DNA of 60,847 bases, counting the filler, from Dugesia japonica (taxonomy: Eukaryota): the NCBI GenBank assembly GCA_001938525.1. It is 5 parts of 5 records of this genome, joined end to end, with 100 filler letters (N's around TTAATTAATTAA, not from the genome) between each part and the next. Parts side by side here need not be neighbours in the genome. Positions count along the whole stretch, not along the records: positions 42,575 to 51,226 come from MQRL01589560.1; 4 more parts are not named here. One strand, given 5' to 3'. Below are positions 1-60,847 of this stretch, piece by piece. How positions within the stretch are numbered: position 1 is the first letter of the stretch; every line of letters starts with the position of its first letter. A program made the position numbers and the translations under genes. Below the pieces are notes generated by a model that worked only from the letters and a program-made list of their open reading frames with translations, was not told the DNA's origin and did no database searches.

Positions 1-469
1 TTCTCAATTTAAACGTTCATTTTAATTCTCAAATTAATTTTCTTTCTTTTTATTATTTTAATTTCTAGTTTAATTCTAACCATATCTATAGTTCACTCAT
101 AGCGTCATGATTTTGATTTATTTTTTCTGATCAAATTTTGGCAACTTTTAATGAGGTAATTTTTTGAGTTTACTGTTCTAATATTTTAATGTTTGATTTG
201 ATTTCTAATATTTCTTGTTTCCATTTTAGCCGTTATCTGTCAAGTAAACTAATCTATTTTTATTACTTCCCTCTTTCTTTTTATTATAATATTTTTTATT
301 TATCTTTTAGCTTCCATAATGGATAGATTATTTTTATTAGTGGGTTGTAACATAATTTTCCGTAATTTTTTAATAATAATTTAAAACATTTAGAATAATT
401 CTTTTTACAATAATAACAATTTAATCAGATTGTAGTTGAATTGTTATTCATCTTTTTGAACAATTCACT

Positions 470-727
470 CTATGTTTGATGGCCATCCTTTTTCAATAGA
501 ACAAGCCAATGGTCTTTATCGTATTTCTATGGCCTCTACTGGAATAACCAGTATCTTGAAGGTACCATTTCGGAACTTGGCGAACCAATCATTTGCAGTA
601 CTACAGACCATTGCGCCTTCTCTGCACACAGCAACATTATCTTGGACTGCTTGTGCAACTTTATACTTCTGTTAAAAGCGAGTAAAAGTAAATCCCTAAA
701 ATTTTGTTATCTACTTGAAATTGCATT
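470..727 (-). mobile_element. Mariner transposase N-terminal (HTH) remnant
   Basis: Minus strand reads, with frameshifts, MQFQVDNK..RDLLLLAFNR...VCREGAMVCSTANDWFAKFRNGTF, matching the mariner HTH pattern RHLLLFAFN...VYGEGA...WFAKFKNGNF. Confidence 0.75.
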
Positions 728-1012
728 TCTAAAAGTTCTATGATTTAGATAAAATTTACTGACATAATTATAAATTACTGAGATTTTGTAGAACACAAAA
801 AGGAATTTCAAATAAATATTATTTTTCAAAGTGTTTATTTTCGGAAAATACATACAAATTTTTTTAAAAAAAATTCCAAAATAAACTTGGGTTTAATTTT
901 GAAAATTTAATTCAATAAGAAATATCAGCTTTTTATGTCTGTTGTATAATTTATTATTTAATTTCATTAATTAATTTATTAAATAATTTATATTATTTCA
1001 AAAGTTTATCGG

Positions 1013-1245
1013 ATTTTGTGGCCTCCTCGTTCCTCCGATATAACACCCATGGGTTTTTTCTTGTTGGGTTACGTGCAAAATATTGTATATCGGATCAAGG
1101 TTAAGGATAAAAATTATCTGAAATAAAGGATAACTACAGCTTTAGAATCCATTGATGAAGTCATGGTAGTAAGAACATGGACAGAAATTGCGTATCGTAT
1201 AGATATCATCCGTACAACTAATGGAGAACACATAGATTTCCTCTC
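1013..1245 (+). mobile_element. Tc1/mariner-superfamily transposase C-terminal remnant
   Basis: Translates WPPRSSDITPMGFFLLGYVQNIVY...LK*RITTALESI...WTEIAYRIDIIRTTNGEHI, the WPPRSPDLTPLDFFLWG motif and typical C-terminus. Confidence 0.85.
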
Positions 1246-2558
1246 TTGAGTTGAATAAAAACAGTATTAATCACTTGATAGTTTTTAAGTGTTTCCTGTT
1301 TCATTTGTAATTTTAATAAATTTTTGAAATTGTCAAGACTGAATAAATAATGAATAAAACAAAATTAGCAAATCTGTAAAATTTCAAATATAAATTTTTT
1401 TTTAATTTGAAGAGTTTAAGTAAACTCGTTAAATTAATTGTTATTATAATTAATAAAATTTAATTGTGACGTTTTCTTCTCACGTTTTACTTGTTTATAT
1501 TATATAATTAAATAATTTTTTGGAATAAGTCTCAGATAACACATTCTAAAATAACTGATTAAACCTTTTCTAGTCTTAAATAACATATTATGTTTAATAA
1601 TATTGTTGTATTGTAAAAAGCACCTCATTTAAGCTACATTAACCTGTTAGTGCTCCTCGGCAACTAAAGTAATTAAGAGCATCTTTGTTACAGAGTGTAT
1701 TCATGATGCGTCATTAAAGTATATAAAGTGATACATTGTTGATCTAGGTGTTAAATATATACAAAATAAGGTAAGAAACAATATATGATAGTGAATCATG
1801 CATACATTTTAAAAAAATTATTAATTTTTTAAAAACCGTATTAGATTTTATTTAAGTTATGATAATTTTAAATTTAATAAAATTTTTCAAGTTATTTTAA
1901 AATAAACCTATTTTATTAATTTATTTTAATTTTATTAACTATATTAAATAAATCACAATTAATTCAAAGAAAATTTTAAATTCTTAGTAACTAAACTGTC
2001 ATGGTTAATTCACATAATCTTTTCGATATTATTATTATTATTTTGGAAACGAATATTTTAATAATTCCTCGATGTTTTATTTCAGTATTAGAAAATAAAT
2101 ATATGAATAAATATTTATAATCAAAATTTTATTATTTCTAAAATATTTCCATTTCAATTATTAAGTGATTAAAATATTAGAATTAAATTTAAATTTAGTT
2201 GCCAAATTTCTCATTTCATAGTTATTACTCATTTTAGAACTCATATTTTATGAAAATGGCAATGCCATTTGTACCGTTAAAACCCGGATAATTTAATATT
2301 TATAGTATAGAAAACCCAGATGTTTTAAATACATTTCATTTAATATATTTACGGGTAGTGAAGCTATCCTAACACATAAATACATTAAAATCTGTAATAT
2401 TTGAACAGTTATCGGACTTTGATAATTTTGATGGTTGAATTATAGTAAGTTTCCTAAAATATGTGGAGAATTATTTGGTCTCAATGATTAATATTCTTTA
2501 TTTATATTGAAGAAAATTTTTAAATATTTAAATTAATAATTTTAAAACTAATTTTTAG

Positions 2559-5111
2559 CATTCTAAGGTGTCTCCGTCAATTTTGAAGTTAAAAGAACTT
2601 TACAATCAGCAAGAAATAAAATTGAAAGCCATCCGTAATTCCAAAAACCAAGCAAGTCAAAGCAAGAAAAATTATGATTCTTTAAGTCAGTATTTTTATA
2701 ATAATTAAATGTTTTGTAATTGTATTCAATATTTCATGTTACATAAGCTAATTCGTTATTCAGATTTTAAAGTATTGTTGTGTTAGTAAATTACATTACC
2801 TAGAAATGTTTATTGAAATTAAATAGAAGCAGTATTAATAAAATTATTAAAATAAATGATGTGAAAAAATAAAGATTTTGTTGAATATTGAAAACTTTTA
2901 AATAATTTTTTGTTGCTACAACGATGTATAACAAAGTTGGTGAATTTTAAAATGAAGTAGCAAAATGTTTTAATTGATGTATAAATATCAACCATAATTA
3001 ATCACTTTACTAACAATAATTAATAAATTATACAGGTGTTATCAAATGAGATATATATTGTTTTGTTTTAATTTATTAATTGACATTTGTATTCAGCATT
3101 GTTGGACAAATCATCATGCAAATATATACAGTCACATAGCGTGTGGAAATCATAAAGATTTATTATAAAAACGATGAATCAATTTGGGATACGTTTCGTT
3201 CATTACGTAAAATTGGCGGTAATGATAATGGATCTACAGAGCTTACTATTCGTAATTTAACTAAAGGATTTCTATTCAAATGGTAGTGTTTGTTATGTAA
3301 AGAATCCAACCTGTCCAAAACGTTATTGTATTACTGAAAATTTCGTTGCTGTGAGCAAAGGTTTGGAGGAAAATCCGGAAAATCAGTTCAACGTCGTTTT
3401 AAAGAACTTGAACTTTCATATGACAAGGCGTATTTCAATGCTTATAAGATTAAGTTAACAAAAGAACTTAAACCAGATGACCTTTTATTGCTTAGAAATT
3501 TTGCAGATTGGCTTTTAGAATAACTTGAAAGAGATTCACTATTTCATAACTAAATCATATTCAGTGATGAAGCTAATTTTTGGGTTAATGTTAAATTATT
3601 TGTCTACACCAAGAAACCACAAACACCCCATAGCCTGAAAACCAACATTAATTGTATCATTGGTGAAATTAGTGCTGTGTGAAAAGTGACCAAAAAAAGT
3701 TCAGAGGCGCTCATTTACAAGAAATCATTTTTTTAATAAAAATGTTATGAACCAATATTTAATATAAATATAAATATACCATTTTCTTTTTATTTCAAAT
3801 TGGAAATATATAGCTAAATATATACCCTATACTATTAATAATTATTACTTAAGAAAATTAATTTATTTAATAAAACGTTATATTATACAAATAAAATATT
3901 TTCCGTGTGCCACTCAAAACTTTATTTCTTGCACTTTTACTTTAAACTTTAATAGTTTCGAATTTTCCATGTCTTTTTTGAATGTTTTTGATTGAATAAT
4001 CACATTTATCTTAACAATCACGTTTATTATATAGCACAAGTGTCCGCAACCTTAAATCCTTGTTTCACTGAGTTACCCAGTTAATAATTTCAAGTGCCAT
4101 ATTTGAGTTCCGCAATAAAAGTATAATACATAAAAATAAATTATATAACATAAACATGAAACGTACATTTTGAGCAAATATAAATGAGATTAGAATTATA
4201 GTTACTTAATTGAAATAATTAATTATTATTTGAATTAAGTGAATATTTATTTTGAAAAGAATTTTATNAAAAAAAGTTAATAAAACCACCATGTAATTAT
4301 TTTTTCAATAAATTTTATCTTACTGTAAAACCATTTTAAAATTAAAATACTGCTGATCTAAAACATCATCTTAATAGCCACATTTTGTAGTCAAAACGGT
4401 TGCCAAGAAATTAAAAGGTTCTAACTATTCAAAGGTGAAATATTTCACATAATTCGTAAAATTCCTACCGAAACTAAAATAAATAAATGTATAATAAATA
4501 TGGTTTATATCCAAAATTTTGTGTTTTGAAATAAGGCTTGTTGTTATTAATAATATTCTTATAAAACTTAAATTTTATCAACTCGAATTGTTACTTGAAT
4601 ATATTCTTAAACTTATTTTTATATTTTAAATTTTCAGAAGCAGATTTGAATAATTTTCAAATTATTATCAATTCGAAAAAAGCTGAGTTGAAGAAAATTG
4701 AAAAATCCAGTGAAGAAGTGAAGGAATATATTTTATTCCTGCAACAAAGAAACAACAATTCAAATTCAATACCTCCAAATTTTGAAGCTTTTATTCGACA
4801 AAAAAACTCTTTACTGGTTATTTTCTATTTTTCTTATAATTATTAACAATAATTCAGCAAAACCCTCAATCTGTACCAGATCAGTCTAGTCATAGTCATC
4901 AAATTAGGTGTACAGACTCACAAATTAATTATCATCATGGTATACAATCAGTTACAACATATCCTGACCCAAATAGGCTGCATGTTCGTCAACTTCCCCT
5001 TCAAAATGAAAGTTTTTCACCCAGTAATTTTATTTACTGTAACACATCAGATATTAGTGCCTTCATGCTTCCCAATTCCAATTATCGGACAAAATTATCA
5101 GACTCATCAGG
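2559..5111 (+). CDS. Host spliced gene fragment, coiled-coil then Q/S/H-rich region, function unknown (exons 2559-2685, 4638-4816, 4858-~5111)
   Basis: GT-AG bounded exons join in phase: HSKVSPSILKLKELYNQQEIKLKAIRNSKNQASQSKKNYDSL/KADLNNFQIIINSKKAELKKIEKSSEEVKEYILFLQQR.../QNPQSVPDQSSHSHQ...; 41-nt intron 4817-4857; start and stop exons not resolved. Confidence 0.6.
3032..3830 (+). mobile_element. Decayed Tc1/mariner-superfamily element (DUF4817-type HTH), intronic
   Basis: MQIYTVT*RVEIIKIYYKNDES...AYKIKLTKELKPDD...FADWLLE...IIFSDEANFWVN; begins TA-CAGGTG; internally deleted. Confidence 0.75.
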
Positions 5112-5112
5112 G

Positions 5113-5113
<1 letters not shown>

Positions 5114-5181
<68 letters not shown>
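5114..5181. repeat. (TTA)n microsatellite running into an N gap
   Basis: Perfect TTA repeats; explains the poly-L and poly-I ORFs in the track. Confidence 0.95.
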
Positions 5182-5699
5182 NNNNNNNNNNNNNNNNNNN
5201 NNNNNNNNNNNNNNNNNNNNNNNNNNNNNNNNNNNAAATATTTCGTTAGAGAAATAATTAAATTAATTGAACTGAATAAATGCTTCAGTGAGTTTTTTAT
5301 GATACGAATTTTTCATATTTAATTAAATTTAAAATTTTTTTATATTCCGCCAGGGTTTTCATTATTTTTTTTACAACATTTACTTAATAATTTACAAAAT
5401 TCAAATCAATTTGTAACCAATGCGAAATTAATAAAAATAGAGACCCTAATCACTTTAAAGATTTCGGAGTACGTGCTTAATTTTAAAATATAAATTTTAA
5501 TAAAACGTAAAATAAATGTTATTTTTTAAATAGAAACAATATTTAAGTGTTTGATCACATCCTCAAAATTAATTTTACGTTAATCATTTGCTTTTATATT
5601 TGTTAGAGATTGGACAACCAACCTACCTTGTTGCATAGTTGTTCGGATTAGATTTATTATATTTTAATTGCGTAAATGAAATTTCTCAGTTGAGCAATT

Positions 5700-5808
5700 T
5701 GTGACGATTATACTAGGTTGGGTACACCGGATCTCGGAAGTTAAGCAGCACTAGGCTTCATTAGTGCTATAATCGAGAGCAGTTTCGACTGAGCCAGGCT
5801 GGTGTTTG
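5700..5808 (+). pseudogene. Degenerate 5S rRNA-derived sequence (pseudogene or SINE3-like head)
   Basis: ACGATTATACTAGGTTGGGTACACCGGATCTCGGAAGTTAAGCAGCACTAGGCTTCATTAGTGCT aligns by eye to the 5' two-thirds of metazoan 5S; box A (AGTTAAGCAG) kept, box C degenerate. Confidence 0.6.
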
Positions 5809-6993
5809 GTTAGAGATAATCTTACACATTCCCAGTGCAAGAAAGAGTCCACCTCTTTGTATTTGGGTTCTTGCGTATTTGAGCAATTCCGTATAAATTC
5901 ATTCAACTTCGCTTAGAAGAATCTGCCTTTGAAGAGTTTTCATCAAAGGGAAACTCAAAATCAGCTAACAGATTCTAAACTCGATTGTTGGTTAGTTCAG
6001 GCTGTAAAACACCTTCACGTATTGATGGTATTGAAGACCTGGTAGCTGATTTCTTTACGACATCCGATCTACGATGCCCANNNNNNNNNNNNNNNNNNNN
6101 NNNNNNNNNNNNTTTTTATCGAGGCGTGTTAATATTTATAGTTCTAATGTACGAGAGGTGGTTTATACTTTTGAAAAGCTACACCAATATTCTTTGCAGT
6201 TATTTTATGAAGTTAAACATGATGGAGTTTTGGTTTTACATATTTTTATTGCGATAAACCTATCGTATACATGAAAGAAAATATGAAAGAAAACATAAAA
6301 GAAAGCATATCTGAAAGCATACAGAATATCTCTCAATTAATAAAGTCATTCTTAACCTACATTTTTGATTTTAATTATTTATTGGTATATTTTTTTAAGA
6401 CTTTATTGTGCTATTTTACAAATCATATTTTGCTACATTATGATTCAAAGAATAACTTAATGACAATAGAACTAGTACATTTCATTTGATTTATAGAAAA
6501 TTTAAAATACAGAATTGTTACTTCATTTTACACTTCGCTAAAATTTATTTTATAATTTATAGAATTTTTTGTGAATAATTTTTATTAAAAAATATTTTTA
6601 TAATTCATTTTTTAAATATTTCGCTTTTAATATTCCGTAATTTTCTATGATTTTGAATTTTTTTGAATTTTTCTTAATATTTCCGACAATTTACCAAAAT
6701 GGTTTTAAAATATACAAACTTTTGTTTTAAATTTTAATCAATTCATTTTTAAAATGTTAAATTAATATCGAATATAATTCTTAAATACGTTGTACTAAAT
6801 AATTAAATAGATAGCAAATAATTAAAATAATTTACAAATGTTTTTATCTTGTCTATTATATTAAATTATACTTAGGAAATGTTTTCTAGAATTAATATGC
6901 GAGAAAAAATAAATTGATTAACTTCAGTGATATTTTCCATCTAATTAATGTCAATAAGAATCAACAGAGTTTATGATGGAATTGTAAAGTATA

Positions 6994-7105
6994 TGTTGCG
7001 GCATAATGAGTCACTTCAGCTCTGTTACACCCGACGGTAATAAAACGAAGATTACTGAAGTCTATTGTAACTTAATAACTATAGGTTGAATGTGTGTTCG
7101 TAACA
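6994..7105 (+). mobile_element. Possible short solo LTR
   Basis: TGTTGCG...CGTAACA near-inverted termini with internal AATAAA; no clean TSD. Confidence 0.25.
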
Positions 7106-8269
7106 ATAAACCAGAGATCTTTTCTTGATTAGTTCGCTGATGTTTGTTTGTTGAATTGTATGTTCATTAGAATGGGTAGTTGGCAAATGAATTGATTGAA
7201 TTGACAATCAATTTCTCATTGCTGGTGAGCGATGCTTTTTATTTGGTAGTGAATAAATTCTTAGGGCTTTTATGATAATCTCAAACTTTGAAATAATGAA
7301 ACGAAAAATTTTAGTACAAAATTATTAATTATTTATATTGATAAAATTATTAATTTGTATTTTATCGGATTTTATTTGCCGTTAAATTATTATTAAAGCA
7401 TGATTGTCTGGTGGAGATATTATCTTATTTATTAATCAAAGTTAGAAACCCAAAATAAAAACCATATGAAAAAAACAGATAACATCGTAAAAAAGTAAAA
7501 TGAATAAATAATCGATTTTTGATTAATTTTTTTGGTAATTTTAATTTTATAAACTAATATTTAAATTTATTTTTCTTTTTTGACATGCTTGCTAAGCTCT
7601 ATTTTTTCAAATTCTTTTAAGTTTTTCATCTACGGGTTTACTTATTTTGGGTCATTTTTTATTGTAATTTTTTTTTGAAATTTTTAAACCACTTAACACA
7701 TTTAGTTTGAAACATTCTGTAGAGCATATTGGTCGATTATATAAAATAACATTGTTTTTAAACATTTCCATAAAAATCTTACAATTAACAAGTTTTAATA
7801 ATGGAATACTACAGAAAAATGGGTTAATTAATTAATAAATTAACATCTGCATAGCCTTATATGCTGTATATATTAGAATTTATTAGATTTTACAAAATTA
7901 ATTCCGAATATATAATATTAAAAATAAAGTTATTTTAAAAATATTTTCATTGGTATTGTAATAACATATTTGGCAATTCAGTTTGTATTTTTTTCAGAAA
8001 TATATTCGTTGATATGTTAAATAATTAATTACAAAATATTTTTAATTCTAAATAATTATTTCGATTTTTATTAAAATTAATAGTTCCTATAACAATTTTT
8101 TTGCAAAAATAATTTAATTCAAACTTATTTTTTTNNNNNNNNNNNNNNNNNNNNNNNNNNNNNNNNNNNNNNNNNNNNNNNNNNNNNNNNNNNNNNNNNN
8201 NNNNNNNNNNNNNNNNNNNNNNNNNNNNNNNNNNNNNNNNNNNNNNNNNNNNNNNNNNNNNNNAAGTAT

Positions 8270-9025
8270 ATATTAAAGTGGTTAAATATAAAAGTCGTTT
8301 TCTATTACAAACAAAATGTATTATAAAAACAACAATACGACAGTTCAATCCAAAAGATATTCTGCATTATTATCAATGACTCTGCCATCTTTGACGCAAA
8401 AAATGTATGCCCTTCCTATAAGAGTCTTCCGGCTGTGAATCGAAAAACTGAGACACCCATACTTTGAATTCATCGTTGTTTTTTAATTTTTTATTGGCAA
8501 AAGTGTGTTGCATCGATCGAAACTTGTGATAATCCGATAGACCTAGGTCTAGATTATATGGCGAATTACGCAAAACTGCCCAGCGTAACTTTTTTGTTTG
8601 GTGATTTTTGCAATATGTGATCTAGCGTAATCATACAGAAATTTTATTTTGAATGTATTTACACCTTGACGGTGCAGAGCATAGTCCACACGAGTTGTTC
8701 TGTATATAGCTCTAAATTAACCGCACGACCGACTTCTAACAATTCGAAGTAGACCAAACCTTTATTATTTCACCATATACAAAGTATAATTTTTTTTCAT
8801 TGAATATCTGGCTTTGGAGTTGGTTTTGGCTGTTCACCGATGCGTAACCATTGTCGTGTTTTTGTAAAATTATTGTAACATATCCATTTTTCATCTGAAG
8901 TAACAATGGAATCAAGAAATTCGCTGTTTTTAACGTTGTGAAGAAGAATTTTGGCATTGGGGACTTGCGTCGCCTTTTTGTGGTTACTGAGTTCGTGTGA
9001 GACCCATTTTTCGCCCTGATTTACT
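8270..9025 (-). mobile_element. Old mariner transposase pseudogene (C-terminal half)
   Basis: SPYNLDLGLSDYHKFRSMQH...VWVSQFFDSQPEDSYRKGIHFLRQRWQ; degenerate PHEL and DEKW motifs upstream; likely N-terminal remnant at ~10230-10300. Confidence 0.8.
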
Positions 9026-9047
9026 TTTTTATTTATATATATATATA

Positions 9048-10227
9048 TTAGGTTGGTAAGAAAATAATTGCGGTTTTATATAATATTACTTTAAAAGTAT
9101 TTATTACTATTTTATTGTGAAATATTATTTTTGGAAGATATGTTGGATAAATATCAAATACGAGCAATATTCCTATATAAATTTAAACTGGGATATAAAG
9201 CAGCAAAGACGACTTGGAAAGTCAACAATGCATTTGGCAATGAAACTGCAATAAAAATATCGGTGCAATTTTGGTTTAAAAATTCAGGTGTAGATCAGAG
9301 CCTTGAAGATGGCGAAGGTCGGGGACGTCCATCAGAAGTTAGCAAGGACGATTTAAAGGTAATGATCGAAATAGGTCCACGCGCAACAATTCGGGAGCTT
9401 GAAAAGAATTTAGGCTTAATTCATGTAACAGCTTTATACCACCTCCATCTACTTGGAAAAGTACGGAAGCTCGATTAATGGGTTCCGCATAAATTGAACG
9501 ATTTTCAGAAAAACCCCGGTTACAAGATCTGCTCGCCAAATCTGTTTATAAATAAAACCAATCCATTTCTTGATTGTATTGTGACTTGCGACGAAAAATG
9601 AATTGTATACGACAATAGAAAGCGGGCACCGCAATGGTTGGACATATGTGAAGCACCATATCATTTTCCAAAGCCGAAATTGCATCAAAAGAAGACAATG
9701 GTAACGGTTTGGTGGTCCACAGCCGGTCTGGTTCATTACAACTTTTTAAATCATGGTGAAAGTACGAAGGCAGAAAAATATTGTCAAGAAATTGACGAAA
9801 TACCACAAATTGAAATCTATGTGCGCTGCATTAGTTAACAGAAAACATCCCATTATTCTTCACGAAAATGTCTGTCCAAATGTCGCAAAACTATCCCTGC
9901 AGAAACTAAATGATTTAGGATTTGAAAGTCTGCCTCATCCACAATACTCCCCGGACCTGTCACCAACCGACTGTCATTTTTTTATCATCTCTTCAATTTT
10001 CTTCAAGAGAAAGTCTTCCATTACGACAAAGATGTTAAAAATACCTTCCTCGAGTTCGTCGAATCCAGGACAGAGGATTTCTATTCTATTGGCATAAATA
10101 AACTTATTTCTCATTTGGAGAATTGTATTGATTGTAATGGTTCGTATTTTGAATAAAATATCTTTATGTTTTCCGAGATTCTTAGTTTTATATATTAAAA
10201 ACCGCAATTATTTTCTTACCAACCTAA
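9048..10227 (+). mobile_element. Full-length mariner element with perfect 30-bp TIRs and TA TSD; transposase disrupted
   Basis: TIR TTAGGTTGGTAAGAAAATAATTGCGGTTTT (9048-9077) and exact reverse complement (10198-10227), TA on both sides; transposase motifs VPHKL, IVTCDEK, HPQYSPDLSPTD with stops and frameshifts. Confidence 0.95.
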
Positions 10228-10519
10228 TATATTGCCGGCTTCGAATAGCATGTAAAAAATTTTTAAAAAATTGTTATTCAAAATAATTTATTCATTTTAA
10301 AACTTTAAAACAACACAAAAAATTTACTTATTCAATATAATTCAATATTATTCAATACTTATTTCACAAATATAACAATAGACTTATACGTGATTATCAA
10401 AATGTAATAATAAAAGCATTCAAAGTTACCTATCAGAAACAATTTCATTTCATTACAATCAATGGATAAACTATAATATATATATACATTTTATTATCAC
10501 ATTATACCTAACATTTATT

Positions 10520-12420
10520 TTGAAAATAAAGCCTTTTTCACTTTCATTTGAGAAAACTTCAATCGCGTCTCTTATACATTAATATCGTTAACCATACTAC
10601 TTTCTTTTGAAATAATTGCTAAATTGTTTAACCTGTCTTCAGTCATGGTAGATCTCAAAATTTTTTAATAATATTTAGCTTCAGCAAGATGCTTCTTGCA
10701 CTTGAAACTGTATTCTAAAGACAACGTCATAAGAATTCTCAAAGCAACCGAAACGTTCACATAAATTTCATTTAGATTGTTCTCATATAAAAATTGTAAC
10801 GGCTTTTCGGGTTCAGAATTTTTGGTTAAATGAGAGCAGAAGGTTTTCACTTCAAAATATAACTCATCTCCCACAATATCTCTTTGATCTTCTTTAGTCA
10901 GTTTCATCGCAATAAAAATGTAAATCTTCATCAGTAATCCTTAATATCAAATAGAACTTGAATGGCTTTACTCCATCTGGGAAAGCTTCAAAACGATCTT
11001 TCATCACTTTTTTGGCGCATTCAAACATTTCATCAAATACTTCCTTATATTTCATTTTTAAGCTCAATGAGTCGTTTTCCACAATTTCAGATTCATCGAA
11101 AATTTTATTTCTTCGTTTACGCCTTCTAACTGAATCGATTGGAAAACAATTTTTCCAGAATATAAGCCAAGAATATTCCAAAATTGCTCTGCTTGAACAA
11201 TGATTGAAGCAAATTTATTCTGATTACAATTTTCTTCTAAGAAAACCATTGTTCTTGTTAGAGATTATAAGGCTTCTTCTATATTAATTGAAACGGAGTG
11301 AAGTTGTTTACTGGAAATATTAATTTCAAATAATATGTCATACCAAATTATAAACGAACACTGTAAATCAAAAGCTGTGATTTTTTATTCAATTGATTCT
11401 GCTGTAATTTTCGCAACTTTATCGTCGATTGATTTAGCAACATCATAAACCTTTGGTAATTCAAACCTCATCGGTCTTAAAGCATTGACGTGACTTTTCC
11501 ATCTCATATCACTCAGGGATTTAACTGTTAAAGACGGACATTTTGCTTGCAAGATTCCTCACCTTTTAGTTAACGCAGAAAATAATTTATAAACTTGATC
11601 AATGATATTGAAAAATTCGGCAATCTTGAACAAAAATTTCACTGAAGCAACCAAAACAAAATTCAAAGTGTGACTGCAGCACGGAATGTAAAAAGCACCA
11701 GAGTTTTTATTTAGAATATGATCTTGAGTATTATTTCTAACACCTTTCATATTCGCGCCTTTATCATATGATAACTCTGGACTCTTATATTTTCAATTGT
11801 CAAATTATCATATTCTAATGAATTGAGGATCACCTTCGTTCATTTAATTCTTGTGGACCTTTCAATCAAGTTAAACCAAGTAAACTTTCATTAATTCGAA
11901 TCTTTTCATTATTTTCCACGTCTACATATCGAATTACCATTGATATTTGATCATCGTGGCTGATATCAAGTGTGCAATTAACTATCAATGAAATATACAT
12001 CCATTTTTGCACTTTCTTCAAAATTTTACTGTTGATGGAATTGCCGATCAGTCCCAAAATTTGCTTTTGGATGTCTTTTCTTAAATAATCAACGGAATTC
12101 GGTTTTTTCTTAGCTGTGACCAAATGTTTTCCCAGAACCGAATCAAATTCACCTAAAACTTCCAAAATTTTTTAGAAATTTCTATTATTGTCTTGGTAAA
12201 CTTTATCAGAAGATCCACTAAATGGCAGATTTTATTTCCATCATTGTTAAAAAAATTAGTCTAAAACACTTTTAGTTTTGATTTTGATTAAAAAACCATT
12301 TCTACAATTATTCATTGATTAGTTTTTAAAGCTTTAAATTTCTCAGAAAATTTTACCATCTTCGATTATTTGTCGCCAGAGTAACGCTCATGCATAGTAT
12401 CTGCCTTCCGCCGGCCCTTC
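10520..12420 (-). mobile_element. hAT transposase pseudogene (ZMYM1/DUF4371 type)
   Basis: ISLIVNCTLDISHDDQISMVIRYV, DKGANMKG, AFYIPCCSHTLN, SLSDMRW and dimerization-domain NVSVALRILMTL; fragmented by stops and frameshifts. Confidence 0.85.
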
Positions 12421-13759
12421 AACAATTAACTATTTTCCATATAAAAAGAAAATCCATATTATAAATTTTCATGTATTTTTCACTTTGTTAACAAATTTGC
12501 TGATACTGATGCACTTGACTAACCGGAACAGTGTTCCTGTCAATTTTACTGGCAATATTAAAATGTTTTCCTACAAATAATTGGATAATCAAATACTTTA
12601 ACATTATTTTATTCGTTTTAATGCATTTAATGTTTATTCTTAATTTGTTAAATTATAATTCTAGTTCTGCTGGAAATAGATTTTAATCCTTTAATAACTA
12701 TTATTGAATTATTGAAAATTAAATTATACTTCATAAGAAATATTTCCCAAAGTACATTTAATCACCTACTGAAACCTGATATTATGTAAATATTATATTT
12801 TTATTGCACCCAAAACGGGAATAGAAATTATATTAGATATGATATTTTTCTTCAATTAATTAACAGTGTTAAGAAAAAGCCATAAAACATTAATATGTAT
12901 GGATATTTGTTCCTTTAATTGTGATTTTTATTGGGTTATTTATTTAAAATAATTTTCAACTTTTAATTATATTTTAGTTATTTATTATTTAAGTTTAAGA
13001 TACTGTTTTATCAAATTTTTTAAGATTTCTGAATAAGTTTATATTAATAAAGCTTTTCTAAAATATCATTGGTAATATAATCTATTGTTTTGTCATAATG
13101 AAATATTACAAGTATTATTTGAAAATTATTTTTACACAAAGACAATAAAATTGTTCTTATTTCATTATACAGTCTTGTTTATTATTATTATTATTAATTC
13201 ATTCCTTTTTGTATTCATTAATAATAAATTTAAATATTATACGTATTCAATGCTTACTTTTATTTAAAAAATAGTATTTCTAAATTTCTTAGACAATAGT
13301 AAAAGCAGTGACTTGTAAATTAACTCACGAATAGTTAAAAATTTCGAATCTTATAAGTATCAAATGAAAAATTATTCCAGTTTTCCTTTAAGTTTAAGAT
13401 TTTTTTGTAATAGACAAAAATATTGTAGATTAGAGATTTTTAAAATTTTTTCCTGTATGAAATTGTTAAATTATAGCAGTATGTATAAATTAAAAAAAAA
13501 TATATTATTTCATTAAAAAATTTATATGAATTATACATCAATGGTTTAAATTTTTGTAAAAATACAGTTTTCTTAATCAACTTGTTATTCATTTGCTCCG
13601 AAAATCATAATCCTTGTCAATCTTCTTTAATGCATTATAAATAAAATGATCGAATGTTTCCGTATTAAATGAGCAATTTTTATTTATTGGGTCTACAAAT
13701 CAATAATCGAAATTTTTAAGCTAAAATTTTAAAATTTTGTTTAAAAAACGACACAAATT

Positions 13760-14200
13760 TTTCACTGAAAGTTATTGCCGTTGTTATTGATAAACTTAAG
13801 CCATCTCACAGGCAGTCGATGAATTCCATCTCGAATAGATTTTGGCTGTTGTCAAGCCATTTTCGGGTGGCATTCATGGATTGAAAGTGTGTAATGTGCT
13901 GCATCGATCGATACAAATGTTAATCAGTTGAGGCAATACCTCGTGAATACGTTGGGTGCTCCAAGATTTCTCAGTCAATTTACATTATAGTGCCCTTTGT
14001 CTTTAAAGCAATATAAGGCAACAATTTCAAAGAACATTTNCCTTTTTCACTAAACGAGCGTTTGAGCTCCAAACGTAGACTGAATGTGATTAATTGATCT
14101 ATGTAGTGTTGACAATAACTGTTTCATCGGCTTCCAATACATCATAATCGAATAAGAGTATTTAAATTTATTCACAAAAAAAACTATAACCATTATTGTT
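13760..14200 (-). mobile_element. Mariner transposase C-terminal remnant
   Basis: EILEHPTYSRGIASTD*HLYRSMQH, matching HPPYSPDLAPSDYHLFRSMQ. Confidence 0.7.
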
Positions 14201-14259
14201 TATTCAAACCAATTAGAACTCCATGCTCTAATTGGAAAGTATTTTTTAATAAATTTTAG

Positions 14260-27889: not shown

Positions 27890-28225
27890 ATGGAAGGTAA
27901 TAATATTATTAAAGAAATTATTAGTGATATTAATAGAAAAAATATTGATACTGTTAAATTTAAAAATAAAATTAAACTTGAATATGATAAAATTCAAGAA
28001 ATATCTTTAATTGATAAATCTATATTTACATTTGAATCATATTTAAATTTACATGAACTTCAAGAAACAATTCAAATCTTAGTCACTAATGTTTATGATT
28101 TAAGTGTTGAAAAGGCAGATTTGTACAACATAAATGTTAATTTGATGGTCGAAAATGAAAGATTAATTGAAAAGAACGAAGAATTGACTGAAGATTTAAG
28201 CGAACTTCAATTAACTAATAAATAA
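27890..28225 (+). CDS. Orphan coiled-coil protein, first of a tandem paralog pair
   Basis: Intact 111-aa ORF; shares DT(V/I)xFKNKIK(L/V)EYDK(I/V)Q with 28253-28450. Confidence 0.5.
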   Translation: MEGNNIIKEIISDINRKNIDTVKFKNKIKLEYDKIQEISLIDKSIFTFESYLNLHELQETIQILVTNVYDLSVEKADLYNINVNLMVENERLIEKNEELTEDLSELQLTNK

Positions 28226-28252
28226 AATTAAAATCAATTATAAAAATTAAAA

Positions 28253-28450
28253 ATGGATGGATTTATTGAAGAAATAACTGATACTATTGAATTTAAAAAT
28301 AAAATAAAAGTTGAATATGATAAAGTTCAGTAACTATCTATAATTAATAAAGCTGAATTATGCTTAGATCTTTTTATTAAAAACAAACAATATATACACT
28401 GTATTGAAATAATGGGTGATACTATTTGTAATTTAGATGAAGAGAATTAA
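28253..28450 (+). pseudogene. Disrupted paralog of 27890-28225
   Basis: MDGFIEEITDTIEFKNKIKVEYDKVQ*LSIINKA...; same 22-nt upstream motif. Confidence 0.5.
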
Positions 28451-28469
28451 TAGAGTAAAATAAAAGATT

Positions 28470-29460
28470 AACTGATCAATTAAATTAAGAATAAAGAGGT
28501 AAAATTAGTTTGGACTGAAAAACGTGAAGAAGCGTTTAAAAGTCTAAAAGAAAGTCTCACAAAAACACTAATATTAAGACATCCAAGTTTTCAGAAAACC
28601 TTTATTTTAGATACAGATGCAAGTTTTGATTCAATGGGCGCAGTTTTATCACAAAAAGATGAATATGGAAAAGAATTCATCATTGCATATGGATTGAAAA
28701 GCATGAATAAACATGCAATTGGATACTGCATAACTAGGAAGGAATTGTTATAAATTTTTCACTTTGTACAACATTTTAAACATTACTTATATGGAAAGAA
28801 ATTCATTTTAAGAACAAACCATAAGTCAATAACTTTTATGATGACTACAAAAAAATCAATAACAGCTCAATTTCAAAACTGGATAAATTTTTTAAGTAGT
28901 TTGGATATGATTCTAGAATATCGTAAAGTTGAATCACACAATAACGCGGATGCCCTATCAAGGTTAGATATAGAAGATTGCAAACAATACCAGATGGCCC
29001 ACCAATATGCGAAAACAGAAAAAATAAATACAAAGATTTTCGCAATTGAAGATATAAAAATGAATATAAATGGCAAAGCAAATGTAAGGAAATTGATTCA
29101 ATAATATCAAGAATCAATGAAAAACAAGAAAGTAAATTTTATATGGATAAAAACGTAGTTTTTAGTCAAAAAAAATAAAATATATATCCCCTAAGAAAGA
29201 GAGCAGGAGTTTGTTTTAGAAACACACAAAGAGCTGTGCCATGCTGGGATTAATAAACTCATTAATTGTATCTCTGCATCATTCGATTTTACAAATATGA
29301 ATAAAACTATCAAAGACATTATTACAAGTTGTGACTTTGTCACAAACGTAAAACATTTGCATACAAAACAAAAGAAATTATGGTTAAAAGTAATGTACAT
29401 GAAATATTTCAAAGCATTTTTATTGAGTTTTGTGGATCATTTCAGACTACATTAACTGGA
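28470..29460 (+). mobile_element. Gypsy pol remnant (RNase H plus integrase zinc-finger region)
   Basis: FILDTDASFDSMGAVLSQ, YCITRKELL, HYLYGKKFILRTNHKS, HNNADALSR, HKELCHAGINK. Confidence 0.9.
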
Positions 29461-29577
29461 AAGTAGGGGGATAGTAGCGCATTAGCACATTCATAGCGCT
29501 GGGCGGAAACGCATTAAGATTGTGCTATGATTTTTGTGCTACTATTTTTGGGATGGTTTTTTTTTTCTAAGATTTTT

Positions 29578-29677
29578 NNNNNNNNNNNNNNNNNNNNNNN
29601 NNNNNNNNNNNNNNNNNNNNNTTAATTAATTAANNNNNNNNNNNNNNNNNNNNNNNNNNNNNNNNNNNNNNNNNNNN
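29578..29677. other. Artificial scaffold linker
   Basis: 44 N + TTAATTAATTAA + 44 N. Confidence 0.97.
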
Positions 29678-29678
29678 A

Positions 29679-30074
29679 GTGATCAAATTTTTAAAAGAAT
29701 ATTCGACATATTTAAACAGCAAATTTTCTCTATTGAACAGCAAAGCAAGCAAATTTTTGTTACCATTTGGAAGCTCTTATCTTTGCGACCATGTTTTCAG
29801 CACTTACAAAAATGAAGTCAATAAAGCGTACAAATCATCGACAAGAAACTGCGTGTTTGTCTTTCAANGATTGAGTCTCATCAATTTTATTAGCGCTGAA
29901 AAACAATCTTAACTTTTGAATTGATCAAAAATACAGTTCTACCTGTGATAGATTAAATATTTGTTAATAAAATTTCCTTCATGTTTACAAAATTATCAGT
30001 TTTTTAATGAGTGTGCCGCGAAAAGAACTTTTTGGTTCAATGCGTCACGATCTGAAAAAGGTTGTCCGACACTG
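29679..30074 (+). mobile_element. hAT (Buster/Charlie-like) 3' end
   Basis: KFLLPFGSSYLCDHVFS; terminus ...GTGTGCCGCG...AAAAAGGTTGTCCGACACTG. Confidence 0.75.
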
Positions 30075-30439
30075 TTCTAATTAAATATTACATATTTGTA
30101 TGTGAATTTGTTGGAACGCTTGAGTAATAAAGGTTAATATAAATTTTAATTTTTGAAAATTTTAATCATTAAAATAAAAATTATTTCAATAATAATAATA
30201 GAAACTTTATTAAAAATATGTCAAATCCTACAAATTTTGAATAAATTTGAAAATTTTTGTAAAAGATAGTATAAATTTGGGAGCATATTTAGACTTTAGA
30301 TAATCCAAATTTTTTTCAAAATTTATTTAAACTACTGAAATTATTTTAAGCAACTTCAAAACAAATTTTAGCAATATTTTTTGATTTTTGTTGAATAATG
30401 AAATTAAAAATAATAGGGTAAATTTTTTTCCAAAAGCCT

Positions 30440-32557
30440 TATTAGTCGAGATCCCGGGAATTCGGACATTTTCCTGACACCATAATCCCGGTGCTGAGAT
30501 TTACACAATCCCGGTATTCGGGTAATGGTATCGACTTTTCTTTATTATCAACCAATTGCTCAAAATAAACACATAACGACAATTGAACAAAGAATTCAAA
30601 ATTGGTTCAAGAATTATTATAGGTTCAAGTTTTCCTCTGTTTGCAGTTACTAAAATATCGTTGTAAAAGAAAACTTAAAAAAAAATATTTGCCATTTGCT
30701 CCTTATTTATGAATAGTTTTACTACTTTAAAGATTAAACTAACTAGAATCTNNNNNNNNNNNNNNNNNNNNNNNNNNNNNNNNNNNNNNNNNNNNNNNNN
30801 NAGAATTATTATAGGTTCAAGTTTTCCTCTGTTTGCAGTTACTAAAATATCGTTGTAAAAGAAAACTTAAAAAAATATTTGCCATTTGCTCCTTATTTAT
30901 GAATAGTTTTACTACTTTAAAGATTAAACTAACTAGAATCTCACCAATATTTTGTAAACTTTCCACGAAAGATCTACTTTATTCTTTTATCTTACTTTTT
31001 TACAAAAATAAAATGCTTATTTTGACTTGTCAACCTAATTGTAAAGATTGATCTGCACAAATTAATTTGTTGTTAATTAAAATATTTCTAAAAATTGTGT
31101 GTACCAAAGTTTAAAGTCAATTTAAGTTATTATTTTTTAGTTATTTTTACATTATTATTAATAATTGATGATGTAATTATTGATGTAAATTCGACGAAAA
31201 TACTTTTTTTTTGATTTTAATGTTTTAATGTTTTAATTTTAATGTTAATTTTAATGTTAATTTTAATGTTAATTTTAATGTTAATTTTAATGTTAATTTT
31301 AATNNNNNNNNNNNNNNNNNNNNNNNNNNNNNNNNNNNNNNNNNNNNNNNNNNNNNNNNNNNNNNNNNNNNNNNNNNNNNNNNNNNNNNNNNNNNNNNNN
31401 NNNNNNNNNNNNNNNNNNNNNNNNNNNNNNNNNNNNCAGAAAACAAAAAGTTAATTTTTCATGAGTGCAGCCAAACTACGATTGAAAAAACGCCAATTTG
31501 GGAGAATTTTATACGTGAAACATTAGGAGAGTTTGGCAAATGCAAAATATGTCACAAGTTATTGAAGATGGCTGGAAAATCCACAAGTGGTCTCCATAAG
31601 CCTTTGTCATTAATGCACTCCAATATAAAGTTGAAGAGGCCCCCATCGGCAAATGTAGAACCACCAGCAAAGCGAAGCAATCTGGGAAATCTAACAAGTT
31701 ATGGCTCAATCACAAAGAATATCGCATTTTGTGACCACTCTCAGGAAGCAGTACTGGTCCGTATGACAGCAAGTGATGGTCTCCCATTCAGAATTTTCAT
31801 CAAGTCAATCGAGTTACGCAAATCGCTCTTGGCTCGTAGGTTTCATGTTCCCAAATCTTCAGTGACAATACGAGACATCGTAATGAAATATGGTAACCGT
31901 ATTCGACAAAAGTATAAGACTGAATTGCAAAAATTAAAGACTGGAGGTAAACGTTTCAGTCTTACTTTCGACGAATAGACTTCGATTAAAAATCGCCGTT
32001 ACCTAAACGTGAATTCGCACATCAAGAATCAGTTTTGGAACTTCGGATTGGCCCGAGTGCATGGATCCTTGCCAGCAGAGAGCTGCGTCAAACTCCTTGA
32101 GGAAAGATTAAAGTTGTTTGTATTAGATTTGCACAAACATATTGTGTGTATTACGACGGACGGTGCCCCTGTTATGCAAAAAGTGGGAAAATTGCTTGCT
32201 TGCTTGCAGCAACTTTGTTTAGCCCATGCTGTGCATTTAGCAGTCTTGGATGTCCTCTACAAGAAACCCAAATCTGCGTCAAAGGAAGTAGCTATAGATA
32301 GTGCTGACAGTGAATCAGACGATGAAGATGAAGGGGAAGGATTTCAAATTATTAGTAAAGCAGATGAGTTGGAGCTGGCGGATAACTTACATTCATTAAT
32401 CCGAAAAGTAAGAACTATTGTAAAATTGTTCTGTAAATCCCAGACAAATAACGATATTCTGCAAAAACATATTAAAGAACAATTATGCAGAGAAATTCAT
32501 CTAATGATCAACGTTAAGACACGGTGGGCTATCCTTTGCTGCTCTGTAAGTCAATAA
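30440..32557 (+). mobile_element. hAT element with BED-finger transposase pseudogene, 3'-truncated
   Basis: Subterminal ATCCCGG repeats; KCKICHK..STSGLHK, RFSLTFDE*TS, ITTDGAPVM, CLAHAVHLAV, VKTRW. Confidence 0.85.
31217..31303. repeat. (TTAATGTTAATT)n simple repeat next to an N gap
   Basis: 12-nt unit; explains the MLIL and LKLT pseudo-ORFs. Confidence 0.9.
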
Positions 32558-32783
32558 TAATAATTTTCATTTATGTAGTTTGTCCTTGGATGTACATTAC
32601 CCTTGGAACGCCACTGATGAGAAGCTTATACTAGTTATGCATAACAAATTAAAACATTAGGGATTCTAGAAAACCAACTGAAAGCGAAAAAAAGAATACC
32701 TACATAAATACCTTCACATGTAATTATATAACTAATAAAAGTATTGAGACTATCTTATATTTACATAATATAATTAATATTAC

Positions 32784-33621
32784 CTTTATTGATTTGAAAA
32801 TCATCTTTACATGAAATTAATTCTAATTTCTCTTCTTTTGGTTTATCTTCAAGTTTTATTGTATCTAAACATGGAAATTCTTCATCAACAAATGAAAATG
32901 GTTCTGCCGGCTTTTCTACAGCTTTCTTTTTACGATTTCTTTTACGTTTCTTTTTGACTTTATCGGTATTATTTTCTTCTGTAATATTTCCTTTATTGAT
33001 TTTCTCTTCTTGAATAATGGATTTCGGTTTTTGTAAAGCAAGTCGATAATCNAATGTTCCTATTTGTCCAACAGAAGGTTCAGTCATTACAGCTCCGCCC
33101 ATTATTGGTGGGAAATCTTTATCAAGATCAATTTTGACAGGACTCGAAAATGCTTTTCGAAATTTTTCTTCATCACCTTTTTTATTACGATTAAGAATTT
33201 CAAATGAGTTTGGTACAGAAGAAGTTAACTTTAATCCAAATGAATTATCATTCTTAGTTAATTTATTCTGATTATTTCTCTGTGAATTATAGTTAGTTGC
33301 TTGAAATCGCGGTGATTTATCAGATTTTTTATACGTTTCATTTTTGTTAGATGAACGATTTACTTTAGAATTATCTGTAGAATTTGAATAATAAACATTT
33401 GATTCTGGGTTATTATGATAATTCCCTTGTAAATAAAGCTGTTCGTAATCATTTTGTAATGAATAGTTGTTGTAACCTATTCCAAAATTTCCAGAAAATC
33501 CATCCAAAAAAGGATAATTGAAACATGGTTGTTGATATACCATCCAATTATTTACATCTATTGGATTGAACTGGTAACCATATAAGTCATAAAATAGTTT
33601 ATTTTCTTCCATAAGATTCAA
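32784..33621 (-). CDS. Host gene first coding exon, possibly SECISBP2/SBP2-like
   Basis: About 279 open codons ending at donor AAAG|GTAATA; low-complexity N-terminus, LDKDFPPI, basic KKKRKRNRKKK then FVDEEFPCL, the motif order of the SBP2 N-terminal half; no L7Ae domain seen. Confidence 0.5.
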
Positions 33622-36600
33622 TTATTTTAAATATTAATTAATAAGGCTTCAGAATTACTGTTAATGACTTGAATTAATGGAGTATTTCAGAAAATTGAAT
33701 AATGAAAATAAAAATCAAAAATATAATTCTTTTTTTNNNNNNNNNNNNNNNNNNNNNNNNNNNNNNNNNNNNNNNNNNNNNNNNNNNNNNNNNNNNNGTA
33801 TAGAAACTATTATATCCTATTATCAAATCATACTTCGTTGCTAAATGATTTATGATTATTTAAACACTTTCAGAAAATAAGAAATTTTGTTATTGATATA
33901 TTTACGAGTTTCAAAATATTATGGTATTCTTTAACTCTAGTTATGATCATGTTTTCGTAGAATGTTTTATTTGTACAATTTAAATACGTAATTTAGAATT
34001 AATGTGATTTAATTGGAAAAAAATACTAACCGTTTTGTTTCTATAGTTTCAAATCTATATGTTCAAGTTAATTATTAGAAATTTTGGAATAAATTTTTTT
34101 ACAATAAGTACTTTTTAATAAAGGATTTTTAAAAAAAACATATCAGTNNNGGCTCTCACATGTATAAAGAGCATTTGAAGAGTAAAAATACTAACTTTTG
34201 CAGAATTTTATTCAAATGTCTCCAAAATAAATCTCATTAATTTAAAAATCGCCAACATAAAAACATTATTGAATTAGTTTCTATTTTTAAATACCCAACA
34301 ACTAACCCTGAGGGTAAAGTGATGTACAAAATTATAACTGTATTTATAACATTTAGAAAATATTTAATCCACTTTAAATACAAATCGATCAAATCCCTTG
34401 ATAAAATAAACAAATAAAAATTTTTCAANNNNNNNNNNNNNNNNNNNNNNNNNNNNNNNNNNNNNNNNNNNNNNNNNNNNNNNNNNNNNNNNNNNNNNNN
34501 NNNNNNNNNNNNNNNNNNNNNNNNNNNNNNNNNNNNNNNNNNNNNNNNNNNNNNNNNNNNNNNNNNNNNNNNNNNNNNNNNNNNNNNNNNNNNNNNNNNN
34601 NNNNNNNNNNNNNNNNNNNNNNNNNNNNNNNNAAATTAAAATGGTTAATTTTAATATATTTCTATGATGTTGATGTTTTTTCTTTTATAATTTAATTATT
34701 TGTTTAGCTAGCAGACCTCAACAATGGGAGTGACCTATTGGTGACGGATTTGAATCGTCAGCCCTTTCCACATTCTCGTGACGTACGTAATAGTCATTCG
34801 TCATTTAATTACAGAATTAATCAAAAATTGTATAATATTAATATGTTTCGAACAAAAATCGTTTGTTCTCACAAATTTTCCTTTGATNNNNNNNNNNNNN
34901 NNNNNNNNTTGTGTGGATGACGATAATAAATTTGTTTGTTGTACCGAGAAGAAGAGTATTTAATTATTTAGGTACAACGTTCTGAAAGAATTATTGAACA
35001 GAGTCCTTTGGTAGAACCTGCGAAAATACATTTTATTTGTATTGATTATGGTAATTTCTTTTCAAACGTTGCGCAAATCTCATCGGATAGTTGAAAATTC
35101 CAAATTTATTATTCCAAAACTTATTCTATTTTATAGTAATTCATGAGCAGTGTTCACATAATTGTTTAGCGTAGTTTTGGTTTGCAGAAAGTTAATGAAC
35201 GTTAATTGGAAATATAGTCATTTTGATAAGTAGTAGCTATAAATAATGATTTAAATACGTAGATGTTGCCTCAATTTTATCTAAATACATAGTTACATAA
35301 AATTCAGTGGTTATGATTATTAGCACGAGACCACGGATGCTTACATCATGGTTATAATTCGTAATTTAAGGCAATGTAGATACCGTATTAACACTGTCTG
35401 AACCCACAATAAATGATAGTATTAATTCATAGATTGCGATTATGAACACTGTTAGTATATTCAGATTTATATGGATGTAGTTAAATAAGCAAAACAGTAA
35501 TTATTCATACCTAGTAACTCTAAATACCTCCACAATTAAAAAATTAAATATTTTCAAAATTACGAAAATACACTAAGCGTAGATCAAAAAAGTTTCAAAT
35601 AAATGTTTCTTTTGAAAAATTTTTATTAAAGTAACAAAACCATTTTCAAAAAAAACCTTTTTTATTTTTTTCCAAATTTTCGATTTTATCTTCTTCAGGA
35701 ATTGTCACAATGATTATAATTTATAGTTGGAAATCATAGCTTTCGTATTTATAATATGTGAGCTCATAGTTGCATCAGACGAGATTACTGTATATCGGAA
35801 AATAAATCAATATCATTTGAAAATAGATTTAGCTTTTTAACACACTTAACATGACTAAAATTTGATTTTCAATTAATAGTTGTTAAAAAAGAACGATTAA
35901 ATGAAAATATGAAATTTGTACTATTCATAACGTTGAGATGTCTTTGGGATTTCGCAAAGACAAATCAGCGATTTTTTAACGTGAGTTCTTTTAGTTTATT
36001 TGAAGATGAAATCCAGTTGATATTTATTTATGGATATAGTGATAATTATTCCCTTATATCTTAATACGTTTAATATATAAAAACAATATATGTATAGATA
36101 AACTATATAATCACCTTATGTAGTATGAACCAAATTTACTTTTTCAAAAGTTTTATTATCCGATAAATATTACAACAATTAAATATTACAGATTTTTCAA
36201 ATTAATAATTTTTTCTCCGGGTCTGTTACTAATAAGTATTAGACCTCTTTTGAGAATTATTTTTAAGGGTAATTTTACTGAGAAAATCATTACTATTTAT
36301 ATTGATTTTCAACCAGTAGGCTGATACATACATTATATAAAAAATTATGAAATAAAAATTAGCCTACATTTATAAAATTTTCTACATAAAAATAAAGTAA
36401 TGTTCTTGTTAATAAAAAGCAACATTATTATCAATAAAATCAGGTCTACTTTTATAAAAGTTGATAATATATCAAATAACATCCAACGCATAAAATCAAT
36501 AAAATATCAAATATTCATAGAATTGAAATGTACCAACAAATCAACAAAATCAAAAATAAAAATTTATACACAGAATTCGATCAGTAAAATCAAAAATAAT

Positions 36601-36982
36601 AATAAAAATTTATACATAGAATTCGACCAGTCACTTCAATATAAGTCGATAAATTTTGAAATTTGAATTGTTTCGATATTTCTTTTAAGTTGATCACTCT
36701 GTTTGGCTTCTGATTGTTCTTTGTTTGATCTTTGTTATATTTTATATTGATTGTTTTTTATGTATTATTGTATGCATGTATGTTTTTTATATGTTGGATC
36801 TTAGTGTTTGCTTTCCATAACAATAAGTTGAACTCAAAATTAAGTATTTTAAACTAAACACAAAATAGAGTATAAGAAAATATTAGAAAATAATTTCAAA
36901 AAAATTTGTCCAATAAAAATTTGTTAAAATAACTTTAATGAAGGGATATATTTCTATTTGCAATATTTTATTTTATATTTAC

Positions 36983-39082
36983 TAGGGCTGCAAACGATTA
37001 ATTTAAATTTAATAATTAACTTTTGATAAATTAACAGTTAATTAATAAATAATTTCGATTAAATCATGAAAACAAAAACTTTAGTCATATAAGCCACATT
37101 TATAGTTGTATTTGTCGAAAATCGAAATAACACTGGATCAGCTTGTTCATATGTCATCTAATAACCAACTACGCCAACAGACGAGCATGTTGACAGTATT
37201 TGGTTTAAGTGATGAGCGAGTCTTGTTAATAATATTACCAGCAGTGCTAAACAGTCGTTCACATGGAACTGAGGAAGCTGGTATGCACAGAATGGTCTTG
37301 TCAAGGAATGCCAATCTAGGATATAGATGTTCACTAAGTTTCTACCATTTTAGAGGGTCAACTAATTCAGCAAATTTCTTCTCCATTATATAACGCAGTA
37401 ATTCATCAGAAGAGCTGTCGATATGATTTTCAGTGTCTTAGTCAGAGTCAGATTTCATTAGCTTAATACTCTTTTCATTTAGTTCACAAATAGTATCTTT
37501 GTCAATATCAGTATCATAATCATTCACCACAGCAGACTCCATCNNNNNNNNNNNNNNNNNNNNNNNNNNNNNNNNNNNNNNNNNNNNNNNNNNNNNNNNN
37601 NNNNNNNNNNNNNNNNNNNNNNNNNNNNNNNNNNNNNNNNNNNNNNNNNNNNNNNNNNNNNNNNNNNNNNNNNNNNNNNNNNNNNNNNNNNNNNNNNNNN
37701 NNNNNNNNNNNNNNNNNNNNNNNNNNNNNNNNNNNNNNNNNNNNNNNNNTCTACGATGATAGCAGTGGCAATACACACCTATATGAAGCATAACCTTCAC
37801 CACCAACTAGGACCGTGGCCTTCCAGAATAAGTCCAAAATTGTGATATATTTTAAAATCTTCTCATAATCCAAATTTGACAGTTTTGGACATTTGTATTG
37901 GTTCTTTTCATCCGACATGTAGAAAATGAGTTCTTCTCTGGCCTGCAAAAGACTCTGCAGCACAGTAAAAATATTGTTCTACCTTGTTGGTACATCTTGT
38001 TGTAGTTTTCACAATAGTGACTCAGTACAATTTTCCAATTCAGTTGTGTTTGCAGCACTATGACTAAAATTTCCGACAATCTTTCGACATTTGCCAAACA
38101 ATGTTTCGGTATCAGTGGCTTTAAATCCATGCAATATGCTTAGCTGTACGCTATGAGCAAAACATGGAATATNNNNNNNNNNNNNNNNNNNNNNNNNNNN
38201 NNNNNNNNNNNNNNNNNNNNNNNNNNNNNNNNNNNNNNNNNNNNNNNNNNNNNNNNNNNNNNNNNNNNNNNNNNNNNNNNNNNNNNNNNNNNNNNNNNNN
38301 NNNNNNNNNNNNNNNNNNNNNNNNNNNNNNNNNNNNNNNNNNNNNNNNNNNNNNNNNNNNNNNNNNNNNNNNNNNNNNNNNNNNNNNNNNNNNNNNTTGC
38401 CTAGAGATGTCCAAAAATCAGTTTTCAGTGCAACTCCCTTTGCAATTTTCAATGATTCGTTAACTCTTTGAATCTTGCTGTTATACTTAGCAGTCAACAG
38501 TTTGCCAATAGTGGGGCGGAACGGTAGCTTATAATCAGCATTTTGCAATGCTATCCGTAATACTTGTTGAAGGCCGTCATCGTCTACTATTGATATTGGT
38601 CTGCCACTACTAGCAATCCAGTTTGCAAGTGATGCTTGAATATCATGCTGTAATGCAGCACTCATTCGACGATCAGACAGACAACAAAAGTGAATCAAAG
38701 TAGCCTGCTTCGAAGTAGATGANNNNNNNNNNNNNNNNNNNNNNNNNNNNNNNNNNNNNNNNNNNNNTGGATGTTGGTTTTGGAGATGGTAAGTAAGCGA
38801 GGTTTTAGAACCATGGTAGGCAAACGATTTATCACAATGAACACAATGAACCTTTTCAGCATTTTCAATATTTCCATCAGTCAATACTTTCATCCCAAAA
38901 TGTTCGTGTAATCGTCCGGAAATTTGTTTATATTTTTCCGCTGCCATATTGTTATTTCTAGACTTCTGGTACATTTGTAAGTGATAGGTGAAAAAAAATT
39001 AGATTAATAGTTAAAATAAATTTAATCGTTAATAAAAATTAACGATTTATCGATAAATTAATAGTTAACTTTTGCAGCCCTA
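36983..39082 (-). mobile_element. Near full-length hAT (ZBED1-like) element with 8-bp TSD
   Basis: TIRs TAGGGCTGCAAA / TTTGCAGCCCTA; TSD ATATTTAC at 36975-36982 and 39083-39090; BED finger CVHCDKSFAYHGSKTSLTYHLQNQH, TDFWTS, PCFAHSVQL, IPASSVPCERLFS. Confidence 0.95.
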
Positions 39083-39134
39083 ATATTTACTTTATATTGT
39101 GCGAATAAAAGTATATCTCGAATTATTAATTCTT

Positions 39135-41900
39135 ACATTGACAATAAATTGTTAAAAGTAATACCATTACTACCAGATGAAGATTTGGACGTAATATCAT
39201 TTTTTAATTGAAGTGAAACAATATCAAGCATAATGAATTTGTAATGAGTTTAAAGTATCATCGGATTTTTCACATGGTTTATAAAATCCCAAGTGTCATT
39301 GACAACTTCAATATTATTAAAATTATCAATAATTGCATCAATCTGTGATTAACAATATTGTTGGAAAAAATATGTTTAATAGTACCCTTTATAAAAGTAT
39401 TAAAATTATTTATAATTTCGATTTTTGAAAAGCTTTGAAAGTAAGGTTTTTTTTACCTAATTAATGTTAATGTTGTTTAACCCTTACAAGAAAATTTTCA
39501 AGAATATTACTAAAATAATATTTTCCGAAGTGGATAACACTTGTTATAAAACAAATTTAGAACAAATTGTTTCATGAATTATATGCGCAGTATCTTTTAG
39601 CTCAATGTTGAGCGTAGATTTATGTAATGAGAAAATTTCTATGTAGGAACATATCGACAGACAAGAAACAAGTCCATTCCTTTGAAATCATTAGAACAAG
39701 TATTTAAAATGGAAACATGATTTAACATTTTGTAAATGTTTTTAATTCCAGATAATAATTTTCAGTATAAGTAGAATAAAATTCATTCACAATATCAGTA
39801 ATTGGATTAAAATCATAATGTTCACCAGCCAAAATAATTAAATCCATATGTGATCTTGAGGGTTAGAAATTGCGATGGAAAAACGAGTCGGAATTAACAA
39901 ATTTAAACATGCAGTCGTTGCAGTTATCGGCAATTGCAGTGCACGCTATTAAATCTAAAAATATAGTTTGAAGAAAGCTCCAAGTATTGAAAAAGTTTTT
40001 TAAATACGTGGTTTTTAATATTGAAATTAATGAAATTGATATTAAGTTTTTCCTTATTATAAATAATAATAATAAAATTAATAATAAAAAATAATAAAAT
40101 TAGTTTCATCAAATACAAATTTAAAATTATATTTCATATCAAATAAAATTTCATCATTTTATTTAGAAAAAATGAAATAAACCTTTGTTCACTGAATGGA
40201 TAAGGACCAAGTATACATTATATCATGATTTATGATAGATTGGATTTTATGCAGTTTATTAACACAAAAGGTTATTTTTTCTGCCAATACGACGTAAATC
40301 TGAGGATTTTTTTATAAATAAAGTCACATAAATATCTTGCGTCAAGGTGAGGGTTAAATAAATAAAGATGCGGAAATTATTTAATGAAATAGTGGTTAAA
40401 AAACAAAGTTTCCAAAATTTAAGTGGGAAGGATATTAGATGTAATATTTAAACATTATTTAATATTAAATATGTTTAAATATTATTTGATTTATTTTAAT
40501 TTAAATATACTTATTAATTGTCATGTTAAATTGTAAATTTAACTGGCGAACATATGAAAGTTAGTACTATTAATGTTGTTAGTGCTATTATGCTGTAATG
40601 CAGCACTCATTGGACGATCAGACGCACTACAAAAGTGAATCAAAGTAGCCTGCTTCGAAGTAGATGACTATGCTGCAGTAGACTGTCTGAGCTGAAATTT
40701 CTGATAGTAAAAGAAAGGAAAGAAGAACGGCAAAAGATTTTTCTAAATTATTAGAAATAGAGCATACGTGCACATTCAGAAAAGAGTCCGTCATTATATA
40801 AATTATTTATTTCACAAAAAGTTAATAAATTCTGGCTTTTAATAATTATCTGCTTCTCTTTGATTTTTTGATCTTCTGCCAAGCACTCTGAATATTCAAA
40901 CAACTTCTTGATTTATTCTAATTAATTTCTAAAATTAAAACTTAAAATATTCATTTACTTATCCTGACATAAATCTTCTATAAACCACTCGAGAAATGCT
41001 ATTTTTAAGCCAACATTTTTCATGGTTATTCCGATTAGATAAAACCATCAAGGAATTTTTATTTTATTTAATTTCATTAAATTTGAATAATTTTACTTAT
41101 TATAATAAATTAATTGCCGGTTTTATTTTCTTTCATACTTAATTTATTAATTTTCATTATATTCTTTCATTTTAAGCTAGAAATAAAAATTATTTTAGCG
41201 TTTTTGTCTCTCAAATAATTCATTTTTAGTAGTTAGATAGTGGCGCATAACACTGCCACTTCTTCCACCCTCCCTTTAGTCCCAAAATATACTGAGCTGA
41301 ACTTTGACCATATTAGTTAGATTCAAAATCTCACAACTCTCCATAAGTTTTTATTTATTATTAGAAGTTTTTTGATTAAAGTAAAAAAAAGAATAATAAC
41401 TCAGTATTCAAACAAATATCTGAGAAATTTTAATAAAATATTTTAAAAAATACCGATTTTAATTTTAAAATACTTTTATTTTACATATATCTTTAATTGT
41501 TTTTAAACATAATTCCATAAAAGAATCTCTAAACTTTTATAATTTTACCTAATATAATATATATAAACTATTTAAATAATTTATATTTAAAAAATATTTA
41601 TTATTTTAAAAATTTGTTTTGACTTTTTGTACAATCATATTTGAATATTTCAAAAAAATAAATTTTAATATAATATATCTAAAATTAAAAAACCTCTTAG
41701 ATATCTAAAATCTATGAATCATTCTTATGGAAATTCATGCACAGAAGTTCAAACTTTTGTATTAATTTTTTTCGACCGGACCTTATCGTACATGTATTGC
41801 CATGGTATTGTTGGATACGTAATTACTCAATGGATCTCATGGTGCAATTTGCGTGATTGTAAAACCTAATTAAGGATTTTAGATTGAAAAATTTAAGATT
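39135..41900 (-). pseudogene. Decayed multi-exon gene of unknown family
   Basis: Several AG/GT-bounded segments with short introns and protein-like text (IDAIIDNFNNIEVVNDTWDFINH; MDLIILAGEHYDFNPITDIVNEFY; LKIAFLEWFIEDLCQD) but with in-frame stops and frameshifts. Confidence 0.35.
40590..40710 (-). repeat. Isolated copy of an internal fragment of the 36983-39082 hAT transposase
   Basis: Near-identical to 38645-38722 (atgctgtaatgcagcactcatt...gcctgcttcgaagtagatga). Confidence 0.85.
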
Positions 41901-42474
41901 GATCTTGAAACTTATCAACTATAAATTAAAAACTGTCTAAACATTATCTAAAGGAACTTTTCCGTATAATGCTTCGTTCTCAAGATAAAGTGTGTAATGC
42001 ACGGCACCAATATAATGATAATAGTTATAATTATAATGAAATAATAATTTATACAAAAACATATTAGCAATATTAGAATCAGCATCAAAAACTGACTATA
42101 TATTGTTTCATTGAAAATCTCTTTCCTTATATACCATACCTCGCCCTCACTATAGAAATTTAGTTTTCAGATTTAGAAAGAAAATTAAAAAGTAAGATAG
42201 GAAATTATCTATACAATATTTATGAAAATGCTTCCTTCCCAATCAAAATGGTGGCGATTTTTCTCATATATATATATATATCTTTACATAAGGTGTATGC
42301 TATGTTATAAGTGATATTTTTCTTATTGCATATATTTTTACCATCACAAATGGATTTGGAACCACAAAGGTTTTGTCTTGGTTTCTTAAATTAGATGCCC
42401 AAAAAGCATGTGTTTTGAATATAGCTCTTGGATTATGTTTACTTTTCTATTTTTTTATTATATTTTGCATTATT

Positions 42475-42574
42475 NNNNNNNNNNNNNNNNNNNNNNNNNN
42501 NNNNNNNNNNNNNNNNNNTTAATTAATTAANNNNNNNNNNNNNNNNNNNNNNNNNNNNNNNNNNNNNNNNNNNN
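42475..42574. other. Artificial scaffold linker
   Basis: 44 N + TTAATTAATTAA + 44 N. Confidence 0.97.
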
Positions 42575-42730
42575 AGACATTGATAACGATTGCGCAACGT
42601 ATCCATAATTAAATAAAAGTCCCAACGAAAATAGCAATATACACAATCCATATACACAGATCTCTATTATTTCTTGTTTACTGGATCCAACTTGCTCATT
42701 TGTAGATGAAATTAATTCACTTGATTCCAT
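42575..42730 (-). CDS. 5' end of a membrane-protein gene truncated by the scaffold edge
   Basis: MESSELISSTNEQVGSSKQEIIEICVYGLCILLFSLGLLFNYGY: polar N-terminus plus one hydrophobic helix. Confidence 0.35.
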
Positions 42731-44759
42731 TAATTATTTCTCATAATCCAATTTCAAAATCAATAATGACACTTATTTTGTTCTATCAATTTTAGACTAC
42801 NNNNNCAATAAAAATCATCATCAATGATGACGTTGTAACTTGTGATTGGCAAATCAAATAATTATTTTTTTCAATAGTTTTTATTTAAGTTACGCTACAT
42901 CAAAAATCCTTAATTAGCAGCTTAATTAATTAACTATAATATGAATATTTTTAAAATCAAACTTATTATATGAAAATATTATAATAAAAAATTAAACTGA
43001 ATTAATGATCGACATTTATTAGATACGGGAAATCTGAATTTAAATACAATTATATTTTGTTTTTGAAATTCACGTTAAAAATTTATAATTTCTTATTTTT
43101 TTCAAGAAATACAACTCGTCGATGAAATCAATTAAAAAAATGTTCTTTATTGACGTGTAGTAGAATATTTCTTAATCTGGCTTATTAAAGGAAAATGAAT
43201 TTATCTTGTTGGAATGATGAAATCAATTCACTTATTGAGAACACAAATTAGACAATTGTCGAATTTAGAATTCGATATTTTTTGTCACAAAAAGTAGGAT
43301 GTTTCTTTAAATAATATTGAAGGTAGCATAATTTAAAGTTACTATATTGTGACTAATACCAAGTTAACTGTTTGTGTAGATATTGAAAGAATGGAGAATT
43401 GAATTTATAAATAATAAAGTTGAAAGTAACTTTTGTGATAGATTATAAAGTGATGCTTAAAACGAATTTTAATTTATAATACATTTAGAATCAAAAAAAA
43501 TGCAAGCGATAACAGTAGATATATAGTAGTGCCTCAAAACACTAGAAGTTATCGCGCAGCTCACCCTTCCCAGGAGAGGTGGGGAAGGGAGCTTGGAAAC
43601 ATTACGATTGTGCTATTATTTTTGTTATGTGATTTTTGGGTTAAATTTTTTTTAGGATCAGAAATTTTTGATCAGCTCAAATTTTTAAAAATCTTTTTTA
43701 TCTTTTTTTTATCCTATTGTTTGATCCTAGTGGGTGTAGGTACCTAACAAGAACTTATCTGACTCCAAAGATAAAATATTACTAGTCGTGTAGGTGAAAG
43801 TTCTTTTATTTATTATAAGTAATAATATAATAAATTAATTAAAATAACACTTTGCTTTAAATAAACTTTATTAGCTATGAACAATTTCTACAATAAAATT
43901 AATTAATTAAAATATAAGAGAAGTCTGATTTAAAATTTTTATCGCTAATATAGGTTTATTACAGACTTGCAATTTAGAATTTATTAAAATGTGTTAAGCC
44001 TTTAACAGACTTCAAAAAATAAATCAAGTCTTTAACAGACTATAAGACAATTATTATTAATAAAATTCTATTATCNNNNNNNNNNNNNNNNNNNNNNNNN
44101 NNNNNNNNNNNNNNNNNNNNNNNNNNNNNNNNNNNNNNNNNNNNNNNNNNNNNNNNNNNNAAATAACTAGTCTTTAACAGACTATAAGATAATTATTAAT
44201 TAATTTAAATAAATTCCAGCTTATGTCAAACTGGACTTAAAAATTATAATAATAACAATTATTTACCTTTTGCAAATTTCCCAAATAATTAAATTTGAAA
44301 ATCCGACAATCAATAATGATTCCAAAACAAAATTCTAAAAATAGATTTCTTTTTTTATAAAATTTTTCTCTCATAAAATCTTAATAATTATGTTGGTATT
44401 TATACCAATCAATTACACCTAAAATTTTTGTATTTATTTTATTCATTAAAACAAAATTAAAATATTCAATTTATTACTTAATTTTCTATTTTAATCTAAT
44501 ATGTTGTTAAATTATTTATTACGAATAACCTTTATCCATTAAAGTAAAACTAAAATATTTAATCTCTCAAATATTCAAAATAAACTAGGATTACTCCTAA
44601 TCATCACATTATTTTGCTCTTTTTAAATCTTTTTTTAGGAAGGAATTTTTGTTTTAATTATTAGTTGGATTTTGTGAATAATTCAAATTTTAATATTTTT
44701 TTTGGTGATTTTGGGGTGGGGAATTTTTATTTTTTGAGAAGACTTTATATTTATGTATA

Positions 44760-45250
44760 AGATGGGGCAGTCTTGATATTTTACATGCGAAGTATCTATA
44801 TTTTGCATGGTATGAAGGGATTCTCTATATTCTGCATGGTATCGGGAGTTTCTATATTTAGCATGGGGAGACTCTATATTTAGCATGGGGAGACTATATT
44901 TTGCATGATGAAATTCTAAATTTTGCATGGTATAGGGAGTGTCTACATTTAGTATGGGGAGACTCTATATTTTGCATGGGGAAACTCTATAATTTGCATG
45001 GAGAAACTCTATATTTGGCATGGGGAGACCCTATATTTAACATGCGGAGACTCTATATTTAGCATGGGAAGACTATATATTTTGCAACTCTATATTTTGC
45101 ATGAGACGACTCTGTATTTAGCATAAGGAGTTTCTATATTAAGCATGAGGAGACTCTATATTTAACATTGGGAGACTCTATATTTAGCATGGGGAGACTA
45201 TATATTTTGCATGAGATAGGGCATACTTGATATTTTGCATGACATGGGCA
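44760..45250. repeat. 22-bp minisatellite (ctctatatttagcatggggaga), about 20 degenerate units
   Basis: Directly visible tandem units. Confidence 0.9.
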
Positions 45251-45259
45251 GATTTTTTA

Positions 45260-45920
45260 TTTACATACTAACCCTGTATTATAGAGTTTATGAGTATATT
45301 ATTTACATTTTAACCGTGTAATATAAGGTTAACGAGTATATTTTTTAGTTAGAAACCGTGTACTATATGGTTTATGTTTGAATTAGCAATAGTTTATTAT
45401 ATGGATTTTTGTGTGTAATATTTACATAGTAACCTTGTATTATAGAGTTTATGAGTATATTATTTACATATTAACCATGAAATGTAAGGTTTATATGGTT
45501 ATTATTTGTATAGTTACCTTGTATTTTTTACATTAAAACCTTTTAATATATGAGTTTTGTGTGTATTATTTACATAGTAACACTGTATCATAGAGTTTAT
45601 GAGTATATTATTTGCCTATTAACCGTGTAATATAAGGTTAACAAGTGTATTATTTACTTATCAACCATGAAATATATGTTTTATGAAGTTATTATTTGCA
45701 TAGTTACCTTGTCGTATGGAGTTTATTTATAATATTCAGATAAAAAATCATAGTTACTATGTTTTATTTACATAACAACCATAAAATATATGGTTTATGA
45801 GTTTATTATTTGTGTAGTTACTTTGTATTATTTACATATTAACCCTGTATTATTTACATTTTAACCGTGTAATATAAGGTTAACGAGTGTATTATTTACA
45901 TAGTAACCGTGTATTATCTA
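45260..45920. repeat. ~40-bp minisatellite (aaccctgtattatagagtttatgagtatattatttacat...)
   Basis: Tandem degenerate units; reverse-complement copies at 49320-49640 and 50490-50570. Confidence 0.85.
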
Positions 45921-46366
45921 GTCTACAATAAAATCAGATATCAAGATCTATTTGCAACTACATGCGGTCAACTCTGTTTATTATGGTGGGAAAAAAACAA
46001 CATTGTACTTGACAATATTTATTTTTTCTTGTTTATAAAATAAATGTTTTTTATTGAAATGAAATCTTAGTTATTTATTAAAACTAAGAATAAAAAAATA
46101 AAATAACAACTTTTATTTATAAAATATTGGTAGGTAATATCCTATTAATACATGTTTTATTATTATTTTGACACGTTTTATTATCTAAAAATTAAAATTA
46201 AAATAAAATACTGTAACGTAATATGTCTGTAATGTTTTAAATTAATTTGACATTTTATAATACACACGTACTCGAATTTGATTGGTAAGATTTGATTAGT
46301 TAGATTTGCAAACCTTGAAAAAAGTTATTAATATTCATCACAATTTCAAATTATTTTTACAAAACC

Positions 46367-48779
46367 AGAGAACAAATTCAAGAGAGCTTAAAGTAATTTA
46401 TTATTATTATTAACATTATTAACTTTTATTTTTAGAATTATCGTGAATTCGTATGAACAAAATGAAAGAAGACTTATTTCAACTATGATTGCTGTAAGAT
46501 TGTTATAATTTATTATTATAATTAATTAATTATGTAATTTAGAATTTTAACGAATTTAGACATGAAGATGAAGGATCTCGAATGTTTGTGAATGGATATT
46601 CGCGTAAGTTTTTTTAAATATTTTTTATAAGTTAAATTTTATTAAAATTTTTAAAACTATTATGAAAAACCAATATTCTATGTCGCGTTCCATGATATGT
46701 TCCTTTATGTGATATTATGAAAAAATGTTCTATATTTTTTAATGAAAAAGTTCTATGCTTTTATCATTTTTCTGGAAAATTGCATCGCTAGTATGTTTTT
46801 TTTTAAGTAAAATTACATTGTCAATATGTTTTTTATATGCAAATTGCATCGCTAATATGTTTTACTTTGGAAATTTGCAACGCTAATGAGATTTTTTATT
46901 AAAAATTGCATCACTAATGGGATTTGTTTTTATTGAAAATTGTCACTCTTATGTTTTTTTATGGAAAAATATCATAGCTTATATATTTTATAAAGAAAAA
47001 ATGTTATTAAAATCATTATGTTATTATTATATTATTATTAAATTATTTTAGAACATTGCAAATTATACAACCATTGCGCAAGTGCGAGTCACAATGGTGA
47101 CTGCCATAATATCATGGAAGGATACTATGGCGAACGGTTTTATGGTAAAAATTATTTTGTGTGTCCTAATTGTAAGGTTTTAGGTTTAGGTGACTACTTA
47201 AGTGTTTATAGGACGCATATGAAACACTTATTTTGTTTTAGTAAAAGTAAAAAGAATATATTAAAATCAATANNNNNNNNNNNNNNNNNNNNNGAGTTTT
47301 ATGAAGCATCAGTAAATAAGAGAATTAAGATGGAAGAAATAATACTTAATGACGAACAAGTTGAAATAATTGTTATTGAAGATAACGTTGAAGAAATAAT
47401 AATCAAGGATGAACCAATTGAAATAATTAAATATGTTGTTGAAGAAATCATCAATGTAGAACCGGAAGAAGAAACAGTAAATATTGTTCAAAAAGAAGAT
47501 GCAATCAATACTGAATCAGATGATTGGAACAGTTTTGAAGTACTTGATGAACTTGATGAAGAAGATATAGTGTTACAACAATTTATGGATGCAGAAGAAG
47601 CGGAAAATAATAATCAAGTTGGTGGATTGATAATGAATAATGGTGACGCTATAATGTTACAACAATTTATGAATGCAGAAAAAGAGGAAAATAATAATTA
47701 AGCTGGTGGATCAGCAAAAAATACTGTGGATGATGGAGTAATTATAGAATCAGATTTGAATAGCTGTCATAAGATACTTAAAATAGATGTTTTCAGATGG
47801 AATTGTCGTGAAATAATGTTACCAGAAGCAATAGTTGCAAAATTTTTTCAGGCCATAGAAGAATGAAACAGGTTGAAATTCAATTTGGGGTGCATGTTGA
47901 GTTCAAGGCTAATAACGACAAATGCTGATGGAGAAAAAGAGGAGTTTAAGTCCTGTAGGATATCAAATAGAGCCGTTGCATTAACTGACAACTTTTTTGA
48001 AGATGGGATAAACCAATTAAAGGTAAAAATAACAATAAGAAGCAAATCAGGCTCCAGTTGGATGTTAAATCGAATACTGGAAATTAATTTTAAGATTAAA
48101 AATGTTGTAGATATTTATCGACTTTCGAGAAAAAGTTGTATTCCAACACCGAAAGATCTAGAAAAGAAAAACGCCATTCTAAACATTAAGAACAATGATA
48201 ATTACAGTTTAATTTACAGTTTTCTTGCTGTCATCAAAAGTGATCAAGCTGGGCAAAGGAATAAAAACCGCGTAACATTATATAAAAAATACATGTCGGA
48301 GCTTGTATTCAACAAAGAAGATATGCCGATGAAACTGAATGATATACCAAAGCTCGAAAAGAACAATCCAGGAGTATCCATCAATGTCCTATCATGGAAT
48401 CAAGAATCATTGGAGGATGAAGAAGATGATATAGTAATGAAACATCCAAATTTGGATATAATACACAGGTCAAAAGTGATAGATGGAGAGAAAATATATC
48501 TGTTATTACTAGAAAATAATAACAGATTTCATTACACTGCAGTAACAAACCTAAATTGACTGATAAACAGGGATAATAAAGGACATGATGTTCGTATTCG
48601 ATCAAAATGGTGTACTAACTGTCTCAACGGGTTCAAAAATAGAGAAGCTTATGAGAAGCATGGACCAATTTGCAAAATAAAATCCAGACAAGTACTATCA
48701 TGTATACTATGCAATCGGAGAAGAACTTGATTTTTTAAGGATTATTCATTAGCAATAACACCACTTTTTGTTATATATG
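46367..48779 (+). pseudogene. Spliced N-terminal half of a Polinton/adintovirus-type protein-primed DNA polymerase B (exons ~46367-46392, 46436-46493, 46543-46603, 47052-48779)
   Basis: SGSSWMLNRILEINF..SCIPTPKDLEKKNAILNIKNNDNYSLIYSFLA..PMKLNDIPKLEKNNPGVSINV..IYLLLLE..FHYTAVTNLN..WCTNCLNGF..HGPIC..PLFVIY; track ORFs 47114-47701 and 47873-48559 share one frame broken by point stops; catalytic domains absent. Confidence 0.8.
46650..46990. repeat. ~30-bp minisatellite (gaaaattgcatcgctaatatgttttt) inside the 448-nt intron
   Basis: Tandem units; related direct block at 49700-50090. Confidence 0.75.
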
Positions 48780-49319
48780 GTATGTATTTATTTATTTATA
48801 CATGTTTAAATGTTTTATTTAGATTATAATGATTATAAAAGTAAACAATGTAAAAAAACATTTGTGAACGTTTAATCGGTCCTCTTTATGATCAAAAGTG
48901 TATATTGTTGTATATTGATGAATACAATATGCTATTATTATTATTATTTTTTAGTTTTTTATTAGTTTTTTTAAAATTATTATTTATTAATTTTTTTATT
49001 ATTACAAACAAGTATTAAAGAAGAAGAAAATAAAACTAGTTGTTGTAATAATACATTCTTCTTATTTTAAATAGTTTTTTTAGTTATAAATGCAATATGT
49101 ATGCAATAGGAACGCAATTGGAATGCAAAACACATTCACTGAAAATCACATGCCTAGGATTTTTTTAAAATTNAATTNAATTTAAAACTGTCCAATATCT
49201 TTGACAAATATCATTGCAAAATATTAAAACTGACCAATGACCAACAATAATATCACGATAGTCCAACTAAAATCGCTAAAATATAAAAATGATCTAAAAC
49301 ATATTCCTCCCACATAGAA

Positions 49320-49640
49320 TATCTAAGTAAATAATACAAACAAAATACATGGAACTATGCAAATAAGCCTTATATTACTCGATTGTTATGGTAAAAAATT
49401 CAAAGTAACTATACAAATAATGTACACATAAACCTTATATTTCATGGTTTAAATGTAAATAATATACTCATAAACTCTATAATTCAGGGTTAGTATGTAA
49501 ATAATACACACAAAGCCCATAATAAACGGCCGCAATATAAAAAATACAAGGTAACAATGCAAATAATACATTCATAAACCCTATAATACAGCGTAACTAT
49601 GCAAATAATATACTCATAAACCTTATAAACTCATTAACCC
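49320..49640. repeat. Inverted copy of the 45260-45920 minisatellite
   Basis: aatgtaaataatatactcataaactctataattcagggttagtatgtaa is nearly the reverse complement of 45261-45309. Confidence 0.85.
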
Positions 49641-49699
49641 TATAGATCTCAAATTTACTTATTAGTCTTTTTATATAGGCTTATTAGCTATATATATAA

Positions 49700-50090
49700 G
49701 GAAAAATTATGTTTTTATCATTTTGTATAGACAAATTCCCAGCGAAAATGTTTTTATGAAAAATGTTCTACGTTTTAATCATTTCGAATAGATTTTCATT
49801 AATATTCTATGCTTTTATCATTTTTATAGACAATTGTCACGACATATATGTTATTTATAAAAAATTGTCGATAGTAATATATTTTTTATAGAAAAGTGTC
49901 ACTAGTAATATGTTTATATAGAAAACTGTCACAATAATATGTTTTTCATGGAAACTTGTCACTATTAATATGTTTTTATAGAAAATTGTCACTAGTAATA
50001 TGTTTTTTATAAAGAAAATTGTCATTAGTAAAATGCTTTTTATGGAAAATTGTCACTATTAATATGTTTTTATGAAAGAAATTTCTGTTT
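49700..50090. repeat. ~30-bp minisatellite (gaaaattgtcactagtaatatgtttttata)
   Basis: Eight or more visible tandem units. Confidence 0.85.
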
Positions 50091-50919
50091 TTTTATAATC
50101 TTGTAAAGAAAAGTTTTAATTTCAATATTTATTCGTGATATATTTATTCTTCAACACAGCTGCAACGCACATTCACTGAAAATCATGCGCCGAAAAATTT
50201 TTTAAATTTCCCACAAAATTATTTTTTTAAATTTCTTGACAAAAATAAAGTTTTCAAATTTCCCGTCAAAAATATAATTTTTAATTTTCCCGCAAAAAAT
50301 AAAATTTTCGAATTTCTTACTAAAAATAAATGCAATAGGTATGCAATACAGCAACACATTTGGGAATTTTAAAAAATGCAATAGGTATGCAACTCAGATG
50401 CAACACAATTGCAACACACCAACACGTGCCTGTAATTTTTAAAACTACTCAAACTCCTAAAGTAGAGCAATAATCTAAAGAAAACCTCTCCCACATAGCG
50501 TAACTATGCAAATAATACAAACAAGACATGGTAACTAAGTAAATACTCCGTAACTATGTAAATAATAAAATAATTTGTAGAAGTTTATGTTTTATTCATT
50601 TCATATTAACATAATTATAATAATTACAATTACGATTATAAGAAATTAAAAATTCAATAATTATATAGATTACTTAATTTTATATTATCATAACTGTAAT
50701 TATTATAATTATGAAAACATGTATTAGCATTCTTCATTTTAAATGCATTTATTATATTGAAATTTTAAAAAATCAATACATTTATTGATTTTTAAATTAA
50801 ATATTTACTTAATTGCATTTAAAATTAAAAATAGAGAATTAAAAATGGAGAATTTAAAAATGGTGAGTTTATTTCTTTTATATGTTAATTTAATGTAAAT
50901 TTAGATAAATTAAATAAAA

Positions 50920-51075
50920 AAATCCATTATTATATGGTCTATTATGATTAAAAATTTCCATTAATATGGTCAATTATTTTTAAAGGTTCCATAGTAATAT
51001 GGTCTATGATATTTAAAGGTTCAATAGTAATATGGTCTATAATATTTAAAGGCTCCATTAATACGGTCAAAAATG
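50920..51075. repeat. ~32-bp tandem repeat (tccat(agt)aatatggtctat.atatttaaagg), about 5 units
   Basis: Directly visible. Confidence 0.8.
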
Positions 51076-51226
51076 TCTAATATGAGTAGATAGATTGTAG
51101 CAGTCCGCAACACGCATACAATCAGTAACCCCTACCCCTACCGTGACGTAACGAAATTTAATCCTAATGTATTTAGTTGGGAATTTAAAAATTGCATCAT
51201 TAGGTAATAGTAATTAATTTGGGGTT

Positions 51227-51326
51227 NNNNNNNNNNNNNNNNNNNNNNNNNNNNNNNNNNNNNNNNNNNNTTAATTAATTAANNNNNNNNNNNNNNNNNN
51301 NNNNNNNNNNNNNNNNNNNNNNNNNN
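51227..51326. other. Artificial scaffold linker
   Basis: 44 N + TTAATTAATTAA + 44 N. Confidence 0.97.
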
Positions 51327-51341
51327 CATACCTATTAATTG

Positions 51342-51643
51342 TTTATAATGATATCCATTTTCCTTTTCTATTTACAATTTTCTTACCATACATTTTGGTA
51401 CGTTTCTTGAAATTACTCAACTGTTTCCTTTTGCAAATACTCTTTCGTTTCCTATTTTTTAGGTTTTGATTGATTGTGAGGTTTGGAAATACCTTTCAAG
51501 TTCTTAACTAAAACTTTTTAAAATTTAGTCATTTTGTTTTTTCATAGAAATTACTTGGTTTGTTTAAAATGTAATATTTTTAGGATTGAAAATATCGGTT
51601 CGTACCCTCATATCATCCGGACATTGTTGTGTAAAATCTAAAA
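51342..51643 (-). pseudogene. Second copy of the ATPase C-terminus plus basic protein
   Basis: LDFTQQCPDDMRVRTDIFNPK followed by a Lys-rich frame ending ...MYGKKIVNRKGKWISL*, paralleling 51884-52230. Confidence 0.7.
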
Positions 51644-51694
51644 NNNNNNNNNNNNNNNNNNNNNNNNNNNNNNNNNNNNNNNNNNNNNNNNNNT

Positions 51695-51848
51695 TACTCA
51701 TATTTACATTTCCGCGAACAATAGTTATAATAATTTCAAATACATCATCCATAACAAGCGTTGGAAATGATTTTAAAAATTGCTTTCTCGCTGATTTTGA
51801 AGATTGAATTAAAGATGTTAAAAATGCAATACTTCGTTGTAATTTCAT
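51695..51848 (-). CDS. Polinton small conserved protein (PW-like), truncated by N gap
   Basis: MKLQRSIAFLTSLIQSSKSARKQFLKSFPTLVMDDVFEIIITIVRGNVNM fits the LxxL...RKxxL...EIxxNxLxGNV pattern of the small gene found near the Polinton ATPase. Confidence 0.55.
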
Positions 51849-51883
51849 TTTATATTTTAATAATATAGCTTACCTGTATTTGT

Positions 51884-52087
51884 TTATAATGATTTCCATT
51901 TTCCATTTACGTTCGACATTTTCTTATCATACAGTTTCAAAAGTTTCTGAGAAATGTTCAACTGTTTACTTTGTTTCCTCTTTCCACCTTTGTTCTTTTT
52001 TACAATAAGCTTTTTTGATCGTTTTTCTTTCTTCACTTTAGATATACTCTTGATCTGATCAACTTCAGTTTTCTTAAATTTTGTCAT
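51884..52087 (-). CDS. Small Lys-rich basic protein, putative virion core or DNA-binding protein
   Basis: MTKFKKTEVDQIKSISKVKKEKRSKKLIVKKNKGGKRKQSKQ...GKWKSL, directly downstream of the ATPase. Confidence 0.5.
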   Translation of the reverse strand: MTKFKKTEVDQIKSISKVKKEKRSKKLIVKKNKGGKRKQSKQLNISQKLLKLYDKKMSNVNGKWKSL

Positions 52088-52103
52088 TTTAAAAATAATA
52101 TAA

Positions 52104-52730
52104 TTACTTAGTTTGTTTATACACAGTAACACCATCAGGATTGAAATATTGGTTCTCACCCTCTGTTCGTCTGGACATTGTTGTGTAAAGTTGAGAAAAA
52201 TATAACCATGTGAATTTATTGTTGCATCTTAAAATGATTCAATAAGAAATTGTCTATTATTAGGATAGGCCTGTCTTGCTAGAAAATCAACAACTGTTTG
52301 ATCTCTTGGATTTTTAAATATAACCAAGTATTGTACATTTAAATTACGTGTCCTTTGACTTTCTCCTTGATGGGATAAATTTTGAGTAATGAATATTATA
52401 GTCACATTACAATGTCTGTTTATTTTTGTAAATAAATTATTAAATTCCTTTTCTTTGTTTGCCTCCTGATACAGATCATCTTCTACGATAGCATCACCCG
52501 GCTTCAATCTCTTGCTCCAATTTTTATCAAATCCCTTTATAATTGTCATTTTAATGTTGCAAAATTCAGATTGTGTCAATCCATGCTCTTCATTTGCACC
52601 TCTGTGTCAATATATTTTGTTAATTTTTTTATTTAAATAAATTAGATTTTAGTAACTTGCATAAAAGTAAGGTTTTTCCACTACCACTTGGACCAACCAC
52701 TTGATAAACATCATCATTTCTCAACACCAT
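52104..52730 (-). pseudogene. A32/FtsK-HerA family DNA packaging ATPase (Polinton/adintovirus type)
   Basis: Walker A VVGPSGSGKT, Walker B AIVEDDL, RHCNVTIIFITQNL, NLNVQYLVIFKNPRD, HGYIFLNF; a few stops and frameshifts. Confidence 0.9.
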
Positions 52731-52851
52731 TTTATACAGATTTAATCAAATGCATTGTTTATAATACTATTTGTCTTTTTTTAAATGAATTAATTAATTT
52801 AATTTCTGGAAAATACATATATATACGCATATTTAATAAAAATCATTAGTA

Positions 52852-53302
52852 ATGTTAGTTAATATTAATTACAAAGGTAAAGCAAGACAAGATGTAACAA
52901 GCAAAATGAAGTTTTCTATTGGTAAATCTTCTCAATATGTGGACAAAAGTAAAAAATATACATTAATAATNNNNNNNNNNNNNNNNNNNNNNNNNNNNNN
53001 NNNNNNNNNNNNNNNNNNNNTTGGAAATGGAAAAATTATAGTATGATATAAAATATATTCGTTTGCAATCATTAACAATTGAAATCAATTTGGGGCAAGT
53101 AATCAATTTGTATAAACTAGCAAAAATAACGAAATGTTGGTTTGAACCAGAATTGTTTCCTGCATTACAACTTACAAAGTATGATCCTGTATGTGTAAAC
53201 GTATTTTCATCAGGCAAAATTGTAATACTCTGTATAAAGACTTTATACAATCAAGGATATGTAGATAATATAATTTCTGATTTATATAATTTTATTGTTT
53301 AA
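52852..53302 (+). pseudogene. TATA-binding protein (TBP)-like gene, divergent from the ATPase
   Basis: LQSLTIEINLGQVINLYKLA..CWFEPELFPALQLTKYDPVCVNVFSSGKIVIL matches the TBP repeat consensus (I.L..LA...YEPELFPGL....P.....IF.SGK.V); first repeat short and divergent, crossed by an N gap; one in-frame TAG. Confidence 0.8.
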
Positions 53303-53485
53303 TTTCACAACACGAATGCACATTGTTGCAATATGAATGCAAGTATAACAAGGCATTTCCTTATTTGATTATTACTTGTTTTTTCATTGGTCNATTTTAA
53401 TTGGTCGATTTGTGTTAAACCNAGAATTGTATATAACACATTACATATTTCATTTTAATCAGTTGTTAATTTTTAAAAAAGTAAA

Positions 53486-53789
53486 ATGAACCCAATTCAA
53501 ATCGAAGAGATCAGAAAGACATGTATTGAATCCGCTGAGTCAGATGGTCAGATGGAAGATTTGATAAATGAAAAATGTACGTATTTTATTTTTATTTATT
53601 CATTATTTATAATTTTTATTTTCAGATATTATCGCAGTTATTTTACTAAGAAAAAGAATGGCCTTGAAGAAAGAAGATTATGAGGCAATTTTGAGACAAT
53701 ATCACAAGGCGATATATCTCCGCGCTCACTGGGAGTGCTACCGATGCAGATATGGTCTACTTGAAAATCTTATCAATATTTACCAATAA
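53486..53789 (+). CDS. Intact two-exon orphan gene, 84 aa (exons 53486-53576, 53626-53789)
   Basis: 49-nt GTACGT..TTTCAG intron; spliced frame open from ATG to TAA (…YLRAHWECYRCRYGLLENLINIYQ*); AATAAA overlaps the stop. Confidence 0.65.
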
Positions 53790-54147
53790 ATGTTATTTGT
53801 AAAATTATTTCTTTTTTATTTTGTTTAGTTACTTTGATAGTTATTATTTATATGAGTTTTTTAAGTAATTTATTAGTCACAAAGTTTTTATGTAGTAGTT
53901 ATTTAATAGAATTTTATTTAACTTAAGGTTTTTCATTTGATAGATATTATAATTTTAACTAGAGTTTGCTATATATAAATTATAATAAACAATAACAGTT
54001 ATTTATTAATAATTGTTATTTAATAGAGTTTTTTATTATTTAGAGATAAGTTTTTTATTTAGTTAATGTGTTTGGTAAATATTATTATTTAAATAGTGTT
54101 AATAAAAAATACAAATAAATAAATAACCTTTATTCTAATAATAACAT

Positions 54148-54578
54148 TTATAAAATGTCTCGAATTTTCTAAATTGGAGAGTTTACTTTTCTATTAATTG
54201 AGTTAATGTTCTCTGCATTTTTCTTGACTCCTTGTATTTCCACCTGGATTATATATTGCTAAGATATTTCGAATACAATCGATTTTGATTCACTGTAATT
54301 GATGAAAACTGTATCCTTTATTGTAATCGTTGATTCAATTCTTTGGAATAATAAATTCAAAGTATTCATGTCTTTGGAACCGATATCGGATATCAACACA
54401 CTATACGTAGATGGTTGTATCTTCACAGGTTCCTAAATGAAAATATTAAATAATAAAATAAATAAATGCATATACTCGAAACATATATACTATTGGTATC
54501 TTCAGGAATTTCATTTGGATTCCATGAAATTCCGTAGGCTTTCCGTAATCCACAGCGATGGTCATAACATTATCTTTT
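54148..54578 (-). pseudogene. Spliced orphan gene, paralog of 60101-60570
   Basis: 58-nt intron 54490-54433; EPVKIQPSTYSVLISDIGSKDMNTLN...IKDTVFIN...YIIQVEIQGVKK; one in-frame stop. Confidence 0.5.
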
Positions 54579-56189
54579 NNNNNNNNNNNNNNNNNNNNNN
54601 NNNNNAAATAATGAAAATTTATTAAATGTTTTTGCTTTTATACTCAGTGTTGATAATTATTTAATGTATTGCTTGTATTTATTGCTTTTATTGGTTGAAA
54701 TTGTGATACTTTGATTATTATCATGTTTTGATTGGTATTTATTTGTTAAAACAATTTAAGTGCAATACAAATGCAAAACCACTACAATTTAAACAAAGCA
54801 TTTGCAACTTTTTGCTTTGTTGAATTTAAATGGACAAGTTGTGTTACATAAACTTTTTATATAAAGCAATTCAATTTTTTATATGCATAAATACTATTTC
54901 AAAATGATTTTAAAAATGGAGATGAAATAACTGAACGAGGTAAAGTTTTTATTATTATAGTTGTTGGGATGAAACACCTGATTGTAGAAGAAAGCCACAG
55001 TCAGGGACCCAAATCATAAAATAATGAATAAGGGTGTTGGAAAAGGAAAGGGGTTAAGATTAATCTCGATGATGGAAAAAGTGCATTGACATAAAATGGG
55101 GAAAATGAAAATACTGAAAGAAGGAATCAAATGGGTAACATAGTGGTTGAAATCAAGTTATTAATTAGGAGAATTATANTTATTAAAAAGAAAAATAAGA
55201 AAATGGTTAAGAAAATAATAATTAATTAATTTATCNCAAAAACGAATTAAAATTAGACAAAAATCAGTTTTGGTCGATTAACTCCACTCAGGAGTATCAT
55301 AAGGATCTGTAGCAAGAAAATCTGAAAAGAAAATGACAAGGAGCAATAGGATTTTGCAACCGGAAAATCTTATCATCAGGAGGGTTTCTACAAGGGTTGG
55401 AAGAATGGGCCAATGAGAGACCAGAAAAAGAAAATAAAACAAAGACCAGAAAATTACATGGCAACTTAAAAATAGCCATCAATAGACGTTCTAAAAGTCT
55501 TGGAAAAATTGGAAAATCAGCACCATCGCCAATAGAAAACGAGAAATTTTAATTAAAAATAGAAAGCCAATGGCGATGGTGCCAAGATACGTCGGAAAAT
55601 GCTATAAAAGCCCCCCTGATTTTAGACAAAAATCAATCACTTTTCTATAAAATTTAAGCGTTGGAAACTATTGTCCAATTATCTAGTAAATGATATAAAG
55701 AAAAAACTTGTCTATTATTCAATCATAACTTGGTTAACAAATTATTCACCTATTGATAGCAGGGAAAATTTGTCGTATTATTTAAAAGAATTAAGTAATG
55801 ATACCATTAAATCTCACCAAAATTAATTTTAATTAAACGGAAATCAGGAACAGAAGTACACCGACTATATCAAAAGAATCCGTGATTATTGGAAACATAC
55901 ACAAAACCAATCCGTTGCAGAAAGCCGAAATTATTTACAAAATAAATTTTATACCTTTGATTAAATCATGATAATTAGAGTATTTAGCTATGTTAACTAT
56001 ATTCAATGTTATGCAAAAATATTATTAAGTAACATTTAGTCGTGTTAAATATAATGGGTTTATAAAATTAAATGGGTTTTATAAAAATGGATTATGAGAA
56101 ATGTATTTATTTATAGAAAAAAACTGTTACATGAAATTCAATTATGATATAAATATTTTTACACTTTATGTAATTTGATTAATAAAGAA

Positions 56190-57510
56190 TTACAATAAAT
56201 AAAAAACCGAAGTCATACATGTATTTGTTTTTTCTGTGCCAACTTCAATCAGAATGATTTCATTATTCCCACCAATAGTTCTTAATAACGGAAAAATCCT
56301 TGTCCTGATCATGCAAATTAGCTTAACACGCCTCATGTGCGCTATAGTAGAAAAGTTCATTAGATCAAATCGCGAGAAACAGAAAATTAAATTTAAATCC
56401 AATTGAGATGCTTCGTGAACAAATCAACTCCATCTTGTAATATTTATAGTCCGACTTAGATGATCATCATCGATTAATCCCGCAGTTATATATTTTTTTT
56501 ATCAGGACATTTTAAAATCGGTAGTTAAATTCCATAGAATTGCAATAAACCACTCATCATTAGTAATCGTCGATTGACACGCAAACCAGTCACATACACT
56601 GCTGCATAAACAAATCATCTGGCGTGTCCTCCGGAATCTCGATAGAAGTAGTAGGTATGTGAAAAATAAGGGAACTGCTCACCACTCTAACTCGACTGTC
56701 ATCTAGGCCAATAATATAGACGCAGTAGTTGTTGATTGAAACTGTTAAATCTGACTCATACTTCATTTCCATGACCTTATGTATCCACGATATGCTAATT
56801 TTTCTACAGTAAGAGGCATAGGTAATACCTTGCTCACCAGATAATCATAATTTTTCTCTCAAGAAAATAATAACCAGTCCTCCAGACCATGATGGAGATT
56901 ACTGATATTGATCAGTTGGCATATATGAAATGGAAATCTAGTGAAGGAGTGTTTTCTTTATTGTGTAGCATATTAAATTTATTAAAATTAGCATTTCTCT
57001 GATTAATATCTAGAACATCAATTACATTGTTATTAATTTAATTATTGTTGGCGCACAATTTCTTTTACTCTTATTATGGCTGTTTAAGCATTATTATCAG
57101 TTTTGCTCAGGTCACTGGTATGGTGGGGAGTTTAATGTTTAGCAAGATTAACTTCATTATGAGTTCCTACTATTTTCACCATTAGTAATGGTAGTATTGG
57201 ATCAGCTATTGTTTTTTAACCCTTACTATTATTATGGTTGATACAATCACTATTATCAAGATGAATAATATTATTATTCCTCCTAAATATCATCATCATC
57301 AATATAACTAACGTCTTCATTATTATGATTATTATTTTTCATGCTATTGATAAATGCAATATCCGAATTATTATTACCATTTATCATCATTGTCTTCTCT
57401 CTATCATCATGATTGTTGTTAGTATGGCTTTTATTATTACCAAACTAGTATCAACGCAAGCATTGGCTATTATACTTAGCGCCCTGTTGCTGTTATTGCA
57501 TTCGTAGCTA
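56190..57510 (-). pseudogene. Decayed large orphan ORF with an Asn/Asp-rich N-terminal region
   Basis: Consecutive minus-strand coding-like fragments (56190-56402, 56590-56772) preceded by an AAT/GAT-rich stretch. Confidence 0.3.
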
Positions 57511-57599
57511 AGACCAATTTATAACGAAAAGTGATCACCTTACCCACCGATTTGAATTATATACACTTTGTTAAATCTCTCTTATTTTTTATATTTATC

Positions 57600-59375
57600 A
57601 GGAAATCAAACCATATAACTGAAGTTTTATTAAAGATGTTAAGGGTAATTCTCAAAGAAAGATATAAGGCTAGTAGGAGGCAGCTTTTAGCTTACATTTT
57701 CTCTAATGGGGCAATCAAACATCCCGACGAAACTGATCTAGAGTGCTTTGTCGAGTTATTTCCGTTAAACTTTAATGTAGATATTGATGAGGAGGACTAG
57801 TCATAATGCTGAGCGCACCTCAGCCCTTTTATGTGGATATTTATAAAAATAAATAACAATTCAACTAAATCGTTGTATTTATCTTTATTTTATTTTTCAC
57901 ATTATATATTTTACCCAACTTATGTACGATAAAAAATCATCTAACGTTTACAGTGGAACACAAAGGGGAAGTTTTACTAGATCGCCGAACCGGTAGAACC
58001 ATATTAAAGCGTTACAAAAATTTTCATAGCCGTAACGCCGGAGTTCTAGTGGACAGACCAACCTACCGACCGAGGTAGCCGAGGAAGAAAGACGGTGGGA
58101 CGCTACCGAGCGTCACGCCTACTATGACTGGAAAGGTCACAACCATGCTTGGGCGGTTTATAATGCGGTGACCTCTACTCAGATAGGCACCAACGGAGAG
58201 CCTCAGATTATTCGTGAATCGCACGAAGGACCCTGGCTTGTAGGTGTCACCACAAGTCATCTCCCTCCGGTTTACAACTTAATGGCGTTTGTTCATAATA
58301 ATTTATGGAACATTAGGAACGTATCAGATAGTAAAAATAAAGAAAATACAGAATCGACTCAAATTTAATTCCTAAGAGTATTGTGGTTATTGCTTTATTG
58401 TTCTAGTAAATGTTTAGCCCTTATTAATCGTTTCATTAAGTAAGCGTTTGCGTTGTGTTCATGCATTTAACTCTATTATTAAATAAATTTCCGACTTTTG
58501 TGCGTATATGTATTCAAAGGTCTATCGTTTGTTAATTGATAATCTAAACTTTATATTATAGTGCATTCCTCTCTTATTTGCTCAGTGGGCCCAATTAAAA
58601 ATGTGCGGAAGTCTAGCGAAGATCTCAAAATGACCTGGGATCTATATAATTTAGCTAAATGTATATCGGAGGCTGATGTGGCTACTGCAAATGCTAAGGT
58701 TAAAAAGATACAAATCAAAATGCGTAGCTTTTTGTAAGGAGGCAGAAGCCTCACACACACAAGAAAGGCTCTGGAAAGCCCAGTTAGAATCTCTTGATGA
58801 AATCATCCGGTCCCTCTATGACCGAGAAAATAAACTGGTTTTGGATATCCTCATATTGAAAAAGGCCATGCCTCTTGAACCTTTAATGGTAGACAAGGCT
58901 ACTCAAACATTGCGACCATAAATTATTCGACACTCATTAATTTTCGTAAATAAATACTTTTGATTTAAATTGTCTCGTTTTCGTTCTACCCTATTATTCA
59001 ATAAAATCGGCTCTAATAATTATTCATTTTCTATTTTAAATTTTTGTTAACTGTTTTAGTGCCACGAATTTGCCTTCACGTATCCGTAGATGTCATAGGT
59101 TGATTCAGAAATTATTGTTGGAGAGACACATTAAGCGAAGAAATGAATGCGCTCTCCTAAGGCATCTATGACAAAGGAACTGCCTGATAAAAAAGATGGA
59201 CGTTATATTAAAGAAACAAGGCGAGTTAGCTGAGCAGGCTAAGCTATTATTGCAATACAAAATTAATTTCCTACAGCATAACATAGACGACCTATCAAAA
59301 CAATTTGGTAATGAAACGTGGATTCGTTGGAATGACAACGACGACGAAGCCACCTTTAACTTTTTAGACGAGTAG
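57600..59375 (+). pseudogene. Cluster of co-oriented GC-richer orphan ORF fragments, two of them coiled-coil
   Basis: Blocks ending near 57800, 58368, 58921 and 59374, most followed by AT-rich spacers with AATAAA-like signals. Confidence 0.4.
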
Positions 59376-59643
59376 CCTATCCAGTGGTTAGACCCGGGTG
59401 ACCTCAAATTTTTGTAAATCTTTCTAAATAAATACTTGTAATAGTGAATTCTCAATTGATTTATTAACTACCNNNNNNNNNNNNNNNNNNNNCCAGCGAA
59501 AGGTATGCGTGAGTGCACCTCAAGTAAGCGTTGGAGGTCAACCTCTCCATACTGAAAATCTAAATAGGGCTGTTTTTCCCCAGCCGCGCTTTTTCTACCA
59601 CAAACTCAGGTGGGACGACAACATAGTTATTATTTATTTTCAG

Positions 59644-60035
59644 ATCTTAAAGGAAGAATAATTAATGAAATGCATCCAGAATACGATAGAAAATCAAAAC
59701 TGTTGGAAGAAGATAAATATAGGTACTACATTCTTGAAAAAGAGATGATCGATATCAAGGATGTATTATACTATTTTGAAAGCGAATTCAAAATATTAAC
59801 ACTATGTGAAAACGATCCATGTCCANNNNNNNNNNNNNNNNNNNNNNNNNNNNNNNNNNNNNNNNNNNNNNNNNNNNNNNNNNNNNNNNNNNNNNNNNNN
59901 NNNNNNNNNNNNNNNNNNNNNNNNNNNNNNNNNNNNNNNNNNNNNNNNNNNNNNNNNNNNNNNNNNNNNNNNNNNNNNNNNNNNNNAAAAATATTTAACA
60001 AAAAAAGATATTATCAATTCTTGATAAAAGATTGA
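59644..60035 (+). CDS. Orphan exon or ORF crossed by an N gap
   Basis: Acceptor TTTTCAG| then DLKGRIINEMHPEYDRKSKLLEEDKYRYYILEKEMIDIKDVLYYFE. Confidence 0.35.
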
Positions 60036-60100
60036 TGATTATTATCTTGTCCTCTGAACTGATTTCCAATATTTGCATATTGAATAGATATATTTTTAGT

Positions 60101-60570
60101 TTAACCGGATCCTAAATTAACAGTAATAATAATTACAAATTTTACTTGGAATGCATAAATAATCGGCTTTAGGAAGAAATTCATCTTGAACTGATGATAA
60201 TCTCGATTCATTCCAGAATCAATAACAATAGTCATCATATTTTCCTTGGTAAGGATTACTTGTTGCATGCATATTTCAGCCTTTTTAAACTCCCAAATAG
60301 ATTTTGTGACATTTCTAATTTTTTTGTATCCTAATATGTTCATTATGATCATATATATTTTAATTATTATTCTCTTAGAATCAATGTAAGCACTATCTTT
60401 TATTCGCATGTTATCGTCAAATTTTGATAGAATCTCATTAATAGCTGTTTGATCAGCCTTGCTAATGTTTGTTAACTGCAAGCTGTATTTTGTTTTCAGT
60501 ACATTTACTTGTTCCTAAATGAAAAATTAATAATTGTAATGATAAAAGTAAATGTTACTTCAAACGAATA
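60101..60570 (-). CDS. Spliced orphan gene, paralog of 54148-54578
   Basis: 44-nt intron 60558-60515; EQVNVLKTKYSLQLTNISKADQTAINEIL...IKDSAYID...YMIIMNILGYKK...SIWEF. Confidence 0.5.
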
Positions 60571-60847
60571 ANNNNNNNNNNNNNNNNNNNNNNNNNNNNN
60601 NNNNNNNNNNNNNNNTTTGGTTTATGTAGTAACTACTTATGTGTGGGCATGATTTGAAATGCTTTAGATTATATAATATGCGCGATTAAACCAGTACAAT
60701 ATCACCCATCTCAAATGTGTTCAACAAAGATTAACTATATATTAGCTATAATATTTATGGAAATAAATTTTTTATATCTTATAATGCTTTTATGTTTCAG
60801 TACAATGAAACATGTTTTGAGAAAAGTAAAAATATATTCTTAAAGTT

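Follow-up and report, generated by a model that had tools for sequence, protein, structure and literature searches.

The 60,847-nt window (the whole stretch of Dugesia japonica DNA analysed, from assembly GCA_001938525.1) harbors a decayed, 3′-truncated Polinton/Maverick (adintovirus-type) protein-primed DNA polymerase (pPolB) gene, and, judging from its sequence, in the lineage to which it belongs polB is probably transcribed by Pol II and spliced. The three introns at its 5′ end are very probably real spliceosomal introns of that transcript. In an active element, whether integrated or episomal, transcription would take place in the nucleus by Pol II, and the host spliceosome would remove the three introns, joining the leader exons to the polB exon. 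Translation from exon 2 or 3 would then yield a Cys/His module, the terminal protein (TP), the vOTU domain, and the rest of pPolB, with the vOTU cleaving the TP, as proposed for the pPolB family in the available text of 10.1101/2024.03.18.585575. Intron 3 would have been lengthened later by a repeat. The features of the gene are as follows.

46369..46392, plus strand: exon 1, 5′ end uncertain, without an ATG
46393..46435, plus strand: intron 1, 43 nt, GTAATT..TTTTAG, phase 2, 9% GC
46436..46493, plus strand: exon 2, open in phase, with an in-frame candidate start at ATG 46485
46494..46542, plus strand: intron 2, 49 nt, GTAAGA..ATTTAG, phase 0, 10% GC
46543..46603, plus strand: exon 3, open in phase, with an in-frame candidate start at ATG 46582
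46604..47051, plus strand: intron 3, 448 nt, GTAAGT..TTTTAG, phase 1
46731..47039, plus strand: segment of a 31-nt tandem array within intron 3, about 69% like 49845-50148 and in the same orientation
47052..48779, plus strand: exon 4, decayed N-terminal half of pPolB, with a 21-N gap at 47273-47293
47057..47272, plus strand: Cys/His-rich module of about 70 aa, pattern C-C-H-C..YY..CxxC..HxxH, common to the polB clade
47294..47760, plus strand: acidic low-complexity linker containing an 84-nt internal duplication
47762..48109, plus strand: terminal-protein domain, its little-finger/PAD fold modelled in relative P0002
48152..48559, plus strand: vOTU-like domain, its OTU fold modelled in P0002
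48611..48673, plus strand: zinc-finger-like motif CxxC..H..C, assigned by sequence
48780..48822, plus strand: intron-like segment, 43 nt, G/GTATGT..TTTTAG, 14% GC, starting exactly at VIY of the ExoI motif, the end of polB homology
48823..48875, plus strand: sequence unlike polymerase that, read in phase with the 48780 donor, reaches a stop after 16 codons

The first-pass annotation had proposed the three 5′ introns, and they are found where it placed them, with phases 2, 0, and 1; translation exon by exon reproduces its peptides and runs into the polB frame. Its suggestion of an intronised polB stands for the 5′ end, as sequence statistics and relatives indicate. GT-AG ends, host-like length and composition, and a kept frame, as in U2-type introns, are present in all three. 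The GC content is 9, 10, 19, and 14% in introns 1–4 (the last being 48780-48822) versus 28–33% in the exons, and the introns of the GH47 host gene in the window are 39 and 40 nt long, GT-AG, and AT-rich. Intron 3 is long because the 31-nt array sits inside it. Introns 1 and 2 and 48780-48822 have no similar copy within the window, and none of the short introns is a repeat of another.

The chain searched for consists of two introns of 40–55 nt followed by a third donor, with the exons open and consistent in phase. Such a chain occurs once on the plus strand of the window and never on the minus strand, in 0 of 60 block-wise dinucleotide-shuffled windows, and in 0 of 5000 shuffles of 46340-46640, a significance that is somewhat overstated since the donor pattern was picked post hoc to include the observed donors. 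From composition alone, the probability of an open frame is 0.14 for exon 2 and 0.13 for exon 3. Between 46640 and 47130 there are 10 AGs, and the sole TT[TC]AG among them, at 47051, is the first after the 46604 donor and lies in the polB frame. The peptides of exons 1–3 gave no significant match to 151 proteins and 23 loci. Upstream of exon 1 are a candidate acceptor ending at 46368 and a candidate donor at 46285, such that exon 1 may be an untranslated leader or the continuation of a further upstream exon. An upstream exon with an ATG, sought via donors 46134, 46218, 46229, and 46285, amounts to a two-codon start before 46229 and is unconvincing.

The position of the Cys/His module bears on where translation began. 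The module begins at 47057, 5 nt past the 47051 acceptor, while the first in-frame ATG (47114) is 19 codons into it, and a stop at 47039 closes the frame upstream. The module residues C, C, H, and C ahead of ATG 47114 are kept in the window copy; thus, the module would have been translated from a start further up, most likely in exon 2 or 3 (ATG 46485 or 46582) or still further upstream. In four relatives (P0002, P0004, P0013, and P0054), the gene call begins at the internal Met that corresponds to ATG 47114, which is what an intron-blind gene caller would give on the window, and these protein calls, taken alone, fit a shared splice. In P0036, P0068, and L001, the initial Met precedes the first Cys by 2–4 residues, without a coding intron there. 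A second, degenerate copy of the module was sought upstream of polB, and none was found.

Introns are also present in polB at 5 of the 23 related loci (L001, L004, L006, L021, and L022), which represent three lineages. L001 has three introns of 52, 44, and 52 nt, with 8–19% GC and lengths that are all indivisible by 3. They lie in the N-terminal part of polB, following the Cys/His module rather than preceding it, and the spliced frame of L001, 447-2569, is open without stops. L021 (1444-3100) harbors at least five short introns of 32–78 nt in consistent phase, with the same strings in L022, and two of these fall within conserved motifs past the EndoVII insertion. L004 has one in-phase intron, to which L006 has a candidate counterpart by sequence, and L003 has an acceptor only. 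Long, unbroken frames from an ATG are found in L005, L008, L011, L013, L014, L015, and L017, with an AG a few bases ahead of the polB ATG in L008 and L011. The sister of L001 in the tree is P0129/P0157 (support 0.999), whose called proteins open with a peptide resembling an intron tail at the third acceptor of L001, suggesting that this site was inherited. None of the intron-bearing loci shares an intron position with the window. By these comparisons, relatives that look intact do have introns in polB, and these are labile from one lineage to another.

Two other readings of the 5′ end have to be weighed. The introns could be real but reside in an untranslated leader, or in a separate small upstream gene, polB's own ATG before the first Cys having been lost in decay. 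This is unlikely, although P0036, P0068, and L001 do start right ahead of the first Cys, the window copy is decayed with three stops, the exon 1–3 peptides are without a homologue, and the AG just before the polB ATG in L008 and L011 is as expected of a leader intron; spliced small genes also lie nearby, those near the ATPase carrying introns of 43–49 nt. Such a leader would require loss of the ATG together with an acceptor that happens to fall in the polB phase (1 in 3) and exons 2 and 3 that are both open at the probabilities given above; four relatives being called from the internal Met too also speaks against it. It is very improbable that the splice signals arose by chance in very AT-rich DNA next to an ordinary intronless polB relic. 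The window is about 25% GC as a whole, the patterns were set post hoc, and lone short GT-AG candidates are common by chance (33 seen versus 27 expected); however, the full chain appears in none of the shuffles, GC content alternates with the exon and intron calls, and the third acceptor is in phase with the conserved module right next to it. A spliced polB transcript with its start in the upstream exons is the reading retained here.

Exon 4 contains in-frame stops at 47699, 47864, and 48557 as well as frame breaks near 48690-48740, because of which the window copy is regarded as a fossil; on this sequence evidence, it is dead and its protein no longer made. The putative catalytic Cys position of the vOTU is altered as well. 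This decay had gone unnoticed in the earlier annotation, and the “spliced derivative” that was thought to keep only the TP and zinc-finger part finds no support as a working gene in this copy in view of the three stops, the frame breaks, and the altered vOTU position. The retained part is also larger, comprising, in order, the Cys/His module, linker, TP, vOTU, and zinc finger, and ending at the start of ExoI. Homology to polB ends at 48781, and neither the exonuclease nor the catalytic palm is present in 42575-60570. Alignment of the window copy with P0002 (E 1.5e-66) gives 42% identity over 521 columns and 62% over the core. These data are consistent with a pPolB of the Polinton/adintovirus type that has decayed and whose lineage bears introns. 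The Cys/His module is probably zinc-binding, given its sequence pattern. It has no Pfam or PDB match, Foldseek with its model (pLDDT 73) gave no PDB match at E<=0.001, and an atlas look-up returned generic C2H2-like leads only.

The architecture of the missing half can be gauged from the relatives. A FastTree phylogeny of 39 of 154 sequences, picked by score, plus the locus ORFs places the window copy in a clade (support 0.96) that opens with the module of about 70 aa, and P0002 is its sister (support 0.84). The module is found in tandem ahead of the TP domain in P0007/P0158 (residues 30-160), P0153 (2-140), and P0016 (133-259). In the model of P0002 (pLDDT 82.5), residues 149-256 adopt a little-finger/PAD fold and residues 271-402 an OTU fold, while residues 466-634 form an exonuclease. 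The PAD fold aligns to 4IR1 with Z 8.4 (rmsd 2.4, 90 aligned), the OTU fold to Otu2 with Z 7.1 (rmsd 3.6, 95 aligned), and the exonuclease with Z up to 5.8; the Z range of 5.8–8.4 is modest, and the domain order carries the case. The P0002 model gave no Foldseek match at E<=0.001. As modelled, this closest relative has the TP-vOTU-EXO order of polinton pPolB. P0004 and P0010 match PF03175, relatives also match EndoVII (as an insertion), and full-length relatives such as P0158 keep the palm and exonuclease. The exon-4 N-terminus alone as a query yielded 0 of 2 candidates, and profile scans found 0 relatives in viral contigs and 0 of 56 stretches in genome contigs; one profile, intended for the Cys/His module, has 637 positions and is dominated by P0002.

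A fourth splice site coincides with the end of polB homology. The G/GTATGT donor at 48780 and the TTTTAG acceptor ending at 48822 are both present exactly there, as first described, and the sequence after 48822 is indeed not polymerase-like: a profile built from 24 full-length tails gave a best E of 0.49, and the idea that it is the polB C-terminus was rejected. For any chosen point, the probability that a complete candidate for a short intron starts no more than 5 positions away is 0.0014. No evidence emerged that the 48780 donor splices to an (A)DFE exon. There is no such exon in 42575-60570, where the pattern matches only at unrelated places, and none of the 157 relatives ends at the ExoI motif, through which 88 run unbroken; the sister P0002 and L001 are continuous there.

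Among the readings of this site, the likeliest, at somewhat less than an even chance, is that this sub-lineage once carried an intron within the ExoI motif as well and that the remainder of polB was deleted later, leaving other sequence after the acceptor. The deletion perhaps also produced a fusion to another intron. A quite improbable alternative is that 48780-48822 and the short exon form a regulated alternative 3′ end, yielding a TP-vOTU-zinc-finger protein in one form and, via a distal (A)DFE exon since lost, the full polymerase in the other. It draws on the exact coincidence of the intron candidate with the end of homology, and TP became a stand-alone protein on more than one occasion in polintons and adenoviruses, according to the available part of 10.1101/2024.03.18.585575. 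It is opposed by the absence of an (A)DFE exon, by the continuity of P0002 and L001 and the lack of relatives that end at the motif, and by the dead state of the window copy. The coincidence of site and breakpoint is the sole support for a TP-only alternative 3′ exon. A long shot, by analogy, is an animal Polinton-like lineage with host splicing at both polB ends, in the manner of adenovirus E2B, in which a leader supplies the start and an alternative splice between TP-vOTU and exonuclease gives either TP or full polymerase. If true, splicing at both ends would represent an intermediate, at the level of the transcript, linking the fused polinton pPolB to the split TP and polymerase of adenoviruses. 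Deletion downstream of an ExoI-motif intron is the reading followed here.

Polinton pPolB is organised as TP-vOTU-EXO-PALM in the portions available of 10.1101/2024.03.18.585575 and PMC8502044. The window polB resembles the Polinton/Maverick type in the succession of TP (LF/PAD), vOTU, and exonuclease in P0002, for which 4IR1 is the same reference structure as in the former source, and in the PF03175 matches of P0004 and P0010. In contrast to that type, it has coding or leader introns and an N-terminal Cys/His module, its relatives have the EndoVII insertion, and the window holds a TBP-like gene. Core genes are described as intronless in intact vertebrate Mavericks (PMC8097293, in part) and in a nematode Maverick (10.1101/2022.07.12.499685, in part), and the accessible section of the vertebrate survey takes the ‘introns’ detected there as decay (PMC8097293). 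Intronless core ORFs are not what is seen here, with three in-phase introns 5′ of the window polB and introns at 5 of the 23 related loci. Dinoflagellate Maverick/Polinton-like elements contain introner introns, which are transposon-derived and mostly acquired post-integration (from the available text of PMC12166617 and PMC11957031). Both cases involve spliceosomal introns inside integrated Polinton-like elements; unlike introners, the short introns of the window are not mutual repeats, and in intact relatives the spliced frames stay open. No description of spliceosomal introns in animal Polinton polB was found in the literature outside subscription journals, Repbase entries, and supplements, including the accessible portions of 10.1101/2023.08.22.554363, PMC11296320, PMC8502044, PMC12220804, and PMC7851563 for pPolB generally.

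The E2B mRNAs of adenoviruses offer an analogy, and an analogy only, in that a short upstream exon supplies the start. The adenovirus polymerase uses the same leader as pTP. In HAdV-37, a 9-nt upstream exon of pTP, 13495-13503, is annotated as joined to 8325-10223 (PMC2397415, as far as available), and adenoviruses have been argued to derive from polintons (10.1101/2024.03.18.585575, likewise). The two differ in that TP is fused in the window polB, whereas in adenovirus TP is separate and an inactive vOTU resides on the polymerase.

If some lineages splice polB, ORF-based tools would cut its N-terminus short or call live elements dead, and transcription of the elements in the nucleus by host machinery would be required. 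With intron positions that differ between close lineages, these elements would then be a system in which intron gain is fast. An undescribed feature of the clade is the Cys/His module, sometimes in tandem, that precedes the terminal protein. The window copy is a fossil and hence a weak specimen for the claim that polB is spliced.

The surroundings of the fragment include the following.

16371-16470, 29578-29677, 42475-42574, and 51227-51326: joins, each of 44 N, a 12-nt all-frame stop spacer, and 44 N
20100-20460 and 25300-25700, minus strand: exons of a GH47 (EDEM-like) host gene, spread apart by inserted transposons
45257..45925, no strand assigned: 42-nt tandem array, with an inverted counterpart at 49371-49628 (up to 90% over 90 nt)
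52130..52730, minus strand: A32-like packaging ATPase, decayed and intronless, Walker A at 52694 (Pox_A32 E 0.0026, below the curated cut-off)
52852..53302, plus strand: TBP-like gene (PF00352 E 6.5e-9), decayed and intronless, in head-to-head orientation to the ATPase

The window is crowded with broken transposons (hAT, mariner, and LTR). A gap or join is also found at 60572, and the joins are artefacts of assembly, not sequence features. The gap at 51227-51326 separates the ATPase and the TBP-like gene from polB; as joined, both lie 3–4 kb from it, and the parts need not be neighbours in the genome. TBP-like genes are uncommon in Polinton-like elements and are listed in the legend of the MELD-virus figure in PMC8502044, seen in part. 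No element termini, terminal inverted repeats, or 6-bp target-site duplication were identified around the fragment. Stop-free ORF pieces gave no convincing Pfam or PHROG match to integrase, adenain protease, or capsid proteins in the window, which ends at 60847; the best match was phrog_27119, a virion protein (E 0.015), for a 137-aa ORF at 60104-60514 on the minus strand, for which the atlas held no usable match.

The inverted 42-nt arrays are possible subterminal repeats. Clusters of tandem arrays with 22-, 42-, 31-, 27-, and 33-nt units flank the polB fragment at 44790-45925 and 49371-51068. At 51330-52230 (minus strand), the 3′ end of the ATPase and a small Lys-rich ORF are duplicated in tandem, and each copy of the ATPase 3′ end has a donor-like AG/GT just past its stop (51873 and about 51331); a short ORF lies between the two. 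A small gene at 53486-53770 (plus strand) has a canonical 49-nt intron, 53577-53625, and a broken gene at 54150-54580 (minus strand) has a 43-nt intron, 54475-54433; neither matches a known family.

Follow-up and report, generated by a model that had tools for sequence, protein, structure and literature searches.

A reduced TATA-binding protein family encoded by Maverick elements and a gene-class-specific box upstream of their particle genes

A window of Dugesia japonica DNA (the whole 60,847-nt stretch analysed, from assembly GCA_001938525.1) almost certainly holds a real, element-encoded and reduced TATA-binding protein (TBP) gene lying in a dead Maverick fragment. The family to which this gene belongs is element-borne, adopts the two-lobed TBP saddle and is under purifying selection. 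Judging from upstream regions, the TBP genes of this family never carry the putative promoter box (T/C)ATAAAC(A/G) (YATAAACR) and often have a host-type TATA and initiator arrangement; at most particle genes the box stands a set distance ahead of the start. We consider it probable, if only by a little, that the TBP of an intact element binds (T/C)ATAAAC(A/G) and would recruit host TFIIB and RNA polymerase II to the packaging and capsid genes. The window copy is itself a dead fragment, and its value rests in the family.

The TBP-like gene is a broken copy of the short-N-lobe subgroup located at 52852-53302 (+). Its segment 53042-53299 matches the Pfam TBP domain (PF00352) with 35.9 bits (cut-off 22.9, E 6.5e-9), bearing out the TBP repeat that a first-pass annotation had recognised by inspection, and a sequence search of the PDB with the same segment returned TBPs exclusively (35 sequences, best E 4.9e-10). 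The closest intact relative, P0001 (152 aa), is 80% identical in the C-terminal part and shares 23 of 39 residues in the N-terminal part. That the gene is intronless and lacks an N-terminal extension also holds: each relative consists of one ORF of about 150 aa, and the window gene offers no space for an intron. It contains one sure stop (53039-53041) and a 50-N assembly gap (52971-53020), the latter at a position spanning about 15-17 residues in the relatives. As the run of N need not match the true gap length, a frame change over the gap is no evidence of decay. A "GKIIV" right after the gap, in the frame of the ATG, was considered as strand 5 of the first repeat and rejected as a chance resemblance, since the relatives show the other frame. 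The first repeat had been described as very divergent, and it is; this is not a product of decay, however, as the repeat is short and divergent in intact relatives too and is hence a family trait.

The start codons of the TBP-like gene (52852, +) and of the neighboring ATPase (52730, -) are separated by 121 nt of AT-rich DNA containing a TATATATA run, at precisely the positions first assigned to them. This spacer contains a putative host-type core promoter layout for the TBP gene (52818-52847, +), composed of TATATATA at 52818-52825, 27-34 nt upstream of the ATG, and an initiator-like TCATT at 52843-52847. Alone, TATATATA is weak, with 16 matches in the 25%-GC window versus 7.9 expected; together with TCATT, it fits the TATA and initiator layout found upstream of 20 of 50 dereplicated relatives. 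A small two-exon ORF was observed just after the TBP gene (53486-53789, +), with a predicted short intron (53577-53625) ending in TTTTCAG; it gave no Pfam match of note in its unspliced frames and no match in the 80 related loci described below.

The minus-strand gene is a broken packaging ATPase of the A32/FtsK type (52104-52730, -), as first proposed. Its match to Pfam Pox_A32 (17.6 bits) falls below the cut-off of 22.8; a Walker A motif is present, and the gene is 73% identical over 162 aa (E 2e-78) to the ATPase of a related Maverick locus, L010. It is damaged by stops at 52607-52609 and 52229-52231 and by frame changes near 52628 and 52143. Decay of the two genes had been described as similar; both are broken, with one sure stop in the TBP-like gene and two stops and two frame changes in the ATPase.

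Further pieces of the element lie on the same strand as the ATPase. A small lysine-rich ORF at 51884-52087 (-), recognised by translation, gave no match in a Pfam scan, and from its composition our guess is a virion core protein. It is followed by the start of a conserved Maverick gene (51694-51848, -; tblastn E 2e-10), cut by an N gap, whose cluster (C4) is present in 19 of 80 related loci and which we take to encode a probable core protein. At 51336-51641 (-), the ATPase tail and the lysine-rich ORF occur a second time, as a duplicate that has diverged to 67% identity. On the other side of the TBP-like gene, 54214-54429 (-) weakly matches cluster C3 (31% over 80 aa, E 1e-4), whose gene is a direct neighbor of TBP in 19 of 80 related loci. 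The N-terminal third of a protein-primed DNA polymerase B (pPolB), broken and truncated, lies at 47860-48781 (+) and is 36% identical over 283 aa (E 8e-45) to a protein of locus L013, which clusters with proteins matching Pfam DNA_pol_B_2 (two of three scanned cluster members match). An adenain-like match spans 23 aa only (45918-45986), and integrase and capsid genes of the element were not found in the window, which holds a Maverick fragment. Inverted repeat arrays at 45257-45920 and 49371-49628 flank the pPolB piece alone. Tandem arrays of 22-nt and 42-nt units were noted at 44766-45930 and 49371-49628; the 42-nt array recurs inverted beyond the pPolB fragment, contains about ten copies of (T/C)ATAAAC(C/T) and may represent an element end or a separate non-autonomous element. 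The surrounding window is repeat-rich eukaryotic DNA. Host background in it includes two weak, exon-like glycosyl hydrolase 47 matches at 20094-20396 and 25380-25679 (-), together with other sites at 9095-9478, 21271-21582, 28484-29455 and 38400-38998, the types seen being mariner HTH, zinc knuckle, gypsy-type RNase H and integrase pieces, and BED finger.

The gene has many relatives. A protein search with its C-terminal piece yielded 26 relatives out of 28 candidates, with P0001 the best, and a profile search of 1.8 billion cluster representatives recovered 60 proteins at E <=1e-30; among the 150 matches listed, 144 were judged to be family members and six to be other TBPs. A wider profile gave 1,144 matches among 1,904 candidates, a number that may include ordinary TBPs, and none of the 120 matches listed bears an NCBI or UniRef name. 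Five relatives score 45-65 bits against the Pfam TBP profile, and family proteins are mostly about 145-180 aa long. A pattern search of metagenome contigs gave 257 matches, of which 121 could be confirmed; the best 80 of these constitute the related loci used below, all picked for carrying the TBP gene and partly non-independent, many having common contig-name prefixes. A single ORF of at least 130 aa bearing both lobe motifs is present in 64 of the 80, and several of the remaining 16 are interrupted by a contig end. The TBP-like gene recurs in sibling as well as distant elements and is thus no one-off. Six scans of viral contigs (with the TBP piece, a TBP alignment, two divergent TBPs, and ATPase and capsid alignments) confirmed no relative.

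The family is under purifying selection, with dN/dS values of 0.04-0.35 in 15 of 16 disjoint pairs and the remaining pair saturated. An IQ-TREE analysis was run on 47 selected rows. One branch (support 100/95) has all 28 family rows on one side; the eukaryotic TBPs group separately (97/96), and P0001 is the sister of the window piece (99/89). The reference TBPs in this tree were 13 eukaryotic sequences of fungal, algal and protist type and three archaeal ones (no animal TBP, TRF2/TBPL1 or named giant-virus TBP was among them); the family lies outside the cellular TBPs so sampled, in keeping with the initial view that the gene is not host TBP. Three divergent TBPs fall between the family and the cellular TBPs, a placement made unsure by long branches. 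Two N-lobe forms were also noted: a longer-N-lobe grade with a shortened H2 (L047-L069, P0082-P0172) and a short-N-lobe clade (L001-L046, P0001-P0081; support 99/97) in which H2 is lost. This arrangement suggests a stepwise reduction of the N-lobe.

The saddle expected of a TBP was recovered in an AF2 model of P0001 (pLDDT 91), a two-lobed structure with a ten-element sheet. The model aligns with an archaeal TBP at a VIA Z of 12.2 (rmsd 3.0, 146 of 152 residues); against whole TBPs, Foldseek gave E values of about 1e-7 and VIA a Z of 10-12 over 143-149 residues, with the best non-TBP fold at Z 6.9. ESM Atlas likewise places P0001 among TBP clusters, and identity of the family to solved TBPs is 20-26%. 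A complete second lobe follows a first lobe in which H1 is short and H2 is absent: strands 45-51 and 64-77 are joined without any helix of at least four residues. From strand 5 to the second lobe, the window's subgroup has 18-24 residues versus 33-34 in cellular TBPs.

Residues were counted in yeast numbering over 265 proteins gathered without a motif filter, with DNA contacts taken from Table 1 of PMC12529657; counts for F99, K145 and H2 come from a motif-filtered set in which 131 of 166 proteins were kept. According to one study, two C-lobe glutamates of TBP bind TFIIB, and basic residues of H2 bind TFIIA, TAF1, Brf1/2 and Mot1 (PMC7221094). The glutamates, which by our own mapping are C.L3.2 and C.L3.4 as named in that text, are kept in the family (E186 in 237/264, E188 in 260/264). 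The H2 stretch, by comparison, has a mean of 0.75 K+R versus 4.3 in eukaryotic TBPs, and the K145 column is gapped in 125 of 131 proteins. Three intercalating phenylalanines are kept (F116 239/241, F190 262/264, F207 259/259), as are N69 (213/219) and P191 (230/264); a gap replaces F99 in 126 of 131 proteins, which leaves the family without the full set of four found in a canonical TBP. On the DNA face of the N-lobe, V71 is replaced by N (187/220), V122 by R (239/241) and T124 by M (257/257), and further replacements are N159>S/T (262/265), V161>T/S (263/265), L205>N (258/259), I194>R (218/264) and V203>C (216/260). In these alignments, then, the family retains the surface for host TFIIB, has lost the one for regulators and has settled on a new DNA face.

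The neighborhoods of the 80 related loci identify the carrier. Neighbors include an ATPase (28 loci), rve integrase (16), PLA2 (15), capsid (12), pPolB (9) and adenain (9), and at least one of these Maverick genes is found in 43 of the 80 loci and in 22 of the 25 that span at least 4 kb. The double-jelly-roll label of the capsid comes from ESM Atlas, where it scored 0.98 against a cluster of which 65% of the members carry PF21738; a single-sequence fold of the candidate reached a pLDDT of 30, and PDB profile searches with capsid, C2 and C3 gave no significant match. A Pfam scan of 41 neighbor proteins found no TFIIB and no RNA polymerase gene, in loci that are partial and in which many neighbors have no Pfam match. 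The head-to-head pairing of TBP-like gene and ATPase is real in the window but not typical: of 28 loci that carry both, 26 have the two genes in tandem with the ATPase downstream, one of the two exceptions being divergent with 1.7 kb and other genes in between and the other having the ATPase upstream. The layout is local.

Several neighbors merit mention in their own right. By eye, the proteins of clusters C3/C14, C15, C16 and C20 (e.g., L013:1502-2138, L023:1296-1868) resemble single-strand DNA-binding proteins, a likeness that drew no support from databases; their genes are mostly without the box, several have TATA and initiator, and C14 and C3 appear to be exons of one spliced gene. Cluster C2 (e.g., L037:5870-6355) encodes a protein of about 160 aa with conserved C/H residues, is present in 22 of 80 loci and often adjoins the TBP gene. 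Its N-terminal motif is, we presume, exonuclease-like, and its protein is a candidate partner of the TBP-like protein.

The upstream regions of these loci, dereplicated at 75% identity, revealed the box. The top hexamer, ATAAAC, occurs in 136 of 265 regions versus 17 in shuffles, and 161 of 292 YATAAAC sites lie within 100 nt upstream of ORF starts, a zone comprising 5.7% of positions; for YATAAAG the count is 9 of 152. Among particle genes, the box precedes the ATPase in 23 of 25 cases, the capsid in 9 of 10 and PLA2 in 9 of 11, and it is also found before C4 (13/17), C2 (14/18), C6 (10/15), integrase (10/14) and adenain (3/5). It is rare or absent before pPolB (1/4), C3 (3/17), C16 (1/7), C14 (0/6) and the TBP gene (0/50). 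A TATA with TCA(C/T) shows the reverse distribution, being present upstream of TBP (20/50), C16 (6/7) and C14 (4/6) and of none of 25 ATPases. The labels "early" and "late" are our own, based on gene type and motif; the box occurs in 82 of 131 "late" and 4 of 62 "early" cases, a split that is partly circular since the classes were set with the motif in view. Many TATA-less TBP genes were seen by eye to carry TTGTTT(T)A about 30-60 nt before a ATCATAATT-like element (L009, L014, L016-L019, L021, L025, L031, L035, L041, L042, L044-L046, L049). In a separate observation, CATAAACR is commoner in longer-N-lobe elements (24 of 59 versus 9 of 64 sites).

The distance from the box to the downstream ATG has a median of 38 nt (IQR 36-43.5, n=83). 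A reading of the box as a poly(A) signal was considered and rejected: it is present at 2 of 24 convergent ends, lies within the upstream coding sequence, ahead of the stop, in 39 of 83 cases, and is found in divergent spacers (the window, L001, L003, L004 and L073). By its placement, the box would occupy a promoter position. Within the window as a whole, YATAAACR sites are no more frequent than chance (21 versus 21.7). Four of them, however, lie on the minus strand of the Maverick fragment, three standing 33, 34 and 40 nt before successive starts: TATAAACA at 52756-52763, in the divergent spacer, before the ATPase ATG; a second at 52114-52121, within the final ATPase codons, before the ATG at 52087; and a third at 51881-51888, before the ATG at 51848. 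The fourth (51340-51347) lies in the duplicate. The first-pass annotation had suggested that the element's TBP either redirects host Pol II to element promoters or acts as a decoy, and had missed the box at 52756-52763, on the minus strand of the spacer it described. Specific support for redirection, as read from sequence, comes from the TFIIB-contact glutamates together with the gene-class-specific box.

Genomic and transcript reads place the window copy among many. Two DNA runs that bear the same species label contain, respectively, 10,260 and 9,109 contig pieces matching 51330-53390 at 82% or more; most are at 90-95% identity, and they cover all 30 bins, the spacer included; one 194-nt piece links the spacer to the TBP start, and none of the pieces listed spans both starts. 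At the stop-codon site, the window differs from nearly all of the matching depth and from every one of the 16 RNA reads that run X22 has there, so the stop is peculiar to this copy. Run X22 contains 1,014 matching reads out of 13.6 million, only 22 of them at 95% or more, which shows low-level transcription of relatives rather than of the window copy. Both mate directions are present and the same one dominates over the TBP gene and the ATPase; the ATPase signal is thus mostly antisense under the usual convention, and the pattern does not support a regulated divergent programme. In addition, 38 reads match up to window position 52790 and then run into other sequence, which indicates that, upstream of the ATPase, the best-transcribed relative is flanked by different DNA.

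A two-stage programme could be built from these parts. Host TFIID would read the element's TBP gene early. The product would dock host TFIIB through its C-lobe EPELFP stirrup, host TFIIB being the proposed partner because no element TFIIB was found, and the shortened N-lobe, having lost the basic helix H2, would escape control by TFIIA, TAF1, Mot1 and Brf1. The TBP N-lobe contacts the 3' half of the TATA box (PMC1636458). The conserved C of the Maverick box lies in that half, on the N-lobe side, where the family differs most, and this C near the 3' end may be read by the N-lobe through its remodelled DNA face (V122>R, T124>M, V71>N, no F99). The model expects C to be preferred at position 7 of YATAAACR, with TATAAAAG as the comparison sequence. 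The changed base-pair-2 specificity of yeast TBPm3 is assigned to I194, V203 and L205 (PMC1636458); all three are altered in the family, yet position 2 of the box stays A, which the model leaves unexplained. In the window spacer, an early promoter would lie on one strand and a late box on the other, in a copy that is itself dead. Whether a widespread animal Maverick lineage runs such a programme, in which host TFIID makes a TBP of about 150 aa that reads YATAAACR and fires the virion genes via host TFIIB and Pol II, we regard as evenly balanced on these data. Two of the counts weigh against a switch: only 20 of 50 TBP genes have the TATA and initiator pattern, and the box also precedes integrase (10/14). 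Because every locus was chosen for its TBP gene, the box could also occur independently of the TBP-like protein; scans of viral contigs with ATPase and capsid alignments for Mavericks without a TBP gene found none.

Host TBP might instead read YATAAAC, the element's protein serving to soak up TFIIB or to block host TATA promoters as a decoy or shut-off factor. The TFIIB-contact glutamates are indeed the best-kept surface, one phenylalanine and the H2 helix are lost, and host TBP itself may read TATAAAC: a PDB entry among the matches is titled as wild-type TBP on a C(-25) variant box, which by that title wild-type TBP can bind. Such a role is nevertheless unlikely, as the DNA-facing positions, far from being relaxed, have settled on new residues (R 239/241, M 257/257, N 258/259), pointing to a specific DNA target, and the non-canonical C is retained in the box over elements whose capsid identity falls to 26-29%. 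We attach a similarly low probability to a general role, whereby the TBP binds DNA and recruits TFIIB without distinction among the element's promoters, or else acts as a repressor of the early TATA ones, its own included, with the box a weak host-type TATA. The retention of P191 and three phenylalanines, the TATA-like character of both promoter types and the presence of the box before integrase would all suit it; the sharp gene-class split (no box before 50 TBP and six C14 genes, versus 23 of 25 ATPases) would not. Non-transcriptional bending of DNA at element ends, in replication or packaging, is very improbable: TBP-like folds occur in rolling-circle initiators (Z 6-7) and the 42-nt repeats flanking the pPolB fragment hold about ten (T/C)ATAAAC(C/T), but these repeats, only candidate element ends, lack the A/G that follows the box before genes, and the TFIIB stirrup hardly varies. 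An isolated processed pseudogene, derived from host TBP or TRF and placed beside an ATPase, for which the intronless, broken window copy and a tree without animal TBP or TRF2/TBPL1 might speak, is scarcely credible in view of hundreds of intact relatives with recurring Maverick neighbors under purifying selection, a branch separate from 13 eukaryotic and 3 archaeal TBPs, and the roughly 10,000 contig pieces per run that match the 2-kb stretch in two DNA runs.

Whether Mavericks still form particles in animals is a long-standing question, and the Polinton literature searched does not address the timing of their capsid and packaging genes. If the favoured reading of a TBP dedicated to the particle genes is right, a single factor and a defined 8-nt box would make late-gene control directly testable and provide a sequence marker for the promoter class. 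The family would also constitute a natural experiment on TBP, with the TFIIB surface kept, the TFIIA/TAF1/Mot1 surface dropped and the DNA face rebuilt.

The related loci share with known Polintons/Mavericks (adintoviruses) the pPolB, rve integrase, FtsK/A32 ATPase, adenain, PLA2 and double-jelly-roll capsid genes. In the literature searched, the only mention of TBP with Polintons is an abbreviation in the legend to maps of MELD viruses, in a section on non-animal datasets (Starrett et al., 2021; PMC8502044; bioRxiv 10.1101/697771). The portions of text available from its two versions describe no such TBP family, residues or promoter box, and the main text of the other Polinton papers searched contains neither TBP nor TATA; prior annotation is possible. 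With cellular TBP, the family shares the two-lobed saddle, F116, F190, P191, F207, N69 and the C-lobe EPELFP glutamates; it differs in its length of 150-170 aa, its shorter first lobe, the lack of F99 and of a basic H2 patch, new fixed DNA-face residues and its separate branch. A further parallel is animal TRF2/TBPL1, a TBP paralogue that has an altered DNA face and still binds TFIIB. TRF2 retains its two helices and its binding of TFIIA but only one of the four phenylalanines, whereas the Maverick family keeps three.

TBP-like proteins of Nucleocytoviricota are likewise virus-encoded and have lost the eukaryotic N-lobe regulator surface (PMC7221094), and giant-virus TBP-like proteins were matched by Foldseek against BFVD at 12-20% identity. 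In the same study, conservation at the first TFIIB glutamate is about 40% in giant-virus TBPs, which mostly lose the glutamates and bring their own TFIIB (PMC7221094). The Maverick family, in contrast, keeps both glutamates, and no TFIIB match was found among 41 neighbor proteins. A parallel in proposed principle is KSHV ORF24 and EBV BcRF1, in which a viral TBP fold serves a variant TATA box (TATT) before late genes with host Pol II. ORF24 is a 752-aa multidomain protein that keeps the four phenylalanines, carries polar DNA-face substitutions at L114, V122, T124, V161 and L205, binds Pol II directly and is predicted to be incompatible with TFIIB (PMC12529657). The Maverick family is not a member of the ORF24/BcRF1/UL87 mimics: the likeness of BcRF1 is at fold level only (E 1e-3), and the family is a bare core of about 150 aa that keeps the TFIIB glutamates and has no large Pol II-binding N-terminal domain. 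If the proposed switch is correct, it would represent the third independent conversion of TBP into a late switch by DNA viruses, after those of herpesviruses and giant viruses, and the smallest natural TBP of altered specificity.
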